In this document: in pieces, positions 1 to 64,000 of the stretch
How positions within the stretch are numbered: position 1 is the stretch's first letter
How the letters are laid out: each line of letters starts with the position of its first letter
Source of the DNA: Acidimicrobiales bacterium
GTDB taxonomy: Bacteria; Actinomycetota; Acidimicrobiia; Acidimicrobiales; Aldehydirespiratoraceae
NCBI GenBank assembly: GCA_029263215.1
Contig: JAJCXY010000053.1
Span: 76,417 to 140,416, forward strand
DNA length: 64,000 bases
Direction of reading: 5' to 3'
Position numbers and translations under genes: made by a program
Notes under the pieces: model-generated
What the model saw: only the letters and a program-made list of their open reading frames with translations
What the model was told of the DNA's origin: nothing
Databases searched by the model: none

Positions 1-673
1 CCACCGCGAGGTCGTGGGCGATGAAGACCAGGGTGAGCCCGTACTCCTCCTTCAGATCCTCGAGCAGGTTGAGGATCTGGGCCTGCACCGACACATCGAG
101 GGCCGAGACGGGCTCGTCGCAGATGATCAACTCCGGCTCGAGCACGAGGGCTCGGGCGATCGAGATGCGTTGGCACTGGCCACCGGAGAACTCGTGGGGG
201 TACTTGTGGCGGGCGACGTCGGGGTCGATGCCCACCGCGTCGAGCATCCTGGCCACCAGCTTCCACTGCTGGTCCTTGTCCTTGGGGCCCCACACGTGGA
301 GCGGCTCGGCGACGACATCGCCGACGGATCGCCGGGGGTTGAGCGAGGAGATCGGATCCTGGAAGATCATCTGGATGTCGGTGCGGTGCGAACGCATCGA
401 TGCAGGGTCGAGGGCGGTGAGGTCCTCGCCGTTGAGCACAACGCTCCCGCTGGTGGGACTCGGCAGCTGGAGAATCGCTCGCCCGGTGGTGGATTTGCCG
501 CAACCCGACTCGCCCACGAGTCCGAGCGTCTCTCCCTTGGCGATGTCGAAGCTGATGCCGCTCACGGCATGGACGATCCGGTCGCCGCCCAGGGGGAACT
601 CGACGGTGAGATCGTCGACCTGCAGCAGGGTGTCGTTGACGCCCCTCATGTGGGCGTTTCCCGATCCGGCCAT
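1..673 (-). CDS. ABC transporter ATP-binding protein, oligopeptide/dipeptide type (OppF/DppF-like). The C-terminal part runs off the window.
   Basis: Manual minus-strand translation from the ATG at 671-673 gives MAGSGNAHMRGVNDTLLQVDDLTVEF. It contains GLVGESGCGKST (Walker A), FSGGQCQRISIARAL (ABC signature) and IICDEPVSALD (Walker B). It is absent from the ORF track because it is open at the window edge. The start overlaps the stop of the upstream gene by 1 nt. Confidence 0.9.
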   Translation of the reverse strand, partial: MAGSGNAHMRGVNDTLLQVDDLTVEFPLGGDRIVHAVSGISFDIAKGETLGLVGESGCGKSTTGRAILQLPSPTSGSVVLNGEDLTALDPASMRSHRTDIQMIFQDPISSLNPRRSVGDVVAEPLHVWGPKDKDQQWKLVARMLDAVGIDPDVARHKYPHEFSGGQCQRISIARALVLEPELIICDEPVSALDVSVQAQILNLLEDLKEEYGLTLVFIAHDLAV

Positions 674-1803
674 TACTGCCAGCTCTCGTCGGGTAGGTCT
701 TCGGTGGCGCCGATGCGTCCGGCTGCGGCCAGGGTCTGGGGGAGTCCTGCCTCGAGGTTGCGGTCGAAGGCCTCCTGGCTCGCCGGGCTTCCCACCGGGA
801 AGTGACAAGCGAAGGTGTGGTCGGGGCCGACTCCCTTGGCGAGGATGGGTTCCTCTTCGTGGCAGCGATTCTGGGCGTAGGGACAGCGAGGCGAAAACTT
901 GCATCCCGAGGGCGGGTTGATCAGATCGGGGGGTCGGCCGGAAATGGCGCTGAGGCGGGTGTGTTTGGGATTACTGGTCTTGGGGATCGACCACAACAGG
1001 GCCTGGGTGTAGGGATGGTGCATCTCCGCGAACAGGGTTTCGGTGGGCGCCTTCTCGACCACCTTGCCCGCATACATCACCGCGATCTCGTCGGCTCGAC
1101 CGGCGACCACTCCCAGGTCGTGGGTGACGAGGATCATCGTCATCCCCCGCTCCTGTTGTTGCTGGCCGAGAAGGTTGAGGATCTGGTGTTGGACGGTGAC
1201 GTCGAGTGCAGTGGTGGGCTCGTCGGCGAAGAGGAGCTTCGGGCTGCAGGCGAGGGCGATGGCGATGCTCACCCTCTGACGCATGCCTCCCGACAGCTGG
1301 TGCGGGTAGTTGCCGAAACGTTCGTCGGGTTCGGGGATGCGAACAGAACGTAGCAGCTCGACTGCGAGCTCTCTGGCCTCCGACTTGCTGATCTGGAGAT
1401 GGTGGCGCATGTGCTCGGTGAGCTGGCGCCCGACCTTCACCACCGGGTTGAGGGAGGTCATGGGATCCTGGAATACCATCGCCATCTCGACGCCCCAGAG
1501 GTCCTTCATCTGCTTGATGGGCCGGCCGATGAGCTCCTGTCCGTCGTAGAGCACCGAGCCCGTGCTGTGGGCGTTGGAGGCCACGTTGAGTCCCATGACC
1601 GACCGTGAAAGGACCGTCTTGCCCGAGCCCGACTCGCCGACCACGCCGAGGGTGCGCCCGCGGGCGAGCGAGAACGACACGCCATCGACCGCCTTCACCG
1701 AACCGGCCGGCACTTCGAAGTGGGTGCGGAGGTCGTCGACGACGAGGAGGGCCTCGTTGTCGTCATCGGTGCGCTGATCCAGCGCGTCGGACACAGTCGT
1801 CAT
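673..1803 (-). CDS. ABC transporter ATP-binding protein, oligopeptide/dipeptide type (OppD/DppD-like)
   Basis: ORF 673..1914. I place the start at the internal MTTVSDALD (ATG at 1803). Motifs: GESGSGKT Walker A, LSGGMRQRVSIA signature, LLFADEPTTALD Walker B, and the C-terminal oligopeptide-ABC extension with Cys residues. Confidence 0.9.
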   Translation of the reverse strand: MTTVSDALDQRTDDDNEALLVVDDLRTHFEVPAGSVKAVDGVSFSLARGRTLGVVGESGSGKTVLSRSVMGLNVASNAHSTGSVLYDGQELIGRPIKQMKDLWGVEMAMVFQDPMTSLNPVVKVGRQLTEHMRHHLQISKSEARELAVELLRSVRIPEPDERFGNYPHQLSGGMRQRVSIAIALACSPKLLFADEPTTALDVTVQHQILNLLGQQQQERGMTMILVTHDLGVVAGRADEIAVMYAGKVVEKAPTETLFAEMHHPYTQALLWSIPKTSNPKHTRLSAISGRPPDLINPPSGCKFSPRCPYAQNRCHEEEPILAKGVGPDHTFACHFPVGSPASQEAFDRNLEAGLPQTLAAAGRIGATEDLPDESWQ

Positions 1804-1914
1804 CGAGTTCTGTTCCCCCAGTTGGCCAGTTGGCTGCCCACAGTGTGACCGCTGGCACACGGCGCAGCAAATCACGGGCGACGATACTGCGATCGGCCCC
1901 GGAAGGGGCGGCAC

Positions 1915-2961
1915 CTAGTCTTGGCTTGCCTCGCCATTGACGTCGCGGACGATGTCGAGGAGGAGTCCGAGAGTGGCGAGTTGCTCGTCGAAGGTGTCGC
2001 CCACGGGATTGATGCGCAGGGTGTTCACACCGCAGTCGTGGTAGTTGCGGAGGCGGCGTCGGATCTCGTCGGGCGGTCCGATCAGGTTGGTGCCGAGGCC
2101 GATCTCGATCGGTACCCGCTCGCGTGCTTCGTCTCGCCGCCCTTCGCGCCACAGGCTCTGCACGTCGGCCACGTCGTCACCGAACCCCTGGCGTGTGAAT
2201 GCCTCGTTGTAGAAGTTGGTGGAACTCGACCCCATCGCACCGAACGTGAAGGCATATCCCGCGGCGTGGCGACGACCCGCCTCCTCGACATCGTCGGTGA
2301 ACTCGCAACTGGCCGACACGGTGAGGTCGATGTCGGTCAGGGACCGCCCCGCTGCTGTCGCCCCCGCGGCGATCGCGTCGAAGAACACCGGAGCCGTCTC
2401 GGGGAAGAACGAGTTGCCGATCCAGCCGTCGGCCAACTCGCCGGTGAGAGCGAGGTTGGCCGGCCCGAGCGAGGCGATGTAGATCGGGATTTCGGCGGGG
2501 GGTGCGGCCGCCCTCAGTGCCTTGCCCTCGCCTCCCGGGAGAGGGAGCCGATACGTGGAGCCATCGTGGATGAGGCGCTCGCCGGAGGCCACCTTGCGCA
2601 CGATCTCGATGGTTTCTCGGGTGCGTTGGATCGGGCGCCTGAACTCGACCCCGTGCCACCCCTCCATCACCTGGGGTCCGCTGGTGCCGATCCCGAGGTG
2701 GAAGCGGCCGCCGGAAAGGGCCTGTAGCGACAGGGCCGACATTGCCAGCATCGCCGGCGTGCGGGCGCCCAACTGGACGATCCCGGTGCCGAGCCTGATC
2801 CGGTCGGTGACCATCGCGAGCGCCCCGATCGGCGTCAGGGCGTCGTAGCCCCAGAATTCCGGCACCCACACGGAGTCGGCCCCCAAGCGTTCTGCCTCCC
2901 GCACGAAATCGATCGCCTCAGGGGTGCTCGGCACCGTCTGGATGCCGATGGCGAGGGCCAC
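1915..2961 (-). CDS. LLM-class (luciferase-like) F420-dependent oxidoreductase
   Basis: 348-aa ORF with the typical LLM N-terminus (GADSVWVPEFWGYDALT, RIRLGTGIVQLGARTP, GRFHLGIGTSGPQV). Confidence 0.85.
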   Translation of the reverse strand: MALAIGIQTVPSTPEAIDFVREAERLGADSVWVPEFWGYDALTPIGALAMVTDRIRLGTGIVQLGARTPAMLAMSALSLQALSGGRFHLGIGTSGPQVMEGWHGVEFRRPIQRTRETIEIVRKVASGERLIHDGSTYRLPLPGGEGKALRAAAPPAEIPIYIASLGPANLALTGELADGWIGNSFFPETAPVFFDAIAAGATAAGRSLTDIDLTVSASCEFTDDVEEAGRRHAAGYAFTFGAMGSSSTNFYNEAFTRQGFGDDVADVQSLWREGRRDEARERVPIEIGLGTNLIGPPDEIRRRLRNYHDCGVNTLRINPVGDTFDEQLATLGLLLDIVRDVNGEASQD

Positions 2962-3458
2962 TAGGAGGCGCTCTCCGCGAGGCCCTTGATTCCATCCACC
3001 GTGGCCTGCATGTTGGTCCGGTGCTCGGCCAGGCGCCGCTCGATGATCTCGTCTTCCCTGTCGGGCATGGCCTCGATGACGGTGCTGAGCCCGGACGGCC
3101 CTGGCCCGAGGCGGGCCGACTGGCGGAGGGTGACACCGTTACCGGAGGGTTGGGCGCGGAACTGCCAACTAGCGGCCGCGGCGGCTGGATCGCCGACCGC
3201 CCATCCGAAAGTGTGGGGGGCATCGTGGTGGGTGACCACGCAGCTGACCGACCACTCACCGGCCCGGTCGTGGCGGTTGTGGCCCGCGAATCGAGAACCC
3301 ACAGCTACAGCGGCGCCGGGGTCGTCCCATTCCACCTGCTGAACCTCGCCGGAGAACTGGACAGGGACTTCGATGTTGCTGATCAGCCGCCACACTGTCT
3401 CCAACGGAGCCTCGATGCGGGCCTCGACCTCGACTGTGGGTCCATCGGCGTACTTCAT
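2961..3458 (-). CDS. SRPBCC (START/Bet v1-like, polyketide-cyclase-like) family protein
   Basis: 165-aa ORF beginning VEARIEAPLETVWRLISNIEVPVQFS. It is paralogous to the C-terminal domain of the 7546..8697 gene, sharing the TNMQATV(D/E)GI tail. Confidence 0.75.
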   Translation of the reverse strand: MKYADGPTVEVEARIEAPLETVWRLISNIEVPVQFSGEVQQVEWDDPGAAVAVGSRFAGHNRHDRAGEWSVSCVVTHHDAPHTFGWAVGDPAAAAASWQFRAQPSGNGVTLRQSARLGPGPSGLSTVIEAMPDREDEIIERRLAEHRTNMQATVDGIKGLAESAS

Positions 3459-3522
3459 GGCGTGCCTCCCGGCGGTGTGTCCGGTCCGAACTTACCGTCA
3501 TCGGCCGTCTAGCCTGAATTGC

Positions 3523-4194
3523 ATGTCCGAACAGCCGGACCGATCGGTGCTGGACGCGCAGCGTTCCCACTGGGACTCCACCCTCGACGCCAACACCGAC
3601 ATGTTCGGACTTGAGCCGAGTGAGGCGGCACAGGCGGCCACTGCCCGATTTCGGGCAGAAGGTGTCGGCACCGTTCTCGAACTCGGCGCGGGCCAGGGCC
3701 GCGACACCTTCCCGCTCAGCGAGGCCGGCTTCGCCGTCACCGCCGTCGACTACAGCGAGATCGGCTTGGCGCGAATTCAGGGCCGAGCCCGCGAGCTCGA
3801 TGCTGCGGTGGCCACTTGCAGCTGCGACGTCCGTGAGGCTCTGCCGTTTCCCGACGCGTCATTCGATGCGTGCTACTCCCACATGTTGTTCTGCATGGCG
3901 CTCACCACCGCCGAACTCCACCACCTCGGGGCCGAGATCCGGCGGGTGCTGACGCCAGGCGGGCTTGTCTTCTACACCGCCCGCACCACCGATGATGCCC
4001 ATTCCGGCGCCGGGACCACGCGCGGCGACGACATGTTCGAACAGGGCGGATTCGTGGTGCACTTCTTCTCCCCGACCCTCGTGGAGGAGCTCGCCGAAGG
4101 GTTCGAGATCCTCGACCGGTTCGAGTTCGAGGAAGGGGGCCTTCCCCGGCGACTGGTGGCGGTGACTATGCGCCGGCGTCCCGACGACGATTGA
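3523..4194 (+). CDS. Class I SAM-dependent methyltransferase
   Basis: ORF 3373..4194. The start is placed at MSEQPDRSV (ATG 3523) to avoid overlap with the divergent gene. Motif I is VLELGAGQGRD. Confidence 0.8.
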   Translation: MSEQPDRSVLDAQRSHWDSTLDANTDMFGLEPSEAAQAATARFRAEGVGTVLELGAGQGRDTFPLSEAGFAVTAVDYSEIGLARIQGRARELDAAVATCSCDVREALPFPDASFDACYSHMLFCMALTTAELHHLGAEIRRVLTPGGLVFYTARTTDDAHSGAGTTRGDDMFEQGGFVVHFFSPTLVEELAEGFEILDRFEFEEGGLPRRLVAVTMRRRPDDD

Positions 4195-4618
4195 GGCCTC
4201 CGAACGTGCCGGTGAACTCGACCTCCACGATCGGAGCATCAGCCACCAGTTCGTCGAGTGTGTCGCCCTGCTCGCGATACCACCGGGTGGCAGGAGCGGT
4301 CATCAGAGTACGCCTGTCGTCCGGATCGGTGATCACGGTTGCACGAGCGGTGGTCTGGGTAGTGACCGACTCCTTGAAGCAGAAGAGAAATTCGGGATTG
4401 ACGAGGAGGTTGGCCAGCCAGTCGCGGGGCAGCAGGGGTCCGTTGCGACCGTTGCGGACGGTGCCGGTGATGATCACCCGCCCGTCGACGTTGGTGAACC
4501 AGATCTCGGTGGTGCGGGTGAGGCCGGTGCGAGCGCCGGTGGTGACGATGTCGATCGTCATGTCGGTCTGCAGGGCGCGCCGAGTGGCATCGAGGTCGAG
4601 GGAATCGCTGGTGGACAC
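4166..4618 (-). CDS. Deazaflavin (F420H2)-dependent nitroreductase/quinone reductase family protein (DDN-like, split beta-barrel)
   Basis: 150-aa ORF. TTGARTGLTRTTEIWF...DGRVIITG...RDWLANLLVNPE matches the DDN/FDOR-A signature region. Confidence 0.75.
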   Translation of the reverse strand: MSTSDSLDLDATRRALQTDMTIDIVTTGARTGLTRTTEIWFTNVDGRVIITGTVRNGRNGPLLPRDWLANLLVNPEFLFCFKESVTTQTTARATVITDPDDRRTLMTAPATRWYREQGDTLDELVADAPIVEVEFTGTFGGLNRRRDAGA

Positions 4619-4629
4619 CGTGGTGGATC

Positions 4630-6243
4630 TCAGACGTTCTCGACGGCGAGCTCGCCGTTGGAATAGAGCGCCCTCAGATCCTTCTTGGAGAACTTGCCCA
4701 CCGACGTCTTCGGGATCTCATCGACAAAGGCCCACCGCTCGGGCAACCACCACTTGGCGACCTTGCCCGTCAGGTACTCCGTGAGTTCGGCAGGGGTGGC
4801 CGTGGCATCCTCGCCGAGAACCACACAGGCCAACGGACGCTCGTCCCAGCGGTCGTCGGGAACACCCACCACCGCCGCTTCGCGCACCGCCGGATGCCCC
4901 ATGAGGGTATTTTCGAGGTCGACCGAACTGATCCATTCACCTCCGGACTTGATCACGTCCTTGGCCCGATCCGAGATCTGGATGTATCCCTTGGAGTTGA
5001 TCGAACCGACGTCGCCGGTGCGAAGCCAGCCGTCGTGGAACTTCTCTTCGGTGGGTTCGAGGTAGTAGGCGCCGGTGATCCAGGGCCCACGGATCTCGAT
5101 CTCTCCCTGGGCTTCGTCGTCCCATGGAAGTGGGGCTCCGTCGTCATCGCAGATCCGAACCTCCACACCGGGAAGGATCCGCCCGGTGCGGCTACGCCAA
5201 CTCATCGGATCATTGGACGAGTCCCTCTTCGGGACCCTCGCGATCGCACCCAGCGGACTGGTCTCGGTCATCCCCCACGCTTGGATCACCTCGACCCCGA
5301 ACGTCTCGTCGTAGGCCTCCATGAGGCTCCGTGGCACGGCTGAGCCTCCGCACACGATGTATTTGAGTGAGCTCAGATCGGCATCGGGTCGGTTGTGGAG
5401 GATATCGGACAAGACGGTGGGGACCGCACCGGAGATGGTGGGTCTGGTCGATTCGATCACGTCGGTGATCGGGCCGGCCTGGAGGTACTGCTGGGGCATC
5501 ACCAGGTCGGCGCCCACCCACCACCCCGCGTAGGCCATCCCCCAGGCGTTGGCGTGGAATTGGGGGACGATGATCAGCACGCGCTCACTCTCGCTGAGGG
5601 CGAGTGTCTGGGCCGAGGTGACGGCCAGGGAATGCAGATAGGTCGAGCGATGGGAGTAGGAGACGCCCTTCGGGTTGCCGGTGGTGCCGCTCGTGTAGCA
5701 CATCGCGGCGGCGGCCCGTTCGTCGAGGTCGGGGTAGTCGAAGCCGGGTGACTCGGCGGCGAGGAGCTCCTCGTAGTCGATGGTGTCGCCCAGGCCGGAT
5801 GTGTCGCCCTCACCACACGTGATGATGTGTTCGACCGTGGTGAGCTGGTCGCGCACACGGGCGAGCAGGGGAGCGATCGACGCGTCGACGATGATCACCC
5901 GGTCGGCCGCATGGTTCACCACGAAGGCGAGCTGGTCGGGAAACAGGCGGATGTTGAGGGTGTGGAGCACCGCTCCCATGCAGGGGATCGCGAGATAGGC
6001 CTCCATGTGACGCTGGTTGTTCCACATGAATGTGCCGACCCGATCGCCGGACTCGACCCCCAGAGCGGTGAGGGCCGACGCCAGGCAGTCGACCCGGTCG
6101 CCGATCTCGCCGAAGGTGGCGGTGTGGGCCGGCTCACCCGGACCCTGGTAGGTGATGATCTCGGACTCGGCGTGGATGGTGCGCCCGTGGCGAAAGAGCT
6201 GGGTGATGGTGAGCGGGGCGTCCTGCATCGTGCTGGTGATCAT
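4630..6243 (-). CDS. Long-chain fatty-acid--CoA ligase (AMP-dependent synthetase)
   Basis: 537-aa ORF with the AMP-binding motif YTSGTTGNPKGV, GWLRTGD, and the C-terminal PKTSVGKFSKK. Confidence 0.9.
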   Translation of the reverse strand: MITSTMQDAPLTITQLFRHGRTIHAESEIITYQGPGEPAHTATFGEIGDRVDCLASALTALGVESGDRVGTFMWNNQRHMEAYLAIPCMGAVLHTLNIRLFPDQLAFVVNHAADRVIIVDASIAPLLARVRDQLTTVEHIITCGEGDTSGLGDTIDYEELLAAESPGFDYPDLDERAAAAMCYTSGTTGNPKGVSYSHRSTYLHSLAVTSAQTLALSESERVLIIVPQFHANAWGMAYAGWWVGADLVMPQQYLQAGPITDVIESTRPTISGAVPTVLSDILHNRPDADLSSLKYIVCGGSAVPRSLMEAYDETFGVEVIQAWGMTETSPLGAIARVPKRDSSNDPMSWRSRTGRILPGVEVRICDDDGAPLPWDDEAQGEIEIRGPWITGAYYLEPTEEKFHDGWLRTGDVGSINSKGYIQISDRAKDVIKSGGEWISSVDLENTLMGHPAVREAAVVGVPDDRWDERPLACVVLGEDATATPAELTEYLTGKVAKWWLPERWAFVDEIPKTSVGKFSKKDLRALYSNGELAVENV

Positions 6244-6330
6244 GTGGTGATGCTGCCCTGATCTCGCCGATTGCTCAAGTGCTCGCGCCGGTGTGCAGTC
6301 AGTCGGCCGCGGTCGCTACCGTTCTCCCTC

Positions 6331-7545
6331 GTGCCCGACGCCACAACTAACGAGTTTGCCGGCGGACCCCTGGCAGGGGTGCGGGTGGCCGACCTCACCA
6401 CCGTGGTGATGGGGCCGCTGGCCACCCGGATGCTGGCCGACATGGGTGCCGATGTGATTCGGATCGAGGCACCCGAGGGCGATGTGATGCGCCACTACGA
6501 GCCGATGCGCAGCCCGGGGATGAGCGCGTTCGCGATGAATCTCAACCGCAACAAGCGCAGTGTGGTTCTCGATCTGAAGGCCGAAGAGGGCCGCCGTGCG
6601 ATGCACGACCTGATCGCCACCTGCGATGTGTTCGTCACCAACGTGCGTCGTGGCGCGCTGGCGCGGCTGCGGCTCGATGAGGCATCGGTGCGAGCCACCC
6701 GGCCCGACATCATCTACTGCGTCGCCAACGGGTTCGGGAGCGACGGACCCAAGGCTGACCAGGCGGCCTACGACGATGTCATGCAGGCCGCGTCGGGGCT
6801 TGCTTCGATGTTCAGCTGGCATGGCGATGAGCCCCGGCTGGTGCCGAGCATCCTCGCCGACAAGATCACCGGCATGCACATAGCGTTCGCGGTGGCCGCA
6901 GCCTTGCACGGCCGTGCCCTCACGGGGGTCGGCACCTCGATCGAGGTGCCGATGGCGGAAACCATGGCGGCGTTCAATTTGATCGAGCATCTCGGCGGGC
7001 AGACCTTCGAGCCACCGTTCGGCGGGTTCAGCTACGGCCGCGTGCGCACCCCTCACCGGCGACCGCGTCGAACCACCGATGGTTGGATTGTGATCCTGCC
7101 CTACAGCACCCAGAATTGGCATCGCTTCTGGGAGTTCGGTGGCCGCCCCGACCTCATCGACGAGACTCGTTTCGCGGCCCCGGCGGCGCGTATCGAGCAC
7201 GCCGACGAGCTCTACGCCTTGATGGACGACATCGTCAATCAGAAGTCCACCGAGGCGTGGCTCGACTACTGCGAGGCCCACTCGATCCCGGCTTCTGAAG
7301 TGGTGGAGCTCGAAGAACTGCGGCACGACCCTCATTTCGAAGCGGTCGGATTGCTGTGCGACGACCAACACCCCACCGAAGGCGCCTACCGCTACGTACG
7401 TGATCCGATCGTGTTCGATGGAGTGCCATCGCCGCTCTATCGCCACTCTCCCCGCCTCGGGGCCGACACCGCCGAGGTGCTGGTCGAGCTCGGCTGGTCG
7501 ACCGACCGGATCGAGGCCATTCTCGCCGAACCACCCGAGGCCTGA
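6331..7545 (+). CDS. Family III CoA-transferase (CaiB/BaiF family)
   Basis: ORF 6271..7545 with GPLAGVRVADLTTVVMGPLATRMLADMGADVIRIE. The start is uncertain: TTG at 6271 or GTG at 6331. GTG 6331 is chosen on typical N-terminal length. Confidence 0.85.
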   Translation: MPDATTNEFAGGPLAGVRVADLTTVVMGPLATRMLADMGADVIRIEAPEGDVMRHYEPMRSPGMSAFAMNLNRNKRSVVLDLKAEEGRRAMHDLIATCDVFVTNVRRGALARLRLDEASVRATRPDIIYCVANGFGSDGPKADQAAYDDVMQAASGLASMFSWHGDEPRLVPSILADKITGMHIAFAVAAALHGRALTGVGTSIEVPMAETMAAFNLIEHLGGQTFEPPFGGFSYGRVRTPHRRPRRTTDGWIVILPYSTQNWHRFWEFGGRPDLIDETRFAAPAARIEHADELYALMDDIVNQKSTEAWLDYCEAHSIPASEVVELEELRHDPHFEAVGLLCDDQHPTEGAYRYVRDPIVFDGVPSPLYRHSPRLGADTAEVLVELGWSTDRIEAILAEPPEA

Positions 7546-8697
7546 TCAGCCGGCGGCCTCGACAGCGGCCCTGATGCCCTCGACGGTCGCCTGCATGTTG
7601 GTCTTCAGCTGCTTGCGGCGTCCGTTGATGATCGCCGCCTCACGGGCCGGCTCATCGTTCACCATCGACACGGTGCGGTTGTTGCTGGTGCCGATCCGCA
7701 TCGAGAACCTGAGTCGGGTGTCGAGCCCCAGCTCAGAGGTCTCGAACCGCCACACCGCACCCGGGTCGGCAGGGTCGGTGGTCGACCACTCGAACACTCG
7801 ACCGTCCGCGAAGTCGGTGATGTGGCATTCAACATCCCACTCGAAGTCGCCGGCCTTGTTGTGTCCGGTAAAGGTGGCACCGAGCTCTCGGCCGGCGCCG
7901 CCCCATTCGGCGCCCTGAAACTCGCTCGAGAAGCGGGCCGCCATGTTGATGTCGCTGATGAGGGGCCAGACTTCGCGCGGCCGGGCGCCGATGTCGACTT
8001 CGACAACCACACCCTGGCCGTCGGCGATTCGCGCCGACCCCTGCTCTGAAGCCCGAGCGCGGGTGTAGCCCCACCGGTCGAAGTAGGTGATCTGCTCAGC
8101 CGGACGTCGCCCGACCGGTTTGAAGTCGGTGCCCACCGTGTAGGCGACCGGAAACGTCACGATTGTGGTGACTCCGGGCGGAATCGCGAGAACCTCGGCG
8201 AGTTGATCGACGTTGGCATTGAGCAGTGTCGTCCAGGTGGTGCCGAGGCCGCGGGCCCGCAGGGCGAGGTTGAAGCTCCAGGCCGATTGGATCACCGAGT
8301 CGAACAGGCCGGGACGGCCGGAATTGTCGTGGACTCCCCAGATCGCGACGATCACCAGGGCGGGCGCCTTGGCGAAGTTGTCGACGAGATAGGCGCTGGA
8401 GTCGTAGACCTTCTCCTTGGGATGGCCGCTTCCTTCCAGCCGGTTGGCGACGCGCTCCATGAACTGGCCGCTCTCGCGGTAGATCTCGCCGAGCCGTTCT
8501 TTGGTGGCGGTATCTCGCACGATCATCCAGCGACGGCTAGCGTCGTTGCCGCCGCTCGGGGCCTGCTCGGCCAGATCGATGCAGTCGAACAGCACCTGAT
8601 CGGTGACGTCACGTTCGAAGTCGAGACGCTTACGCACCGACCGGGTGGTGCTGAGGAGTCGGTCGGTTTCGGCGACGTCGAAGGGTCTGGGGCTCAT
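7546..8697 (-). CDS. Nitroreductase-family domain fused to a C-terminal SRPBCC domain
   Basis: ORF 7546..8745, with the start placed at MSPRPFDV (ATG 8697). The N-terminal ~230 aa are nitroreductase-like (TTRSVRKRL, QAPSGGNDASRRWMIV). The C-terminal ~150 aa are SRPBCC (VVEVDIGARPREVWPLISDINMAARFSSEF). Confidence 0.8.
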   Translation of the reverse strand: MSPRPFDVAETDRLLSTTRSVRKRLDFERDVTDQVLFDCIDLAEQAPSGGNDASRRWMIVRDTATKERLGEIYRESGQFMERVANRLEGSGHPKEKVYDSSAYLVDNFAKAPALVIVAIWGVHDNSGRPGLFDSVIQSAWSFNLALRARGLGTTWTTLLNANVDQLAEVLAIPPGVTTIVTFPVAYTVGTDFKPVGRRPAEQITYFDRWGYTRARASEQGSARIADGQGVVVEVDIGARPREVWPLISDINMAARFSSEFQGAEWGGAGRELGATFTGHNKAGDFEWDVECHITDFADGRVFEWSTTDPADPGAVWRFETSELGLDTRLRFSMRIGTSNNRTVSMVNDEPAREAAIINGRRKQLKTNMQATVEGIRAAVEAAG

Positions 8698-8701
8698 GGT
8701 G

Positions 8702-9448
8702 TCACTTCTCCGACGCGTGAACTCGGGCCGCCTTCGCCAGGACACGGAGTTCGGCTCGTTCGTCGTCGGTGAGCAGTTCGAGATCGGCGGCGTGAAGTTG
8801 GTCGGTGGCTGCCTCGACCGCCTCGCGCTGCTCGGCGAGGTGCGATACGTCCGGGAAGGGGCGGGGCCAGCCGAACAGTTCGGCGTTCCATTCGGCGGCG
8901 GGTCCGGTGAGCACCGATTCGAGGGGGGTCATGGTCGACGCCTGCACGGCGACGGTATGGCGGCCGAACCGGAGCTCGCGCATCACCTGGGCCAACTGAA
9001 ACGTGCGGCCCGGGCCGGCCTCCGCCGGTAGGGGCATGTCGCGCCAGCCGGCGAACACAGCGGCGCCATCGGGGCTGGCGTTGGTGACGACGACCTCGAG
9101 CAGTTCGCCCAGCCGCTCGACACCGGTCATGCCGGTCAGACGGTCGACCCCCCACTCCCGGCAGATGCCTGCATAGATCGTGGCCCCCTCGGCCGGTGTC
9201 ATGATCGCCCGACCGGCAGTGACCACGCGGCTCATCGTGTCGGGTTCCCAGAAGTAGGCGGCGGCTACGACATCGTCCACCGGGCAGTCGCCGAGCACCC
9301 CGAGTCGACCCAGGGCATAGGCCTCCAGGCCCTCACCCGCGAGACCTCGAGCGGCTGCCTTCTCGGTGGTGGAGTCGGTGATCAGCCACTCCATCGCCAG
9401 CATGCCGATCGAGCCCCTCATGCTTCGGGCCGCTGTGACACTGTCCAT
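8702..9448 (-). CDS. Conserved actinobacterial protein of unknown function. From memory it resembles the SCO6745-like family; this is not verified.
   Basis: 248-aa ORF with good coding-type composition, tightly packed (4-nt gap) with the downstream gene. The segment YALGRLGVLGD...AAAYFWEP recalls that family. Confidence 0.55.
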   Translation of the reverse strand: MDSVTAARSMRGSIGMLAMEWLITDSTTEKAAARGLAGEGLEAYALGRLGVLGDCPVDDVVAAAYFWEPDTMSRVVTAGRAIMTPAEGATIYAGICREWGVDRLTGMTGVERLGELLEVVVTNASPDGAAVFAGWRDMPLPAEAGPGRTFQLAQVMRELRFGRHTVAVQASTMTPLESVLTGPAAEWNAELFGWPRPFPDVSHLAEQREAVEAATDQLHAADLELLTDDERAELRVLAKAARVHASEK

Positions 9449-9495
9449 ATTCGCCTCCTCGGCGCGTAAGTCGATGGGTCCATAAGATCACCCTC

Positions 9496-10434
9496 GTGAT
9501 CTTCGAACCACTTCGTACCACTCGGCTCTTACTCCGGCCCGTGCGTCTCGATGATGCTGCGCCCTCGGTTGAGAGGCGAAACGACCCCGCAGACCCATGG
9601 TTGATGCTCACCATCGCCGACCTCGACGACACGCTCGTCCTCGGAGATCTCGCCCTTCGTCTCAGCTGTGAGGGACGCTCCGCTGAGATCGGCTACAGCT
9701 TGGCCACCGAGCACTGGAACCACGGCTACGCCACCGAGGCGGTCGAGGGGCTAGCGGCGTGGCTCCTCGAGGTGCAGGGCGTTTCGCGAGTGCAGGCCAC
9801 GGTCGATCCCGACAATCTGGCCTCGGCGCTGGTGCTCGAACGGGCGGGATTCATCTTCGAGAGCACGAGTCGACTCGCCTCGTGGGTCGGCGACACGAAC
9901 TCCGACGACCAGGTGTACGCGCTGGTGCGAACCGACTGGGAGGCTTGGCGTTCGCGACCGAGTTCCCCTCCGGAGACGGTCACGCTCGTCGAACTCACCG
10001 AGGCCAACTTCACCAAGTCTCGTCATCTGGCAACCCACAAGAGCCAGGAGCGCTTCGTCTCTCCTATGTACGGGTCGTTCGCCAACGCCCTGTTCCCGGA
10101 GGTGATCGACGGCGCGCCGGTGGTCCCGTGGCTGCGAGGAGTCGTTGCCGACGATGAGTGGGTGGGCTTCGTGATGCTCGCGCTCGTCACCGACAGCCAT
10201 CCAGAGCCCTACCTATGGCGCCTGCTCGTCGACCGACTGCATCAACGGCGGGGGATCGGAAGACGGATCCTCGACCTCGTCGTGGAGGAGGTTCGATCAT
10301 CGGGTGCCGACACCCTGCTCACGTCGTGGACCGAGGGTCGCGGCTCCCCCCGTCCCTTTTACGAACGCTACGGGTTCGTACCGACCGGGCAGATCATCGA
10401 CGATGAAACCGAAGCCCGGTTCCCGCTTGGCTGA
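9496..10434 (+). CDS. Tandem GNAT-family N-acetyltransferase
   Basis: 312-aa ORF with a GTG start. It has two acetyltransferase-like halves: RimJ/L-like TTRLLLRPV...WNHGYATEA, and a second half with QRRGIGRRILD, the acetyl-CoA-binding Q/RxxGxG/A motif. Confidence 0.8.
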   Translation: MIFEPLRTTRLLLRPVRLDDAAPSVERRNDPADPWLMLTIADLDDTLVLGDLALRLSCEGRSAEIGYSLATEHWNHGYATEAVEGLAAWLLEVQGVSRVQATVDPDNLASALVLERAGFIFESTSRLASWVGDTNSDDQVYALVRTDWEAWRSRPSSPPETVTLVELTEANFTKSRHLATHKSQERFVSPMYGSFANALFPEVIDGAPVVPWLRGVVADDEWVGFVMLALVTDSHPEPYLWRLLVDRLHQRRGIGRRILDLVVEEVRSSGADTLLTSWTEGRGSPRPFYERYGFVPTGQIIDDETEARFPLG

Positions 10435-10446
10435 GGAGGCGCTGGC

Positions 10447-11250
10447 TCAGAAGTCGCTCGGTCGGGCCACGATCACGGGGCGCGGGCACGCCTGTACCGC
10501 AGCCATGCAGATGGTCCCGAATCGGGGTCGGACCAGTGCGAACATGTCGGGTGAGGAGATGGCTAGGAAGGCGGCGTCGTGGCGGTCGACGTATGCGGCC
10601 AGGGTCGAGGCGGCATCATCTGTGTAGACGACGTGCCAGCTGACGTCGCGGAGGTCGATCGGCTGGGTGAGATCGAGAGCGTAGGCGGAGTCGGGAGTCC
10701 ACTTCCGCCGCGCGCCGAGTCGTCGGGTGCCGGCCAGCGAGCCCGAACCGACCACCCGTATCAGCCGAAGATGAGATCCGAGTGCGGCGGCGAGTAGGGC
10801 CCCAGTCTGTGTCTCGCGGGCCGCGCTGCCCGAACCATCAGTGGCGGCAACGACGTCGCCCTCGAGGGATGCGTCGAGTCTCGCGTTCGGGCCGACCATC
10901 ACGATGGGGCCGTCCCACTCGTGCGTCATGGCCTGGGCGAACGACATCGTGGGCTGATCGGCCACCGGTTGGTCGGTGCCCATCACCACCAGATCCCCGG
11001 GCCGAAGCTGAGCCGCGAACTCGGCCACCGAGTCTGGCTGATTGCCGGTCAGATCGATGGCGTCGGGGTCGAGTCGGGTGAGCGGTGCGAAATGAATTGG
11101 CAGATCCCACCGCTCGGCCAACCGGGTGGCGATCGCCGCCCCTCGGTCGTCGCTACGGTCGAGAACGAGCGGAACGACGAGTCGGCTCAAAGGCGCGCCA
11201 CCGCCGAGATCCACCTGCCTAGGGGACTCTGTGGGTTTCATCGGAGCCAT
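10447..11250 (-). CDS. Divergent tandem universal stress protein (UspA)-like protein
   Basis: 267-aa ORF with two alpha/beta Usp-like halves (VVPLVLDRS, VVAATDGSGSAARE). The ATP-binding motif is weak or degenerate. Confidence 0.5.
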   Translation of the reverse strand: MAPMKPTESPRQVDLGGGAPLSRLVVPLVLDRSDDRGAAIATRLAERWDLPIHFAPLTRLDPDAIDLTGNQPDSVAEFAAQLRPGDLVVMGTDQPVADQPTMSFAQAMTHEWDGPIVMVGPNARLDASLEGDVVAATDGSGSAARETQTGALLAAALGSHLRLIRVVGSGSLAGTRRLGARRKWTPDSAYALDLTQPIDLRDVSWHVVYTDDAASTLAAYVDRHDAAFLAISSPDMFALVRPRFGTICMAAVQACPRPVIVARPSDF

Positions 11251-11315
11251 ACCGGCACCCTTGCCAAGTACACCACCTTTTCGGTGGCAAAGAAAGGGCG
11301 CCCCCGACCTCTGTT

Positions 11316-12599
11316 CTAGAGGGAGTCGGCGGTGATGTGCTCGATCACGATTGGCAGGCTCGGCAGGGGTTCGTCGCCGATCTGAACCGCACCGTCGAGG
11401 GTCGGGATGACCTGCTCGAGCAGGGCGGGAGTGTCGGCGTGCAGTTCGAGTACGGGTTGGCCGGATTCGACTTCATCTCCCGGCGCCACCAGACAGATCA
11501 CACCCGCGGTGGCGCTCACGGGGTCTTCCTTGCGAGCGCGACCTGCACCGAGGCGCCACGCGGCATTGCCGATCGGCCGGGACCGAACTGCGGAAACGAG
11601 CCCGCTCGATGTGGCCTTGATCTGGGTCGTGTGTTCGGCAACCGGGAGTCCCGCGCCCAGGTCGCCACCCTGGGCTTCGACCATTTCCTCGAAGATGGTC
11701 AGAGCCGCTCCGGACGCGAGGAGAGAGGCGGGGTCGGCGTCGAGGCCGGCAAGACGCACCATGTCCTCGGCGAGAGCGACGGTGAGCTCGATCACGTCGG
11801 CCGGACCCCGCCCGGCGAGTACCTCGAGAGACTCGGTCACCTCGACGGCGTTGCCCACCGCCCTTCCGAGCACGTCGTCCATGCGAGTGACCAGAGCCGA
11901 TGTGGCCACGCCGTGATCGGTGCCGAGCCGCACCATCGTGCGGGCCAGCGTGGTGGCCGACTCGACGTCGGACATGAAGGCACCGGCGCCGGCTTTGACG
12001 TCGAGGGTGAGGGCATCGGTTCCCTCGGCGATCTTCTTCGACATTATGGAGCTGGCGATCAGGGGGATCGATTCGACCGTGCCGGTCACGTCGCGGAGGG
12101 CATAGAGCTTGCGATCGGCGGGGGCCAGGTCGCCGGTGGCCCCGGCGATGACGCCGCCGATCGTGGCGAGTTGGTTGCGGAGCTCGGTGAGGGTGAGGTC
12201 GGCGCGCCAGCCGGATATGGATTCCATCTTGTCGAGGGTGCCTCCGGTGTGGCCGAGTCCTCGGCCCGAAAGCTGGGGCACCGCCGCGCCACACGCCGCC
12301 AGCAGGGGTACGAGTATGAGCGAGATCTTGTCGCCGACTCCGCCGGTGGAGTGCTTGTCGACAGTGGGGCGCCCCACGTCGGACAGGTCGAGCGTGGCCC
12401 CCGAATCGATCATGGCCTGGGTCCACCGCGACAGCTCTTGGGGCACCATCCCGTGGAGGAATATTGCCATGGCGAGAGACGCGGCTTGCTCATCGGCGAT
12501 CTCCTCCCCGGCGGCATAGGTGGAGATGAACCAGTCGATCTGTTGGGGCGTGAGTTCTCCGCCGTCCCGTTTGGCCATGATTACATCGAGGACGTTCAT
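11316..12599 (-). CDS. deoA: Thymidine (pyrimidine-nucleoside) phosphorylase
   Basis: ORF 11316..12638, with the start placed at MNVLDVIMAKRDGGELT (ATG 12599). Contains the HSTGGVGDK and SGRGLGHTGGTLDK motifs. Confidence 0.92.
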   Translation of the reverse strand: MNVLDVIMAKRDGGELTPQQIDWFISTYAAGEEIADEQAASLAMAIFLHGMVPQELSRWTQAMIDSGATLDLSDVGRPTVDKHSTGGVGDKISLILVPLLAACGAAVPQLSGRGLGHTGGTLDKMESISGWRADLTLTELRNQLATIGGVIAGATGDLAPADRKLYALRDVTGTVESIPLIASSIMSKKIAEGTDALTLDVKAGAGAFMSDVESATTLARTMVRLGTDHGVATSALVTRMDDVLGRAVGNAVEVTESLEVLAGRGPADVIELTVALAEDMVRLAGLDADPASLLASGAALTIFEEMVEAQGGDLGAGLPVAEHTTQIKATSSGLVSAVRSRPIGNAAWRLGAGRARKEDPVSATAGVICLVAPGDEVESGQPVLELHADTPALLEQVIPTLDGAVQIGDEPLPSLPIVIEHITADSL

Positions 12600-12691
12600 T
12601 TCGGATGGGCCTCCTGCCGCGGCGATCAGTAGCCACAATCATGCACGATCAGGGTGCTGGAACCAGCGTGGGCCGCCGGTTTGCCGTCGCG

Positions 12692-13645
12692 TTATCCCGC
12701 GAGCGACTCGGCCCCCGCTTCGGCTGCCTTGATGCCGAGCATGCGGCACACTGCCACCGAGAGCTCGGGCTGGTTCATGGTGTAGAAGTGGAAGTGACGC
12801 ACGCCGTGCTCCACCAACAGGCGACATTGCTCGGCCGCAACGGTGGCGGCAACCATGCGGCGGATTTCGGGCGAGTCGTCGAGGCCGCCGAAGAGGTCGT
12901 ACATCCACGATGGAATGTCGGTGCCGCAGCGTTCGGCGAAGCCGACGAGCTTCGTGAAGTTGGTGACCGGCATGATACCGGCCACGATCGGGGCGCTGAT
13001 CCCGGCCATTCTCACCGTCTCGAACCAGCGCACGAATACATCGGTATCGAAGAAGAACTGGGTGATCGCCCGATCGGCGCCCGCCTCGAACTTTCGTTCG
13101 AGATTCTCGAGATCAGCCGTGGCGCTCGCGGCCTTGGGGTGGATCTCGGGGTAGGCCGCGACCGAGATGTCGAACTGATCACCGTCGGGTCGTCGCCGCA
13201 GACCGGTGACGAGGTCGGCTGCGGTGTGGTAGCCGCCATCGACCGTGCCGTCGCCCTCTCCGGGAGGCGCGTCGCCTCGCAGGGCGACGATTCGGCGCAC
13301 CCCGGCGGCGACATAGGAATCGACAACGGTGTCGACTTCCTCGGCGGTGCTTCCGACGCAGGTGAGGTGGCCCGCAACTTCGAGGTCGGTGCTGGCGGCC
13401 AGCGACTCGATGGTGGTGACCGTGCGCTCCTGGGTGGTGCCGCCGGCTCCGTAGGTGACCGAAACGAAACTTGGCTCGAGAGGCGCGAGTTCGGCGATGC
13501 ATGAATCGAGTTGGTTGTTGGCGGCACTCGACCCGGGAGGGAAGAACTCAAAGGAAACTTCGAGCTCGGGCCGTATCGGAGTGGTGAGCCAGGGGCGGCG
13601 TGCGAGTCGGGCCGCTGTCTCCCGATCGGAGGTCTGGATGGTCAT
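12692..13645 (-). CDS. metF: 5,10-methylenetetrahydrofolate reductase
   Basis: ORF 12692..13789, with the start placed at MTIQTSD (ATG 13645), an ATGA overlap with the upstream gene. Contains EVSFEFFPP, SVTYGAGG, and HFHFYTMNQ near the C-terminus. Confidence 0.92.
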   Translation of the reverse strand: MTIQTSDRETAARLARRPWLTTPIRPELEVSFEFFPPGSSAANNQLDSCIAELAPLEPSFVSVTYGAGGTTQERTVTTIESLAASTDLEVAGHLTCVGSTAEEVDTVVDSYVAAGVRRIVALRGDAPPGEGDGTVDGGYHTAADLVTGLRRRPDGDQFDISVAAYPEIHPKAASATADLENLERKFEAGADRAITQFFFDTDVFVRWFETVRMAGISAPIVAGIMPVTNFTKLVGFAERCGTDIPSWMYDLFGGLDDSPEIRRMVAATVAAEQCRLLVEHGVRHFHFYTMNQPELSVAVCRMLGIKAAEAGAESLAG

Positions 13646-14622
13646 GATGCGGCCTCGAGGGGATAGACGGCGGGTGCGTCGGGTCGTTGGCTGGCGACCC
13701 AGATCGACACGGTGAGCGGGTCGCCATGGGTTTCGATCGGTTTCATGTGGCGAACGTTGAGATCGGTGAGTCCGGCCCCTTCGCACCACGCGGTGATCTC
13801 TTCAGTGGTGAAACCGAGGCGGCGGTGGGAGAACTCGGTGCGGAGTGACTCGAGCTGATGAGGTCCGAAGTCGACGATGACCAGACGACCGAAGGGGCGA
13901 AGCGTGCGCCCCGCCTGGGCGATTGCCTCGGCGGGATCGTCGAGGAAGTGCAGGACGTGGTGCAGCACGGCTGTGTCGACCGATCCCGGCCGGCGTTCGA
14001 TGTCGTAGGCGCTTCCGTGTTGCACCGAACAGTGACGGAGCTGGGCCTGGTCGAGTCGACTACGAGCGATGTTGAGCATCTTGGAGCTGAGATCGAGGCC
14101 GACCCCGCGGCGAATCGAAGGGGCGAAGATCTCCAGGACGCGGCCGGTGCCGGTGCCGATGTCGAGGAGTTCGTCGATGTCGAGGTCGGCGACGGCTTCG
14201 AGCATCGCGGCTTCGACGGCGTCGTCGGCGACATGGAGTTGGCGCATGTCGTCCCAGCTGGTGGCGATCGATTCGAAGTAGCGCTCCGCGGCTTCGGCCC
14301 GTTCGGTGCGCACCACGGCGAGCCGATGAGCATCGCGTTCGAAGATCGGGTCGGTCTGGTCGACGAGGGCAAGTACCGCGGTGGTCAGCTCGTGGCCCGT
14401 GCCGGTGACCGCTGGGCGGTAGAAGGCGCTGGTGCCTTCCGCGTGGCGGACCAGAAGCTCGGCATCGCACAGGAGCTTGAGGTGGCGACTGACGCGGGGT
14501 TGGGACTGGTCGAGCACCCGACACAGTTCGCCGACGGTGAGTTCGGTGCGATCGAGGGCGGCCAGGATGCGTAGTCGGGTGGATTCGGCGGTGGCCCTGA
14601 GTGCCTCGAGTAGTTCCTGCAT
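13642..14622 (-). CDS. ArsR-type HTH fused to a SAM-methyltransferase-like domain (SahR-like regulator of methionine/C1 metabolism)
   Basis: 326-aa ORF. The N-terminus has ESTRLRILAAL...VGELCRVLDQSQPRVSRHLKLL (ArsR wHTH). The C-terminus has methyltransferase motif I, LLDIGTGTGR. It is translationally coupled to metF. Confidence 0.85.
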   Translation of the reverse strand: MQELLEALRATAESTRLRILAALDRTELTVGELCRVLDQSQPRVSRHLKLLCDAELLVRHAEGTSAFYRPAVTGTGHELTTAVLALVDQTDPIFERDAHRLAVVRTERAEAAERYFESIATSWDDMRQLHVADDAVEAAMLEAVADLDIDELLDIGTGTGRVLEIFAPSIRRGVGLDLSSKMLNIARSRLDQAQLRHCSVQHGSAYDIERRPGSVDTAVLHHVLHFLDDPAEAIAQAGRTLRPFGRLVIVDFGPHQLESLRTEFSHRRLGFTTEEITAWCEGAGLTDLNVRHMKPIETHGDPLTVSIWVASQRPDAPAVYPLEAAS

Positions 14623-14650
14623 GTTCCAGAAGGGTACTCGGTTTCGAGAT

Positions 14651-14674
14651 ATTCATCAAGATATCTTTATGAAT
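14651..14674. promoter_or_regulatory. Imperfect palindrome ATTCATCAAGATATCTTTATGAAT, a candidate operator of the ArsR/SahR-like regulator
   Basis: 22 of 24 positions are self-complementary, centred on GATATC. It lies 29 nt upstream of the regulator start in one of the few AT-rich islands of the window. The flanks extend the symmetry to 26 of 32 positions over 14647..14678. Confidence 0.6.
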
Positions 14675-14741
14675 CTATACTGAGAGCTCAGATGGTGGGG
14701 CTGGTCTGGAAGTAGACCGTGTTTCAGGGGGTTTCGAAGGG

Positions 14742-15392
14742 GTGCCGTCGACACCTCTAGTGGGCGCGTCCCCGAGCCTCACCCTGGAGCCCCTGCTTCA
14801 TCGCCTCTTCACCGCCCATGTGGACTCAGTGTTCAACGTCGCCTATCGAGTCACCTGGAATCGCGCCGATGCCGAGGATGTGGTGCAGTCGAGCTTCTTG
14901 AAGGTCATCGTCAACCACGGCCAACTCGATGATCCGTCTCGCGAGCGGGCCTGGGTGCTTCAGGTTGCCTACCGCGAGGCAATCGCCGTGTTGCGCAGGC
15001 GACGCGAGCAACCGATCGATCCCTCCGTGCTTCCCGACTCGCCCTCCGCTGATCCATCGCCCGACGAGGCCGTCGTGCTCTCCGACCTGGCCCGGATGAT
15101 CAGCGGAGCATTCGAGCGCATGACTGCTCCCGAACGTATGGCCGTGGTCTTGCGCGACGTCGAGGGGCTGGCCATGAAGGAGGTCGCGTCGGTGATGGGC
15201 CTCGGGCTGTCGGCGGCCAAGATGAGGGTGCATCGGGGCCGCCAAACTCTCCGCATCCTGCTCGAATCGGAAGGACTGCGAGGAACGCACTCGCCTCTAC
15301 GCGGCGATGGTGGCGGATCTCACCGGGCCGCGCTGACCGCGTCGATGAGTTTATCGACGCTCGGCCGGTCGTCGGGGCCTTCGCCCCAGTAA
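14742..15392 (+). CDS. ECF-type sigma-70 family RNA polymerase sigma factor
   Basis: 216-aa ORF with a GTG start. Region 2 is VFNVAYRVTWNRADAEDVVQSSFLKV. Region 4 is ERMAVVLRDVEGLAMKEVASVMGLGLSAAKMRVHRGRQTL. A ~40-aa low-complexity tail overlaps the convergent gene. Confidence 0.85.
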   Translation: MPSTPLVGASPSLTLEPLLHRLFTAHVDSVFNVAYRVTWNRADAEDVVQSSFLKVIVNHGQLDDPSRERAWVLQVAYREAIAVLRRRREQPIDPSVLPDSPSADPSPDEAVVLSDLARMISGAFERMTAPERMAVVLRDVEGLAMKEVASVMGLGLSAAKMRVHRGRQTLRILLESEGLRGTHSPLRGDGGGSHRAALTASMSLSTLGRSSGPSPQ

Positions 15393-15877
15393 CCCCACAC
15401 CAGTGTGCCATCAGGGCCGATCACGAAATCACCTCCGAGTTGGAGGGTGTCCTCGGTGGGTCGACCAAGGCCCCTGAGCCCGTTCTTGCGGAAGAGCTCG
15501 ACGTAGCGGCGAAGTGAACGCAGCCCCCACACCCGACGAACCGAGCCCCTTCCCAGGCCGAACGCCCGATAGGCGCGGCGGTCGTCGTCTATGAGGATCG
15601 TGTAAGGGAGTTCGTTCACGGTGAGGTAGTCGACCAGGTGGGCGCGCTGGGTGAACGTGATCAGGACCACATCGGTGGCCTCACCCAGCTCGTCGAGGCG
15701 ATCGCGCACGGCGATCGCATGTGCGACACACGGGAGTCAATGGATATGACGGTGAAAGATGAGCACCACCGTTTGGCCCAGATGGCCGTCCAGGCGCCAG
15801 TCGTTACCGGCCTCGTCGCGGAGGTGCACCTCGGGCGCGGTGGCACCTATTGGCGGCCTGGTCGGTGATGTTGGCAT
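15320..15877 (-). CDS. Peroxiredoxin-like thioredoxin-fold protein (AhpC/TSA-type) with one in-frame TGA at codon 47. It is a candidate selenoprotein (U-L-P-C); the alternative is a pseudogene.
   Basis: The frame of the track ORF 15320..15709 continues upstream without any other stop to the ATG at 15877, which is preceded by AGGAGA. The translation reads ...VVLIFHRHIH-TGA-LPCVAHAIAVRDRLDEL.... The TGA (15737..15739) sits where homologues carry the first Cys of the CxxC motif. Confidence 0.6.
15698..15718 (-). promoter_or_regulatory. Candidate SECIS-like hairpin GCGAUCGC-CGUGC-GCGAUCGC, starting 18 nt 3' of the in-frame UGA
   Basis: A perfect 8-bp stem and a 5-nt loop containing GU, read directly from the minus-strand mRNA sequence. 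Confidence 0.4.
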
Positions 15878-15909
15878 GGCTGTCTCCTGACTCTGCGGTG
15901 CATGTCGCG

Positions 15910-16767
15910 CTAGGGCGCGAACACGCGAACCTCGACCGCCCCGACATTGCCGCCGGTGGAGGTCTCTACATCGAATCGGATCTCCTGGCCGGTGAATACC
16001 GCATCAGCGAAACCCGGATTGGCCGGATTGCCGGCCGGGAACGGACCGAACGTCTCGGCGCCGTCGACGGTGATGGTGAACTGCTCGGTGATGGCCGATC
16101 CGTTGAGCATCGAACGGGTGACGAACTCGACGCCCACGACATCTCGGACCGAACCGAGATCGATCACAATGAAACCGCCGTCGCCATCGCCGGCGGTGGC
16201 CCATTCGGTGGTGAGGTCGTCGTCGAGTGCGTTCTCGGCCTCCCAGCCCGCACTGAAGATGGAACTCGCCTCCACCAGAGTGGCACCGAGGGCGAGATTG
16301 TCGCCGTGCACGACCATCTCCGTCATCGAGTCGCCGCTGGCGGCCGCATCTTCGATCTCCGAGATCACGAACGTGCCGGTTTCGGATCGGTACTGCTTGC
16401 CGTCGGCGGTGGAGCCCTGAACCCTGAAGAAGTAGGTCTTGCCCGCCTCAGCTCCGGGGAGGACGACGTCGTGGTCGATGATTCCAGTGCCGGTCATCGC
16501 CAGGCTGTTGTTGAAGTGGCCGAACTCCTCGGTCTCGCCCCAGACGATCGTGCAGATCATGGCCTCGGTGGTGCGAACGCGAAAGATCCCCCGATCGGGG
16601 TTGGTGGGGTCGCCCTCGAACGCAAATTCGTTCTCCTGCACCAGAGAGAAGTCGAGAAGTTCTCCGGCGGTGGCGGTGTCACTGGAATCGTCACCTCCAC
16701 AAGACGAGGCGATGATTGCGACCGCCAGCAGGGCGGCGCTGAAGCGTTGGAAGCGGCGACGAGACAT
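15910..16767 (-). CDS. Secreted lipoprotein with a C-terminal discoidin (F5/8 type C)-like domain
   Basis: 285-aa ORF. The signal peptide with lipobox is LAVAIIASSC. The C-terminal half (ENALDDDLTTEWATAGDGDGGFIVIDLG) is typical of discoidin/galactose-binding-like domains. Confidence 0.7.
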   Translation of the reverse strand: MSRRRFQRFSAALLAVAIIASSCGGDDSSDTATAGELLDFSLVQENEFAFEGDPTNPDRGIFRVRTTEAMICTIVWGETEEFGHFNNSLAMTGTGIIDHDVVLPGAEAGKTYFFRVQGSTADGKQYRSETGTFVISEIEDAAASGDSMTEMVVHGDNLALGATLVEASSIFSAGWEAENALDDDLTTEWATAGDGDGGFIVIDLGSVRDVVGVEFVTRSMLNGSAITEQFTITVDGAETFGPFPAGNPANPGFADAVFTGQEIRFDVETSTGGNVGAVEVRVFAP

Positions 16768-16887
16768 TGGGGCTCCGGGTGATAGGGGGCGTCAGCGGTA
16801 TGACGCGTCGACCATCGGATCGGTCACAACTTCATTTTCCGTGGCGCGTGACTCCTGCTGCTCGCGGTGCGGGGGAGGCTCCCGATT

Positions 16888-17940
16888 TCAGCTGGTGGTG
16901 GGAAGACCAGCACTGATCCAGGCATCGATTCCGCCGTCGATCTCGGTGACGTCGGTGAACCCGAGGCTGCGCATCAGAGCGAGGGTCTGGCCGCTGCGGT
17001 TTCCCGACCGGCAGTAGAGGAGGTAGGGCTCGTCGGGGTCGAGTTCGGCCAACCGATCGGCGAAGTCGTCGCGGTAGAAGTCGAGCATGGTTGCGTCTTC
17101 GAGATGGCCTGCGTCGAACTCCTCCTGGGTGCGCACGTCGAGCACGACCAGGTTGTCGGGGGGGTTGGAGTGGAGTTCGGCGGCGACGCTGGCCGACACC
17201 GTCTCGAGGCTCTGGGTGTCGGCGGGGGCTGCGTCTTCTGAGGGGGAGTCGCCGACGGTTGCTGCGGCTGCATCGACGAAGGCGCCGAACTGATCGATGG
17301 AGATCTCACCGGCCCAGCGCGTGAGGACCGACCCGTCGGCGCCTACCGCCACCCCGAACGGGAAGCTACCCAGTCCGTAACCCTGGGCGAGTGCGCCGTC
17401 GTCGCTGTCGACGATGATGGTGCCGGTGAAGCCCTCTTCTTCAAACCACGCAGACGGGGGGTAGTTGGTGGCCGTCGTCTCGACGCTGGTGCTCACCGCC
17501 AAGATCTCGACCCCATTGGGGACGTCGTTGGCCGCCATCCAGTCGACGACCTTAGGGAGCTCGACCTGGCAATGGGGACACCAGTGGGCGAGGAACAGGA
17601 TCACCCGCGCCACCCCGTCGTCGGGACGGATCTGCACCCGGTCGCCGTCGAGGGTCTGGGCGATGAGCTGAGGGGCCGCCAGTCCGGCGGCGTCGTTGGG
17701 ACTCGCGAACCGGGGAAGCGGGTCGCCGATCGTCTCCGCGAAAGCGGTCTCCTCCACGTTGGAGGCAGGAGCGCTGTCGCCTCCCGATGACAGGGCGATG
17801 GCCACGATAGCTGCCAGCAGGATTATGGCTCCGACCCACAACACCGGCGATTGCAGGATGGTGCGGTTGGGGGAGTCCTCCGCGGCGGCGACCCGTGGTG
17901 GGATGCGGCCGTGTTTTGAGGTGTTGGGACGATTGCTCAC
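16888..17940 (-). CDS. Membrane-anchored TlpA/ResA-like thioredoxin fused to a C-terminal rhodanese domain
   Basis: ORF 16888..18063, with the start placed at GTG 17940 (a GTGA overlap with the dsbB-like stop). It has one N-terminal TM helix (VLWVGAIILLAAIVAIAL), the thioredoxin motif HWCPHC, and a rhodanese active-site loop YCRSGNRSG. Confidence 0.8.
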   Translation of the reverse strand: MSNRPNTSKHGRIPPRVAAAEDSPNRTILQSPVLWVGAIILLAAIVAIALSSGGDSAPASNVEETAFAETIGDPLPRFASPNDAAGLAAPQLIAQTLDGDRVQIRPDDGVARVILFLAHWCPHCQVELPKVVDWMAANDVPNGVEILAVSTSVETTATNYPPSAWFEEEGFTGTIIVDSDDGALAQGYGLGSFPFGVAVGADGSVLTRWAGEISIDQFGAFVDAAAATVGDSPSEDAAPADTQSLETVSASVAAELHSNPPDNLVVLDVRTQEEFDAGHLEDATMLDFYRDDFADRLAELDPDEPYLLYCRSGNRSGQTLALMRSLGFTDVTEIDGGIDAWISAGLPTTS

Positions 17941-18449
17941 GTTTGCTCCTGGGGGGAAGAACGGATGGAGAGGCTGGTGAGGGCGATGATCAGCCCGAAG
18001 GAGATGGCGGCCATTTGGGGAATGGTCATCCAGCCGAATGCCTCGACCCAACGACCCGTGCAAGGGTTGGTTATGTCACATGCTGAGCTCTGCTCGGGGA
18101 ACCACTGGAGTTGGACGTGGTAGAGCGAGATCACCAGTCCGATCGAGGCGATGATCCGCACATAGGGCATGGGGCTGAGATCGCGGCGCAGGGCCGCTAT
18201 CGGCAGGATCACAGCCAGTGGGTACATGGCGATGCGCTGGTACCAGCAGAACTCACAAGGCAGGAAGTCGGCGAACTCCGAGAAGTAGAGACTTCCGAGG
18301 GTGGCGCCGACAGCCACCAGGGCCGCGATCTCGTGGGCGGACGGGGAGACCCGGGCCCGGAGGTCTGGAACCGAGAGCGCTGCGATCGTGCCGGCCGCGC
18401 CTCCCAGCAGGAGTAGCCCGAAGAATGTCGCCATCGTCGCGGAGGACAT
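17937..18449 (-). CDS. Disulfide bond formation protein B family (BdbC/DsbB-like)
   Basis: 170-aa ORF with four predicted TM segments. It carries the signature LPCEFCWYQRIAMYP and a second Cys pair in the later loop (SSACDITNPC). Confidence 0.8.
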   Translation of the reverse strand: MSSATMATFFGLLLLGGAAGTIAALSVPDLRARVSPSAHEIAALVAVGATLGSLYFSEFADFLPCEFCWYQRIAMYPLAVILPIAALRRDLSPMPYVRIIASIGLVISLYHVQLQWFPEQSSACDITNPCTGRWVEAFGWMTIPQMAAISFGLIIALTSLSIRSSPQEQT

Positions 18450-18456
18450 TCCGCTA

Positions 18457-18468
18457 TTGTACGTACAA
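18457..18468. promoter_or_regulatory. Perfect 12-bp palindrome TTGTACGTACAA, a candidate GntR/HutC-type operator
   Basis: Lies in the 69-bp divergent intergenic region between the dsbB-like gene and the GntR gene. It fits the GT-N-AC core typical of GntR-family sites. Confidence 0.55.
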
Positions 18469-18518
18469 ACGGAGATAAAACAGGTAGCGGCGCAACAAGA
18501 GGGTCAGAGGAGGAATCG

Positions 18519-19277
18519 ATGTCACTCACGCCCTTGGATCGTGGTAGCCCGATGCCCTTGTGGGCCCAGCTCGAAGTCGAGCTCCGCAAGCGTCTCGAGG
18601 CCGGAGAGTTCGACCTGGGCTTTCCCACCGACCTCCAGCTCACGACCAGCTACGAGGTGAGTCGCCACACCGCTCGCGAAGCGGTCCGCCAGTTGAGCGC
18701 CAGCGGCCTACTCACGCGTGAGCGGGGGCGGGGCACGGTGGTGAACCGCTCAGAATTCGAGCAGTCCCTGGGCGCTCTCTACAGCCTGTTCGAGTCGGTC
18801 GAGGCGGCGGGTGTCGAACAGGCCAGCGAGGTACTCAGGCTCGAAGTCGTCACCGACCCGGCGGCGGCCGCGAACCTCGGCGTGTCGGTGTCAGCCAAGC
18901 TGGTACTCCTCGAGCGACTTCGGCTCGCGGGAGGGGCGCCGCTGGCGGTCGACAGGGCCTGGCTGCCCCAGAAACTCGCCAAACCGCTGCTGAAGGTCGA
19001 TTGGAGCCGTACCGCTCTCTACGCGGAGCTCGCCGACATGGGTGCACCGGTGCCCAACCAGGGCTGGGAGCGGCTGACTCCGGTCATGCCGGGGGCGGTG
19101 GATCGAGAGCTGCTCGAACTCGACGAGAACGAAGCGGCATTCTTCCTCGAACGGCAAGGCAATCGCGACGGTACTCCGGTCGAGTGGCGCACCACGGTGA
19201 TCAGGGGTGATCGGTACCGCTTCGTCACCGATTGGACCACGGGAGAGCAAAGCCAGCTGAGGCCCACGGCTGTTTGA
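18519..19277 (+). CDS. GntR-family transcriptional regulator (HutC/UTRA subfamily)
   Basis: 252-aa ORF. The N-terminal wHTH is PLWAQLEVELRKRLEAGEF...LPTDLQLTTSYEVSRHTAREAVRQL. The C-terminal domain is UTRA-like. Confidence 0.85.
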   Translation: MSLTPLDRGSPMPLWAQLEVELRKRLEAGEFDLGFPTDLQLTTSYEVSRHTAREAVRQLSASGLLTRERGRGTVVNRSEFEQSLGALYSLFESVEAAGVEQASEVLRLEVVTDPAAAANLGVSVSAKLVLLERLRLAGGAPLAVDRAWLPQKLAKPLLKVDWSRTALYAELADMGAPVPNQGWERLTPVMPGAVDRELLELDENEAAFFLERQGNRDGTPVEWRTTVIRGDRYRFVTDWTTGEQSQLRPTAV

Positions 19278-19298
19278 TCAGCCGAGCCGGTGGGTGGT

Positions 19299-19544
19299 TC
19301 AACTCAACTTCAAGAAGAGTTTCTCGAGTTCGGCGGGGTCGGACTCGGAGTCGCGGTCGGCGAGGGCCGCGGCCATGAGTCGGAAGCCCACTCGATCGAG
19401 GGCCCCCTTGGCCGCAGCCAGTTGGGTGACGATGTCGCGACATTCTTCACCTTCGGCCACGAGCCGTTGGATGCCTCGGATCTGACCTTCGAGTCGACGG
19501 AGGCGCTTGATCACGTCGGCGTTGGTTTCCTCGGGGAACTGCAT
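19299..19544 (-). CDS. CsoR/RcnR/CstR-family (DUF156) metal- or persulfide-sensing type repressor with an atypical x-C-x-x sensor fingerprint
   Basis: ORF 19299..19658, with the start placed at MQFPEETNADVIKRLRRLEGQIRGIQRLV (ATG 19544). The family core is RLRRxEGQxRG. It has a single Cys (C35) and no His anywhere in the 81 aa. Confidence 0.8.
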   Translation of the reverse strand: MQFPEETNADVIKRLRRLEGQIRGIQRLVAEGEECRDIVTQLAAAKGALDRVGFRLMAAALADRDSESDPAELEKLFLKLS

Positions 19545-19553
19545 GGCGAGAGC

Positions 19554-19592
19554 ATACCTCCGGGGGTATTCGGAGCATACCTCGGGGGGTAT
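19554..19592. promoter_or_regulatory. Two tandem CsoR-type operators: ATACCTCCGGGGGTAT (19554..19569) and ATACCTCGGGGGGTAT (19577..19592)
   Basis: Both fit the ATACC-N6-GGTAT GC-cored inverted repeat. They sit in the divergent csoR-like/sulP intergenic region, inside a direct repeat GAGCATACCTC(C/G)GGGGGTAT. Confidence 0.7.
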
Positions 19593-19593
19593 G

Positions 19594-19622
19594 TTGACTA
19601 ATCCTCTTAATGTCCGTATATT
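19594..19622 (+). promoter_or_regulatory. Sigma-70-type promoter TTGACT-17 nt-TATATT driving a leaderless SulP mRNA
   Basis: The -35 box is at 19594..19599 and the -10 box at 19617..19622. The ATG of sulP is at 19630, 7 nt after the -10 box, with no room for an SD sequence. Confidence 0.6.
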
Positions 19623-19629
19623 CGTACAT

Positions 19630-21387
19630 ATGTCCTTCGCCTCCCGGTACCTCCCCATCCTGTCCTGGGCACCGGGATACCAGCGCTCCGATCTACGCAG
19701 CGATCTCGGCGCCGGGCTAACCGTCGGCGCGATGCTGGTCCCCCAGGCGATGGCCTACGCACTGCTCGCCGGACTTCCCCCCGAAGTAGGCCTTTACGCC
19801 GCAACCGTCCCGGTGATCATCTACGCCTTCTTCGGAACCTCCCGCCAACTCGCGGTCGGGCCGGTGGCGATCGTCTCCCTTCTCACCGCATCGGCCCTTG
19901 CCCCCCTGGTGGAGGAAGGCACCGCGGGCTACATCGGGGCCGCGGCCCTGCTCGCCCTGATGGTTGGCATCATCCACATCGTGCTCGGTGTGGGCCGCCT
20001 CGGATTCCTCGTCAACTTCCTGTCGCATTCAGTGCTGGTGGGGTTCACCGCCGCCGCGGCGCTGATAATCGGCTTCTCCCAGGTGAAGCACCTCCTGGGG
20101 ATCTCACTCGAACGAAAGGATCACTTCTACGAGACCGTGATCGCGGTGGGAGAGAATCTCGCCGATGCCCACGCAGTCACCGTGATCATCGGGTTGGGCT
20201 CGCTGGCCGTCCTGTTCACCCTGAAGCGACTGGTGCCTCAAATACCTGCCGCTCTGGTGGTGGTGGTGGGGTCGATCCTGGCCGTCGAACTCCTCCGTCT
20301 CGAACGTGAAGGGGTGTCGGTGGTTGGCGACATCCCCGACTCCTTGCCGGCCTTCGGCCTCCCCGACTTCGATGGCTCGATGATCAGCAACCTCGCCACC
20401 ACCGCCCTGGTGATCACCCTGGTGGGGTTCATGGAGTCCATCGCGGTGGCCAAGGTGTATGCCCGCCGTCATCGCTACGACATCGATGCCAACCGTGAAC
20501 TCATCGGGTTGGGAGCAGCCAACGTGGCCGCCGGCCTGTTCGGCGGCTACCCGGTGACCGGTGGGTTCTCTCGCACCGCGGTGAACGACACCGCCGGCGC
20601 TCGAACCCCAATGGCGTCACTCATCACCGCCGCCATCGTCTTGATGACGATCGCCTTCTTCACCCCGCTTCTCAGTTCCCTTCCCAACGCCGCACTCGGC
20701 GCGATCATCATCATGGCGGTGATCGGACTCATCGACGTGAAGGAGATGCGCCACATCATCGCGGTGAAGAAGTCGGACCTGATCGGTCTGGGAGTGGCCT
20801 TCGGAGCCACCCTCGTGCTCGGCATCGAGTTGGGTATAGGGGTGGCGGTGGTGGCATCGATGCTCGTCGTGTTCGCCCGCATGTCGAGCCCCCATGTGGC
20901 CACACTCGGCCACGTCAAGGGCACGACGAGCTACCGAAACGTCGAACGCTTCCCGGAAGTACAGATGGTCGAGGGAATGACCATCGTCCGAATCGACGCG
21001 GCCCTGTCATTCGCCAATGCCGCTTCGACAAAGCGCATCCTCCTCGCCTACGCCGACGCGATCGAATCGACCCCGCGAACCCTGCTGCTCGACGCGTCGG
21101 GTATCAACGATCTCGATGCCACCGGCGCCGAGATGCTGAGTGAGGTGATGCCCGACCTGGAAGACCGCGGTGTTGCCCTGCACCTGACCGACATAAAGGG
21201 TCCGGTGCGTGATGTCCTCCACCGGGCAGGGATCTGGGAGCAACTCGAAGGCCGTATTCATGCATCCACCCACGACGCCGTAAAAGCGATCATCGAGTTG
21301 AGATCCGCCCCCGGTGATCAGCGCCGATCGGGCATCGACGAAGGCCTCGGCGAGGCCTGGGCCGAGAACGGTCTGCTCGATGCCTGA
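19630..21387 (+). CDS. SulP-family anion transporter with a C-terminal STAS domain
   Basis: ORF 19507..21387, with the start placed at MSFASRYLPILSWAPGYQRSDLRSDLGAGLTVGAMLVPQAMAYA (ATG 19630). This is the canonical SulP N-terminus. A STAS domain is present at the C-terminus. Confidence 0.9.
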   Translation: MSFASRYLPILSWAPGYQRSDLRSDLGAGLTVGAMLVPQAMAYALLAGLPPEVGLYAATVPVIIYAFFGTSRQLAVGPVAIVSLLTASALAPLVEEGTAGYIGAAALLALMVGIIHIVLGVGRLGFLVNFLSHSVLVGFTAAAALIIGFSQVKHLLGISLERKDHFYETVIAVGENLADAHAVTVIIGLGSLAVLFTLKRLVPQIPAALVVVVGSILAVELLRLEREGVSVVGDIPDSLPAFGLPDFDGSMISNLATTALVITLVGFMESIAVAKVYARRHRYDIDANRELIGLGAANVAAGLFGGYPVTGGFSRTAVNDTAGARTPMASLITAAIVLMTIAFFTPLLSSLPNAALGAIIIMAVIGLIDVKEMRHIIAVKKSDLIGLGVAFGATLVLGIELGIGVAVVASMLVVFARMSSPHVATLGHVKGTTSYRNVERFPEVQMVEGMTIVRIDAALSFANAASTKRILLAYADAIESTPRTLLLDASGINDLDATGAEMLSEVMPDLEDRGVALHLTDIKGPVRDVLHRAGIWEQLEGRIHASTHDAVKAIIELRSAPGDQRRSGIDEGLGEAWAENGLLDA

Positions 21388-21952
21388 GTCGACGTGGCAG
21401 TCCCTGCTCGCAGCCCACGAGACGGCCCGCCGGCCAAACGTCGGCGAGGTTCCCGACCACCGGCCCGGCGCCGCGGTCCTTTGTTGTTCCGATGCACGAG
21501 TGCCGCCCTCAGCGGTGTTCGGCCAGTCCCACGGTGATCTTTTTGTGGTCCGCAACGCCGGCAACCTCGCCACTCCGGTTGCTGTAGCGAGTCTGGATTA
21601 CGCGGTGTCGGACCTCGGCGTCGATCTGGCCATCGTGATGGGACACACCCAATGTGGAGCAGTCAACGCGGCTCTGAACGACACCTCTGAACCTCACCTC
21701 GAGCCCGTTGTCGGACCCATCCTGGAATTGCTGGCCGACGAACCCGATCTCGACGCGGGTCAGTTGATCGAGAAGAACATCCTCAGCGCGCTCGACACGC
21801 TGGCCGCTTCCGGCGGACCCGTCGGCGAGGGCATTCGGGTAGGCGACGTACAGATCGTCGGCGCCCTCTACGACCTTGCGACCGATTCGGTCGTTGAAAT
21901 CTCGGCCCCCACCGACACCCGAGAACCCAGACACCTTTCGGAGGCACAATGA
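21380..21952 (+). CDS. Beta-class carbonic anhydrase
   Basis: ORF 21314..21952, with the start placed at MPESTWQSLL (ATG 21380), an 8-nt overlap with sulP. Zinc ligand motifs are CSDARV and HTQCGAV. Confidence 0.85.
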   Translation: MPESTWQSLLAAHETARRPNVGEVPDHRPGAAVLCCSDARVPPSAVFGQSHGDLFVVRNAGNLATPVAVASLDYAVSDLGVDLAIVMGHTQCGAVNAALNDTSEPHLEPVVGPILELLADEPDLDAGQLIEKNILSALDTLAASGGPVGEGIRVGDVQIVGALYDLATDSVVEISAPTDTREPRHLSEAQ

Positions 21953-22542
21953 CCACAACCTCATTTCCCGCGGCCGACACGATCGGAGCAGCAGAACTCG
22001 CACAGCTCATCGCCGCCCACCCTGAGCTCCGGGTACTCGATGTGCGCACCGGCGCAGAGTTCGAGGCCGTGCACATCCCCGGTTCCTACAATGTGCCGCT
22101 CGACACCCTCGGTGAGCACCTGAACGACCTGGCCGACGTGGATCATCCGGTCGTGTTGGTGTGCCAGTCTGGCGGTCGAGCCACCAATGCTCACAAGAGC
22201 CTGCTCGGAGCCGGCAAGGAGACTCTGCACATCCTCGATGGCGGGATGGGGGCATGGCAGACGATGGGCGGCGACGTGGTACGGACGTCGAGCGAGCGGT
22301 GGGCGCTCGACCGGCAGGTCCGATTGTTGGCCGGTGGTCTGATTGCTCTAGCGGTGGCCGCGAGCGTGCTGGCAACGTGGACGAGGTGGGTCGCGCTCTT
22401 CGTGGGCGGAGGCCTGTTTGTCTCCGCGGTGACCAATAGTTGCGCGATGGCTGCCGTTCTCGGCAAGCTCCCCTACAACCGGGGGAAGGGCTGCAACATC
22501 GCTGAAGTACTCGAAGGGCTGAACGGGGGAGTGGCGTCATGA
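21949..22542 (+). CDS. Rhodanese domain fused to a DUF2892-type membrane domain (YgaP-like sulfurtransferase)
   Basis: 197-aa ORF with the active-site loop CQSGGRA. The C-terminal hydrophobic domain (RLLAGGLIALAVAASVL...FVGGGLFVSAVTNSCAM) is typical of DUF2892. It overlaps the upstream stop (ATGA). Confidence 0.8.
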   Translation: MTTTSFPAADTIGAAELAQLIAAHPELRVLDVRTGAEFEAVHIPGSYNVPLDTLGEHLNDLADVDHPVVLVCQSGGRATNAHKSLLGAGKETLHILDGGMGAWQTMGGDVVRTSSERWALDRQVRLLAGGLIALAVAASVLATWTRWVALFVGGGLFVSAVTNSCAMAAVLGKLPYNRGKGCNIAEVLEGLNGGVAS

Positions 22543-22838
22543 ATCAGCATCAGGATCATCCCGTCACCAACTACGCCGACCTGATGGTGGGCGACGCCCA
22601 GCTGGTCGACGTTCGCGAGCCTCATGAGGTGGCCCAGGGCACCCTCCCCGATGCGGTCAACATTCCTCTCGGCGACCTCGCCAATCGCGTGGGGGAGCTC
22701 GATACCGATCGCCGGGTTGTGTTGCTCTGTCGCAGTGGTGGTCGCAGCGCCAACGCGGCCCAGTTCCTCACCAGGTCGGGGTTCGGTGATGTTTTCAACC
22801 TTGCTGGCGGAATGTTGGTGTTCGCCGCCCAGGGTTGA
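22539..22838 (+). CDS. Single-domain rhodanese sulfurtransferase
   Basis: 99-aa ORF with the active-site loop CRSGGRS. It overlaps the upstream stop (ATGA). Confidence 0.85.
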   Translation: MNQHQDHPVTNYADLMVGDAQLVDVREPHEVAQGTLPDAVNIPLGDLANRVGELDTDRRVVLLCRSGGRSANAAQFLTRSGFGDVFNLAGGMLVFAAQG

Positions 22839-22861
22839 CGCAATACCCCTAGGGGTATAAT
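22835..22861 (+). promoter_or_regulatory. Promoter TTGACG-15 nt-TATAAT with an embedded perfect CsoR-type palindrome ATACCCCTAGGGGTAT (22843..22858)
   Basis: A 16-bp perfect palindrome overlaps the -10 hexamer (22856..22861), 36 nt upstream of the ATG at 22897. The downstream AATGTCCGTA and GTACATAT strings are shared with the sulP promoter. Confidence 0.7.
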
Positions 22862-22896
22862 GTCCGTACATATAGTTTCGAAAGGGAATCTCGACG

Positions 22897-24273
22897 ATGA
22901 AGTTCACCCAGTACTACCTCGACTGCCTCTCGCAGGCGTCCTACCTGATCGGCGATGAGACCACCGGTCGCGCGGTGGTGGTCGATCCACGCCGCGATAT
23001 CGACGAATACGTCCGTGATGCCGCGGCCGAGGGACTCCAGATCGAGCTGATCCTCGAGACCCACTTCCACGCCGACTTCCTGTCCGGACATCTCGAGCTC
23101 GCGGCCGCAACCGGAGCGGCGATCGGCGTTTCGTCCATCGCCGAAGCCGAGTTCGAAGTGCGCGGTTTCGCCGATGGCGAGCGTTACTCCCTCGGTGAGG
23201 TCGAACTGGAGATACTCCACACCCCCGGCCATACCCCCGAGTCGATCAGCATCGTGGTGCGCGAGAACGCAGCCGACGAGACCCCGTGGGGTGTACTCAC
23301 CGGCGACACCCTCTTCATCGGCGATGTCGGCCGGCCCGACCTGTTGGCGTCGATCGGATTCACCCGCGACGAACTCGCCGACAAGCTGTACGACAGTCTC
23401 CACAACAAGCTCATGCCACTGCCCGACGACACCAGGGTGTTTCCCGCTCACGGCGCCGGATCAGCCTGCGGGAAAAACCTCTCCACCGAGACCTCCTCCA
23501 CCATGGGCGAACAGCGCGAAACCAACTACGCCCTGCTCGCTCCAGACAAGCAGTCGTTCATCGACTTGGTCACCGAGGGCCAGCCTCCCGCACCGGGGTA
23601 CTTCGTCTACGACGCCATCCTCAATCGCAAGGATCGGCCCCTGCTCGATGAGAAGACGCCGCCGGCGGCCCTCGACCTCGAAACCGTCGAGCGGATGATC
23701 GCCGATGGCGCAATGCTGATCGACGGGCGAGATCCCGAACACTTCGCCCCCGGTCATCTGGTGGGCGCCGTCAACGTCGGCCTCGAAGGCCGCTACGCCG
23801 AATTCGCCGGATCGGTGGTTCCGAGCGACGTCGACATTGTTCTCATGGTCGACCCCGGACGCGAAACCGAGGCCCGCAATCGGCTCGCTCGCATCGGCTT
23901 CGACCGGGTACTCGGGTTCCTGGAGGACCCCCTGCAGGTAATGGTCGACCATCCCGACAAGGTCGCTCACGGCTCGCGCCTCACGGTGCCCGAACTCGTC
24001 GAGCGGATCTCGTCGGTCGAGGGACTCCAACTGGTCGATATTCGAAACCCCGGCGAAGTTGCGTTGGGAATACTCGATGGAGCGCTCACCGTGCCGGTTG
24101 GTCAACTCCCGGCTCGTATCGACGAACTCGATCCTAAGGCCCCCACGGTTGTCTACTGCGCGGGGGGTTACCGCTCATCGGTGGCGGCCAGCTACATGCG
24201 AAGGGCCGGATTCTCCGATGTGTCTGACCTCGTGGGCGGCTATGGCGCCTGGCTCGAGATGGTCCCGGTCTGA
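22897..24273 (+). CDS. MBL-fold persulfide dioxygenase fused to two rhodanese-like domains (CstB-like)
   Basis: 458-aa ORF. The metallo-beta-lactamase motif is ETHFHADF...HTPGHTPES. There are two C-terminal rhodanese-like domains, the last with the active loop YCAGGYRSS. Confidence 0.88.
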   Translation: MKFTQYYLDCLSQASYLIGDETTGRAVVVDPRRDIDEYVRDAAAEGLQIELILETHFHADFLSGHLELAAATGAAIGVSSIAEAEFEVRGFADGERYSLGEVELEILHTPGHTPESISIVVRENAADETPWGVLTGDTLFIGDVGRPDLLASIGFTRDELADKLYDSLHNKLMPLPDDTRVFPAHGAGSACGKNLSTETSSTMGEQRETNYALLAPDKQSFIDLVTEGQPPAPGYFVYDAILNRKDRPLLDEKTPPAALDLETVERMIADGAMLIDGRDPEHFAPGHLVGAVNVGLEGRYAEFAGSVVPSDVDIVLMVDPGRETEARNRLARIGFDRVLGFLEDPLQVMVDHPDKVAHGSRLTVPELVERISSVEGLQLVDIRNPGEVALGILDGALTVPVGQLPARIDELDPKAPTVVYCAGGYRSSVAASYMRRAGFSDVSDLVGGYGAWLEMVPV

Positions 24274-24373
24274 ACAGTTGCGGTCTCGCTAATACCGGCG
24301 CAGCGTCGGCCGATCTAGCTTGGGTACGCTTGTTCGGCTCGGAATCCTTGAATCCCCAACCAGGAGCACCCCC

Positions 24374-25222
24374 ATGTTCCCCAAGAAGATCTCACTGTCC
24401 TCCCTCGTTCTCGCTGTCGCTCTTGTCGCAGCCGCTTGCGGCAGCGACGATCCGGTCGCCACCGACGACTCAGGCACCGACATGGAGTTGGTCGACGATG
24501 CCTCGATGGACGGCGACGAGATGGACGACCATGACGCGGACGCCATGGACGACCACGACATGGACGACCAGGACATGGAGGAGGGTGACAGTCACGAGCA
24601 CGATCACGAGGACGGCGTCACATCGGAGTGGCCCAGCGAGTTCGATGTCCCCACGGTCAACGTCGATGCGGTCGCCGAAGAGGGCGGCGTGGTGGAGCTA
24701 TCGATCGGGATCACAGGCTTCAGCATCGTGAGTGGTGACACCAGCGACGCTGGGGCCACCGAAGGCCATGTCCATGTGTATGTCGACGGCGTCGACTTGG
24801 GGATGTTCTTCGAAAGCGACGTTCGCCTCACCGGCGTTTCGCCCGGGCCCCATCAGCTGATGGTTGAGCTCGCAGCGGTCGACCATTCGGTGCTCGCAGT
24901 CGACGGCTCCCCCTTGCGGTACATGTCCGAGATCGTTGTGCCCGGAGAGGTCGTTGAGGCCGACGTGGTGATCGATGTGGTGATCGATGAATCCGGCGCT
25001 GTCGATGAGTTGATCGAAGCTGAAGCCTCAATCGGTGATCTGGTGGAGATCCGGGTCGAATCCGCAGTGTCGGAGGAACTCCACGTGCACGCCTACGACC
25101 ACGTCCTTGATGTGGGGGGCGACGGCGTGGCCGTCTTGAGGTTCGAGGCGGAGATTCCCGGCGTGTTCGAGGTGGAACTCGAGGGTTCAGGTCGTCAGGT
25201 GATCCAGCTCACCGTCTCGTAG
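24374..25222 (+). CDS. Lipoprotein with an Asp/His/Met-rich N-terminal region, a DUF4399-like HVHVYVDG segment and a cupredoxin-like C-terminal domain. It is a putative metal-binding protein.
   Basis: ORF 24320..25222, with the start placed at MFPKKISLSSLVLAVALVAAAC (lipobox) and AGGAG upstream. Contains MDGDEMDDHDADAMDDHDMDDQDMEEGDSHEHDHEDG. Confidence 0.65.
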   Translation: MFPKKISLSSLVLAVALVAAACGSDDPVATDDSGTDMELVDDASMDGDEMDDHDADAMDDHDMDDQDMEEGDSHEHDHEDGVTSEWPSEFDVPTVNVDAVAEEGGVVELSIGITGFSIVSGDTSDAGATEGHVHVYVDGVDLGMFFESDVRLTGVSPGPHQLMVELAAVDHSVLAVDGSPLRYMSEIVVPGEVVEADVVIDVVIDESGAVDELIEAEASIGDLVEIRVESAVSEELHVHAYDHVLDVGGDGVAVLRFEAEIPGVFEVELEGSGRQVIQLTVS

Positions 25223-25244
25223 CCGCTCTGCATACAGTGATGGG

Positions 25245-26774
25245 GTGCCCCGGCCGTCGATGCGTTTCGCCCCACCCAGCACCGGCGACCTGATCGCCGG
25301 CGTCTCGGTGGCCCTCGTGGCCATTCCCCAGTCCCTGGCCTACGCGGAACTTGCCGGGCTCCCTGCCCAGTACGGCCTGTTCGCCTCCGCCCTGCCTTCG
25401 CTCATTGCCGCCGCGTTCGTGTCGTCCAGGTATCTGCAGACCGGCCCGGTGGCGCTCACCGCGCTGCTCACCTTCGGCGCGCTTGAGAGCCTCGCTGAGC
25501 CCGCGTCCACCAGCTACATCGAACTGGCCGCGCTCCTAGCCCTGATGGTTGGGCTCATGCGGGTCGGCCTCGGTCTGCTGCGCCTCGGCAGGGTGGCCTA
25601 CCTGCTGTCTGAGCCGGTCCTGCTCGGCTTCACCAGCGGCGCGGCGGTGTTGATCCTTTCGTCTCAGCTCCCCAAGGTCTTCGACGTGGCGCCCGCCGGC
25701 GACGGTGTGTTGCAGGACGCGTTTCAGGCGCTCGTCCACCCCGGCGATTGGCACTGGGAGGCACTCGCGTTCTCCGCCCTCACCCTGATAGCGGTGTTCG
25801 GCGGCCGTCGCGTCCACCGACTGTTCCCCGGGGTCCTGCTGGCAGTCGTTGCCGGCGTGCTCATCAGTGGTGGCACCGGCTACGACGGTTCAACCGTGGG
25901 CGAACTCGATGGGGGATTCGTTTCCCTCGGGTTTGATTTCCCGTGGGATTCAGCGGGCGACCTCGCTATCCCTGCACTCGCCATCGCGCTTGTCGGGTTT
26001 GCCGAGCCGTCGTCGATTGCCCGCACCTTTGCGGCCGAGGATCGTCTTCCCTGGAACGCCAACCGAGAGATGTTCAGCCAGGGTGTGGCCAACCTCGCCG
26101 CCGGGATCTCAGGTGCGTTCCCCGTAGGAGGCTCGTTCTCGAGGAGCTCCCTCAACCGCCTGGCCGGCGCCACCAGCCCCTGGGCCGGCGCGATCACGGG
26201 GGGATTCGTGCTTCTCGCTCTCCCGCTGACGCCGATCTTGGAGGATCTGCCTCGGGCGATCCTCGGTGCCATCGTGGTCGGCGCCGTTCTCAAGCTCATC
26301 AAGCTTCGTGAGCTCTACGACCTGATCGCCCAATCGGGCCTCCAGGCAGTCGTCGGTATCGGCACGTTCGTCGCGACGCTGGCCTCAGCCCCCCGAGTGG
26401 AGCGCGGTGTGCTCATAGGCATCGGTCTGGCGCTGGCCGCTCATCTCTACCGCGAGATGTCGGTGTCCACCGAAAGCAAGAGGAGTGGCGACACGCTCAC
26501 CGTGTCACCCCAGGGTGTGCTCTGGTTCGCGGCCGTGCCCCAGATCGAACGGCTCATTCGCAACGAACTCGCCAATGCGCCCGACCTCGACCGGGTCGTG
26601 ATCGACCTCGGTGCGGTCGGGCGACTCGACTACTCGGGGGCCGCAGCGCTCGGCCGGATCATCGAGGAACTGCGCCAGGCGGGTGTGGAGGTGAATGTCA
26701 CAAACGTCAAGCCGGGATCAGAGCGCAGCGTGCGCGCGCACCTCGACGGTAACCCAGACCCGCCACCCGACTGA
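25245..26774 (+). CDS. SulP-family anion transporter with a STAS domain (second copy)
   Basis: 509-aa ORF with a GTG start. Contains DLIAGVSVALVAIPQSLAYAELAGLP, and a C-terminal STAS domain (VVIDLGAVGRLDYSGAAAL). Confidence 0.88.
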   Translation: MPRPSMRFAPPSTGDLIAGVSVALVAIPQSLAYAELAGLPAQYGLFASALPSLIAAAFVSSRYLQTGPVALTALLTFGALESLAEPASTSYIELAALLALMVGLMRVGLGLLRLGRVAYLLSEPVLLGFTSGAAVLILSSQLPKVFDVAPAGDGVLQDAFQALVHPGDWHWEALAFSALTLIAVFGGRRVHRLFPGVLLAVVAGVLISGGTGYDGSTVGELDGGFVSLGFDFPWDSAGDLAIPALAIALVGFAEPSSIARTFAAEDRLPWNANREMFSQGVANLAAGISGAFPVGGSFSRSSLNRLAGATSPWAGAITGGFVLLALPLTPILEDLPRAILGAIVVGAVLKLIKLRELYDLIAQSGLQAVVGIGTFVATLASAPRVERGVLIGIGLALAAHLYREMSVSTESKRSGDTLTVSPQGVLWFAAVPQIERLIRNELANAPDLDRVVIDLGAVGRLDYSGAAALGRIIEELRQAGVEVNVTNVKPGSERSVRAHLDGNPDPPPD

Positions 26775-26817
26775 TCCCGTCGGGAAGTAGCAGCGGAGCC
26801 AGTGGGTTTCTGCCCAC

Positions 26818-27525
26818 ATGGCGACCAGCATCACTCGATTGGGGACCCAACTCTCTCGCTACGGCACTTGGCTCGCCTGTTGCTTGAGCCGTGGCCCCAA
26901 GGCCCCGCTCACCAAGGGCGATGTGGAAGACCTGGCGGCGGAGATGGGTGAGGACTGCTACGCGGGTGGAACCCTCGTCTTCCAGAGGGGCGACCCCGCC
27001 GCGCGCGTGCACGTGGTGCGTTCCGGCACGATCGAACTGTCGCGCACCATGAATGGTCGTCGGGTGATGCTCCAGCTGCTGCACCCCGGCGATGTTTTCG
27101 GCGATGTGCCCGCCCTGCTCGGCGACGTCGAACCCTTCGATGCCCGCGCGGTCAACGACGCTACGGTTCTGTCGATCGAGTCCGGCGCCCTCATGGATCT
27201 ACTCCAGACGAGACCCCACGTGGCCCATCGCTGGTTCGTGTCGCTTGCAGAGCGTATGGCGGGGCTCCAGTCCCGTCTGGTCGACCTCCTGGCGGGCGGA
27301 CTCGAGTCGCAGGTCGCTTCGATCCTGTTGCGTGAAGCCGGTGATGGGGTGGAGGTTCGGCTCACCCACGGCCAACTCGGCGAGATGCTCGGTACACCGA
27401 GGGCCAGCGTTCAGCGGGTGCTCAAGTCGCTCGAGGCGGCCGGCCTGATCGCATTGCACTATCGCCGAATCGAACTCACCGACCCGACGGGCCTTCTCTC
27501 ACTGGTGGTCGAGGAAGAAGTGTGA
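26818..27525 (+). CDS. Crp/Fnr-family transcriptional regulator
   Basis: 235-aa ORF. The cNMP-binding-like beta-roll is GTLVFQRGDPAARVHVVRSGTIEL...GDVFGDVPAL. The C-terminal HTH is THGQLGEMLGTPRASVQRVLKSLEAAGLI. Confidence 0.85.
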   Translation: MATSITRLGTQLSRYGTWLACCLSRGPKAPLTKGDVEDLAAEMGEDCYAGGTLVFQRGDPAARVHVVRSGTIELSRTMNGRRVMLQLLHPGDVFGDVPALLGDVEPFDARAVNDATVLSIESGALMDLLQTRPHVAHRWFVSLAERMAGLQSRLVDLLAGGLESQVASILLREAGDGVEVRLTHGQLGEMLGTPRASVQRVLKSLEAAGLIALHYRRIELTDPTGLLSLVVEEEV

Positions 27526-27559
27526 CCGTCGCCCATGCGCATGTGCATCACGGGAATTG

Positions 27560-27579
27560 ATTGCCACATATGTCGCAAT
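27560..27579. promoter_or_regulatory. Near-perfect 20-bp palindrome ATTGCCACATATGTCGCAAT in the AT-rich region upstream of the membrane-protein pair
   Basis: 18 of 20 positions are self-complementary. It lies 85 nt upstream of the ATG at 27664 and 35 nt downstream of the Crp/Fnr stop. Confidence 0.5.
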
Positions 27580-27663
27580 AGAGGCAATTGGGAGACCGAA
27601 GTGCTGTTTTCTAACTCGTAGGTCCTCGTTGGGGGACATCGACATGAGAACAAGGAGAAAGTT

Positions 27664-28617
27664 ATGACAGCAGCGCTGCGACTTGCCTCCCGGCCCGGAC
27701 CGGCCGTGGACGGCTCGCAACCATCGAAATACCGAACCGTCGGTATCGCTCTGGCCTTTGTAGGGCTAATGGGTGCCACGGCATCGGTGATCGGCAACTT
27801 CGTCGCCGCCGGCGGGATCGACGCCGAGAACTCTTACGCCGAGACACTGGCGTGGACGTTCGGACTCTCGATCTTCTCGTTTGGCGTCATCAAGATCGCG
27901 ATTGCGATCATCTTGATGGGGATCATCGTGCGCCTCTGGCACAGGGTGGATGCCATCAAGGAGTCGATGGCTCTTCTGCACGGCCACAGCGAAGAGGCCC
28001 CCCGGGTCGTTTCCGGCGATGTCGATACCGACTGGGGGGCGGCGACGGTGAGCGAGAAGTCACCGGAGCTCCTTCCCATCCACAAGATGGCCCGCCTCAT
28101 GTGGAGGCCGATGCTCGCCATGGGTGCCATGGCCCTCACCGCCGGGCTCATCAGCTCGTTCGTGTGGGCCGGCGAAACGCCCGGTAGCGAATCGGCTCGT
28201 GAGGCGCTGGCATTCACCCAGGGCATCGAATTCCTCGGAGAGGCTCTGCTCCTGTCGGGGATCGCCTTCCTCCTCGGAACGATCATGGCCGGACTCCGCG
28301 AGGGCGGCGGTGAGGTTCAGTCGAGCCTCGGTATCCCCGTCACCACCCTCAAGATGCCGGCAACCGCAAAGGCATTCGTTGCCCTCATGATGATGGGCCT
28401 GATGGTGGGCATCGCCCAGTTCATCGGCTATCTGATCATGATCGGCAAGTCCGACGATCCCGCCAGCTTCCAGGCCTGGGGCAACTTCATGGGTCCGTTC
28501 CGTGAGCTCGCCCTCGGGCTGATCCTCGCCGGGATCGTCCTCGCCCTCGTCACCATCGGCAATGTGCTGGCTTTCCAGTTCAGCCGCATCAAGTCCATCG
28601 TTCGCACCGGCTACTGA
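27664..28617 (+). CDS. Integral membrane protein of unknown family (about 6 TM, built from three 2-TM modules)
   Basis: 317-aa ORF with a strong RBS (AAGGAGAA) 7 nt upstream. It has hydrophobic helices and a Met-rich TM segment, ALMMMGLMVG. It is paralogous to the next gene. Confidence 0.75.
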   Translation: MTAALRLASRPGPAVDGSQPSKYRTVGIALAFVGLMGATASVIGNFVAAGGIDAENSYAETLAWTFGLSIFSFGVIKIAIAIILMGIIVRLWHRVDAIKESMALLHGHSEEAPRVVSGDVDTDWGAATVSEKSPELLPIHKMARLMWRPMLAMGAMALTAGLISSFVWAGETPGSESAREALAFTQGIEFLGEALLLSGIAFLLGTIMAGLREGGGEVQSSLGIPVTTLKMPATAKAFVALMMMGLMVGIAQFIGYLIMIGKSDDPASFQAWGNFMGPFRELALGLILAGIVLALVTIGNVLAFQFSRIKSIVRTGY

Positions 28618-28643
28618 GCCGGGCCCAGATCAGGAGAATCATC

Positions 28644-29318
28644 ATGGCAACTCAAACCACAACCGCCAAGAGGCCCGCAGCTCCCAAGACCGAGCGGCCC
28701 GACGGCTTCCAGATTGCAACCACCGAAGAATCCCCCGGCTACAACGCCCCCCAGCGAATGGGCCGCAAGCTGTGGCTCCCCATGTTTGCCATGGCGCTGA
28801 TGGGCTGGACCGTCGGGATCATCCTGGCTGCCGTCGAGGCGGGCACCGATCGCAGCGACGTCAACGCCCTCCAGGACCTCGGCCATCTCGTGCCGGCGTT
28901 CATGTTCATCGGGTTCCTAAGCGTGTTCGCGTCGATCAGTTTCGCTGTGGCCCGCATCCTCGGCGCCTTCCGTAAGGGCGGCGGCGAGGTCCAGAACACC
29001 GCCGGGTCGCCCGTTCAGACCCTCACGATGCCCCCCACCGCCAAGGCGATGCTGGGCTTCATGATGATGGGGATGATGGTGATGGCCGCAGGCATCGTGG
29101 TGAACTTCATCGGAGCCGGCTCCTACGACGGCAGCACTGCGGCCGACATCATCGACTCGGCGTCGCTCGGAGCGCTGGGCGGTGGCCTGCGTCGGATGGG
29201 CGTAGCCCTCTACCTCACCGGCATCGCCTTGGGTCTCGGCACCATCATCGAGGTGTTGCGGTTCCAGTCGATCCGGATCCGTGAGGTGGCCACCCACTAC
29301 GGACACCAGCACAACTGA
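28644..29318 (+). CDS. Integral membrane protein, a 4-TM paralogue of the preceding gene
   Basis: 224-aa ORF with RBS AGGAGA. Shared blocks: RKGGGEVQNTAGSPVQTLTMPPTAKAMLGFMMMGMMV versus REGGGEVQSSLGIPVTTLKMPATAKAFVALMMMGLMV, and VLRFQSIRIREV versus LAFQFSRIKSIV. Confidence 0.75.
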   Translation: MATQTTTAKRPAAPKTERPDGFQIATTEESPGYNAPQRMGRKLWLPMFAMALMGWTVGIILAAVEAGTDRSDVNALQDLGHLVPAFMFIGFLSVFASISFAVARILGAFRKGGGEVQNTAGSPVQTLTMPPTAKAMLGFMMMGMMVMAAGIVVNFIGAGSYDGSTAADIIDSASLGALGGGLRRMGVALYLTGIALGLGTIIEVLRFQSIRIREVATHYGHQHN

Positions 29319-29331
29319 GTGCTGCTCCTAA

Positions 29332-29389
29332 CCTGATCATTGATCAGGAGCTCGACGCGGAGGCCCGACTGCAATAGCGGTTGGGCCTC
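29332..29389. terminator. Two inverted repeats between convergent genes, forming a possible bidirectional terminator region
   Basis: CCTGATCA-T-TGATCAGG (29332..29348), and GAGGCCC-16 nt-GGGCCTC (29360..29389). There is no clear U-tract. Confidence 0.35.
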
Positions 29390-29404
29390 TCGGCGCGTCT
29401 CGGC

Positions 29405-30625
29405 TCAGGTGCTCTCCACCACGAAGCACGCGGTGGTGGCGGTGCTCCCTCCGATATTGAGGGTGGCGCCACGGCGGGCACCATCGACCTGATAGTCGCC
29501 GGCGGTGGCCGAGACCTGCTTCGCCGCATCCACCAGCATCCGGGCGCCGGTGGCCCCGACCGGGTGACCTCCACCGATCAGGCCGCCGCTCGGGTTTACG
29601 GGAATGCTCCCGTCGCGTTCGAGCGAACCGTCCTCGACCGCCTTCCAACTCTCACCCGGCGCGGTGATCCCGAAATGGTCGATCGCCATGTACTCCGACG
29701 GCGTCATGCAATCGTGGGTCTCGATTAGGTCGAGTTCTGCGGCCCCTTCGATACCGGCCCTCGCGAACGCGTCGGTGATGGCCCGGCGCACATGGGGCAT
29801 CACGTATGCGTTGCCGGCGGAGCGTTCGAGCTTCTGGTCGATCGGTAGGCCAACGGTGCTGTGGCCCCAGCCCGTGATCCGGGCCTGCCCCGTACTGCCG
29901 CGGTTGGCATCGAGCCAGCTGTCAGAGACCAGGACCAAGCCGGCGGCACCGTCGGTGATCTGGGTGACGTCGTTGCGGCGGAGTCGGCCGTGAACAACTG
30001 GGTTGACGTGATCGTCGGTACCGAAGGAGTCGGATGTGAAGTGCCAGTCGCGGGTCTGGGCGTTGGGGTTGTCCTTGGCATTTCGAAGGTTGAGTTCGCC
30101 GATCGCTCGGAGGTGTGCATCATCGATACCGAAACGCGCGTCGTACTCCTCGGCCACCCGGTCGAATGCGTAGGGCCAGAAGAAGTCGATGCCTTCGGTT
30201 TCGCGACCCACCCATGCGGCCGCGGTCTGAACGCTGGCGGCCTGCGCCCCGGGCATGTTCTTCTCCTGCTCCACGCCGAGTACGAGGACGCAGTCGTAGC
30301 GGCCTGCTTCGATCTCGGCCATGGCCGACAGCACCGCCATCGAAGACGATGCGCAGGCTGCTTCGTGGCGCATGCTCGGTACGCCCCACAGCTCGGGGAC
30401 GACGGTGGCCGGCATTGCGCCGAGGTGGCCCTGGCCGTTGTAGAGCTGTCCGAAGGCGTTGCCCACGTGGATGCTCTCGAGCTGTTGGGGTTCGATACCC
30501 GACGCGGCGAGGGTGGCGGTGACCGCCTCGCGGACGAGGTCGGCCACGTCGGAGTGGTTCTTGGCTATGTTCACGGCGAAGTCGGTCTGATGCCCGCCCA
30601 GGATCGTGATGCTCGTCTTCGTCAC
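29405..30625 (-). CDS. Thiolase-family protein (acetyl-CoA acetyltransferase / SCP-x-type thiolase)
   Basis: 406-aa ORF. The active-site Cys context is HEAACASSSMAV. The C-terminus has NPSGGLIGGGHPVGATG and the GGSTAT region. Confidence 0.85.
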   Translation of the reverse strand: MTKTSITILGGHQTDFAVNIAKNHSDVADLVREAVTATLAASGIEPQQLESIHVGNAFGQLYNGQGHLGAMPATVVPELWGVPSMRHEAACASSSMAVLSAMAEIEAGRYDCVLVLGVEQEKNMPGAQAASVQTAAAWVGRETEGIDFFWPYAFDRVAEEYDARFGIDDAHLRAIGELNLRNAKDNPNAQTRDWHFTSDSFGTDDHVNPVVHGRLRRNDVTQITDGAAGLVLVSDSWLDANRGSTGQARITGWGHSTVGLPIDQKLERSAGNAYVMPHVRRAITDAFARAGIEGAAELDLIETHDCMTPSEYMAIDHFGITAPGESWKAVEDGSLERDGSIPVNPSGGLIGGGHPVGATGARMLVDAAKQVSATAGDYQVDGARRGATLNIGGSTATTACFVVEST

Positions 30626-30696
30626 GGCTTGGCCCCCGATCGGGTGTGAGCATGCCAGAGTAGTGCCGCTGAGACACTGAGCTGAGGGAGATTCAC

Positions 30697-32163
30697 ATGA
30701 AAGTGGATGTTCGCGAAACCTTCGAGTCGGGCCTACCGCCCGACGACGGTCACCCCTACCGCACCGGCGTCTGGCGGCCCCAACACACCGAGTACGACGC
30801 CTGGGACCTCGACGTCGAGGGCACGATCCCCGACGACCTCAACGGCGTCTACATTCGAAACACCGAGAATCCGGTATTCGAGCCGATCCACCGCTACCAC
30901 CCCTTCGATGGCGATGGCATGTTGCACTCGATCTCCTTCGACAACGGCGAGGCCCGCTACTCCAACCGTTTCGTACGCACCGAGGCCTTTCTCGCCGAGC
31001 AGGAGGCGAAGCGGAGCCTTTGGGCCGGAATCACCGAACGCCCTTCCGACGCCATCGCCGAGCACGGGTGGGGTGCCCGCACGATGATGAAGGACAACGC
31101 CAGCACCGACGTGATCGTGCACCGGGGTGAGGCCCTCGCCAGCTTCTACCAGTGCGGTGAGCTCTACCGCCTCGACCCCATCACTCTCGAAACGCTCGGC
31201 ACCAGTGAGTGGGGAGGCCGCTTCCCGGCCGAAGGGGTGTCGGCGCATCCCCGCGTTGACGAGCACACCGGCGAGCTGCTGTTCTTCAACTATCACGCCC
31301 ATGCCCCCTACATGCACTACGGGGTTCTGAGCGCGGAGGGTGACCTCGTCACCTATGTCGACATCCCGCTGCCCGGGCCTCGGCTACCCCACGACATGAT
31401 GTTCACCGAGAACTGGACGATCCTCAACGACCTGCCCCTCTTCTGGGACCCCGATGCTCTCGCCGACGGGCACTACTCCAACACCTTCCGAAGGGACCTG
31501 CCGAGTCGTTTCGCGGTGATTCCCCGCCACGGCACCACCGACGACATCAGGTGGTTCGAAGCCGACCCCACCTTCGTCCTGCACTGGACCAATGCCTATG
31601 AGGACGGCGACGAGATAGTGCTCGACGGCTTCTTCCAACACAACCCCACTGCGAGGGGGGTTGATCGGCGCAAGTTCGAGCACAAGGGGTTCGAAACGCT
31701 CGACATGAATGTGCTCGATGCCCGCGCCCATCGCTGGCGCTTCAATCTCGTCACCGGGGTCACCCGCGAGCAGACAATGAGCGACCGGTGTTGTGAATTC
31801 CCGATGGTGAACGGGCGTCACTACGGCCGACGCCACCGCTACTCCTACAACGCTCGTTGTGCCCAGGGCCTGTTCGCTTTCGATGGACTGATCAAGCACG
31901 ATCTGGATACCGGTGTGGAGGAACTCTGGGAGGCACCGGACGGGGTGTTCGTGAGCGAGACGCCGATGGCGCCGCGCGACAACTCCACCGGAGAAGACGA
32001 CGGCTATCTCGTGACCTTCGCGTGCGATGTCGTCAACGACCGATCAGACGCCCTCGTGTTCGATGCCGCCAGCGTCGGCGACGGCCCGATCGCGAAGATC
32101 CGGCTCCCCGAACGCATCAGCAGCGGAACCCACTCCACCTGGGTACCCCGAGGCGACCTCTGA
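30697..32163 (+). CDS. Carotenoid/stilbene cleavage oxygenase (RPE65 family)
   Basis: 488-aa ORF. Contains HPFDGDGMLH, conserved His-bearing blades (SAHPRVD, LHWTNAY, EFPMVN) and a C-terminal RISSGTHSTW. Confidence 0.88.
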   Translation: MKVDVRETFESGLPPDDGHPYRTGVWRPQHTEYDAWDLDVEGTIPDDLNGVYIRNTENPVFEPIHRYHPFDGDGMLHSISFDNGEARYSNRFVRTEAFLAEQEAKRSLWAGITERPSDAIAEHGWGARTMMKDNASTDVIVHRGEALASFYQCGELYRLDPITLETLGTSEWGGRFPAEGVSAHPRVDEHTGELLFFNYHAHAPYMHYGVLSAEGDLVTYVDIPLPGPRLPHDMMFTENWTILNDLPLFWDPDALADGHYSNTFRRDLPSRFAVIPRHGTTDDIRWFEADPTFVLHWTNAYEDGDEIVLDGFFQHNPTARGVDRRKFEHKGFETLDMNVLDARAHRWRFNLVTGVTREQTMSDRCCEFPMVNGRHYGRRHRYSYNARCAQGLFAFDGLIKHDLDTGVEELWEAPDGVFVSETPMAPRDNSTGEDDGYLVTFACDVVNDRSDALVFDAASVGDGPIAKIRLPERISSGTHSTWVPRGDL

Positions 32164-32172
32164 GGATCCGGG

Positions 32173-33138
32173 CTACATCAGACAGGTGTCGTAGTACTGC
32201 ACCTCGGGGCTGAGGCCGCGAGGGTCGGCGCCGATCTCGGCCGACATGTGTATGTGGTAGCGGTCGGCGAGAAGGGTGGTGCCGGCGCCATCCACGATGT
32301 CGTGGACATGGCCGCTCTGGATATCCAGATCGTCGGCGACGCCTGAACCGTCGAGCTCCACCAGGCCCATCAGGACGGTGCCGTCACACATCACGCCGTA
32401 GAGCTCGATCTCGGCTTCACCGGGCACGTCGGTGGTGACCATCTCGAGTTCCATCAGGATCCGTAGCGGACCCGGTGATGCTGCGTGGTAGTGGTACGCC
32501 CCCTGCTGTTGGGGGTGGCCGTCGATCGAGTCGAAGGTGTATTTCTCGTCTTCGATGTCGTCGCCGGGCGCGGCCAGAGGGTTGAAGTAGGCGGCTCCGT
32601 CGAGGGCGACGCCTGCGGGCCCCATCGGGTAATCGGTGCTGTCGCCGGGCACGAGATTCACGGTGCGGCCGTCGATGATCGTGCCTGTGACCGTCGGGTC
32701 GAGGGGGATGCGGATCGTGAAGGTCTCGCCGGCGATCTCGTTGGGGTTGGGGCGGTATTCGTCGCCGCGGGAGTAGTCGAATTCCTCGTACTGCTCGTGG
32801 TCTTCCCCGTAGTAGTAGGACAGATGCGGTGGGAGATTCTCACCGGTTATCACCACCATGTCGCCGTCGAGACTGATGTCTGAGCATCGGAAGTAGGTGG
32901 CGTAGAACGCCGGTATGTCATCGTCTATCGAGGTCTCGCAGTTGATCAGCAACTCGGGGGCGGCTGTGATCGGCTCTGTTGTGTCGTCGGCCGGTTCGGG
33001 CTCGGCGACAGCGGCCGGTTCGGGCTCGGAGACCTGGTCTCCGTCATCGCCGCAGGCCGAGGCCAGCAGGGCGATGCCGAGGAGGGCGATCAGGGTGCTC
33101 TGAAGCTTGGGGATCAACATGATGGGCACGGTAGGCAC
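32173..33138 (-). CDS. YHYH-domain lipoprotein
   Basis: 321-aa ORF with lipobox LLASAC. Contains the GAYHYHAASPG motif and a second His-rich DRYHIHMSAE. Confidence 0.7.
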   Translation of the reverse strand: MPTVPIMLIPKLQSTLIALLGIALLASACGDDGDQVSEPEPAAVAEPEPADDTTEPITAAPELLINCETSIDDDIPAFYATYFRCSDISLDGDMVVITGENLPPHLSYYYGEDHEQYEEFDYSRGDEYRPNPNEIAGETFTIRIPLDPTVTGTIIDGRTVNLVPGDSTDYPMGPAGVALDGAAYFNPLAAPGDDIEDEKYTFDSIDGHPQQQGAYHYHAASPGPLRILMELEMVTTDVPGEAEIELYGVMCDGTVLMGLVELDGSGVADDLDIQSGHVHDIVDGAGTTLLADRYHIHMSAEIGADPRGLSPEVQYYDTCLM

Positions 33139-33179
33139 CGATGTTGAGGATCAAGCAAGAGTCGGGCGACCTTCCCGGA

Positions 33180-34517
33180 TCATGATGCGATGGCGGGCCC
33201 CCGACCGCGGGAAGCGTCGGCGATGGTGCTCACCACCCGCTCGAGGTCGCCGTCGAGCGATCCGATGCTGACCCGGATGTGCTGCTCGGTGGTGGGGTCG
33301 ACGCGAAACGGGGCTCCGGGAGCGACGCCGATGCCGTGGGCCGCGAGCGCGACGACAGCGCGGAGTTCGTCGTCGACTGGAATCCACATATTGAGGCCCA
33401 CGCCGACCACGACAGGCACCCCACGCTGGGCCAGGAGTCGGCCGAGATCGACTCGACGCTGCCGGTAGGTGTCGGCGGCGACCGCCACCAGTTGCTCGGT
33501 GGCGGGATCGGTGAGCATCCCGAGCAGGATCTCCTGGATCAAACGACTGGTCCAGGACGGCCCGAGTTGGCGACGGCGAACGATGTTGCCGATCACTCTG
33601 GCGGGTCCGCCGAGAGCGGCAACGCGAAGGTCGGGGCCGTGCGATTTCGAGAAGCTGTGAATGTGGACGGTGTTGTCGGGGACGTGTTCACCCACGCTGT
33701 GGATCGGCACGCCGGTGGCGCCCGCTGAGTGGTCGTCTTCCACCACAACGGTGCGCGTCCCCGAAACGAGTTCGGCGATGGCCTTCGCCCGATCGGCGGA
33801 AGTGTGCACCCCCGTGGGGTTGTTGGCGCGCGGTTGGGTGAGGATGGCCACAGGGTCGGAGGTCATCGTGGCGCGGATCGACTCGAGATCGGGGCCTTCG
33901 CCATCGAGGGGAACACCCACGATTCGCGCCCCTGCGAGCTCCAACATGTCGAGCATCGGCGGGAAGGTGGGGTCCTCGACGATCACCGTGTCTCCGAGAC
34001 TGACCAGTTCTTTGATGACACGATCGAGCGCGTCCTGAGCGCCATCGACAACGGTGATGGCGCCCTGGTCGAAAGGCCACCGACGACGAAGCTCGTCCTC
34101 GAGAGCCACGAGCACCGGCGGGTCGACGTAGGAGGTGACGGCCACATCGGCGTGGAGGCGTTGGAGGACCGGCCCAATAGGCGGCAGGAGGCTCCGGTCG
34201 GGGGTGCCCGTGCTGAGATCGAGTTCGATGGTGCCGGGCTCGACCGGAACCTGCCAATAGCGACCCCCGAGCCCGACGCGGGTGGCTCGCACCGTCGTTC
34301 CTCGGCGGCGATCGGTGGTGATTGTTCCGTGAGCCTGGAGGATTCGCCAGGCGTCGGACACCGTGTTGGCGCTCACGCCCAGGTGAACGGCGAGGTTCCT
34401 GACCGTGGGGAGCTTGTCCCCCGAGCTCAGCCGGCCATCGGTGATCAGGGAGCCGATCGCCAACGCGATGCCCTGAGCCGACCGTTCCTCAAGCCTCGCC
34501 GCGATCAGAACTTCCAT
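33180..34517 (-). CDS. MocR/GabR-type regulator (GntR HTH fused to an aminotransferase-like PLP domain)
   Basis: ORF 33180..34559, with the start placed at MEVLIAARLEE (ATG 34517). The N-terminal HTH is LPTVRNLAVHLGVSANTVSDAWRIL. The C-terminal fold-type I domain includes SFSKSHGPDLR, which carries the PLP Lys. Confidence 0.85.
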   Translation of the reverse strand: MEVLIAARLEERSAQGIALAIGSLITDGRLSSGDKLPTVRNLAVHLGVSANTVSDAWRILQAHGTITTDRRRGTTVRATRVGLGGRYWQVPVEPGTIELDLSTGTPDRSLLPPIGPVLQRLHADVAVTSYVDPPVLVALEDELRRRWPFDQGAITVVDGAQDALDRVIKELVSLGDTVIVEDPTFPPMLDMLELAGARIVGVPLDGEGPDLESIRATMTSDPVAILTQPRANNPTGVHTSADRAKAIAELVSGTRTVVVEDDHSAGATGVPIHSVGEHVPDNTVHIHSFSKSHGPDLRVAALGGPARVIGNIVRRRQLGPSWTSRLIQEILLGMLTDPATEQLVAVAADTYRQRRVDLGRLLAQRGVPVVVGVGLNMWIPVDDELRAVVALAAHGIGVAPGAPFRVDPTTEQHIRVSIGSLDGDLERVVSTIADASRGRGPAIAS

Positions 34518-34523
34518 GAGAAA

Positions 34524-34540
34524 CTTTGTATAGAACAAAG
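34524..34540. promoter_or_regulatory. Inverted repeat CTTTGT-ATAGA-ACAAAG plus a nearby CCTTGTAAAGG, a candidate MocR binding region
   Basis: Lies in the AT-rich divergent intergenic region (34518..34634) between the MocR gene and the beta-ureidopropionase operon. Confidence 0.45.
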
Positions 34541-34634
34541 AGAACCTTGTAAAGGGCACCGGAGTTCAAATAACGTCGCAAGCGCAGGGGGCGTCCCCGG
34601 CTGCACCCACAGATCCCGAGCCCCGGAGGCAACC

Positions 34635-35477
34635 ATGTCCGATGTCGTGAAGGCTGCGATTCTGCAGACAGCGTGGACCGGCGATATGGAGTCGATGATC
34701 GAGTTGCACGAGAAGTATATGGCTGAGGCTGCCGCAGCTGGCACCCAGGTCATGTGCTTCCAGGAACTCTTCTACGGCCCCTATTTCTGCCAGGTCCAAG
34801 ACGCCGAGTTCTACAGCTACGCCGAAGCCATCCCCGATGGTCCCACCACCAAACGCTTCCAGGAAATCGCCGAGAAGTACGGCATGGTGCTGGTGCTGCC
34901 CATGTACGAAGAAGAGCAGCCCGGCGTTCTCTACAACACCGCCGCGGTCATCGACGCCGACGGCAGCTATCTCGGCAAGTACCGCAAGGTCCACATCCCC
35001 CAGGTCAAAGGCTTCTGGGAGAAGTTCTACTTCCGTCCCGGCAACCTCGGCTATCCCGTGTTCGAAACCGCCGTTGGCCGAGTAGCGGTAAACATCTGTT
35101 ACGACCGCCACTTCCCGGAAGGCTGGCGTGCCTTCGGGCTCAACGGTGCCCAGATCGTGTTCAACCCGTCGGCCACCAGCCGCGGCCTGTCTGCCTATCT
35201 GTGGCAACTCGAACAGACCGCGTCGGCCGCCGCCAACATGTACTTCGTCGGTGCGATCAACCGGGTCGGCATCGAGGATCTCGGCGACAACGACTTCTAC
35301 GGCACGTCCTACTTCGCCAACCCACGGGGCCAGTTCGTCGAAGGCACCGCGTCCGACACCGAAGAGGAACTGGTCATCCGCGACCTCGACCTCTCAATGG
35401 TCGACGAGGTTCGTAGCCAGTGGGCCTTCTATCGCGATCGTCGGCCCGACATGTACGGCGTCATCACCGAGGCCTGA
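34635..35477 (+). CDS. Beta-ureidopropionase (N-carbamoyl-beta-amino acid amidohydrolase), nitrilase superfamily
   Basis: This is the C-terminal 280 aa of track ORF 33729..35477, starting at MSDVVKAAILQTAW (ATG 34635). Contains FQELF (Glu), YRKVHIP (Lys) and VNICYDRHFPE (Cys), the nitrilase catalytic triad context. Confidence 0.88.
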   Translation: MSDVVKAAILQTAWTGDMESMIELHEKYMAEAAAAGTQVMCFQELFYGPYFCQVQDAEFYSYAEAIPDGPTTKRFQEIAEKYGMVLVLPMYEEEQPGVLYNTAAVIDADGSYLGKYRKVHIPQVKGFWEKFYFRPGNLGYPVFETAVGRVAVNICYDRHFPEGWRAFGLNGAQIVFNPSATSRGLSAYLWQLEQTASAAANMYFVGAINRVGIEDLGDNDFYGTSYFANPRGQFVEGTASDTEEELVIRDLDLSMVDEVRSQWAFYRDRRPDMYGVITEA

Positions 35478-36766
35478 TGACCATCAACGCAGAACTCCTC
35501 GAGCGTTACAAGGCCGTTCTCCCGTCGTATGTGAAGCCGCTTTACGCGGATCCCATCTCCATCGATCGCGGCGAAGGCGGATACATCTGGGACCTCGAGG
35601 GCGATCGCTACCTCGACTTCTTCGGTGGGGTGCTCACCACCATGATCGGCCACAGCAACCCCGAGGTGGTGGCTGCGGTGCAGACCCAGGCGGCCAAGGT
35701 GATGCACACGTCCACCCTCTATCTCTCGGAGCCGATGATCGAACTGGCCGAGGAGATCGCCGCCGCTTCGGGCATTCCCGACGCCCGGGTGTTCTTCACC
35801 ACCTCGGGCAGTGAAGCCAACGACACCGCCATCCTGCTGGCCACCAGCTACCGCAAATCAAACCAGGTGTTGGCCATGCGCAACAGCTACCACGGGCGCT
35901 CCTTCACCGCTCAGGCCATCACGTCTCATTCGTCGTGGTCGTCCACCAGCCTGTCCGGCCTCTCGGTGAACTTTGTGCAGGGTGCGTACCGGCTGCGGAG
36001 CCCCTTCCGCAACATGGACGACGCCGAGTTCACCGAAGCCTGCGTCGACGATCTCCAACAGGTGATCGACATGATGACTGCGGGCGACGTCGCCTGCCTG
36101 ATTGCCGAACCGATCCAGGGCGTCGGTGGGTTCGCCACCCCGCCCGACGGTTTCTTCGGCAGCCTCCAGAAGGTGCTGTCCAACCACGGCATCTTGTTCG
36201 TGAGCGACGAGGTGCAAACCGGCTGGGGCCGCACCGGCGAACATTTCTGGGGTTATCAGGCTCACGACATCGTGCCCGACATGCTCACCTTCGCCAAGGG
36301 AGTCGGCAACGGGATCACCCTCGCCGGCATCGTGGCGCGGGCCGAGATCACCGACACGATCACAGCCCACTCGTTCAGCACGTTCGGCGGCAACCCCCTG
36401 TCGGCCTCCGCAGGCTTGGCCACCCTGCGCTATGTGAAGAACAACGACCTCCAGGGTAACGCGCTCGCGATGGGTGCCCGGCTCGCCGGGGGCCTTCGGC
36501 CCGCCGTCGATCGCACCGACTGGATAGCCGAACTCCGCGGCAAGGGCCTGATGCAGGCCATCGAGATGGTGCAACCCGGCACCACCGAACCCGACCCCGA
36601 CAGGGCCAACGCGATCCTCGAAGGATGCAAGGATCGGGGCCTGCTCGTGGGCAAGGGCGGGCTCTATGGCAATGTCATACGCATCACACCGATGCTCGAT
36701 GTGAGCGCCGATGAGATCGACGAAGGCATCGCCGCCCTTGTCGAGACGATCGACTCGATCCAATAG
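35477..36766 (+). CDS. Class III (omega) aminotransferase, a probable beta-alanine/beta-aminoisobutyrate aminotransferase
   Basis: ORF 35420..36766, with the start placed at MTINAELLERY (ATG 35477), which overlaps the upstream TGA by 1 nt (TGATG). Contains SGSEANDTA, DEVQTGWGRTG and TFAKGVGNG. Confidence 0.88.
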   Translation: MTINAELLERYKAVLPSYVKPLYADPISIDRGEGGYIWDLEGDRYLDFFGGVLTTMIGHSNPEVVAAVQTQAAKVMHTSTLYLSEPMIELAEEIAAASGIPDARVFFTTSGSEANDTAILLATSYRKSNQVLAMRNSYHGRSFTAQAITSHSSWSSTSLSGLSVNFVQGAYRLRSPFRNMDDAEFTEACVDDLQQVIDMMTAGDVACLIAEPIQGVGGFATPPDGFFGSLQKVLSNHGILFVSDEVQTGWGRTGEHFWGYQAHDIVPDMLTFAKGVGNGITLAGIVARAEITDTITAHSFSTFGGNPLSASAGLATLRYVKNNDLQGNALAMGARLAGGLRPAVDRTDWIAELRGKGLMQAIEMVQPGTTEPDPDRANAILEGCKDRGLLVGKGGLYGNVIRITPMLDVSADEIDEGIAALVETIDSIQ

Positions 36767-36775
36767 GAGGTCATC

Positions 36776-38188
36776 ATGACAACACTCATCAAGAACGGAA
36801 CGGTCATCACCTCGACCGGTGCCGATCCGGCCGACGTTCTCATCGATGGTGAGCAGATCGCCGCGGTCCTGCAGCCCGGCTCCGAGGTTGCGGCCGCGGC
36901 CGAGCGTGGCGCGGAGAAGGTCATCGATGCCAAAGGTCTCTATGTGATCCCCGGCGGGGTCGATGGCCACACCCACATGGAGCTTCCGTTCGGCGGCACC
37001 TATGCATCCGACGATTTCGAAAACGGCACCCGCGCCGCGGCGTGGGGTGGCACCACCACCATCGTCGATTTTGCGGTGCAGACCGAAGGCGCCAGCGTGC
37101 GCGCCTGTCTCGATGAATGGTTTGCCAAGGCCGAGGGCAACTGTGCCATCGACTACGGCTTCCACCAGATCATCGGTGGAGTCGACGACCAGTCCCTGAA
37201 GGACATGGATGCCCTCGTGCAGGAAGGCATCACCAGCTTCAAGCTCTTCATGGCCTACCCCGGAGTGTTCTATTCCGACGACGGCAAGATCCTGCGGGCC
37301 ATGCAACAAGCTGCCGGCAACGGCTCCTTGATAATGATGCACGCCGAAAACGGTATCGCCATCGATCTGCTGGCCGAGCAGGCCGTGGAGCGGGGCGAGA
37401 CCGCCCCCATCAACCACGGCCTCGTGCGGCGGGCCGAGCTCGAAGGCGAAGCCACCCACCGCGCCATCCAGCTGGCCAAGGTCGGGGCCTGCCCGCTCTA
37501 CATCGTGCACCTTTCGGCTTCGGAGGCCCTCGAGCAGGTGATGATGGCGCGCGACAAGGGCGCCAACGTATTCGCCGAGACCTGCCCCCAGTACCTCTAC
37601 CTCAACGTCGAGGATCATCTGGGTAAGCCCGGCTTCGACGGGGCCGGCTACGTCTGCTCCACCCCCCTGCGCACCAAGCATGCCCACCATCACGAGGATC
37701 TCTGGAAGGGTCTTCGCACCAACGATCTCAGCGTGGTCGCCACCGACCACTGCCCCTTCTGCATGAAGGACCAAAAGGAGCTCGGGGTCGACGATTTCCG
37801 GGCCATTCCCAACGGCATCGGCGGGGTCGAGCATCGTATGGACCTGCTCTACCAGGGTGTGGTCAACGGCGAGATCTCCCTGCCCCGCTGGGTCGAACTG
37901 TGTGCCACCACCCCGGCCCGCATGTTCGGTCTCTACCCCCGCAAGGGCACCATCCAGCCCGGCGCCGATGCCGACATCGTGCTCTACGACCCCAACCACA
38001 CCTGGAGCATCAGCGTCGACAACCACCACATGAACATGGACTACTCGGCCTATGAAGGCATCGAGATCAACGGCCATGTCCACACCGTGATGTCGCGGGG
38101 CCGCACCATCATCGAAAACGACACCTACACCGGCTCGACCGGCCACGGCCAATACCTGCGCCGCGGCTTGTCGCAGTACCTCATCTGA
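36776..38188 (+). CDS. hydA: Dihydropyrimidinase (D-hydantoinase)
   Basis: 470-aa ORF. Contains GGVDGHTHMELPF, the FKLFMAY carboxylated-Lys context, MMHAENG and VATDHCPF. Confidence 0.92.
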   Translation: MTTLIKNGTVITSTGADPADVLIDGEQIAAVLQPGSEVAAAAERGAEKVIDAKGLYVIPGGVDGHTHMELPFGGTYASDDFENGTRAAAWGGTTTIVDFAVQTEGASVRACLDEWFAKAEGNCAIDYGFHQIIGGVDDQSLKDMDALVQEGITSFKLFMAYPGVFYSDDGKILRAMQQAAGNGSLIMMHAENGIAIDLLAEQAVERGETAPINHGLVRRAELEGEATHRAIQLAKVGACPLYIVHLSASEALEQVMMARDKGANVFAETCPQYLYLNVEDHLGKPGFDGAGYVCSTPLRTKHAHHHEDLWKGLRTNDLSVVATDHCPFCMKDQKELGVDDFRAIPNGIGGVEHRMDLLYQGVVNGEISLPRWVELCATTPARMFGLYPRKGTIQPGADADIVLYDPNHTWSISVDNHHMNMDYSAYEGIEINGHVHTVMSRGRTIIENDTYTGSTGHGQYLRRGLSQYLI

Positions 38189-38241
38189 TCCGGCGATCGC
38201 CGGGCCTCAGCACCACCCTCGCAGGAACCACAGGAGTCCTT

Positions 38242-39729
38242 GTGCACACAATCGGTCATCTAATCGACGGTAAGAGGCTCGACGGCACGTCGGGCCGCAC
38301 CTCTCCGGTCTTCAATCCGGCTACCGGCGAACAGACCGCCGAACTCGCGCTCGCCAGCATCGACGAGGTCGATGCCGCGGTGGCGTCGGCCCAGGCCGCC
38401 TTCGAGGGTTGGGGCCAGGTGAGTGTCGCCCGACGGATCAAGCTGATGCACACGTTTCGCAACCTGGTGGTCGACAACGCAGAGGAAGTCGGCCGCCTCC
38501 TCACCGCCGAGCACGGCAAGGTACTCAGCGACTCCGCGGGCGAAGTGGCCCGCTGTATCGAAAACATCGAGTTCGCCTGCGGGCTGGCCGACCATCTCAA
38601 GGGCAGCCTCAACGAGTCTGCCTCCACCGGAGTCGATGTCTACACGGTGCGTCGGCCCTTGGGTGTGGTGGCCGGCATCACCCCGTTCAACTTCCCGGTG
38701 ATGGTGCCCCTGTGGATGGCCCCCAACGCCATCGCCTGCGGCAACACCTTCGTTTTGAAGCCGTCGGAGCGCGATCCTTCGGCGCCGATGTTCTTGGCCG
38801 AACTCTTCCAGGAGGCGGGCTTCCCGCCCGGAGTTTTCAATGTCGTCAACGGCGACAAGGTTGCGGTCGACCGACTGCTCGAGCATCCCGATGTGAAGGC
38901 TGCGAGTTTCGTGGGCTCCACCCCGATCGCCAGATACGTATACACCACCGGTACGGCTCACGGTAAGCGGATCCAGGCCCTCGGTGGCGCCAAGAACCAC
39001 ATGGTGGTGCTCCCCGACGCCGACATCGACCTTGCCGCCGACTCGGCGGTGTCCGCGGCCTACGGCTCCGCCGGTGAGCGCTGCATGGCCATTTCGGTGG
39101 TCGCCGCGGTTGGCGACGTGGCGGATCCTCTCGTCGACGCCATCAGGGTGCGCATGGAGAAGCTCGTGATCGGCGATGGCACCGATCCCGCCTCGGAGAT
39201 GGGTCCCCTGATCACCCGCGAAGCGCGCGACCGGGTGGCCGGCTACGTCGGCGGGGCCGCCGATGCCGGGGCCGCTGTGGTGGTCGATGGACGCGAAGCG
39301 AGATTCGACAACGAAGGCCATTTCATCGGTGTGAGCCTCCTCGATCACGTCACCACCCAGATGGAGGCCTACAAGGACGAGATCTTCGGTCCTGTCCTCT
39401 GTGTGGTTCGCTGCGACACCTACGCCGAGGCGGTGCAGCTCATCGCCGACAACCCGTGGGGCAACGGGGCCGCCATCTTCACCCGCGACGGTGGAGCGGC
39501 CCGACAGTTCCAACAAGACGCCGATGCCGGCATGTTGGGAATCAACGTGCCGATCCCGGTGCCCGTCGGCTACCACTCCTTCGGGGGTTGGAAAGATTCC
39601 TTGTTCGGCGACATCACGATGTATGGCCCCGAGGGCATCAACTTCTACACCCGGCCCAAGGTGATCACATCGCGGTGGCCGGATCCAGCAGGAAGCTCGG
39701 TTGATCTCGGCTTCCCAACCAACCAATAG
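38242..39729 (+). CDS. mmsA: CoA-acylating (methyl)malonate-semialdehyde dehydrogenase
   Basis: 495-aa ORF with a GTG start. Contains FVLKPSERDP, GGAKNH and GERCMA (catalytic Cys), with an MmsA-type C-terminus. Confidence 0.9.
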   Translation: MHTIGHLIDGKRLDGTSGRTSPVFNPATGEQTAELALASIDEVDAAVASAQAAFEGWGQVSVARRIKLMHTFRNLVVDNAEEVGRLLTAEHGKVLSDSAGEVARCIENIEFACGLADHLKGSLNESASTGVDVYTVRRPLGVVAGITPFNFPVMVPLWMAPNAIACGNTFVLKPSERDPSAPMFLAELFQEAGFPPGVFNVVNGDKVAVDRLLEHPDVKAASFVGSTPIARYVYTTGTAHGKRIQALGGAKNHMVVLPDADIDLAADSAVSAAYGSAGERCMAISVVAAVGDVADPLVDAIRVRMEKLVIGDGTDPASEMGPLITREARDRVAGYVGGAADAGAAVVVDGREARFDNEGHFIGVSLLDHVTTQMEAYKDEIFGPVLCVVRCDTYAEAVQLIADNPWGNGAAIFTRDGGAARQFQQDADAGMLGINVPIPVPVGYHSFGGWKDSLFGDITMYGPEGINFYTRPKVITSRWPDPAGSSVDLGFPTNQ

Positions 39730-39734
39730 GAGAC

Positions 39735-40748
39735 ATGGGGGACATGGGGATGGACTACGGAGTTGTACTTCAGAACGATCCGCCGGCCTGGCGGGTCGTC
39801 GACCTGGCCAAGAAGGCCGAGACGCTGGGCTTCAGTTATGGCTGGACCTTCGACAGCCATGTGTTGTGGCAGGAGCCCTACGTCGTCTACAGCCAGATCC
39901 TGTCGGCCACCAACCGGATGATCGTCGGCCCGATGGTCACCAACCCAGGCACCCGCAACCCCACCGTCACCGCCAGCACTTTCGCCACCCTCAACGACAT
40001 GTTCGGCGACCGCACCGTCTGTGGAATCGGGCGAGGCGATTCCGCCATGCGGGTACTTGGTCACAAGCCCAAGAACCTGGCCACTCTGAGCGATTCCATG
40101 CGGGTCATCAAGGACCTCGCCGAGGGCCGCGAGACCACCTACAACGGCACGACCCAACAATTCCCATGGGCCAAGGACTCTTCGCTCAAGGTGCTCATGG
40201 CCGCTTATGGGCCCCGGGCGCTCAAGATGTGCGGAAGCGAGACCGACGGCTTCATCCTCCAGCTGGCCGATCCCACCATCGCCGAATGGATGATCGCTGC
40301 GGTACGCCAGGCTGCCGAAGAGGCCGGGCGCAACCCCGACGACCTCTACATCTGCGTGGCAGCCCCCGCCTATGTCGGCTCCGACATCGAGCACCAGCGC
40401 GACCAGTGCCGCTGGTTCGGAGGCATGGTGGGCAACCATGTGGCCGACCTGGTGGAGCGTTACGGCGGTGGGGGTGGCATCCCCCAGGCGCTCACCGACT
40501 ACATCAAGGGCCGTGAGGGCTACGACTACAGCGGGCACGGCAAAGCCGGCCACGACCACACCGACTTCGTCCCCGACGAGATCATCGATCGTTTCTGCCT
40601 CCTCGGCGACGAAGATGCGCACATTGCGAAGCTGAAGCAACTCGAAGCGCTCGGAGTCGACCAGTTCGCCATCTACTTGATGCACGACCAGAAGGACGAA
40701 ACCCTCAACGCCTACGGCCAACGCATCATCCCCGCCATGGCCGGCTAG
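39735..40748 (+). CDS. LLM-class oxidoreductase. From memory it resembles the F420-dependent TIGR03842-type family. The cofactor cannot be proven from the sequence.
   Basis: 337-aa ORF starting 5 nt after the mmsA stop. The luciferase-like TIM-barrel N-terminus is FSYGWTFDSHVLWQEP...GPMVTNPGTRNP...GIGRGDSA. Confidence 0.8.
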   Translation: MGDMGMDYGVVLQNDPPAWRVVDLAKKAETLGFSYGWTFDSHVLWQEPYVVYSQILSATNRMIVGPMVTNPGTRNPTVTASTFATLNDMFGDRTVCGIGRGDSAMRVLGHKPKNLATLSDSMRVIKDLAEGRETTYNGTTQQFPWAKDSSLKVLMAAYGPRALKMCGSETDGFILQLADPTIAEWMIAAVRQAAEEAGRNPDDLYICVAAPAYVGSDIEHQRDQCRWFGGMVGNHVADLVERYGGGGGIPQALTDYIKGREGYDYSGHGKAGHDHTDFVPDEIIDRFCLLGDEDAHIAKLKQLEALGVDQFAIYLMHDQKDETLNAYGQRIIPAMAG

Positions 40749-40850
40749 CGGCGGGTCTGGATCATCGATTCTTCCCCCGATCCGATCGACGATCCGCTCG
40801 TCAAGGAACAACTGATCAGCCAGCGCGCCGCGAGCGAAGACCGCCTCGAC

Positions 40851-41735
40851 ATGCTGCAGCGCGTCACCCGTCAGGTGGTGGTGTTCGCGGTCTTCGTGGT
40901 GCTGATGGGCTTCGCGTACTCCGGCTACAAGGCATTCGGCCAGTCGATCGACGACAAGCAGCACGACTGGTGGGCGGTCGGGTCGGTGCTGCCCCGCACC
41001 GACGATCTCAACATGCCGCCCATCCTCGACATCCTGGCGGAGTTCAATGTGATTCAGGGCGGCACCGACAAGGTGCTCGGTCGTCTCCTGTTCGAGGAGT
41101 CACTCTTCACCCTTCGCGAAGCCGCCCTCGGGTTCGCGGTCGGAACCGTCGTAGGAATGGGCATCGCCATGGCGTTGGCCCGCTCGAAGCCCCTCGAACG
41201 GGGACTGTTGCCCTATGTGGTGGCCAGCCAGACGATCCCCCTGATCGCCATCGCCCCCATCGTCGTCATATGGGGCCGCAAGAATGTCGACTTCATGCCT
41301 TGGGAGTGGCAGGACTGGATGTCGGTGTCGATCATCGCCACCTTCCTCACCTTTTTCCCGGTCGCGGTCAACGGGCTCAGGGGACTCCAGTCGCCCCGGC
41401 CCGAGAATTTGGAGCTGATGGAGTCGTACGCCGCGAGCTGGAACCAGACCCTGTGGCGACTACGTCTTCCCGCATCGGTGCCCTACCTGTTCGCGGCCCT
41501 GAAGATAGCGGCTACCGCGAGCATCGTGGGTGCCATCGTCGGTGAGATCTCCGCCGGGGTCGGCGGGGGGCTCGGCCGCCGGATATTCCTCGAGGCCCAG
41601 CGCTACACCACCGGTCCCGAACGTCTCTACGCGTCGGTGATCGGTTCGGCGATCCTCGGCATTTTCGTATTTCTTGTGATTACCGGCGTCGAGCGACTCG
41701 TGCTCGGCCATCAAGGCCGGGAGGCTGTTACATGA
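40851..41735 (+). CDS. ABC transporter permease (NitT/TauT family)
   Basis: 294-aa ORF with multiple TM helices and the EAA-like loop ESYAASWNQTLWRLRLPASVPYLFAALK. Confidence 0.85.
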   Translation: MLQRVTRQVVVFAVFVVLMGFAYSGYKAFGQSIDDKQHDWWAVGSVLPRTDDLNMPPILDILAEFNVIQGGTDKVLGRLLFEESLFTLREAALGFAVGTVVGMGIAMALARSKPLERGLLPYVVASQTIPLIAIAPIVVIWGRKNVDFMPWEWQDWMSVSIIATFLTFFPVAVNGLRGLQSPRPENLELMESYAASWNQTLWRLRLPASVPYLFAALKIAATASIVGAIVGEISAGVGGGLGRRIFLEAQRYTTGPERLYASVIGSAILGIFVFLVITGVERLVLGHQGREAVT

Positions 41736-42508
41736 GTGCCCACGCAGTAGCGGTGAAGGCTGCATCGAAGGTCTTCAATCAGGGGAAGAGCAACGAGGTC
41801 CACGCCCTCGACGAAATCGATCTCACCGTGGAGGACGGCGAATTCATCACCCTCATCGGTCCTTCCGGGTGTGGCAAGAGCACCTTGCTGAGGCTCATAG
41901 CCGCCCTCACCGAGCCCACGGGCGGAGAGGTCGAGGTGAAGGGGAAGTCGGCCGAGCAGGCCCGCCTCGATCAGGACTACGGGATGGCATTTCAGCGGGC
42001 CGGACTCTTCGACTGGCGCACCGTTTCCAAAAACATCGAACTCCCGTTGGAGTTGATGGGGTGGAGTCGCGGCGACCGGGTTCGTCGAGCAGGAGAGATG
42101 CTCGAGTTGGTGAAGCTCCCGGAGTTCGGTGGCCATCACCCTTCTGAGCTCTCAGGCGGCATGCAGCAGCGCGTGGCCATCGCCAGGTCCTTGGCCTTCA
42201 GCCCATCGCTGCTGCTCATGGACGAGCCGTTCGGTGCTCTCGACGAGATGACCCGCGAGCACATGCAGGACGAACTCCTTCGCATCTGGTCCGAGACCCA
42301 CACCACGGTGGTGTTCGTCACCCACTCGATCCCTGAGGCTGCATATCTGTCGTCGAGGGTGGTGGTGATGTCGCCGCGGCCGGGGCGAATCGCCACGATC
42401 GTCGACGTCGATCTCGGCGACCGCAGCGACGACACCAGGGAGGATCCCGCCTTCTTCGAGAAGGTCACCGAGGTCCGTGAGGCGCTGAGGGCGGTGGAAT
42501 CGGCGTGA
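41732..42508 (+). CDS. ABC transporter ATP-binding protein (NitT/TauT family)
   Basis: 258-aa ORF. Contains GPSGCGKST, LSGGMQQRVAIARSL and LLMDEPFGALD. It overlaps the upstream stop (ATGA). Confidence 0.9.
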   Translation: MSAHAVAVKAASKVFNQGKSNEVHALDEIDLTVEDGEFITLIGPSGCGKSTLLRLIAALTEPTGGEVEVKGKSAEQARLDQDYGMAFQRAGLFDWRTVSKNIELPLELMGWSRGDRVRRAGEMLELVKLPEFGGHHPSELSGGMQQRVAIARSLAFSPSLLLMDEPFGALDEMTREHMQDELLRIWSETHTTVVFVTHSIPEAAYLSSRVVVMSPRPGRIATIVDVDLGDRSDDTREDPAFFEKVTEVREALRAVESA

Positions 42509-43296
42509 CCCAGATTCTCGGACGGCTCAGACGATCGACGGCACCGGTCATAGCCGGAGTTGTCATCGTGGTCGGCTGGGAGTTGGCCCTGCTCATCCTC
42601 AACCCGGGTGGCTTCGTTCTCCCACCACCGAGTGACATCATCGGAGCGGTGTTCGAAAATTGGAGCGAGGTCTTCGATGCGGCACGAAACACCGGCTTCA
42701 TCATCGTCACCGGGCTCGTGGTGGGCGTTCTCGTCGGCGTCGCGGCGGCCCTTCTCGTCACCCGGTTCCGGCTGGCCAACGAGGTCATCACCCCGCTCGC
42801 GGTCTCGCTGAACGCGGTGCCGATCATCGCTCTGGCCCCGATTTTCAATGCCTGGTTCGGGCTGCTGAGTCCACGGTCGAATCAGGCGATCGTGGTGGTG
42901 CTGGTGTTCTTTCCCATCTTCATCAACACGGCCAAGGGACTGACCCAGGTCGAGCCGAGTCAGATAGAGCTGATGGAGTCGTATGCCGCCGGCAAGTGGA
43001 CGATCACTCGTGAGGTCCGTATCCCCAACGCCATGCCGTTCTTCTTCACCGCTCTGAAGCTCTCGACTTCGCTGGCGGTGATCGCGGCCATCGTGGCGGA
43101 GTACTTCGGCGGCCGACAAGACGCTCTCGGTCCGCTCATCACCCAGTCGGCGGGGCTCACGCGATACGCGGATGCTTGGGCCGCGGTGTTGGCCGGCACC
43201 GTCATCGGCGGCATGCTCTACGTCTTGACGGGCGCCCTCGAAAGGGTGGCCATGCCGTGGCACACTTCGATGCGTGCCGATCAACAATCGAACTAG
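42505..43296 (+). CDS. ABC transporter permease (NitT/TauT family), second subunit
   Basis: 263-aa ORF with a GTG start overlapping the upstream stop. The EAA-like loop is ESYAAGKWTITREVRIPNAMPFFFTALK. Confidence 0.85.
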   Translation: MTQILGRLRRSTAPVIAGVVIVVGWELALLILNPGGFVLPPPSDIIGAVFENWSEVFDAARNTGFIIVTGLVVGVLVGVAAALLVTRFRLANEVITPLAVSLNAVPIIALAPIFNAWFGLLSPRSNQAIVVVLVFFPIFINTAKGLTQVEPSQIELMESYAAGKWTITREVRIPNAMPFFFTALKLSTSLAVIAAIVAEYFGGRQDALGPLITQSAGLTRYADAWAAVLAGTVIGGMLYVLTGALERVAMPWHTSMRADQQSN

Positions 43297-43323
43297 GAAA
43301 AGGTCCCAATAGGAGGGGTAGTT

Positions 43324-44484
43324 ATGAAGAAGAGTCTGTTATGGCGACTACTGGCAGTACTGCTGGTGTTCGGCCTGTTCGCGGCTGCTTGCGGCGACGA
43401 TGACGACGACGGAGCGGCGGCTGGCGATGATGCCGCCGACGACACCGGCGACGATGAGCCCGCGGAGCTCACCGAAGTCGCTCTGCAGCTTCAGTGGGTG
43501 CCCCAGTCCCAGTTCGCCGGCTACTTTGCCGCCGTCGAGCTCGGCTTCTATGAAGATGTCGGCCTCGATGTCACCGTCATCGAGGGTGGTGTCGACATCG
43601 TTCCGGCCACCGTGCTCGATTCGGGCGGCGCCGACTTCGCGATCTCGTGGGTTCCACGCGGCCTCGTGCCTCGTGAAGAGGGCCTCAACATCACCAACAT
43701 CGCCCAGGTGTTCCAGCGCAGCGGCACCCTCCAGGTGTCGTTCGCCGATTCGGGGATCAACTCCGTTGATGATCTCGAAGGCAAGAACGTCGGCAACTGG
43801 GGCTTCGGTAACGAGTTCGAGCTGTTCGCGGGACTGGTGAGTGCGGGTCTCGATCCCACTGGCGACGTCACCCTGGTTCAACAGGACTTCAACATGACCG
43901 CCCTCATCAACGGCGACATCGATGCTGCTCAGGCGATGATCTACAACGAGTACGCACAGCTACTCGAGACGATAAATCCCGACACTGGTGAACTGTTCCA
44001 GCCCGAGGATCTCACCATCATCGACTGGAACGATGTGGGCACCGCCATGCTCAATGATGCGATCTGGGCTGATGCCGATCGCCTCGAGGATGATGCCGAC
44101 TACCGGGCCACCGCAGTGGCCTTCGTCGAGGCTTCGCTAAAGGGTTGGGCCCATTGCCGCGACAACCCCCAGGAGTGCACCGACATTGTGGTCGGGGTTG
44201 GCACCCCGTTCGGCGGCCCTGCCCATCAGGCCTGGATGATGAACGAGGTCAATGCTCTGATCTGGCCGTCACCGGGTGGTGTGGGCGTCATGGACGATGC
44301 CCTCTACGCCCAGACGGTCGACATCGCCACCAGTCAAGGGATCCTGGCCTCGGCTCCCGACGACGGAGCCTTCCGCACCGACATCGCCGAGGAGGCGGTG
44401 GCCAACCTCGAAGCCCAGGGCATCGACGTGACCGGTACAGGATTCACCAAGGGAGTGGTCGAGATCGCGGAGGGCGGCGAGTAG
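43324..44484 (+). CDS. ABC transporter substrate-binding lipoprotein (NMT1/THI5-like)
   Basis: 386-aa ORF with lipobox LFAAAC followed by an acidic linker. Contains LQLQWVPQSQFAGYFAA, typical of NMT1/SsuA-like binding proteins. Confidence 0.85.
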   Translation: MKKSLLWRLLAVLLVFGLFAAACGDDDDDGAAAGDDAADDTGDDEPAELTEVALQLQWVPQSQFAGYFAAVELGFYEDVGLDVTVIEGGVDIVPATVLDSGGADFAISWVPRGLVPREEGLNITNIAQVFQRSGTLQVSFADSGINSVDDLEGKNVGNWGFGNEFELFAGLVSAGLDPTGDVTLVQQDFNMTALINGDIDAAQAMIYNEYAQLLETINPDTGELFQPEDLTIIDWNDVGTAMLNDAIWADADRLEDDADYRATAVAFVEASLKGWAHCRDNPQECTDIVVGVGTPFGGPAHQAWMMNEVNALIWPSPGGVGVMDDALYAQTVDIATSQGILASAPDDGAFRTDIAEEAVANLEAQGIDVTGTGFTKGVVEIAEGGE

Positions 44485-44498
44485 CCCAAGACCTGAAG

Positions 44499-44529
44499 AG
44501 ATGCGGCGGGGTATTCCCCCGCCGCATCT
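44499..44529. terminator. Strong hairpin AGATGCGGCGGGG-TATTC-CCCCGCCGCATCT between convergent genes, a probable bidirectional intrinsic terminator
   Basis: A perfect 13-bp GC-rich stem, 15 nt after the SBP stop and 3 nt before the dehalogenase stop. It is followed by TT on the plus strand. Confidence 0.7.
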
Positions 44530-44531
44530 TT

Positions 44532-45410
44532 CTAGGGAAGCCAGGCGGCTAGAGCTTCACCGATCTCGTTCGGGCTGTCTTCCTGGATGAAGTGATTGCC
44601 GGCCACCGTTACCTCGGTCTGGTTGGGCCAGGTGCGGCAATAGTCGCGTTGGGGACCGGTGAGGATCGCTCCCGGCTCGGCGTTGATGAAGAGCTTCGGC
44701 ATTTCCGACGACGACAGCCATTCGCCATAGGCGGCAACGATCTCGACGACGTCGGCCGGTTCGCCCTCGATCGGAATCTCCCGCGGCCAGGTGAGGGTGG
44801 GGCGGCGGTGTTTCGGCTCGACGAAGGGCCGGCGGTACTCGTCGTGTTCCTCGGGCGCCAGGTCACGCAGGATCGACCCCGGCAGCACGGCCTCTACGAA
44901 GAGGTTCTTGTCGATCACCATGTCCTCACCGGCCTCTGAGCGGAAGGCCTCGAAGATCGGGCGGGCAGCCTCGGGCCAGGTGTCCCAGGTGACCGGGCAC
45001 ACGATGGACTCCATGTAGCAGATGCCGGCCACCCGGTCGCGGTAGCGGTTGGCCCAGTCGAAGCCGAGTGCAGACCCCCAGTCGTGGATCACGAAGGTGA
45101 CACCGTCGCCGAGGTCGAGTTGATCGAGGAGACCGTCGAGGTACTCGCGGTGTTCGACGAAGCGGTAGGAGCCGGGACCGGTGTCGTCGAGCTTGTCGGA
45201 GTCGCCCTGGCCGATCAGGTCGGGCACGATGCAGCGAGCCCGGTCGGCGACGTGGGGCACGATGTTGCGCCACAGGTACGACGAGGTCGGGTTGCCGTGC
45301 AAGAAGACGACGGCATTGCCTTCACCCCGTTCGTGATAGGCCATCTGCTTGCCGTTGACGGTCTTGTAGGACTTGCTGAGCGGGGTGGTGCCGAACGGTG
45401 ATGTGGACAT
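44532..45410 (-). CDS. dhaA: Haloalkane dehalogenase (HLD-II, DhaA-like alpha/beta hydrolase)
   Basis: 292-aa ORF. FLHGNPTSSYLWRNIVPH and VIHDWGSALGF are near-identical, from memory, to the DhaA halide-binding Asn/Trp and nucleophile Asp regions. Confidence 0.8.
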   Translation of the reverse strand: MSTSPFGTTPLSKSYKTVNGKQMAYHERGEGNAVVFLHGNPTSSYLWRNIVPHVADRARCIVPDLIGQGDSDKLDDTGPGSYRFVEHREYLDGLLDQLDLGDGVTFVIHDWGSALGFDWANRYRDRVAGICYMESIVCPVTWDTWPEAARPIFEAFRSEAGEDMVIDKNLFVEAVLPGSILRDLAPEEHDEYRRPFVEPKHRRPTLTWPREIPIEGEPADVVEIVAAYGEWLSSSEMPKLFINAEPGAILTGPQRDYCRTWPNQTEVTVAGNHFIQEDSPNEIGEALAAWLP

Positions 45411-45463
45411 GACGAGGTCCTCTCGATCTGGTCTTCGGAGTCAGAGCCTTGCACACTGGGATC

Positions 45464-46330
45464 ATGTTCGACCTCGACTCGACCCTGGCCGTACTCCTCG
45501 ATGTAGAGGTGCTGGATTCGAGTCTCTTGAGCGGAGGCGATGTGGCCGACTCGTTCAGGGTCGTTCTCGGCGATGGGCGGGTGGTGTTCGCCAAGACGAA
45601 GCGAGACGCTCCCACCGACTTCTTCAGCACCGAAGCCGCCGGTCTGCATTGGTTGCAAGATGCCGACGCCGTACCGGTGCCGACGGTTGTGCTGGTGAGC
45701 GATGATCCACCCCTTCTTGTCCTCGAATGGATCGATGAGGGGTCACCCGGGTCGAACACCGAGGCCGAGTTCGGGAGGGCCTTGGCCGAACTGCACAGGG
45801 CCGGGGCCCACACCTTCGGTCGTGAAGATCGACGCAGTACGGGGAGTCGTGGTCTGCCCAACGAGCCCTGCGACACGTGGGTCGAGTTCTATGCCACCCA
45901 ACGCCTCCTACCCTTGGCCCGTCTCGCTGTCGACGGTGCCTCCCTGCCTGTCACTGTGATCGCAGATATCAAGCATGTGGCCGACCGGCTCGAGGAGTTC
46001 GGTGGCCCGCCGGAGGCCCCGGCTCGACTTCATGGCGACCTCTGGGCCGGCAACCGTCTGGTCGACACGGTCGGCGACAGCTGGTTGATCGACCCCGCGA
46101 CCCACGGCGGTCATCGAGAGTTCGATCTCGCGATGATGCGGTTGTTCGGTGGGTTCGGGGCAGCCTGTTTCACCGCCTACGACGAGGTGGAGCCTCTGGC
46201 CGATGGGTGGGAGGACCGCGTTGCGCTGCATCAGCTCGCTCCCCTGATCGTGCACGCCGTCAAGTTCGGTGGAGGCTATGTGCCCGCCACCGAGCGGGCC
46301 CTGCGGGCCGTGCTAGACCGAACTTCATGA
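45464..46330 (+). CDS. Fructosamine/ketosamine-3-kinase family protein
   Basis: ORF 45449..46330, with either a TTG start at 45449 or an ATG at 45464. Contains LHGDLWAGNRL and the catalytic-loop region IDPATHGGHREFDLAM. Confidence 0.8.
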   Translation: MFDLDSTLAVLLDVEVLDSSLLSGGDVADSFRVVLGDGRVVFAKTKRDAPTDFFSTEAAGLHWLQDADAVPVPTVVLVSDDPPLLVLEWIDEGSPGSNTEAEFGRALAELHRAGAHTFGREDRRSTGSRGLPNEPCDTWVEFYATQRLLPLARLAVDGASLPVTVIADIKHVADRLEEFGGPPEAPARLHGDLWAGNRLVDTVGDSWLIDPATHGGHREFDLAMMRLFGGFGAACFTAYDEVEPLADGWEDRVALHQLAPLIVHAVKFGGGYVPATERALRAVLDRTS

Positions 46331-47109
46331 GAACTCTCAGACAGCAATGGCGTGATGGCGATTCCACCCTCGGCGGGTGGATCTCGGTCGCCAATCCGGT
46401 GGTGGCAGAGGCGATGGCACGGTCGGGCTTCGACTATGTGTGTATCGACACCCAGCACGGAGCGATCGACTACCCGGCAGCGGTCGACATGATTCGGTGG
46501 TGTGTCGCCGCCGACACCAGCACCATCGTGAGGGTGCCATGGAACGAGCCGGGGATAATCGGCAAAATGCTCGATGCCGGAGCCCATGGAGTGATCATTC
46601 CCATGGTGAACAGCCCCGAAGAGGCGGAGGCCGCGGTGCATGCGTGTCGCTACGCGCCTCGCGGCTCGCGGAGCTTCGGGCCGACGGTGGCGAAGCAGAG
46701 GATCGCCGACTACCCCGCTTGGGCCGGCGAGAACGTGGCCGTGATCCCCATGATCGAAACCCGCCAGGCGGTCGAGCAGCTCGACGACATCCTCGCCGTC
46801 GAGGGAATCGACGCGGTCTATGTGGGCCCGGCCGATCTCTCGCTGACCCTCGGGCTGCCCCCCGGCAACAACGACGGCGAGCCTGCGTTCGACGACGCCT
46901 ACGCCACAATTCTCGACGCGTGCGTCCGCACCGGTGTAGTGGCCGGCTGTCATGGCACCGGGAGCCTCACTCCAGCTCGGCTCGCCGCGGGATTCAGGAT
47001 GGTCACCGTCACCGCCGACCTGCTCGCCATGGGTTTTGGCATCGCGGCCGAACTCGACCGGGCCCGTGGGTTAGTCGGGGCCGGCGATGGCGACGGGGAT
47101 CTCTACTGA
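46327..47109 (+). CDS. HpcH/HpaI-family aldolase (2-keto-3-deoxy-acid aldolase)
   Basis: This is the C-terminal 260 aa of track ORF 45877..47109, starting at MRTLRQQWRDGDSTLGGW (ATG 46327, an ATGA overlap). Contains DYVCIDTQHG, VRVPWNEP, and YAPRGSRSFGP with IPMIE. Confidence 0.85.
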   Translation: MRTLRQQWRDGDSTLGGWISVANPVVAEAMARSGFDYVCIDTQHGAIDYPAAVDMIRWCVAADTSTIVRVPWNEPGIIGKMLDAGAHGVIIPMVNSPEEAEAAVHACRYAPRGSRSFGPTVAKQRIADYPAWAGENVAVIPMIETRQAVEQLDDILAVEGIDAVYVGPADLSLTLGLPPGNNDGEPAFDDAYATILDACVRTGVVAGCHGTGSLTPARLAAGFRMVTVTADLLAMGFGIAAELDRARGLVGAGDGDGDLY

Positions 47110-47114
47110 TCTTG

Positions 47115-48752
47115 GTGGGGGAGATCACCGTCTTCACCGCCCGGCGGGTGATCACCATGGATCCTTCGCGCCCCGATGGCACGGCGGTGGCGGTGAGCGA
47201 GGGCAGGATCGTTGAGGTGGGCGATCTCGGGTCGCTCCAACCCTGGCTGAGCCGTCACCCCCACACCATCGACGACCGCTTCGCCGATGCCGTCCTCATG
47301 CCGGGGCTCATCGATCCTCATCTTCACCCCGCTCTCGCCGCCCTCCTGCTCGCCTGCCACTGGATACCTCCCGAGCCGTGGGATCTGCCCCACGGTCGGG
47401 TCGAGGCCGCGGAAGGCAAGGATGGATTTCTCGCCCGGGTTCGCGAACTCCACGACTCGATCGACGACCCGAACGAACCACTTGTCAGCTTCGGTTACCA
47501 CGCTCAATACCACGGTGAGGTGCTGCGACCCGACCTCGATGCGATCTCCACCACCCGCCCGATCGTGTGCTGGCAAAGATCGTTCCACGAGATCCGCTGC
47601 AACCAGGCCGCGCTCGAGTGGGTCAACGCCGAGGAGGGCGCGGCATGGGATCCCTACATCGAGCTCGACTCCGGCCGCCTGTTCGAGACGGGGATGGTGT
47701 GGTCCTTGCAGGTCCTCGCATCAAACCTGATGGGCGACGGCCAGTTCGACGAGGGTCTGAGAGGGGTGAGGGAGCTGGTCCACCGGGGTGGGGTCACCAC
47801 CATCTGCGACGCCGGCTTCGGTCTGTTCGACATGGATGTCGAGTGGGAGTCGTTGGTGGCCGTCATGGGCGACGCATCCACGCCGTACCGCACCTACCTC
47901 ATGCCCCAGGTTCCGTCGGCCCGGTCGAAGTGGAAGGACAACACGCTTCAGTACCTGGAGCAGTTCACCGAGCGGTCCACCGATCGCATCTCATTTGTGA
48001 AGGCGGCCAAGGTGCTGGCCGACGGCGCTTTCATCGCCCAGCTGATGATGCTCGGCCCTCCTGGCTATATCGATGGTCATTCCGGTGCCTGGCTGGCCGA
48101 GCCCGACCGGCTCTTGGCGATGATGCGGCCTTTTTGGGAAGCCGACTACGACCTTCACATTCATTGCAACGGTGATGTGGGGGCCGCGGCCGCGATCGAC
48201 GCGATCCAAGTCTTGTTGCACGAGCATCCGCGCTTCGATCACCGCAGCACCCTTCATCACTTCGGGGTGTCCACCCAGGCTCAGATCCGTCGGATGGCCG
48301 GTCTCGGTGTCGAGGTGCAGGCCAACGGCTACTACCTGTACCAGTTCGGCGAGCGCTTCCGAGAGGCCTGGTTGGGCGACGAAAGGGCGTCGTTGATGAC
48401 CCGGCTCGGGTCGGCTCGCCGCCATGGTGTGAGCGTGGCGGTGCATTCGGATCTGCCGATGGCGCCGGTGCGGCCCCTGCTCGCGGCCCAGGCCATCGCC
48501 ACCCGTCGCACTCGAGAGGGCACTGTGATGGGACTCGAGGAGGCGGTCTCACTCGACGACGCTCTGGCTTCAATCACCATCGAGGCCGCCTACCAGATGC
48601 GTATGGACTACGAGATAGGAAGTCTGGCTTCGGGCAAGCTGGCCGACATGGTTGCCCTCGATGCCGATCCGTACGAGGTCGGTGCGGAAGGGCTCGGCTC
48701 GATCGGGATCCTCGCCACCGTGGTGGGTGGTGAGGTCTTCGACCTCCCGTGA
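47115..48752 (+). CDS. Metal-dependent amidohydrolase (YtcJ-like, amidohydrolase_3)
   Basis: This is the 3' part of track ORF 46377..48752, with the start at TTG 47112 or GTG 47115. Contains PGLIDPHLHP, IHCNGD, VHSD, and a C-terminal LADMVALDADP. Confidence 0.8.
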   Translation: MGEITVFTARRVITMDPSRPDGTAVAVSEGRIVEVGDLGSLQPWLSRHPHTIDDRFADAVLMPGLIDPHLHPALAALLLACHWIPPEPWDLPHGRVEAAEGKDGFLARVRELHDSIDDPNEPLVSFGYHAQYHGEVLRPDLDAISTTRPIVCWQRSFHEIRCNQAALEWVNAEEGAAWDPYIELDSGRLFETGMVWSLQVLASNLMGDGQFDEGLRGVRELVHRGGVTTICDAGFGLFDMDVEWESLVAVMGDASTPYRTYLMPQVPSARSKWKDNTLQYLEQFTERSTDRISFVKAAKVLADGAFIAQLMMLGPPGYIDGHSGAWLAEPDRLLAMMRPFWEADYDLHIHCNGDVGAAAAIDAIQVLLHEHPRFDHRSTLHHFGVSTQAQIRRMAGLGVEVQANGYYLYQFGERFREAWLGDERASLMTRLGSARRHGVSVAVHSDLPMAPVRPLLAAQAIATRRTREGTVMGLEEAVSLDDALASITIEAAYQMRMDYEIGSLASGKLADMVALDADPYEVGAEGLGSIGILATVVGGEVFDLP

Positions 48753-48762
48753 GGCGGTCGGC

Positions 48763-49686
48763 ATGAGCACTGTGCCCTACCCGGACTTGATCCCCATGAC
48801 GGTGATCGGGGGTTGGCTCGGCTCGGGCAAGACCACCCTTCTCAATCGCCTGCTGACCGAAGCCGACGAACGCATCGCGGTGGTGGTCAACGATGTGGGC
48901 GACATCAATATCGATGCCGGCCTCATCGACAGTCACCACGACACGATCATCGAACTGACCAACGGCTGCATCTGCTGCTCGATCGGGGGAAGTTTGGCGA
49001 TCACTTTGCGCGACCTCACGGTCCGGGATCCGCCTCCCGAGCGCATCGTGGTGGAGGCGAGCGGGGTGGCCCGGCCCGGGCAGGTGGCCCGCTACGGCGA
49101 TCGCATGGTGGTGCCGATCGACTCGATCGTGGTGGTGGCCGACGCTGTCGACATCAGGCGTCGTGTCGGCGACCACACCTACGGAGGCCTGGCCCGTGAC
49201 CAGCTCGCCGACGCCGACCTGATAGTGATCTCGAAGACTGATTTGCTGGAACCGACGGCCGCGGCCGATGTGGCGGACTGGATTCGCTCGGAGTGGCCCG
49301 AGGTGCCGACGGTGCGTGTTGATGCCGACTCGGGTTGGGCGGTGGCGGTGCTCGCTGGAGGCATCCAGCATCGCGATGGAGGGTCGGTGGCGACATCCAC
49401 GCCCGCTATTCACACGGCCACCGTCGGCCTGGCGGCCGGTCTCGATCCGAGGGTGCTCCGAACTGTGCTCGAGGAGGCGCCACCCGAGATCCTGAGAGTG
49501 AAGGGCTTCGTCGCCGACCCCGGATCAGCGGGAGGAATGATCGCCGTCCATCTCGCTGGGCGTCGGGTGAGCTTCGATCCGATCGAGCCGAGCGGAGCGG
49601 TCGAGCTGGGTCGATTGGTGATGATCGCCAGCGATTTGCGGGCTATCGATGAGTTGGCTGCCCGGCTCCGCACTTCAGGGCTCTGA
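48763..49686 (+). CDS. CobW/COG0523-family GTPase (putative metallochaperone)
   Basis: ORF 48652..49686, with the start placed at MSTVPYPDLIPMTVIGGWLGSGKTTLL (ATG 48763). It has a P-loop and the GCICCS metal-binding CxCC motif. Confidence 0.85.
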   Translation: MSTVPYPDLIPMTVIGGWLGSGKTTLLNRLLTEADERIAVVVNDVGDINIDAGLIDSHHDTIIELTNGCICCSIGGSLAITLRDLTVRDPPPERIVVEASGVARPGQVARYGDRMVVPIDSIVVVADAVDIRRRVGDHTYGGLARDQLADADLIVISKTDLLEPTAAADVADWIRSEWPEVPTVRVDADSGWAVAVLAGGIQHRDGGSVATSTPAIHTATVGLAAGLDPRVLRTVLEEAPPEILRVKGFVADPGSAGGMIAVHLAGRRVSFDPIEPSGAVELGRLVMIASDLRAIDELAARLRTSGL

Positions 49687-49704
49687 GCGGCCTTTGGTAG
49701 CGTC

Positions 49705-50490
49705 GTGGCCATGGCTGAATACGAACGGATCAGGGTCGAGCGAGACGGGTCGGTCATCACCCTCACGTTGGCCAATCCCCAACGGCGCAACACGCTGGCT
49801 CATCCCGCCCTCCTCGAGATCACCGCCGCGCTCGAAGAGGCCGCCACCAGCGACGCTCTGGCGGTGGTGATCGCGGCCGAGGGGCCCGTCTTCTCATCGG
49901 GTCACGACTTCGTCGACCTGCTCGGGGCCGACGAGGAGACCGCGCGTGAGATCTTCGACGACTGCAGCCACATGATGAACCTCGTCCAGCAGATCCCCCA
50001 GGTGGTTGTGGCGAAGGTCCACGCCCTGGCCACGGCGGCGGGTTGCCAGCTGGTAGCGACCTGTGATCTGGCCGTGGCGGCGGAGTCCGCTTCGTTCCAG
50101 GCTCCCGGTGGAAAGGGTGGACTGTTCTGCCATACCCCGATGGTCGCCATCGCCCGTGCGGTTGGCACGAAGAAGGGGTTGGAGATGGCTCTCACCGGCG
50201 ACCCGATCTCGGCTCAGACGGCTTGCGACTGGGGTCTCGTCAATCGGGTGGTCGCCGACGACGACCTGGATGCCGCTACTGCCGATCTCGTGGCCCGGGC
50301 CACCCGGGGTAGCGCAGGTTCCAAGGCGATCGGGAAGAGCGCCTACTACGCCCAGGTCGACATGAACCAGCCTGATGCCTACGACTATGCGACCGACGTG
50401 ATGGCCCGAGGGGTGGTAGCACCCGACGGTCAGGAGGGCATCGCCAGCTTCGTCGAGAAACGTCGTCCTGTTTGGCCCTCCGGGGCGTGA
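49705..50490 (+). CDS. Enoyl-CoA hydratase/isomerase (crotonase) family protein
   Basis: 261-aa ORF, with the start at GTG 49705 or ATG 49711. Contains VFSSGHDF and the oxyanion-hole regions ALATAAGCQLV, plus EGIASFVEKR. Confidence 0.85.
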   Translation: MAMAEYERIRVERDGSVITLTLANPQRRNTLAHPALLEITAALEEAATSDALAVVIAAEGPVFSSGHDFVDLLGADEETAREIFDDCSHMMNLVQQIPQVVVAKVHALATAAGCQLVATCDLAVAAESASFQAPGGKGGLFCHTPMVAIARAVGTKKGLEMALTGDPISAQTACDWGLVNRVVADDDLDAATADLVARATRGSAGSKAIGKSAYYAQVDMNQPDAYDYATDVMARGVVAPDGQEGIASFVEKRRPVWPSGA

Positions 50491-51422
50491 GCGAAGCGCC
50501 ATTGAGGGTCGGGGTGAGCACCTCGCTCGCCCTCTGGACCAAGCCCCTCGAGGATCGCCGTGCGGTTCTCTCGATGGTGGCCGACGCCGGTCTCGACCAC
50601 ATCTTCGTCGCCGACCATGTGAGTTTTCGCGATGGCAGCGGCAAGGACGGACTGATCCAGGCCACGGGGCTGGCCAACCTACATCCCACCCTCGGGATCT
50701 ATGCCGGGGTCTACCTGCTCGCCCTGCGCCATCCGATGCTGGTGGCCCGCCAACTCAGCGACCTCGCGCTCATGGCACCGGGTCGGGTGTCGTTCGGTGT
50801 CGGAGTTGGGGGCGACGACCGCCATGAGATCGAGCTGTGCGGGGTTGATCCGACATCGAGAGGTCGCCGTACCGATGAGGCGTTGGAGGTACTTTCGCGC
50901 CTGCTGGCCGGGGAGACGGTCGAGCACCACGGAGAATTTTTCGACCTGAGTGACGCACGGATCGTGCCTACCCCGAGCGAACCCATACCGATCTATGTCG
51001 GTGGCCGAGCTGATGCCGCCATCGAGCGGGCGGCGCGCCGGGGAGATGGTTGGCTGGCTGCGTGGACCTCGCCTCACCGCTATGGCGAAGCGGTCGCCCA
51101 GTTCGCCGATCTAGCCGGATCGTTTGGGCGTCCGGACGCACGGGATCATGGTCTTCAGTGCTGGCTCGGCATCGGAGCCGACCGGGCCGAGGCCCGTGCC
51201 CTGGTGGCCAATGCAATGTTCGATTTCTACCGGGTGCCCTTCGAGGCCTTCGAGCGCTATACGCCTCACGGCTCGATCGACGGCATCGTCGAGCAGCTCG
51301 CGGCCTATCTCGGGGCAGGTTGTCGCCACTTCAACCTCACGCCGTGCGCGGCGACCGAGGCCGATGGCATCGAGGCGGTAGCGGAGATCAAACGCCGACT
51401 TGTAGCAATCGACACGTCTTGA
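50487..51422 (+). CDS. LLM-class F420-dependent oxidoreductase
   Basis: ORF 50472..51422. The start is uncertain: TTG at 50472, or GTG at 50487 with a GTGA overlap. Contains DHIFVADHVSF and GRVSFGVGVGGD. Confidence 0.75.
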   Translation: MSEAPLRVGVSTSLALWTKPLEDRRAVLSMVADAGLDHIFVADHVSFRDGSGKDGLIQATGLANLHPTLGIYAGVYLLALRHPMLVARQLSDLALMAPGRVSFGVGVGGDDRHEIELCGVDPTSRGRRTDEALEVLSRLLAGETVEHHGEFFDLSDARIVPTPSEPIPIYVGGRADAAIERAARRGDGWLAAWTSPHRYGEAVAQFADLAGSFGRPDARDHGLQCWLGIGADRAEARALVANAMFDFYRVPFEAFERYTPHGSIDGIVEQLAAYLGAGCRHFNLTPCAATEADGIEAVAEIKRRLVAIDTS

Positions 51423-51709
51423 TGGGCGACTCGATCCGGTTGTGGGTGCGGGTGAAGCCAGGATCCTCGCGCTCCGGTGTCGGCGGTGAGTGGGGCGACG
51501 ATCCACCCCGGCTGGTTGTGGCGGTGCAGGCCAGGGCGGTTGACGGCGAAGCCAACAAGGCCGTTGTCGAGGCGGTGGCCAAGGCACTCGGGGTTTCGCG
51601 TCGTAGTGTGCGGATCGTTACCGGCTCCAAGAGTCGGTCGAAGGTGTTGGAGATAGACGCGGTGACCGCCGAAACTGTCGCCCTGATAGGGGAGCTTCAG
51701 AAATCATGA
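51422..51709 (+). CDS. DUF167 (YggU-like) family protein
   Basis: This is the last 95 aa of track ORF 51050..51709, starting at MGDSIRLWVRVKPGSSRS. Contains AVDGEANKAVVEAVAKALGVSRRSVRIVTGSKSRSK, which is diagnostic of DUF167. Confidence 0.8.
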   Translation: MGDSIRLWVRVKPGSSRSGVGGEWGDDPPRLVVAVQARAVDGEANKAVVEAVAKALGVSRRSVRIVTGSKSRSKVLEIDAVTAETVALIGELQKS

Positions 51710-52167
51710 CCGGATGGCACCTCGCCCAGCTCAACCTTGCCCGGATGCGTCACGATCTCGACGACCCGCGTATGGCCGGATTCGTCGACAACCTCGAGCG
51801 GATAAATCAGCTCGGCGATGAATCGCCGGGTTTCGTCTGGAGATATCAGGATGAGAGTGGCGCGGCCACCGACACACGCGCCTTCGACGACGATGATGTA
51901 CTGCTCAACCTCACTGTGTGGGAGTCGGTGGAGGATTTGCGGGCCTATGTGGTGGATAGCGAGCACGTCAACTTCATCCGTCGTCGACTCGAGTGGTTCG
52001 ACCGGGTCGGCACCCTTCCGGGACTCACCATGTGGTGGATCCCGGCCGACACCCTGCCGTCGATCGCCGATGCGGTCGAACGGTGCCAGCATCTGCATGA
52101 TCACGGCCCCAGCGAGCACGCGTTCACGTTCAGGGATTCGTTCGACGCTCCGGAGTCGGTGACCTGA
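51706..52167 (+). CDS. DUF3291 domain protein
   Basis: 153-aa ORF with an ATGA overlap. LAQLNLARMRHDLDDPRMAGFVDNLERIN and NLTVWESVEDLRAYV match my memory of DUF3291. Confidence 0.7.
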   Translation: MTGWHLAQLNLARMRHDLDDPRMAGFVDNLERINQLGDESPGFVWRYQDESGAATDTRAFDDDDVLLNLTVWESVEDLRAYVVDSEHVNFIRRRLEWFDRVGTLPGLTMWWIPADTLPSIADAVERCQHLHDHGPSEHAFTFRDSFDAPESVT

Positions 52168-52226
52168 CCGCTTCCGCGATGTGGAAGTCATTGTCAACGG
52201 CTTCCACATCGTGACACAATCGACGC

Positions 52227-53573
52227 ATGGATCTGGCGCCGGAAGTGAACGAGTTCATCCACGAGCTGCGCATCGGCGATCTACCCGACTCCGTGGCGGC
52301 CATGGGGCGGCGCTGCCTGCTCGACCTCCTGGGGGTAGGGGCCGCGGGCACCCGTACCCCGCTGGGGGTGATGATCTCCGACCATGCCGCGGGCCATTTC
52401 GGGGCCGGGTCGCACTCTGCGCCGATCTTGTTCGACGGTCGGATGGTGAGCCCTGCCGGCGCCGCGCTCGCGGGCGGAATGACCATCGACTCCATCGATG
52501 CCCACGACGGCCACCGACTCACGAAAGGCCACGCGGGGTGTGGCGTGCTGCCGGCCCTTCTCGCGTTCACCAGCGCCGAAGGCATCACTGACGGCGACGA
52601 CTTTCTCGCCGGCCTCGTGGTCGGCTATGAGATCGCCATTCGGGCCGGGATAGCCCTGCACCGCACCGCCTGCGACTACCACACGTCCGGAGCATGGGTT
52701 GCGGTGGGTGCGGCCGCTCTCGGCAGCCGAATCCTCGGACTCGACCCCGGGCAAACCGCGGAGGCCATCGGTATCGCCGAATACCACGGCCCTCGCAGCC
52801 AGATGATGCGCTGCATCGATCACCCCACCATGCTGAAGGACGGTTCGGGTTGGGGGGCGATGGCGGGCGTCTCGGCCGCCTACCTGGCCGCCGACGGCTT
52901 CACGGGGGCACCGGCGATCACCGTCACCGCCCCCGAGGTGGCCGACCTGTGGGCCGACCTCGGCTCGGAGTGGCTGATCACCGACCAGTACTTCAAGCCC
53001 CACCCCGTGTGTCGTTGGGCTCAGCCGGCCGTCGAGGCCACGCTGGAGCTGTGCCGCGCTCACGACCTCGGCGAGTCCGATGTCGCCCGGATCGAGGTGG
53101 CCACCTTCCATGAAGCGGCCCGGCTGGCGATGCGTCACCCCGCCAACACCGAGCAAGCCCAATACAGCCTGCCTTTCCCGGTTGCGGCAGCTCTGGCGAG
53201 GGGCCGCCTCGGTGCCGAGGAGATCGCGGCCGATGCGCTCCACGACCCGATCATCGCCCGTATCGCCGACTCGGTGGTGATCACCGAGGACCAGGCCCAC
53301 AACGACGCCTTCCCGGCCGAACGGTTCGCACGGGTGGCACTGGTGCTCAGCGACGGCTCTCGTGTCGAGTCGCTCGACACCGAAGCACGCGGTGATCATC
53401 ACATCCCGTTGTCCGATGCCGAGATCCACCGCAAGTTCCACGAACTCACCACTCCGGTCTTGGGGGAGGAGCGGGCGGCGGCGATCGATGCCCTGGTCGA
53501 GGGGATCGGCGCGGGTGGCAGGCTGACCGACCTGCTCGACCTGATTCTCACTCCGGTCGAAGGCGGGGTCTGA
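52227..53573 (+). CDS. MmgE/PrpD-family protein (2-methylcitrate dehydratase-like)
   Basis: 448-aa ORF. The N-terminal LPDSVAAMGRRCLLDLLGVGAAG is typical of PrpD-family proteins. A C-terminal domain is present. Confidence 0.8.
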   Translation: MDLAPEVNEFIHELRIGDLPDSVAAMGRRCLLDLLGVGAAGTRTPLGVMISDHAAGHFGAGSHSAPILFDGRMVSPAGAALAGGMTIDSIDAHDGHRLTKGHAGCGVLPALLAFTSAEGITDGDDFLAGLVVGYEIAIRAGIALHRTACDYHTSGAWVAVGAAALGSRILGLDPGQTAEAIGIAEYHGPRSQMMRCIDHPTMLKDGSGWGAMAGVSAAYLAADGFTGAPAITVTAPEVADLWADLGSEWLITDQYFKPHPVCRWAQPAVEATLELCRAHDLGESDVARIEVATFHEAARLAMRHPANTEQAQYSLPFPVAAALARGRLGAEEIAADALHDPIIARIADSVVITEDQAHNDAFPAERFARVALVLSDGSRVESLDTEARGDHHIPLSDAEIHRKFHELTTPVLGEERAAAIDALVEGIGAGGRLTDLLDLILTPVEGGV

Positions 53574-53575
53574 CC

Positions 53576-54298
53576 ATGGTTCAGAGTGTCGAGCGGGCCC
53601 TGACCCTGCTGAGCGAGGCGTCGCGAAACCCTGGCGGACTGGCTGATCTGGCCGAGAGGTCGGGCCTGGCCATGTCTACTGCATCGCGCCTGCTCTCCAC
53701 GTTGGAGGCAGGTGGAGCGGTGAGCCGCGATGAGCGAGGCATCTATGGCGTCGGCCCCGCGATAGAGGCGATGAATCCTTCCCTTGCCGGTGCCAGCCTG
53801 CAGGCCCTTGCCCACCCCCATCTCGGGGCCCTGGCCACCGCGCTCGACGAAGCGGTGTGCCTTTCGGTGCCCCTCAACCACGAGACCCTCACGCTCGTTC
53901 AGGTGGATGTGCCTCGCCCGGTTCAAGCCGAGGACTGGACCGGCAACCGCTGGCCCCTCACCGCGGGAGGGAGCGGGCTGGTGATGATGGCCACCTGGTC
54001 TGATGAGCGTGTCGCCGCTGCCCTTGATGGGGCTCAGCGGCCCACCGATCTCCGTGGAGTTCGTGAAGCCGGCGTTGCCTGGACGAGCGGAGGCTATGTG
54101 GAAGGACTCACGAGTGTCGCGGCTGCGGTGGTGAGCCCCGACGATGTGGGCCGGGCGGCCGTGGTCGCCTACGGGCCGTCGTATCGGTTCCCCGCCAAAG
54201 GTGCCCGAGCCGAGATCGAGGAGCAGGTGCGGGCATGCGCCGATGTGATCTCCGCTGAGCTGGCCGAGAGTTGGGCCACCCGAGGAGCACGATCATGA
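53576..54298 (+). CDS. IclR-family transcriptional regulator
   Basis: 240-aa ORF. The N-terminus is VQSVERALTLLSEASRNPGGLADLAERSGLAMSTASRLLSTLE. It has an IclR-type effector domain. Confidence 0.85.
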   Translation: MVQSVERALTLLSEASRNPGGLADLAERSGLAMSTASRLLSTLEAGGAVSRDERGIYGVGPAIEAMNPSLAGASLQALAHPHLGALATALDEAVCLSVPLNHETLTLVQVDVPRPVQAEDWTGNRWPLTAGGSGLVMMATWSDERVAAALDGAQRPTDLRGVREAGVAWTSGGYVEGLTSVAAAVVSPDDVGRAAVVAYGPSYRFPAKGARAEIEEQVRACADVISAELAESWATRGARS

Positions 54299-55818
54299 CC
54301 AGGCGAGGCCGTCGCCCCCGCGCCACTTTGCCGACGGGTGTACCCCAGCTGCCATGGCGCCAGGTCACCAACTCCCACGGCACCCTCGACGTGTTGCGCC
54401 CCGAACAGGTCGACCAGATCCACGAAGGGTCGCTGCGAGTGCTCGAGGAGTACGGCATCCGGCTCCTGTCGGCTCCGGCTCGCAAACTCTTCGAGCAGGC
54501 GGGGGCGATCGTCGATCACGACACAGGCCTGGTGCGGGTGGGTCGCGACGTGATCGAAGCCACCCTCGCCACCACCATTCCCGAGTTCACCCTCACCCCC
54601 CGCAACCCCGAGCGGGCCATCAGGTTCGGCGGCAACAATCTCATCTTCGGACTGGTATCGGGCCCACCCGCCGTGCACGACCGGATCAACGGCCGTCGCC
54701 CGAGCAATCTCGCCGACTACAAGAACTTCGTGCGACTGGCCCACTACTTCAACGCCATTCACGTGCTGGGCAACCAGGTGTCGGCTCCGATCGAACTGGC
54801 CGCCAACAATCGCCACCTCGACTGCTACCTGGCCAACATCACCCACTGCGACCTCAGCTACAACTGCACGGCCATCGGTCGGGGCCGCGCCCTCGACGGC
54901 ATCGAGATGATGGCCATCTCACGTGGTGTCTCCCTCGACGAGATGGTCGAGAGTCCCGGTGTTCTCACCGTGATCAATGTCAACAGCCCCCGGCTCGTCG
55001 ACGATGCCATGGCCGAAGGACTCATGACCATGGCCGAGTTCGGTCAACCGGTGGCAGTCACTCCCTTCACCCTGATGGGGGCGATGACACCAACGACACT
55101 CGCGGCGGCGCTGGTGCAGCAGAACGCCGAGGCCCTCTTCGGAATCGCGCTCGTCCAGCTCACCCGACCGGGCGCACCGGTGCTGTACGGATCATTCACC
55201 TCCAACGTCGATATGCGGTCGGGGTCGCCCGCGTTCGGCACGCCGGAGAACGCCAAAGCCAACGTGGCTGCCGGCCAGCTCGCCCGCCGCTACCGCCTGC
55301 CGTATCGGAGCAGCAACGCCAACGCCTCCAATGCCGTGGATGCCCAGGCCACCTACGAGACCCAGATGGCTTTGTGGGGCGCGGTACTCGGTGGGGCCAA
55401 CCTCATACATCACGCCGCGGGGTGGATGGAAGGTGGACTCCAGGCTTCCTACGAGAAGCTGGTGCTCGATGTCGAGATGCTCCAGCACATGATGGAGTTC
55501 CTCGCTCCGATCGACACGAGCGATGATCAACTGGGTATCGACGCGATCGGCCGGGTGCCCGCGGGCGGTCACTTCTTCGGCGACGAGCACACCATGGCCC
55601 GTTACGACTCGGCCTTCTACGCGCCCTTCCTGTCCGACTGGCGCAACTGGGAGCAGTGGAACGAAGACGGCGCCCGCACCGCCACGGAGAGAGCCACCGA
55701 TGTGTGGCAGAAGGCGCTCGCCGACTACGAAGAGCCCCCGCTTTGTGTAGGCGTAGCCGAGGAACTCGAGGCCTACGTCGCCCGCCGGAAGGCGGAGATC
55801 GGTGACGACGAACCCTGA
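54295..55818 (+). CDS. MttB-family (trimethylamine methyltransferase superfamily) protein, a non-pyrrolysine member
   Basis: ORF 54271..55818, with the start placed at MTRRGRRPR (ATG 54295, an ATGA overlap). Contains LRPEQVDQIHEGSLRVLEEYGIRL and a C-terminal GHFFGDEHTM. There is no in-frame TAG. Confidence 0.85.
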   Translation: MTRRGRRPRATLPTGVPQLPWRQVTNSHGTLDVLRPEQVDQIHEGSLRVLEEYGIRLLSAPARKLFEQAGAIVDHDTGLVRVGRDVIEATLATTIPEFTLTPRNPERAIRFGGNNLIFGLVSGPPAVHDRINGRRPSNLADYKNFVRLAHYFNAIHVLGNQVSAPIELAANNRHLDCYLANITHCDLSYNCTAIGRGRALDGIEMMAISRGVSLDEMVESPGVLTVINVNSPRLVDDAMAEGLMTMAEFGQPVAVTPFTLMGAMTPTTLAAALVQQNAEALFGIALVQLTRPGAPVLYGSFTSNVDMRSGSPAFGTPENAKANVAAGQLARRYRLPYRSSNANASNAVDAQATYETQMALWGAVLGGANLIHHAAGWMEGGLQASYEKLVLDVEMLQHMMEFLAPIDTSDDQLGIDAIGRVPAGGHFFGDEHTMARYDSAFYAPFLSDWRNWEQWNEDGARTATERATDVWQKALADYEEPPLCVGVAEELEAYVARRKAEIGDDEP

Positions 55819-55824
55819 GTTGAT

Positions 55825-56973
55825 CTAGAGGTAGCTGCGCTTGGCGACTTCCTCGAGCATGACCTCGGTGGCGCCACCGCCGATGGGCAGGATTCGGGCG
55901 TCGCGCGACATTCGTTCGATGGCCGACTCGCGCATGTAGCCCATTCCTCCGTGGAACTGCACACAGTCGTACATCACCTGGTTGACGACCTCGGCGCCCC
56001 ACGCCTTCACACCCGACATCTCCTTCACGTTGTCGGCCCCACTGTCGTGGATCCAGGCCGCGTGATACATCGATGCCCTGACGGCATCGATCTTGGCCTG
56101 GTTCATCGCCATCCGCTGGCGGATGGCGCCGAGATCGTAGAGGTGGCCTCCGAAGGCAGGGCGTTCCTGGCAGTAGCGGTTGGTGAGATCGATCGCAGCC
56201 TGGGCCGCCCCAACTCCCATCCCCACGAGCACCATGCGCTCGTTCTGGAAGTTCTTCATCGTCTCGTAGAAACCTCGATGGGTGGTGCCGAGGAGTTGCT
56301 CATCAGCCACCCACACGTCGTCGAGCACGAGTTCGGCGGTATCGGAGGAGCGCCATCCGTGCTTGTCGAGCTTGGTGGCCACCTCGAACCCCTTGGTGCC
56401 GGCAGGAACCAGGAACATCGAGATCCCGTACTTGTTGCCCGGGTCGGTGCGGGCGGCCACGATGGTCATGTCGCCGTAGACGGCGTTGGTGATGAACATC
56501 TTGGTGCCGTTGATCCGCCAGCCGTCGCCGTCCTTCACCGCGGTGGAGCGGATGCCGGCCACATCGGAACCGGCGTCGGGTTCGGTGACACCGATCGACA
56601 GGATCGCCTCGCCCGACATGGCCTTCGGTAGCCACTCGGCGAGCTGTTCGGGAGAGCCGGAGTTGACCAGGTGGGGTCCGGCCATGTCGGTGTGCACGAG
56701 CACGGTGACGTCGAACCCGGCAAAGGTCGAGGAGCCCAACGCTTCGGAGAAGGTGGCGGAGGCGAGCATTCCCATACCCAGGCCTCCGTGCTCCTCGGGT
56801 ATGCGCAGGCTGAACATCCCGAGTTGGCCCATCTGACGCAGGACGTCGCGGGGTACCTTGCCCGCTTCCTCCCATTCATCACCATGGGGCAACACCTCAT
56901 TGGCGACGAACTCGACGGTCTGGTCGTAGATCGCCTGGAGCTCGTCGGTCATGTAGATATTTCGATTGGTCAT
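55825..56973 (-). CDS. Acyl-CoA dehydrogenase. Its position suggests an isovaleryl-CoA dehydrogenase role.
   Basis: 382-aa ORF. Contains GVTEPDAGSD, and a C-terminal QFHGGMGYMRE with IGGGATEV. Confidence 0.85.
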   Translation of the reverse strand: MTNRNIYMTDELQAIYDQTVEFVANEVLPHGDEWEEAGKVPRDVLRQMGQLGMFSLRIPEEHGGLGMGMLASATFSEALGSSTFAGFDVTVLVHTDMAGPHLVNSGSPEQLAEWLPKAMSGEAILSIGVTEPDAGSDVAGIRSTAVKDGDGWRINGTKMFITNAVYGDMTIVAARTDPGNKYGISMFLVPAGTKGFEVATKLDKHGWRSSDTAELVLDDVWVADEQLLGTTHRGFYETMKNFQNERMVLVGMGVGAAQAAIDLTNRYCQERPAFGGHLYDLGAIRQRMAMNQAKIDAVRASMYHAAWIHDSGADNVKEMSGVKAWGAEVVNQVMYDCVQFHGGMGYMRESAIERMSRDARILPIGGGATEVMLEEVAKRSYL

Positions 56974-58868
56974 TGGGATGCCTCGTCGGAAGGATGGGTG
57001 GGTTCGAATGTGATGAGAATCTGGTTGGTCTCGACCTGATCGCCGCTTGTCACTCTCACTTCTTCGACGACGCCGGGGCCACCGGCGGAGAGGGTGTGAA
57101 GCATCTTCATTGCTTCGATGACAACGAGCGCCTGGCCACCAACGACGGCATCGCCGGGGGCTACGTGCACCTCGGTGACGAGAGCAGGGAAAGGAGCGGT
57201 GATTGCGCCGGCGTGGCCATGGCCGGTGTCGGCCGATGGAGCCCAGTGTTCGCTGCGGCTGACCACCCTGAAGGTGTGGGACTGGCCGGCAACGTTGACC
57301 ACCACCGTCCGTCGCTCGAGATCAACGCCGGCCACGCCGACGTTCGAGACCTTGGTGGGCACCGGCACCTCGTGGACCTCCCCGTCGACATCCTCCAGCG
57401 CGATGATGCGCTGGGGCCGATGGGTGGTGACCCGAGCATCGCCGAGAGCCGACCACGGGCCCGCCGCCGCGATGGCCCGGCGCGAGCGAGTCCAGGCCGC
57501 GGCCGCTTCGATGGCGGCGACGCCGAGGTCGTATTCACCCGGCAGTTGGGTCTCATCCAGGTAACGGGTGGTTATCCGGCCCACCACGAGGGGTTCCTGC
57601 TCGATGAGCCAGCGATGGAACCCGGAGTTGGTGACGAGCCCGCCGATGAGAAGCTGGTCGAGGGCCGCGCCCAGACGGCGGCGGGCAGTGTCGCGGTCGG
57701 GCCCGTCGACGATCAGCTTGGCAATCATCGGGTCGTAGTGGGGAGTGATGGTGGACCCGGCCTCGATCGCGGAATCCCAGCGCACCCCTGCTGGTGTGGC
57801 GAGGTGGCTGATCGTGCCTATCTGGGGTGCGAAGTCGTTGGCGGCGTCCTCGGCGTTGATCCGAGCTTCGAAGGCATGGCCGGTGAAAGTGACCTCGTCT
57901 TGAGAGAGGGGGAGGGCAGCGCCTGCGGCAGAGCCGATCTGGAGCTCCACGAGATCGAGCCCGGTGATGAACTCGGTGACCGGATGCTCCACCTGGAGCC
58001 GGGTGTTCATCTCGAGGAAGTAATAGTCGCCGCTCTCGTCGTCGACCACGAACTCGACGGTGCCGGTGGAGTCGTAGCCCATGGCTCGCGCCAGGTCGGT
58101 TGCAGCGGTGCGGAGGCCTGCTGTGGTGGCCTCGGGCAGGTTCGGCGCCGGAGCCTCCTCCAGCAACTTCTGGTAGCGGCGCTGCACGGAGCACTCGCGG
58201 GTGCCGAGGTCGATCACGTTGCCGTGATGGTCGCCCACCACCTGCACCTCGACGTGACGTGGTCGGGTGATGAAGCGTTCGACGATTACCCGGCCATCGC
58301 CGAAGGAGCGCTCGGCCTCGGCCACGGCCTCGTCGAGAGCGCGGTCGAAGTCGGCTGGGGCATTGGCTATGCGGATGCCCTTTCCTCCGCCACCGGCCGC
58401 CGCTTTCACCAGGATCGGGTAGCCGATCCGGTCGGCCGCGGCGGTGAGCTCGGCGTGGTCCTGGCTGTGATCGAAGCCCGGGATGATCTGCACGCCGGCC
58501 GCGGCTGCGATTCTCCGTGCCTCGATCTTCGAACCCATCGAGTCTATGACGTCGGGGTTGGGGCCGATCCAGACGAGGCCGGCCGCGATCACGGCGCGGG
58601 CGAAGTCGGCGTTTTCGGAGAGGAAGCCATAGCCGGGATGGATTGCGTCGGCTCCGGCCTCGGCTGCGGCGGCGAGGATGCGATCGACCGACAGGTAGGA
58701 ATCGGCGAGGGTCGCGGGGCCGATGGCCATCGCTTCGTCGGCATCGGCGACGAAGGGCGAGGCCGCATCGGGTTCGGCGAAGACCGCGACGGTGCGGTGA
58801 CCGAGGCGGCGTGCAGTGCGGATGACTCGGCGGGCGATCTCGCCCCGGTTGGCGATGAGGATCTTCAT
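56970..58868 (-). CDS. Biotin carboxylase plus BCCP subunit of an acyl-CoA carboxylase (methylcrotonyl-CoA carboxylase alpha-like)
   Basis: ORF 56970..58940, with the start placed at MKILIANRGEIARRV (ATG 58868, RBS GAGGAG). It has an ATP-grasp domain and the C-terminal biotinylation motif EAMKM. Confidence 0.9.
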   Translation of the reverse strand: MKILIANRGEIARRVIRTARRLGHRTVAVFAEPDAASPFVADADEAMAIGPATLADSYLSVDRILAAAAEAGADAIHPGYGFLSENADFARAVIAAGLVWIGPNPDVIDSMGSKIEARRIAAAAGVQIIPGFDHSQDHAELTAAADRIGYPILVKAAAGGGGKGIRIANAPADFDRALDEAVAEAERSFGDGRVIVERFITRPRHVEVQVVGDHHGNVIDLGTRECSVQRRYQKLLEEAPAPNLPEATTAGLRTAATDLARAMGYDSTGTVEFVVDDESGDYYFLEMNTRLQVEHPVTEFITGLDLVELQIGSAAGAALPLSQDEVTFTGHAFEARINAEDAANDFAPQIGTISHLATPAGVRWDSAIEAGSTITPHYDPMIAKLIVDGPDRDTARRRLGAALDQLLIGGLVTNSGFHRWLIEQEPLVVGRITTRYLDETQLPGEYDLGVAAIEAAAAWTRSRRAIAAAGPWSALGDARVTTHRPQRIIALEDVDGEVHEVPVPTKVSNVGVAGVDLERRTVVVNVAGQSHTFRVVSRSEHWAPSADTGHGHAGAITAPFPALVTEVHVAPGDAVVGGQALVVIEAMKMLHTLSAGGPGVVEEVRVTSGDQVETNQILITFEPTHPSDEASQ

Positions 58869-58878
58869 CGGTGTCTCC

Positions 58879-60501
58879 TCACATCCTGTAGACGAGTCCG
58901 GGCCCGGGGGCCGGTTCGTCTTGTCGGGCCGCGAGGGCAAGGCAGAGCCCGAGGGCGTCGCGGGTGTGGACGGGATCGATCAGGCCGTCGTCCCAGAGCC
59001 TCGAGGTGGCGTAGTAGGGGTCGGACTGGGTTTCGTATTGGTCGCGTACTTCGGCCCGCATGGCCGCGATCTCCTCGTCGGTGGTTTCGGCGCCTTTCAG
59101 GCCTCCGAGGCGGATGTCGACGAGAACGGTTTCCGCGGTATCGGCGGCCATCGTGGCGATCCGGCTGTTGGGCCACGCGAACAGGAACCGGGGATTGAAC
59201 CCCCGACCGCACATGCCGTAGTTGCCGGCTCCGTACGACCCGCCGATGAGCACGGTGTATCTGGGCACGGTGGCGTTGGCTACAGCAGCGACCATCTTGG
59301 CGCCGTTCTTGGCAATTCCTCCCGCCTCGGAATCGCGCCCCACCATGTAGCCCGAAGTGTTCTGGAGGAACAGCAGGGGGATGCGCCTCTGCTCGCACAG
59401 CTCGATGAAATGGGTGGCCTTGAGAGCCGACTCGCTGAAGATGATGCCGTTGTTGGCCACGATGCCGACGAGGTGACCCCAGACGCGGGCGAAGCCACAG
59501 ACGATCGACTCGCCCCATTCGGGTTTGAACGGTGCAAACTTCGACCCGTCGACCATGCGGGCGATGATCTCGGTTGCATCGAAGGGGATGCGGTGGTCGG
59601 CGCTGACGATCCCGTAGAGCTCCGATGGGTCGTGGGCGGGGGACTCGGGTTCGACCCAGTCGGCCCACGGCTGGTGCTCGTCGACCGATCGCTGGTTGGT
59701 GGTGAGGCAGATCTCCCGCAGGCGGCCGTAGGCCTCACGTTCGGTGTCGGCCATGTAGTCGCTCACGCCCGAGACGCGGGTGTGGAGTTCGGCTCCACCG
59801 AGGTCGTCAGGGTCGATGATCTCGCCGAGTGCGGCCTTCACGATCGGCGGCCCTCCCAAGAAGATCCGGCCGATGCCCTCGACCATGATCGCCTCGTCGC
59901 TGAGGGCCGGCACGTAGGCGCCTCCGGCGGTGCAGCCACCGAGCACCACAGACAGTTGGGGGAGGCCCTGCGCCGAGAGGCGGGCCTGGCGATAGAAGGA
60001 GCCGCCGAAGTGGTCCTTGTCGGGGAAGATCTCGTCTTGCAGGGGCAGGAATGCTCCGCCGGAATCGACCAGATAGATCACTCCGAGGCCGTTCTCCTCG
60101 GCGATCTGTTGGGCCCTGACGTGTTTCTTGATCGCTATCGGCACGAGCGAGCCACCCTTGACAGTGGCATCGTTGGCGACGAACACGTAGGGCACTCCGT
60201 GCACGATCCCGATGCCGGTGACGATGCCCCCGCCGGGGACCTCATCGTCGTATTGGCCGTAGCCCGAGAGGGTGGAGAGTTCGAGGAACGCGGTGTCGAT
60301 GTCGGTGATGAGGTCGATCCGGTCGCGGGCCATCTCCTTGCCGCGGGCGAGGTGTCGCTCGATCGAGCGCTGCCGGTGGGGTCCTCCGTCGATCGCCCAT
60401 TGCTGGCGCTCGCCGAGGGTGGTGATCGTCTCTTCGTAGGCGGCCCGGTTGGTTTTGAACTGGGCACTGCCGGTGTCGATCTTGGAATTGATCGGCCTCA
60501 C
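58879..60501 (-). CDS. Carboxyltransferase subunit (methylcrotonyl-CoA carboxylase beta-like)
   Basis: ORF 58879..60705, with the start placed at GTG 60501 (a GTGA overlap with the TetR stop). Begins VRPINSKIDTGSAQFKTNRAAY and contains ANDATVKGGS. Confidence 0.88.
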   Translation of the reverse strand: MRPINSKIDTGSAQFKTNRAAYEETITTLGERQQWAIDGGPHRQRSIERHLARGKEMARDRIDLITDIDTAFLELSTLSGYGQYDDEVPGGGIVTGIGIVHGVPYVFVANDATVKGGSLVPIAIKKHVRAQQIAEENGLGVIYLVDSGGAFLPLQDEIFPDKDHFGGSFYRQARLSAQGLPQLSVVLGGCTAGGAYVPALSDEAIMVEGIGRIFLGGPPIVKAALGEIIDPDDLGGAELHTRVSGVSDYMADTEREAYGRLREICLTTNQRSVDEHQPWADWVEPESPAHDPSELYGIVSADHRIPFDATEIIARMVDGSKFAPFKPEWGESIVCGFARVWGHLVGIVANNGIIFSESALKATHFIELCEQRRIPLLFLQNTSGYMVGRDSEAGGIAKNGAKMVAAVANATVPRYTVLIGGSYGAGNYGMCGRGFNPRFLFAWPNSRIATMAADTAETVLVDIRLGGLKGAETTDEEIAAMRAEVRDQYETQSDPYYATSRLWDDGLIDPVHTRDALGLCLALAARQDEPAPGPGLVYRM

Positions 60502-61118
60502 GCCGCCTCCTGAGGGTTGAGGGCCAGGCCCGACCAGAACTGTTGGGTGATGGCTCGAGCGAGGGCATCGAGGGTGCCCCGCTCCAAATCGAACCATTCC
60601 ACCGACGTGTTCATCGCTCCGAAGAGCAGGAGTCGGTGGACTCCGTCGGTGGCTTCGGCATCGAGAGCATCGGCGGCCACCAGCTCGGCTATCAGCGTTG
60701 TCCACATCGCCTCGTAGCGGTCGCGCGACGGAACCACGGCTTCACGAACGGCGGGTGGGGCGGTACGAAACGCGGTGACGTGAGCTGCTGTGTAAGGGCC
60801 GTTTTCGTAGAGAGCTCCGAGGTGGGCGCGCACATGAGCCGCGAGGCGTTGGTGAGCGGAGAGTTCGGCGCCGGTGGCGGTGGCCTCATCGAAGGCGTCG
60901 ACCATCACCGCTATTCCTCGTTCGAAGATGGCCACGAGCAGATCGTTCTTCGATGCGAAGTGGTAGTAGATCGAGCCTGCCTTCATACCTGCGAGTTCGG
61001 CGATCTGGCGCAGTGAGCCACCGTCGACTCCACGCTCGAGGAAGAGTTCGGCAGCCACATCCATGATGCGACGTCGGCTGTCGGCTTCCTGATGATCGGG
61101 CACGATCGAAGTGATCAT
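60498..61118 (-). CDS. TetR/AcrR-family transcriptional regulator
   Basis: 206-aa ORF. The N-terminal HTH is RRIMDVAAELFLERGVDGGSLRQIAELAGMKAGSIYYHFASK. Confidence 0.88.
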   Translation of the reverse strand: MITSIVPDHQEADSRRRIMDVAAELFLERGVDGGSLRQIAELAGMKAGSIYYHFASKNDLLVAIFERGIAVMVDAFDEATATGAELSAHQRLAAHVRAHLGALYENGPYTAAHVTAFRTAPPAVREAVVPSRDRYEAMWTTLIAELVAADALDAEATDGVHRLLLFGAMNTSVEWFDLERGTLDALARAITQQFWSGLALNPQEAA

Positions 61119-61130
61119 CGGAATAACCTA

Positions 61131-61146
61131 CCTAACGACCGTTAGG
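61131..61146. promoter_or_regulatory. Palindrome CCTAACGACCGTTAGG, a candidate TetR operator
   Basis: 14 of 16 positions are self-complementary. It lies 13 nt upstream of the TetR start codon. Confidence 0.5.
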
Positions 61147-61238
61147 CATGCAAGTAGGGAGCGATGGAGCGAGTAGGCCCTTCGCCCCTACTCGCTTCGG
61201 GGCGTTTGTCCGTACTGTTCAATCAGGAGGTGGACGTC

Positions 61239-62069
61239 ATGTATCAACGGATAATCGTCCCGGTAGATGGGTCGGCGCGGTCGTGGAACGTAGCGGACGC
61301 CGCCGCTGAACTCGCGGTGCGGTGGGACTGCCCCGTGGAGGTCGTCTCGGTCGTGAGATTCGAATCGGCGCGAGAGGAGACCGAAGCCGAGATCCACGGC
61401 CGGATCTCCGGATCGTCGTGGGCCGATCGGGCCCTTCCCCTGGTGTTGGCCGGCATCGACGAGAGTGTGGGCGAATACATCGCCGACATCGCCAATGAGC
61501 AGCCGGGCAGCCTCGTTGTCATGAGCACCACAGGGCACGGACGCAGCGCCGCGATTCTCGGCAGCACGGCCGAAGAGATCCTGCGTCACACCACCACCCC
61601 GATCCTGCTCTACGGGCCCGTCGCTGAGGCCGCGGCCCCATCGGGCACTTCCCTCGTGGTGGCCGTCGACGGGTCGGAGCTCTCCGAGCAGGCTCTGGGA
61701 CTGGCAGGCGCGTGGGTTGTCGGTCTTGACCTCGTCCCCTGGGTGGTCACGGTTGGAGCGGTCGGCGTCAAGCTCCCCGCCGATGCCGCCGAATCGGCCG
61801 GCCCCCACTCCGTGGCCGGCGAACTCCACGATCTCATCGGGCGAACCGTCCAGTTCGAGACCCTTCACGGGAATCGGCCGGCGACCTCGCTCACCGAGTT
61901 CGCGGAGAGCATGGACGCGGCGCTGTTGGTCGAAACAACTCACGCTCGACGCGGCTTCGATCGCCTCGTTTCGGGAAGCGTGACCATGTCGACGGTTCGC
62001 CACTCCCACATCCCCGTACTCGTGGTGCGAGGCGTCGAGTCGAGCGAGGAAGCCCACTCCGACCACTGA
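61239..62069 (+). CDS. Tandem universal stress protein (UspA family)
   Basis: ORF 61164..62069, with the start placed at MYQRIIVPVDGSARS (ATG 61239, RBS AGGAGG). It has two Usp domains. The second starts at LVVAVDGSELSEQAL. The C-terminal G-x2-G-x9-G-S-like motif is GFDRLVSGSVTMS. Confidence 0.85.
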   Translation: MYQRIIVPVDGSARSWNVADAAAELAVRWDCPVEVVSVVRFESAREETEAEIHGRISGSSWADRALPLVLAGIDESVGEYIADIANEQPGSLVVMSTTGHGRSAAILGSTAEEILRHTTTPILLYGPVAEAAAPSGTSLVVAVDGSELSEQALGLAGAWVVGLDLVPWVVTVGAVGVKLPADAAESAGPHSVAGELHDLIGRTVQFETLHGNRPATSLTEFAESMDAALLVETTHARRGFDRLVSGSVTMSTVRHSHIPVLVVRGVESSEEAHSDH

Positions 62070-62112
62070 TCCGATCTGTTGATCAGAGTCCGGCTCGTCT
62101 ACAGTTCCGCGC

Positions 62113-63723
62113 GTGTCGTTGAAGAGTGCGATCACGTGCGGGGAGGCCACGATGCGGCTTCTCGCCCGCTACGGAGTCGACACCGTCTTCGGTATCCCTG
62201 GCGTGCACACCCTCGACTTCTGCCGTGGTCTGCTCGACGGTCCGATCCACCATGTGCAGGCCCGCAACGAGCAGGGTGCAGGCTTCATGGCCGACGGCTA
62301 CGCCCGAGTCAGCGGCCGGCCGGGCGTCGCTCTGGTGATCTCAGGACCGGGCGTCACCAATGCGCTCACTGCGGTCGGTCAGGCCTGGGCCGATTCGGTG
62401 CCGATGCTCATGTTGTCGTCGGAGACCGACAGCGCCACCCACGGCAAAGGTTGGGGGTGCCTCCACGAGATCCCCGACCAGAGGGCCGTCACCGAACCCC
62501 TCACCGCTCTCTCCGCTCGCGCCTCGTGTCCCGACGATGTGCCCGAGCTGGTGGCCCAGGCGTTCGCCATCTTCGCTGGGCAGCGCCCGCGCCCGGTCCA
62601 CCTCTCGATCCCGATCGATGTTCTCGCGATGCCGGTCGACGAGGAGTGGGAACCGCTGGTGATGCCGGCCCGAGCTCACCCCGACGCCGATCAGATCGAG
62701 GCCGCGGCCGCACTACTGCGAAGTGCGGCCCGCCCCGTGCTGATGGTCGGAGGTGGCGCGGTGGATGCGTTCACCGAGATCCGCACCCTGGTGGAGCAGC
62801 TCGGATGCCCGGTGCTCGCGAGCGCGGCCGGCAAGGGAATCGTGGCCGACGACCACCCCTTGAGTCTCAGCGCCCGCGGTTCTCGTCCCGAAGCGCAGGA
62901 GTGGTTGGGTGAGGCCGACGTGGTGCTGGCGGTGGGCACCGAGTTGGCCGAAACCGACAGCTTCATCGACCAGCTCCCCCTCAACGGCAAACTCATCCGG
63001 ATCGATCTCGACCCTCGCAAGATCAACGACCAGTATGCGGCCACGATCGGCATCGTCGCCGACGCAGCTGCGAGCATCGCGGCCCTGCTCGCAACGGGAC
63101 CGTTCACTGCCGCCCGCGACCGGGCCGAGATCGAAGCCGAACTGGCAGCAGTGCGCCAAAGCGTCGACGACAACCTGGGTGTGAGCGAGCGCCGTCACCA
63201 GCGTCTTCTCGAGATCCTCAATGCGGGCCTCCCCGCCGACACCATCCTCATGGGCGACATCTGCCAACTCGTTTATACGGGGGCATTCGCCTCGGTGTCG
63301 CGAACCCCTCGCAGCTGGCACTATCCGGCTGGCTACTGCACCCTCGGATGCGCGCTACCCAACGCGATAGGGGCCAAGTTCGCCCTGCCCGATCGTCCCG
63401 TGGTGTGTCTGGTCGGTGACGGGGGGCTGATGTTCACCGTGCAGGAGCTGATCGTCGCCGTCGATGAGGGGCTCGGAATTCCCGTGATCATCTGGGACAA
63501 CGAGGGGCTCAAGCAGATCCAGAAGGGCATGTTGGAGCAATCGATCCCGTTCGTTGGCGTCACCGGATCGAATCCCGATTTCATCGCTCTCGGCAAGGCC
63601 CTGCACTGCAACGCGGTGATGGCCGAGAGCCTCGATCATGTGGTCGAGGCCGCGGAGGAATGCTTGGCGGGGGATCGCCCGACCGTCATCGTCGTGCGCG
63701 AAGACGCCCCCTGGCTGAACTGA
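62113..63723 (+). CDS. Thiamine-diphosphate-dependent enzyme (acetolactate-synthase-like / 2-oxoacid decarboxylase-like)
   Basis: 536-aa ORF with a GTG start. The N-terminus is TCGEATMRLLARYGVDTVFGIPGVHTLDF. The ThDP-binding motif is GDGGLMFTVQEL...IIWDNEG. Confidence 0.85.
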   Translation: MSLKSAITCGEATMRLLARYGVDTVFGIPGVHTLDFCRGLLDGPIHHVQARNEQGAGFMADGYARVSGRPGVALVISGPGVTNALTAVGQAWADSVPMLMLSSETDSATHGKGWGCLHEIPDQRAVTEPLTALSARASCPDDVPELVAQAFAIFAGQRPRPVHLSIPIDVLAMPVDEEWEPLVMPARAHPDADQIEAAAALLRSAARPVLMVGGGAVDAFTEIRTLVEQLGCPVLASAAGKGIVADDHPLSLSARGSRPEAQEWLGEADVVLAVGTELAETDSFIDQLPLNGKLIRIDLDPRKINDQYAATIGIVADAAASIAALLATGPFTAARDRAEIEAELAAVRQSVDDNLGVSERRHQRLLEILNAGLPADTILMGDICQLVYTGAFASVSRTPRSWHYPAGYCTLGCALPNAIGAKFALPDRPVVCLVGDGGLMFTVQELIVAVDEGLGIPVIIWDNEGLKQIQKGMLEQSIPFVGVTGSNPDFIALGKALHCNAVMAESLDHVVEAAEECLAGDRPTVIVVREDAPWLN

Positions 63724-63724
63724 T

Positions 63725-64000
63725 CTACCAGTACTCCTCGTAGTGGATGTTGCCGGGGTGCCTGCGACGATCGAGGGTGAATCCCCGCTCGGCGAGGAGC
63801 TGCACCACGCCGACAGTTTCGGGAAACTCGAGCTTGCCGTCGAACTCTTCGGGTAGCCCGATCATCGCGGGATTGCCGCATAGGTACACGTGGGTCGACG
63901 TGGGGTCGAGATCGATGCCGAGCGCCTCGAAGTCTCCGTCTCTGATCAGGTCCTGGATGTATCGTTTGGGCACGTCGGGCTCGCGCGTGGGCAGGGCGAG
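63725..64000 (-). CDS. Ferredoxin--NADP(+) reductase-like flavoenzyme. Only the C-terminal part is in the window; the N-terminus runs off it.
   Basis: The track ORF 63725..63973 is open toward the window edge. It has the NAD(P)-binding motif VYLCGNPAMI and a C-terminal aromatic HYEEYW. Confidence 0.65.
   Translation of the reverse strand, partial: LALPTREPDVPKRYIQDLIRDGDFEALGIDLDPTSTHVYLCGNPAMIGLPEEFDGKLEFPETVGVVQLLAERGFTLDRRRHPGNIHYEEYW

What the first reader, a model, noticed from the sequence alone, without database searches (positions are those of the whole stretch)
15320..15877. In-frame UGA at the first Cys position of a CxxC motif in a peroxiredoxin-like gene, followed by a perfect hairpin: candidate selenoprotein
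What the sequence shows:
- The ORF track reports only a 129-aa C-terminal fragment (15320..15709), which leaves about 170 nt apparently non-coding.
- Reading the same frame upstream gives a continuous 185-codon reading frame. It starts at the ATG at 15877, which is preceded by AGGAGA at a 6-nt spacing.
- The translation is MPTSPTRPPIGATAPEVHLRDEAGNDWRLDGHLGQTVVLIFHRHIH-TGA-LPCVAHAIAVRDRLDELGEATDVVLITF...
- The single TGA (15737..15739, minus strand) falls after the beta-strand VVLIFHRH. In AhpC/TSA-type and PRXL2-type thioredoxin-fold proteins this is where the redox CxxC begins, so the motif here would read U-L-P-C.
- Eighteen nt after the UGA the mRNA can fold into GCGAUCGC-CGUGC-GCGAUCGC (15698..15718). 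This is an 8-bp perfect stem with a GU-containing loop.

Why it matters:
- That hairpin is at a position and of a size compatible with bacterial SECIS elements.
- UxxC thioredoxin-fold proteins are the most common kind of bacterial selenoprotein.
- Standard gene callers split or truncate such genes, so this locus would be mis-annotated.
Basis: partly seen in the sequence, partly recalled or inferred. Interest (0 to 1): 0.8.

Follow-up and report, generated by a model that had tools for sequence, protein, structure and literature searches.

The report
Mis-annotated selenoprotein gene in Acidimicrobiales

Summary
A 185-codon minus-strand frame (15877..15320) has one in-frame TGA (15739..15737) in the motif H-U-L-P-C. 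A perfect 8-bp hairpin with loop CGUGC (15718..15698) starts 18 nt after it.

The TGA is not an accident:
- All 80 species-level relatives recovered have TGA at this codon. Nearly all are Acidimicrobiales or Acidimicrobiia MAGs, down to about 47% identity.
- The same gene's real terminator drifts (TGA 65, TAG 10, TAA 5).
- Both halves carry equal coding signal and protein conservation.
- In full-length Cys homologues the TGA column is the first Cys of a CLPC motif at the N-terminus of helix 1 of a thioredoxin fold.

The hairpin is kept in 78 of 81 sequences. G-U in the loop is nearly invariant, some pairs change compensatorily, and synonymous sites inside it are strongly constrained.

The protein scores above the curated cutoff of NCBIfam NF040769 (SelL-related redox protein).

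No selA, selB, selC or selD lies in the window or in 1.3 Mb of flanks, so machinery in this genome is untested. Published tables list SelD, SelA and SelB plus 7–15 selenoproteins in Ilumatobacter and Microthrix, lineages that carry this gene.

Verdict: a genuine selenoprotein gene, a new member of a known kind, of modest interest.

The parts
15320..15877 (-). Complete selenoprotein coding sequence, 185 codons plus stop. It encodes a SelL-related (Prx-like 2) thioredoxin-fold redox protein with Sec at residue 47.
   Evidence: Translation. Pfam AhpC-TSA, AhpC-TSA_2 and Redoxin. NCBIfam NF040769 at 127.9 bits against a cutoff of 120. Frame open and conserved on both sides of the TGA in 80 of 80 relatives.
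15875..15888 (-). Translation start: Shine-Dalgarno-like AGGAGA (15888..15883), a 5-nt spacer, and ATG (15877..15875).
   Evidence: Read directly. An SD-like motif precedes an upstream start in 26 of 78 relatives, against 4 of 78 before the first start codon after the TGA.
15737..15739 (-). In-frame UGA, the proposed Sec codon (U47), in the context CAU-UGA-C.
   Evidence: TGA in 81 of 81 sequences, while the gene's own terminator is TGA 65, TAG 10, TAA 5. Aligns with the first Cys of CLPC in Cys homologues. The preceding His codon is CAU in 69 of 72 and the following base is C in 79 of 80.
15698..15718 (-). Candidate bacterial SECIS hairpin: an 8-bp stem (GCGAUCGC / GCGAUCGC) with apical loop CGUGC. 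The conserved G-U of the loop lies 30-31 nt from the U of UGA.
   Evidence: for the structure. Across 81 sequences 79% of cells are paired, against 21-47% when partners are slid. Pair 25-39 is GC 37, GU 13, AU 7, CG 3. G31 and U32 are nearly invariant. The MFE hairpin holds G31/U32 in the loop in 78 of 81. Four-fold wobble entropy is 0.43 bit inside against 1.42 outside.
15740..15874 (-). N-terminal 45 codons after the ATG, which standard gene calling misses or calls as a separate 46-aa ORF. It contains the GxxAP strand region and the strand VVLIFHRH that precedes the active site.
   Evidence: No stop in the 40 upstream codons of 80 of 80 relatives, against stops in 71 of 160 off-frame controls. 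GC1/2/3 is 0.77/0.48/0.77. Mean pairwise identity is 52%, against 47% downstream. Called as a separate 46-aa ORF in L001 and L090.
15320..15709 (-). The 129-aa fragment that gene callers annotate. It starts at the GTG inside the hairpin loop.
   Evidence: the ORF listing. All 120 best database homologues are fragments of about 130 aa. GenBank names such copies 'AhpC/TSA family protein'.

Best explanation
The locus is one gene for a 185-residue selenoprotein of the SelL-related / peroxiredoxin-like-2 branch of the thioredoxin-fold superfamily.

Translation (inferred). Translation starts at the ATG at 15877. At UGA-47 the ribosome does not terminate. The hairpin that begins 18 nt downstream acts as a bacterial SECIS element. 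With its exposed G-U in a 5-nt apical loop, it recruits SelB-GTP-Sec-tRNA(Sec), which inserts selenocysteine. The U-UGA-C context is a weak termination context by established knowledge and favours recoding.

Product (shown by alignment and modelling of a Cys homologue). The product has a U-L-P-C redox centre at the N-terminus of helix 1.

Chemistry (inferred). The selenolate of Sec47 is the attacking nucleophile on an oxidised substrate, such as a disulfide, a sulfenic acid or possibly a peroxide. Cys50 resolves the intermediate to an intramolecular selenenylsulfide, and a cellular thiol reductant re-reduces it. The physiological substrate is unknown.
For: 1. The TGA is in frame and both halves are coding. 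There are no stops in 80 of 80 upstream frames, the codon-position GC signature matches, and protein identity is 52% upstream against 47% downstream.
2. TGA is present in 81 of 81 sequences across species down to about 47% identity, whereas the same gene's terminator drifts: TGA 65, TAG 10, TAA 5.
3. The TGA column equals the first Cys of CLPC in full-length homologues, for example P0128 at 50% identity. An AF2 model of P0128 (pLDDT 96) puts that Cys at the N-cap of helix 43-54, straight after strand 32-36.
4. The hairpin is conserved.
   - 78 of 81 sequences fold with G31/U32 in the apical loop, and the commonest loop is CGUGC.
   - Compensatory pairs are present, 79% of cells are paired against at most 47% when slid, and 0 of 500 shuffles reach the covariation score.
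   - Synonymous sites are constrained inside the hairpin (0.43 against 1.42 bit).
   - Three Cys-type homologues lack such a hairpin.
5. The protein belongs to curated family NF040769. The window protein scores 127.9 bits, four divergent Sec-type members score 124-137, and six Cys-type members score 124-165, against a cutoff of 120.
6. The Sec machinery exists in the lineage. Peng et al. 2016 (PMC5029168), Tables S1 and S2, list SelD, SelA and SelB as present, with 15, 10 and 7 selenoproteins in Ilumatobacter coccineus, I. nonamiensis and Ca. Microthrix parvicella. selA, selB, selC and selD are reported as universal in the sister order Actinomarinales. Ilumatobacter, Ilumatobacteraceae and Microthrix MAGs are among the carriers.
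7. An independent assembly has the identical sequence.
Against: - No tRNA-Sec, selA, selB or selD was found in the 64-kb window or in about 1.3 Mb of flanks of relatives. The probes were validated against PDB sequences. Machinery in this particular genome is therefore unverified.
- The single-sequence fold is not better than shuffles (z = -0.81).
- RNAalifold did not recover the hairpin as the consensus. The lower three pairs use two alternative registers and are unpaired in about half of the cells in the register I imposed.
- No Rfam family matches.
- The shuffle control does not correct for relatedness.
- Only three Cys-type DNA controls were available.
- No other selenoprotein gene was recognised in the flanks.
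- There is no experimental evidence of selenium incorporation.
Confidence: 0.9

Rival explanations
1. SECIS-independent read-through. The UGA in its leaky U-UGA-C context is decoded at low level by a near-cognate tRNA (Cys or Trp), giving a Cys- or Trp-containing protein. Alternatively, this particular genome has lost the Sec machinery and the gene is a recent relic.
For: The machinery is not seen in the window or the flanks. The UGA-C context is conserved.
Against: - A conserved hairpin with synonymous-site constraint is not needed for near-cognate read-through.
- TGA has never been replaced by TGC or TGT in 81 species. Replacement would be the easy route to a Cys enzyme.
- The window's hairpin is a perfect 8 bp, so there is no sign of decay.
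- The lineage has SelA, SelB and SelD.
Confidence: 0.05
2. Split gene. The TGA is a genuine stop. A 46-aa peptide and a 129-aa protein, re-initiated at the GUG displayed in the hairpin loop, are made separately.
For: Gene callers choose exactly this GTG. GUG is the commonest form of that codon, in 68 of 80 sequences.
Against: - That codon is GUC or GUU, neither of which is a start codon, in 12 of 80 sequences.
- An SD-like motif precedes the first internal start in only 4 of 78.
- The break falls exactly on the catalytic Cys column and would remove the active-site residue and strands 1-3 of the fold.
- A true stop would drift to TAG or TAA as the terminator does.
Confidence: 0.03
3. Pseudogene or sequencing or assembly error at 15737..15739.
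For: None beyond the bare presence of a stop codon.
Against: - The sequence is identical in an independent assembly.
- TGA is present in 81 of 81 species-level representatives.
- There are no frameshifts or further stops, and both halves are under equal protein-level constraint.
Confidence: 0.01

Closest known systems
NCBIfam NF040769, 'SelL-related redox protein' (Pfam AhpC-TSA_2 / Prx-like 2 branch)
   Same: The protein matches the full profile above the curated cutoff, as do divergent Sec-type relatives and the Cys-type homologues. The redox motif is at the same position.
   Different: The Acidimicrobiales clade scores lowest in the family (124-137 bits against up to 165 for Cys forms). It carries Sec instead of the first Cys in every member recovered. 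Public records annotate it as a truncated 'AhpC/TSA family protein'.
'Prx-like thiol:disulfide oxidoreductase' bacterial selenoproteins (UxxC/UxxU, PF00578), listed in reviews PMC13188914 and PMC9312934
   Same: Both have a Prx-like fold with Sec as the first residue of a UxxC motif, and both are predicted redox proteins of unknown substrate.
   Different: The taxon here is aerobic, high-GC Actinomycetota rather than Deltaproteobacteria.
Selenoprotein L (SelL) of fish and aquatic invertebrates (Shchedrina et al. 2007, cited in PMC2398784; details from my own knowledge)
   Same: It is a Prx-like thioredoxin-fold protein whose redox motif occupies the CxxC position. NCBI named the bacterial family after it.
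   Different: SelL has UxxU, which forms a diselenide, and uses a eukaryotic 3'-UTR SECIS. Here the motif is UxxC in 81 of 81 sequences and the SECIS-like hairpin lies inside the coding region.
Canonical peroxiredoxins (Bcp/PrxQ 3hjp, AhpE 1xvw) and the thiol-disulfide oxidoreductase ResA (1su9)
   Same: These are the best structural matches to the modelled Cys homologue: TM 0.65-0.78, E about 1e-11.
   Different: Sequence identity is only 17-25%. The Prx motif PxxxTxxC is replaced by RxxxUxxC. Sec sits at the thioredoxin/ResA-type N-terminal nucleophile position, not at the peroxidatic-Cys position.
E. coli fdhF-type bacterial SECIS (established knowledge)
   Same: It is a stem-loop immediately downstream of the UGA, inside the coding sequence, with a conserved G-U exposed in a small apical loop.
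   Different: The conserved G-U lies at nt 31-32 from the U of UGA rather than about 23-24. No conserved bulged U was identified. SelB binding is untested. No Rfam model matches.

Membership tests
Bacterial selenoprotein gene (SelB/SECIS-dependent UGA recoding) | In-frame UGA that aligns with Cys in homologues | tested here: met
   The TGA column is the first Cys of CLPC in P0128, P0151, P0163, P0268 and others.
Bacterial selenoprotein gene (SelB/SECIS-dependent UGA recoding) | Protein-coding conservation on both sides of the UGA, with the UGA itself conserved | tested here: met
   81 of 81 have TGA. There are no upstream stops in 80 of 80, with equal GC3 signature and equal protein identity on both sides. 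The gene's terminator drifts: TGA 65, TAG 10, TAA 5.
Bacterial selenoprotein gene (SelB/SECIS-dependent UGA recoding) | Stem-loop just downstream of the UGA with a conserved G/U in a small apical loop | tested here: met
   The hairpin is present in 78 of 81, shows covariation, G31/U32 are nearly invariant, and synonymous sites inside it are constrained. Caveats: RNAalifold did not recover it, there is no Rfam hit, and no dedicated bSECIS predictor was available.
Bacterial selenoprotein gene (SelB/SECIS-dependent UGA recoding) | selA, selB, selC (tRNA-Sec) and selD in the same genome | not testable with these tools
Lineage-level support: SelD, SelA and SelB are listed as present in Ilumatobacter (two species) and Ca. 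Microthrix (PMC5029168 Table S1) and in Actinomarinales.
Bacterial selenoprotein gene (SelB/SECIS-dependent UGA recoding) | Selenium demonstrably incorporated at the UGA position | not testable with these tools
   This needs 75Se labelling or mass spectrometry.
NCBIfam NF040769 SelL-related redox protein | Whole-protein score at or above the curated cutoff (120 bits) over the full profile | tested here: met
   127.9 bits over profile positions 2-172 of 173, with C substituted for U. Relatives score 124-165 bits.
Canonical peroxiredoxin (Prx) | Active-site motif PxxxT/SxxC with the peroxidatic Cys as the last residue | tested here: not met
   In the alignment to Bcp4 (3hjp), R43 aligns with the Pro, U47 with the Thr and C50 with the Cp position. 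The PrxQ/Bcp NCBIfam models score far below their cutoffs.
Canonical peroxiredoxin (Prx) | Thioredoxin/Prx fold | tested here: met
   The AF2 model of Cys homologue P0128 has pLDDT 96. Foldseek against PDB gives TM 0.65-0.78 to Bcp, AhpE and ResA.
Eukaryotic-type selenoprotein L | UxxU motif (two Sec residues, diselenide) | tested here: not met
   The motif is U-L/V-P-C in 81 of 81, and the second position is TGY (Cys) in every sequence.
NCBIfam NF047660 'HUIPC motif thioredoxin-like selenoprotein' | Match to the family profile | tested here: not met
   The local motif H-U-L-P-C resembles it, but NF047660 is not among the hits at E <= 0.01 or E <= 1e-5.
Rfam SECIS families | Covariance-model match at the gathering threshold | tested here: not met
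   There is no Rfam match anywhere in the window. Bacterial SECIS elements are poorly covered by Rfam (noted in 10.64898/2026.04.03.716425).

The most novel reading that the evidence does not exclude
The Acidimicrobiales copies form an obligately Sec-containing clade. No Cys variant occurs among 81 species-level representatives. Their SECIS has its own tight consensus: a 5-bp core RUCGC/GCGAY, loop CGUGC, and G-U at +31/32 from the UGA. If this consensus reflects a lineage-specific SelB recognition rule, it could serve as a search key to uncover a larger, systematically mis-annotated selenoproteome in these abundant aerobic soil, marine and wastewater actinobacteria. The recurrent proximity to SulP permeases and to DsbB / redoxin-rhodanese genes might point to a role in handling sulfur or selenium compounds.
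Probability: 0.15. Interest if true: 0.45.

Novelty: new member of a known kind. Interest (0 to 1): 0.3.

Why it matters
- Annotation. The gene is cut into a 46-aa and a 129-aa piece, or only the latter is kept, in essentially every public record. All 120 best database hits, and most 50%-identity cluster representatives, are truncated. GenBank names them 'AhpC/TSA family protein'. The active-site half of the protein is therefore missing from databases for a whole class of abundant environmental bacteria.
- Biology. It adds a clean, deeply conserved example of Sec use in aerobic, high-GC Actinomycetota. It also provides an 81-sequence alignment of a coding-region SECIS that could be used to train bacterial SECIS and selenoprotein predictors.
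- Limits. It does not change what is known about how Sec is decoded, and the family is already curated.

Tried and rejected
I used the exact 138 aa downstream of the TGA instead.
2. Rfam at the gathering threshold found nothing in the window.
3. RNAalifold on the 81-sequence alignment returned only a weak 3-bp helix, not the hairpin. I attribute this to the two registers of the lower stem. The imposed-structure counts and the per-sequence folds are reported instead.
4. ARAGORN on the window and all 84 loci found no tRNA-Sec.
5. tblastn with E. coli SelD and SelA probes, recalled from memory and then validated against PDB 3u0o and 8uzw, plus a SelB N-terminus, found no hits in the window or the loci.
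6. Two home-made scans for further selenoprotein genes in the window and flanks found nothing convincing. One used coding signal on both sides of a TGA. The other added a strict hairpin filter. Hits were same-frame neighbouring genes, antisense frames or terminators.
7. The SelL paper (PMC1955791) is not held.
8. The afdb50 fold library was unavailable.
9. I considered spending the remaining whole-database protein searches to find SelA or SelD on the same large contigs as the gene (for example OZ244139.1, 6.3 Mb). I had no Acidimicrobiales seed sequence, and an E. coli seed would only return enterobacterial hits, so I did not run them.
10. Genome-wide reassignment of UGA was rejected. This gene, and 65 of 80 orthologues, end in TGA.
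Full report
**1. The observation**

Reading the minus strand from 15877 gives ATG, 45 further codons, TGA at 15739..15737, 138 further codons and a TGA stop at 15322..15320. The palindromic hairpin is GCGAUCGC-CGUGC-GCGAUCGC at 15718..15698 and starts 18 nt after the UGA. The ORF listing shows only the 129-aa fragment 15320..15709.

On its own the hairpin is not statistically remarkable in 65% GC DNA. An 86-nt fold has z = -0.81 against shuffles. The case rests on comparative data.

**2. What the protein is**

With Cys substituted for the stop, the protein matches Pfam AhpC-TSA, AhpC-TSA_2 and Redoxin. It also matches NCBIfam NF040769, 'SelL-related redox protein', at 127.9 bits against a curated cutoff of 120, over the whole profile. 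Four divergent Sec-type relatives score 124-137 bits and six Cys-type homologues score 124-165 bits, all above the cutoff.

There is no close solved structure by sequence. The best is Bcp4 (3hjp) at E = 0.004. An AlphaFold model of the nearest full-length Cys homologue, P0128 (50% identity), is very confident (pLDDT 96, pTM 0.91). It places C42-L-P-C45 at the N-terminus of helix 43-54, directly after strand 32-36. Its best structural matches are Bcp/PrxQ, AhpE and ResA, at TM 0.65-0.78.

In the HMMER alignment to Bcp4, the Sec column falls on the Thr of the peroxiredoxin motif PxxxTxxC. C50 falls on the peroxidatic-Cys position and R43 on the Pro. The protein therefore has a thioredoxin/ResA-type U-x-x-C centre on a Prx-like scaffold, not a canonical peroxiredoxin site.

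**3. The TGA is conserved and decoded**

All 120 best hits in the 5.8-billion-protein collection are fragments of about 130 aa covering 70% of the query. Most representatives of 50%-identity clusters are likewise truncated, starting just after the TGA position. The minority of full-length homologues have Cys in the TGA column, in the motif 'HRHLACLPC'.

A scan of one genome per species returned 80 loci. Nearly all are labelled Acidimicrobiales, Acidimicrobiia, Ilumatobacteraceae, Ilumatobacter or Ca. Microthrix. Findings across the window plus these 80 loci:
- All 81 sequences have TGA at this codon, in H-U-L/V-P-C.
- The 40 codons upstream contain no stop in 80 of 80, whereas off-frames have stops in 71 of 160.
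- Those upstream codons have the same codon-position GC signature as the downstream part (0.77/0.48/0.77 against 0.73/0.46/0.83).
- They are as conserved at protein level as the downstream part (52% against 47% mean pairwise identity).
- The same gene's real terminator drifts (TGA 65, TAG 10, TAA 5), while the internal codon never does.

UGA is not reassigned genome-wide, since it terminates this very gene. The window's sequence is reproduced base for base, over 241 nt including the TGA and the hairpin, in an independent assembly of run SRR15505519.

**4. The hairpin**

In a gapless 66-column alignment starting at the UGA, the stem is columns 22-29 with 35-42 and the loop is columns 30-34.
- G28 and U32 are invariant, and G31 is nearly so.
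- With the window's structure imposed, 79.4% of cells pair, against 21-47% when partners are slid by 1-3 columns.
- Five of the eight pairs show changes on both sides. Pair 25-39 is GC 37, GU 13, AU 7, CG 3.
- None of 500 column shuffles reaches the observed paired fraction or covariation score. That shuffle control does not correct for relatedness, so it is supportive rather than a probability.
- The upper five pairs are kept in 76-96% of sequences.
- The lower three pairs alternate between GCG...CGC and GCC...(C)GG, a register shift with a bulge. This is probably why RNAalifold failed to return the helix.

Folded one by one, 78 of 81 sequences give a minimum-energy hairpin whose apical loop contains G31/U32. 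The loops are CGUGC in 44 and CGUGA in 10. Mean free energy is -11.4 kcal/mol, against -8.5 ± 2.8 for shuffles. Three Cys-type homologues give only -7.1 to -7.6 and have no such hairpin.

The strongest RNA-level evidence comes from synonymous sites. Four-fold degenerate third positions in codons +8 to +11, which form the upper stem and loop, have entropies of 0.13-0.73 bit (mean 0.43). Fifteen comparable sites elsewhere in the same alignment have a mean of 1.42 bit. Amino-acid conservation alone therefore cannot explain the conserved nucleotides.

The immediate context is also fixed. The preceding His codon is CAU in 69 of 72, although CAC dominates at other His codons. The base after the UGA is C in 79 of 80.

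A strictly defined hairpin of this type (at least 6 bp, G-U early in a 4-6 nt loop, correct distance) occurs at 0.6% of about 10,460 other open-frame TGA sites in the same DNA.

**5. The Sec machinery**

The window has no tRNA gene at all. None of the 84 flanking regions contains a tRNA-Sec. tblastn with SelD, SelA and SelB probes found nothing in the window or in 1.3 Mb of flanks. The probes were validated at 767 and 1012 bits against PDB 3u0o and 8uzw. The gene is thus not linked to the machinery, and the window cannot answer the question.

Published surveys help at lineage level.
- Table S1 of Peng et al. 2016 (PMC5029168) lists SelD+, SelA+ and SelB+ for Ilumatobacter coccineus, I. nonamiensis and Ca. 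Microthrix parvicella.
- Table S2 of the same paper gives them 15, 10 and 7 selenoproteins.
- Acidimicrobium ferrooxidans is negative in that survey.
- A 2026 preprint reports selA, selB, selC and selD in all 84 complete genomes of Actinomarinales, the sister order.

Ilumatobacter, Ilumatobacteraceae and Microthrix MAGs are among the carriers of this gene. This is good indirect support, but it is not a test on the source genome.

**6. Mechanism**

Shown:
- One continuous, conserved coding frame through a conserved UGA at the catalytic-Cys position.
- A conserved, structurally constrained hairpin just downstream.
- Membership of a curated redox family.

Inferred:
- SelB-Sec-tRNA(Sec) is recruited by the hairpin and inserts Sec47.
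- Sec47 is the nucleophile, Cys50 is the resolving residue, and they form a selenenylsulfide.
- An unidentified thiol system re-reduces the protein.

The substrate is unknown. Gene neighbourhood is only weakly conserved. The window's arrangement is DsbB, redoxin-rhodanese, F5/8-type-C protein, this gene, ArsR-methyltransferase and MTHFR. It recurs in the closest relatives only. Across about 80 loci a SulP permease is nearby in 14, the F5/8-C protein in 10 and an ECF sigma factor in 9.

**7. Rivals**

- A pseudogene or sequencing error is excluded.
- A split gene re-initiating at the loop GUG is unlikely. That codon is not a start codon in 12 of 80. SD-like motifs are rare before it (4 of 78). 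The stop never drifts. The break would also delete the active site.
- SECIS-independent near-cognate read-through, or recent loss of the machinery in this genome, cannot be excluded from the window. It does not explain the constrained hairpin, or why TGA never became TGC or TGT.

**8. Comparison with what is known, and novelty**

Bacterial Prx-like UxxC/UxxU selenoproteins have been catalogued since 2004 and appear in current reviews. NCBI curates this very family as NF040769.
- A 'ULPU-containing selenoprotein' is listed by Peng et al., but I could not test its relation to this family.
- Eukaryotic SelL differs in having UxxU and a 3'-UTR SECIS.

I therefore classify the locus as a new member of a known kind. 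It is interesting mainly because it is mis-annotated essentially everywhere, and because the 81-species alignment gives a clean coding-region SECIS consensus for an abundant aerobic actinobacterial class.

Noticed in passing
L085:3-1318 (ENA ERZ23498372 scaffold_47470, 2.6 kb): The 3' part of selA (52% identical to E. coli SelA) is followed by an ORF whose first 87 residues are a SelB-type GTPase N-terminus. That N-terminus is fused in frame to a Cys-type SelL-related protein, from 'LACLPC' onward (P0146). This is either an assembly chimera or a real rearrangement placing a member of this family inside a sel operon.
   Followed up: partly
L086:748-1281 (P0128, the closest Cys-type homologue, GCA_040900245.1): At the position of the SECIS hairpin the Cys-type gene still has a weaker 5-bp hairpin, CUCGC-ACU-GCGAG, without G-U in the loop. 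This may be a fossil of a Sec-to-Cys conversion, or coincidence.
   Followed up: no
window 16888-18503 (minus strand): Two genes lie just upstream of the selenoprotein gene cluster: a DsbB-family gene (17937-18503) and a fusion protein with an AhpC/redoxin domain plus a C-terminal rhodanese domain (16888-18075). The same pair is present in L001, L006 and L013. This may be a thiol/sulfur-transfer module working with the selenoprotein.
   Followed up: partly
window 14673-15392 (+): An ECF-type sigma-70 gene converges on the selenoprotein gene and overlaps its 3' end by 73 nt (15320-15392). It is absent at this position in the closest relative, L001, but a homologue lies near the gene in 9 other loci.
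   Followed up: partly
L001/L005 (GCA_964196515.1 and CAXMSE010000103.1): The closest relative in the species-representative genome scan (82% protein identity to the window, syntenic over more than 10 kb) is deposited as 'uncultured Gammaproteobacteria bacterium'. Every other relative is Acidimicrobiales or Actinomycetota, so the taxonomic label of that bin is probably wrong.
   Followed up: no
window 15740-15742 and the same codon in relatives: The His codon immediately before the UGA is CAU in 69 of 72 sequences, although CAC is preferred at the other His codons of the gene. The base after the UGA is C in 79 of 80. The U-UGA-C context is conserved beyond the hairpin.
   Followed up: partly
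P0155, P0169, P0172, P0197, P0199 (418-543 aa): Several cluster representatives carry the SelL-related fragment at their N-terminus, followed by about 300-400 extra residues. These may be fusions or read-through of the terminator into the next gene. They were not examined.
   Followed up: no
window 19486-21387 (+): A SulP-family sulfate permease with a STAS domain lies 3.6 kb from the gene. A homologue is within 10 kb of the gene in 14 of about 80 loci. Whether this reflects sulfur or selenium oxyanion uptake is speculation.
   Followed up: partly

What the first reader, a model, noticed from the sequence alone, without database searches (positions are those of the whole stretch)
19299..24273. 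Sulfur-transfer cluster behind three ATACC-N6-GGTAT operators, controlled by a CsoR-family protein that lacks every known second sensing ligand
The operators:
- Three closely related GC-cored inverted repeats occur only at the two promoters of this cluster.
- They are ATACCTCCGGGGGTAT (19554..19569), ATACCTCGGGGGGTAT (19577..19592) and the perfect palindrome ATACCCCTAGGGGTAT (22843..22858).
- The last one overlaps a TATAAT -10 box.
- They match the classical operator architecture of the CsoR/CstR family.

The controlled genes:
- A SulP anion transporter, a beta-carbonic anhydrase, a YgaP-like rhodanese-DUF2892 membrane protein and a single-domain rhodanese.
- From the second promoter, an MBL persulfide dioxygenase fused to two rhodanese-like domains.
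- This gene set corresponds functionally to sulfide/persulfide detoxification operons such as cst.
- Here SulP sits where a TauE-type sulfite or thiosulfate exporter would be expected, and a carbonic anhydrase is translationally coupled to it.

The regulator:
- The 81-aa regulator has the family core RLRRLEGQIRG, only one Cys (C35), and no His at all.
- The positions that provide His/Cys in CsoR (C-H-C), RcnR (H-C-H-H) and CstR (C...C) are Ala, Arg or Asp.
- Neither Cu(I) coordination nor an inter-protomer Cys-Cys polysulfide bridge as described for CstR is possible as such.
- Its sensing chemistry is therefore undefined.
Basis: partly seen in the sequence, partly recalled or inferred. Interest (0 to 1): 0.65.

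Follow-up and report, generated by a model that had tools for sequence, protein, structure and literature searches.

The report
One-cysteine persulfide repressor and its regulon
This is the Acidimicrobiia version of a known actinobacterial circuit that removes reactive "sulfane" sulfur, but its CsoR/CstR-type repressor has lost the second cysteine that every studied relative needs, and a second, previously unnoticed operator points to co-control by a neighbouring GntR regulator.

Summary
Three exact ATACC-N6-GGTAT sites occur in the 64 kb, where shuffles give none. They sit on the promoters of an 81-aa PF02583 regulator, of sulP–β-CA–ygaP-like–rhodanese, and of a CstB-type persulfide dioxygenase.

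The 81-aa start is real: there is a fixed 9-nt spacing from operator to start codon and a leaderless layout in 35 of 48 related loci. Cys35 is the only Cys and there is no His.

The same regulator, operator and gene set recur in dozens of Acidimicrobiales genomes. The system is the counterpart of the characterised Streptomyces coelicolor ScCsoR circuit, which has the same ATACCn6GGTAT site and controls PDO, rhodanese and a sulfite exporter.

Some orthologues that keep the regulon, and all outgroups examined, still carry Cys64. The single-Cys state is therefore a derived loss of the resolving Cys.

The most likely mechanism is per- or polysulfidation of Cys35 alone releasing the repressor. This is inferred, not shown.

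New here: a second conserved palindrome, ATGTACGTACAT, lies at both promoters and upstream of the adjacent HutC-type gntR. This implies dual control and extends the island to a dsbB-like/redoxin–rhodanese operon.

Verdict: a new variant of a known kind, of moderate interest.

The parts
16888..18063 (-). Redoxin/AhpC-TSA domain fused to a C-terminal rhodanese. The true start is uncertain: the 5' end of this ORF overlaps the dsbB-like gene. Probably the second gene of the dsbB-like operon.
   Evidence: Pfam PF00578/PF08534 plus PF00581. Rhodanese hits at the equivalent position in related loci.
17937..18449 (-). DsbB-family disulfide oxidoreductase, divergent from gntR.
   Evidence: Pfam PF02600. 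NCBIfam NF002849.
18457..18468 (.). Perfect palindrome TTGTACGTACAA between the dsbB-like gene and gntR. Candidate GntR operator. On the minus strand it contains TACAAT, followed by 6 nt and then the dsbB-like ATG.
   Evidence: 4 hits against 0.55 expected. The same motif lies upstream of gntR homologues in related loci.
18519..19277 (+). GntR-family regulator of the HutC subfamily (winged HTH plus UTRA effector domain).
   Evidence: Pfam PF00392 + PF07702. PDB NagR/YvoA and DasR at about 1e-23. A GntR homologue was found in about 30 of the related loci.
19299..19544 (-). 81-aa CsoR/CstR-family repressor with a single Cys (C35), no His, and a leaderless start.
   Evidence: PF02583, 70.6 bits. 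491 homologues, mostly 81 aa. AF2 model pLDDT 85.9 with three helices; best PDB matches are CsoR, CstR, InrS and FrmR. Start confirmed.
19551..19556 (-). -10-like hexamer TATGCT of the regulator promoter. It overlaps operator 1, and 6 nt follow before the ATG.
   Evidence: Direct reading. A TATNNT hexamer is found at the same place in most of the 48 loci.
19554..19569 (.). Operator 1, ATACCTCCGGGGGTAT.
   Evidence: Its position is conserved 9 nt from the regulator start.
19577..19592 (.). Operator 2, ATACCTCGGGGGGTAT, abutting the sulP -35. A tandem second site is seen only in the closest relatives (L001-L004).
19594..19622 (+). sulP promoter: TTGACT, 17 nt, TATATT. The ATG lies 7 nt after the -10, so the transcript is probably leaderless.
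   Evidence: The layout is conserved in related loci.
19610..19629 (.). Two overlapping copies of the second palindrome (ATGTCCGTATAT and ATATTCGTACAT), covering the sulP -10 and transcription start.
   Evidence: 20 of 38 sulP upstream regions at 1 mismatch or fewer.
19630..21387 (+). SulP-family anion transporter with a STAS domain.
   Evidence: PF00916 + PF01740. TIGR00815, 511 bits, above cutoff; below cutoff for DauA and BicA.
21380..21952 (+). Beta-class carbonic anhydrase. Its start overlaps the sulP stop.
   Evidence: PF00484. Closest PDB entries are M. tuberculosis beta-CA 1ym3/2a5v at 6e-19; COS and CS2 hydrolases reach only about 1e-5.
21949..22542 (+). Rhodanese fused to a YgaP-like membrane domain (ATGA overlap with the CA gene).
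   Evidence: PF00581 + PF11127.
22539..22838 (+). Single-domain rhodanese (ATGA overlap with the previous gene). Its stop codon lies inside the -35 of the next promoter.
   Evidence: PF00581. Direct reading.
22835..22871 (+). PDO promoter block: TTGACG (22835-22840), operator 3 ATACCCCTAGGGGTAT (22843-22858), TATAAT (22856-22861), second palindrome ATGTCCGTACAT (22860-22871).
   Evidence: Of 45 PDO upstream regions, 39 carry the operator, 36 the second palindrome and 32 both.
22897..24273 (+). [quoted passage not shown]
   Evidence: PF00753 + PF00581 x2. Full-length matches to 3tp9 (1e-86) and 3r2u (6e-61).
24374..26774 (+). Possible extension of the PDO operon: a secreted acidic, His-rich DUF6130-like protein (24374-25222) and a second SulP (25245-26774). 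Membership of the regulon is not shown.
   Evidence: Pfam. The same order PDO, DUF6130-like, SulP2 is seen in L003, with PDO then DUF6130-like in L004. No operator lies upstream.

Best explanation
**What it is.** The region is a sulfane-sulfur (persulfide/polysulfide) homeostasis island of an Acidimicrobiia bacterium. It is the counterpart of the Streptomyces coelicolor ScCsoR circuit and of the Firmicute cst operon.

**Repression (inferred from sequence and comparison).**
- The 81-aa CsoR-family repressor is inferred to bind the 16-bp ATACC-N6-GGTAT sites, as a tetramer by family analogy.
- One site overlaps the -10 of the repressor's own leaderless promoter, which gives autoregulation.
- One site abuts the -35 of the sulP promoter.
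- One site fills the spacer and -10 of the PDO promoter.
- Together they hold down sulP, beta-CA, ygaP-like, rhodanese and the CstB-type persulfide dioxygenase.

**Induction (inferred).**
- When sulfane sulfur rises, the nucleophilic Cys35 at the N-terminus of helix alpha2 is converted to a persulfide or polysulfide, or to a mixed polysulfide with a low-molecular-weight thiol.
- This monothiol modification alone lowers DNA affinity.
- The resolving Cys (position 64) that CstR and ScCsoR carry has been lost in this lineage.

**Enzymes and transport (inferred).**
- The induced enzymes move and oxidise the sulfane sulfur to sulfite or thiosulfate.
- SulP is proposed to export the product. The coupled carbonic anhydrase may service a bicarbonate or proton counter-flux.

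**Second layer of control (inferred).** The neighbouring HutC-type GntR regulator is proposed to bind the palindrome ATGTACGTACAT. That palindrome overlaps the transcription start regions of sulP, the PDO gene and the divergent gntR / dsbB-like-redoxin-rhodanese promoters.

**Shown here:** the sequence features, their statistics, and their conservation across genomes. **Not shown:** DNA binding, the chemistry at Cys35, the transport substrates, and the GntR-palindrome pairing.
For: **Operators and architecture.**
- Three exact sites, none expected by chance.
- In 52 of 53 regulator, 37 of 38 sulP and 39 of 45 PDO upstream regions from related genomes the same operator is present at a fixed position.
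- The operator-to-start spacing is 9 nt in 35 of 48 loci.

**Family assignment.**
- PF02583 hit.
- CsoR-fold model with Cys35 at the start of alpha2.
- PDB sequence hits to CsoR, CstR, InrS and FrmR.

**Published precedent.**
- ScCsoR binds ATACCn6GGTAT and represses the PDO, tauE, rhodanese and its own gene.
- It is released by polysulfide, with only Cys37 persulfidated and no Cys-Cys link (PMC7533328).
- In CstRs the N-terminal Cys is the attacking nucleophile.
- S. mitis CstR forms under 5% cross-linked species (PMC8643695).

**Cys35 is under selection.** It is present in 120 of 120 close homologues and in all 82 related loci.

**Derived loss of Cys64.**
- Outgroups and several regulon-linked orthologues keep C64: L028, L030, L040, L044, L054, L058, L059 and L062. 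L031 and L037 have C63.

**Enzymes.** CstB-type PDO; rhodaneses and the YgaP-like protein.

**Second palindrome.**
- Four hits in the window against 0.55 expected, at three promoters.
- Present at 36 of 45 PDO, 20 of 38 sulP and 12 of 25 gntR upstream regions, the remaining gntR regions carrying degenerate half-sites.
Against: - In ScCsoR the C66S mutant was no longer released by polysulfide in EMSA, and the authors call both cysteines indispensable. A protein that naturally lacks that Cys might therefore not respond in the same way.
- Every characterised family member switches through a contact that bridges two protomers: a metal chelate, a polysulfide or a methylene bridge. A monothiol switch has no experimental precedent in this family.
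- No SQR or other obvious persulfide source lies in the window. Ten ORFs of 382-537 aa were scanned and none was an SQR.
- The -35 to -10 spacer of the PDO promoter is only 15 nt.
- The GntR-palindrome pairing rests only on co-location and on an autoregulation-style placement.
- SulP substrate and direction of transport are unknown.
Confidence: 0.6

Rival explanations
1. The single-Cys protein has lost its sensor function and is a passive repressor or co-repressor. Induction is supplied by the HutC-type GntR regulator, whose UTRA domain binds a small-molecule signal, or by changes in repressor level.
For: - The resolving Cys is lost.
- C66 is required for release in ScCsoR.
- A second conserved operator overlaps the same promoters.
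Against: - Cys35 is invariant in 120 of 120 close homologues and in all related loci, while neighbouring loop positions vary freely.
- Several PDO promoters carry the CsoR-type operator without the second palindrome: L010, L021, L065 and L068.
- Autoregulation through an operator on the repressor's own -10 is typical of an inducible repressor.
Confidence: 0.12
2. Cys35 still needs a partner thiol, but the partner is supplied in trans. A persulfidated rhodanese of the cluster, or another protein, forms a mixed di- or polysulfide with Cys35. Sensing would then be a protein-to-protein sulfur relay, not a reaction with free persulfides.
For: - Three rhodanese active sites are encoded in the regulon.
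- Rhodaneses carry persulfides on their active-site Cys (established enzymology).
- A second Cys is needed in ScCsoR.
Against: - No direct evidence supports it.
- Some loci have the regulator next to the PDO gene only: L024 and L026.
- CstR and ScCsoR react directly with small persulfide or polysulfide donors.
Confidence: 0.1
3. The protein senses an electrophile (aldehyde or other) through a link between Cys35 and the N-terminal region of the neighbouring protomer, as FrmR does with Cys35 and Pro2.
For: - The N-terminal M-(Q/R/K)-F-P motif is invariant in the clade.
- FrmR is among the sequence and fold matches.
- A close paralogue in the same genomes sits next to an aldehyde dehydrogenase.
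Against: - Residue 2 is Gln, Arg, Lys or His, not Pro, so the FrmR Pro2 amine is absent.
- The F-P motif is also present in the two-Cys relatives, so it does not compensate for the loss of C64.
- All regulated genes are sulfur-handling genes.
Confidence: 0.05
4. It is a metal sensor (Cu, Ni or Co) like CsoR, RcnR or InrS.
For: Family membership only. NCBIfam gives weak, far-below-cutoff hits to RicR and FrmR.
Against: - One Cys, no His, and Ala at the Y position.
- No copA, copZ or rcnA-type gene was found among the genes annotated around the regulator.
Confidence: 0.02

Closest known systems
Streptomyces coelicolor ScCsoR circuit (SCO0618-0621; Lu et al. 2020, PMC7533328)
   Same: - An actinobacterial CsoR-family repressor with the same 16-bp ATACCn6GGTAT operator.
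- Autoregulation and divergent promoters.
- It controls a type III PDO-rhodanese fusion, a rhodanese and an anion exporter.
- There is no SQR in the circuit.
- Only the N-terminal Cys becomes persulfidated and no Cys-Cys bridge forms.
   Different: - ScCsoR has Cys37 and Cys66, and C66S abolishes release. Here the second Cys is absent.
- The exporter here is SulP (plus a beta-CA) instead of TauE.
- Extra YgaP-like membrane rhodanese.
- A second palindrome and a HutC-type GntR regulator share the promoters.
- SCO0620 could not be fetched, so no direct sequence comparison was made.
CstR of S. aureus, E. faecalis and S. pneumoniae with the cst operon (Luebke 2014; Fakhoury 2021, PMC8643695)
   Same: - CsoR fold, an attacking N-terminal Cys and no Y-position His.
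- A GC-tract inverted-repeat operator.
- Regulon of CstB-type PDO and sulfurtransferases.
- Best PDB relatives include 7mq1-7mq3.
   Different: - The characterised S. mitis cst operator has TAC-N9-GTA. Here, and in ScCsoR, it is TAC-N8-GTA.
- The Asn wedge is replaced by Ala60.
- There is no SQR or CstA in the cluster.
Cu(I)-sensing CsoR (M. tuberculosis, B. subtilis, S. lividans)
   Same: Fold, RLxR DNA-binding motif, and an operator of the type ATACCCC..GGGGTAT (PMC3902906).
   Different: The x-C-H-C ligand set is not present (A60 and R64), and there are no copper efflux genes.
FrmR (E. coli, Salmonella)
   Same: A CsoR-family sensor in which one Cys (C35) is the key nucleophile.
   Different: FrmR needs the Pro2 amine for a methylene bridge. 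Here residue 2 is Gln and the regulon handles sulfur.
YgaV-YgaP (E. coli) and SulP-carbonic anhydrase pairs or fusions (for example M. tuberculosis Rv3273)
   Same: - A membrane rhodanese of the YgaP type sits under a sulfide-responsive repressor.
- SulP and a beta-CA are encoded together.
- Both points come from general knowledge and were not tested here.
   Different: The regulator family differs (ArsR versus CsoR). A SulP-CA pair inside a persulfide regulon has not, to my knowledge, been described.

Membership tests
CsoR/RcnR superfamily (PF02583) | Sequence match to the family profile above its curated cutoff | tested here: met
   70.6 bits against a cutoff of 22.8.
CsoR/RcnR superfamily (PF02583) | Three-helix fold with the conserved Cys at the N-terminus of helix alpha2 (X position) | tested here: met
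   AF2 model, pLDDT 85.9, helices 5-30, 35-62 and 70-80. The top PDB fold matches are all CsoR, CstR, InrS or FrmR, TM 0.6-0.8. The oligomeric state was not modelled.
CsoR/RcnR superfamily (PF02583) | Binds a G/C-tract inverted repeat flanked by TAC/GTA | not testable with these tools
   Sites of this type lie at conserved promoter positions. Binding itself needs EMSA.
CstR / ScCsoR-type persulfide sensors | x-C-x-C dithiol pair (attacking Cys plus resolving Cys on alpha2' or its loop) | tested here: not met
   Only C35 is present. Position 64 is Arg here and variable in the clade. 117 of the 120 closest homologues have C35, A60 and no Cys at 62-66.
CstR / ScCsoR-type persulfide sensors | No His at the Y position | tested here: met
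   A60 is invariant in alignment A1 and is found in 118 of the 120 closest homologues.
CstR / ScCsoR-type persulfide sensors | Genomic neighbourhood of PDO, rhodaneses and a sulfite/thiosulfate exporter | tested here: met
   The exporter candidate is SulP, not TauE.
CstR / ScCsoR-type persulfide sensors | ATACCn6GGTAT operator as defined for ScCsoR | tested here: met
   Three exact sites. Published site.
CstR / ScCsoR-type persulfide sensors | Release from DNA by persulfide or polysulfide | not testable with these tools
   Needs EMSA or anisotropy with donors, plus mass spectrometry.
Cu(I)-sensing CsoR | x-C-H-C ligand set and copA/copZ neighbours | tested here: not met
   No His and a single Cys. 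No copper genes were found in the annotated neighbourhood.
RcnR / InrS Ni-Co sensors | H-C-H-H or H-C-H-C ligand set including an N-terminal His | tested here: not met
   There is no His in the protein.
FrmR formaldehyde sensors | Pro2 N-terminal amine paired with Cys35 | tested here: not met
   Residue 2 is Q, R, K or H. Pro is at position 4.
CstB-type (type III) persulfide dioxygenase | MBL PDO domain, then a Cys-less rhodanese-like domain, then a C-terminal catalytic rhodanese | tested here: met
   Full-length alignments to 3tp9 (1e-86) and 3r2u (6e-61). Two PF00581 stretches. CAGGYR loop read. Activity was not tested.
GntR family, HutC subfamily | N-terminal GntR winged HTH plus C-terminal UTRA domain | tested here: met
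   PF00392 + PF07702. NagR and DasR are the best PDB relatives. All NCBIfam equivalog hits are below cutoff, so the effector is unknown.

The most novel reading that the evidence does not exclude
The Acidimicrobiia clade, with hundreds of orthologues, would be the first natural monothiol sensor in the CsoR superfamily. Modification of one cysteine, with no metal chelate, polysulfide or methylene bridge between protomers, would be enough to switch the tetramer off DNA. It would work together with a HutC-type regulator that reads a second, still unknown sulfur-related signal at the same promoters.
Probability: 0.4. Interest if true: 0.65.

Novelty: new variant of a known kind. Interest (0 to 1): 0.5.

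Why it matters
**The open question it addresses.**
- Every CsoR-family sensor studied so far couples inducer recognition to a link between two protomers.
- Whether that link is required for allostery in the persulfide sensors is unsettled.
- S. mitis CstR barely cross-links. ScCsoR is persulfidated on one Cys only, yet it needs the second Cys in vitro.

**What this clade offers.**
- It is a large natural clade that keeps the operator and the regulon but has discarded the second Cys.
- It is therefore a ready-made test case: does Cys35-SSH alone release DNA, and what replaced the role of the lost Cys?
- Orthologues with and without Cys64 provide natural controls.

**Other consequences.**
- The second palindrome with GntR suggests that sulfane-sulfur homeostasis in these abundant freshwater, soil and wastewater actinobacteria (Ilumatobacteraceae, Microthrix) integrates two signals.
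- The SulP-carbonic anhydrase pair is a candidate sulfite/thiosulfate export module.
- Practically, database gene calls of 85-99 aa for this regulator are artefacts that translate the operator.

Tried and rejected
**Ideas tested and rejected.**
- Longer 119-aa start for the regulator. Rejected on the conserved spacing, the leaderless layout, and in-frame stops or missing upstream starts in 23 of 48 loci. The 'YPxGY' extensions in some database entries are the operator read in frame.
- The beta-CA as a COS or CS2 hydrolase feeding H2S into the system. The best PDB relatives are true carbonic anhydrases at 6e-19, while COS and CS2 hydrolases reach only about 1e-5. Not supported.
- An SQR elsewhere in the window as the persulfide source. 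Ten ORFs of 382-537 aa were scanned and none was an SQR. Smaller ORFs were not scanned.
- The operator as a new length variant. TAC-N8-GTA differs from the N9 of S. lividans CsoR and S. mitis CstR sites. It equals the published ScCsoR site, so it is not new.

**Searches that led nowhere.**
- Placing the clade in the published SSN clusters 6-9. The supplements are not held, and the preprint text has no such passage.
- Literature searches for a single-Cys CsoR/CstR, for a GntR link to PDO operons, and for SulP with CA and PDO returned nothing relevant.
- Naming the source organism or a Streptomyces representative through cluster members returned no names.

**Limits of what was done.**
- The NJ tree of an 81-aa protein is too poorly resolved to count independent losses of Cys64.
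- Only a monomer was modelled, so the distances from Cys35 to the neighbouring protomer could not be measured.

Full report

Yes. The pattern ATACC-N6-GGTAT occurs exactly three times in the 64-kb window, at 19554, 19577 and 22843. It never occurred in 100 dinucleotide-preserving shuffles. Allowing two mismatches adds only background-level hits elsewhere: 9 found against 7.2 expected.

- an 81-aa PF02583 protein on the minus strand (19299-19544);
- SulP + STAS (19630-21387);
- a beta-carbonic anhydrase (21380-21952);
- rhodanese + YgaP-like TM (21949-22542);
- a single rhodanese (22539-22838);
- an MBL protein with two rhodanese-like stretches (22897-24273).

The four genes of the first operon overlap: ATGCCTGA, then ATGA twice. 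The rhd stop codon lies inside the TTGACG -35 of the next promoter. The third operator overlaps TATAAT.

**2. The regulator and its start.**

The 81-aa protein has one Cys (C35) and no His. Against PDB sequences its best relatives are CsoR, CstR, InrS and FrmR. In the alignment to S. pneumoniae CstR, the resolving Cys falls on R64 and the wedge Asn on A60. An AlphaFold2 model (pLDDT 85.9) gives three helices with C35 at the start of alpha2. Its top PDB fold matches are all CsoR-family structures.

It fails on four counts.
- Most of the 491 database homologues are 81 aa.
- In 35 of 48 related loci the start codon lies exactly 9 nt after the operator.
- In most of those loci a TATNNT hexamer overlaps the operator's right arm, and 6 nt follow before ATG or GTG. 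This is the layout of a leaderless transcript.
- 23 of the 48 loci have no alternative in-frame start upstream.

The 85-99-aa database calls begin with '..YPxGY..', which is the operator translated in frame.

**3. Comparative genomics.**

A scan of one genome per species found 416 loci encoding relatives. Nearly all are in Acidimicrobiales: Ilumatobacteraceae, Microthrix and Acidimicrobiaceae. Among the best 80, about 45 show the same arrangement.
- The regulator is divergent from sulP, then (beta-CA), ygaP-like, (rhd), then the PDO gene.
- The operator sits just before the regulator start in 52 of 53 upstream regions.
- It sits before sulP in 37 of 38.
- It sits before the PDO gene in 39 of 45.

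The tandem pair of sites at the divergent promoter is found only in the closest relatives. The PDO matches PDB entries 3tp9 (1e-86) and 3r2u (6e-61) over its whole length. From my own knowledge, 3r2u is the S. aureus CstB-type enzyme. The middle rhodanese-like domain lacks a Cys and the C-terminal one has CAGGYR.

**4. What is already known.**

The closest characterised system is the S. coelicolor ScCsoR circuit (PMC7533328).
- ScCsoR (SCO0620) binds a 16-bp ATACCn6GGTAT site.
- It represses a type III PDO, tauE, a rhodanese and itself.
- It is released by hydrogen polysulfide.
- Only Cys37 was found persulfidated and no Cys-Cys bridge forms.
- Yet the C66S mutant was no longer released.

The Firmicute CstRs instead form C31/C60' di- to tetrasulfide bridges. 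The N-terminal Cys is the attacking nucleophile. In S. mitis CstR fewer than 5% of species cross-link, which the authors link to poor conservation of the resolving Cys in their cluster 10 (PMC8643695). That paper also states that SSN clusters 6-9 of the family are uncharacterised. I could not place this clade because the supplements are not held.

The operators here have TAC-N8-GTA, like ScCsoR's site. This is one base shorter than the TAC-N9-GTA of S. lividans CsoR and S. mitis CstR sites.

**5. The single Cys is a derived loss.**

Of the 120 closest database homologues, 117 have C35, A60 and no Cys at positions 62-66; two of the remaining three differ only at position 60. More distant representatives mostly carry two Cys. 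Among regulators still linked to the PDO and rhodanese genes, several keep Cys64 (L028, L030, L040, L044, L054, L058, L059, L062) or Cys63 (L031, L037).

In a rough NJ tree the two-Cys forms are basal or scattered and the single-Cys forms are nested. The tree is too weak to count events. The loop that carried the Cys is also 4-9 residues shorter in the 81-aa forms.

So this is a CstR/ScCsoR-lineage repressor that kept its operator and regulon after losing the resolving Cys. Cys35 is invariant throughout, which argues that the thiol is still used.

**6. A second operator and a second regulator (not in the finding).**

Both promoters share a further motif, the palindrome ATGTACGTACAT. At 2 mismatches or fewer it has four matches in the window against 0.55 expected.
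- Two overlapping copies cover the sulP -10 and start (19610-19629).
- One lies directly after the PDO TATAAT (22860-22871).
- A perfect TTGTACGTACAA (18457-18468) lies between the adjacent gntR (18519-19277) and a divergent dsbB-like gene.

Across related genomes, the motif at 1 mismatch or fewer is present at 36 of 45 PDO, 20 of 38 sulP and 12 of 25 gntR upstream regions. Most other gntR regions carry degenerate GTMCGGAY half-sites. No gntR upstream region carries the CsoR-type operator.

The GntR protein is a HutC-subfamily member with a UTRA effector domain. Its closest solved relatives are NagR and DasR, and no NCBIfam equivalog reaches cutoff. A GntR homologue lies within 7 kb of the regulator in about 30 of the related loci, in varying positions and orientations.

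The inference is that this GntR binds the palindrome, autoregulates, and co-represses the sulfur genes. It would also control the dsbB-like / redoxin-rhodanese operon. This is classical regulon logic but is untested.

**7. Mechanism proposed.**

See the best explanation. Shown here are the sequence features and their conservation. Inferred are DNA binding, monothiol per- or polysulfidation of Cys35 as the release signal, export of sulfite or thiosulfate by SulP with the CA handling bicarbonate or protons, and GntR binding.

The beta-CA is most similar to true carbonic anhydrases, not COS or CS2 hydrolases. SulP passes the generic TIGR00815 cutoff but not those of DauA or BicA. No SQR was found among ten ORFs of 382-537 aa scanned in the window. 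This parallels the SQR-less Streptomyces circuit, which manages sulfane sulfur and does not oxidise sulfide.

**8. Verdict.**

The system is not a new kind. It is the Acidimicrobiia counterpart of a described actinobacterial circuit with the same operator.

Three things are new:
- the natural, clade-wide absence of the second Cys, which experiments on ScCsoR and CstR treat as necessary;
- the replacement of TauE by SulP with a beta-CA;
- the apparent dual control with a HutC-type regulator.

Interest is moderate (0.5). It offers a clean natural test of whether inter-protomer bridging is needed for allostery in CsoR-family persulfide sensors.

Noticed in passing
window 18457-18468, 19610-19629, 22860-22871: A second conserved palindrome (consensus ATGTACGTACAT) lies at the sulP and PDO promoters and between gntR and the dsbB-like gene. 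It is conserved at the same places in dozens of related genomes and is a candidate operator of the adjacent HutC-type GntR regulator.
   Followed up: yes
window 16888-18449 (-): A dsbB-like gene followed by a redoxin (AhpC/TSA)-rhodanese fusion, divergent from gntR. The palindrome contains TACAAT 6 nt before the dsbB-like ATG, so this gene also looks leaderless. It may be an extracytoplasmic thiol/sulfane-sulfur module tied to the same island.
   Followed up: partly
window 24374-26774 (+): Downstream of the PDO gene lie a secreted protein with a very acidic, His-rich stretch (DDHDADAMDDHDMDDQDMEEGDSHEHDHEDG) and a weak DUF6130 match, followed by a second SulP/STAS transporter. The order PDO, DUF6130-like, SulP2 is kept in L003 (PDO then DUF6130-like in L004). 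No operator lies upstream.
   Followed up: partly
L046-L082 (for example L046 7001-7273); L014 and L056 come from the same MAG: A paralogous 85-90-aa CsoR-family protein (54-62% identical) has C35, C45, H63 and C64. It sits between glucose-6-phosphate isomerase and an aldehyde dehydrogenase. It has its own operator, GATACSGGNRGGGGTAC, about 9 nt before the start. It coexists with the single-Cys regulator in one genome and may be an aldehyde or electrophile sensor.
   Followed up: partly
database proteins P0007, P0016, P0085, P0030: Longer gene calls (85-99 aa) for this regulator start with '..YPxGY..', which is the ATACCCC..GGGGTAT operator translated in frame. This is an annotation artefact.
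   Followed up: yes
L003 (CAXMSE010000103.1): A contig labelled 'uncultured Gammaproteobacteria' carries a 95%-identical regulator and 82-94%-identical PDO, GntR and SulP2 genes in the same order. It is probably a mis-binned Acidimicrobiia contig.
   Followed up: no
window 19544, 19630, 18449: Three genes of the island (the regulator, sulP and the dsbB-like gene) have a -10-like hexamer 6-7 nt before the start codon and no Shine-Dalgarno sequence, suggesting leaderless mRNAs. The PDO and gntR genes have clear GGAGG-type ribosome-binding sites.
   Followed up: partly
window 13642-14622 (-) and 14742-15392 (+): An ArsR-type HTH fused to a SAM-methyltransferase domain lies next to an ECF-type sigma factor. 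It was not linked to the sulfur island by any motif.
   Followed up: no
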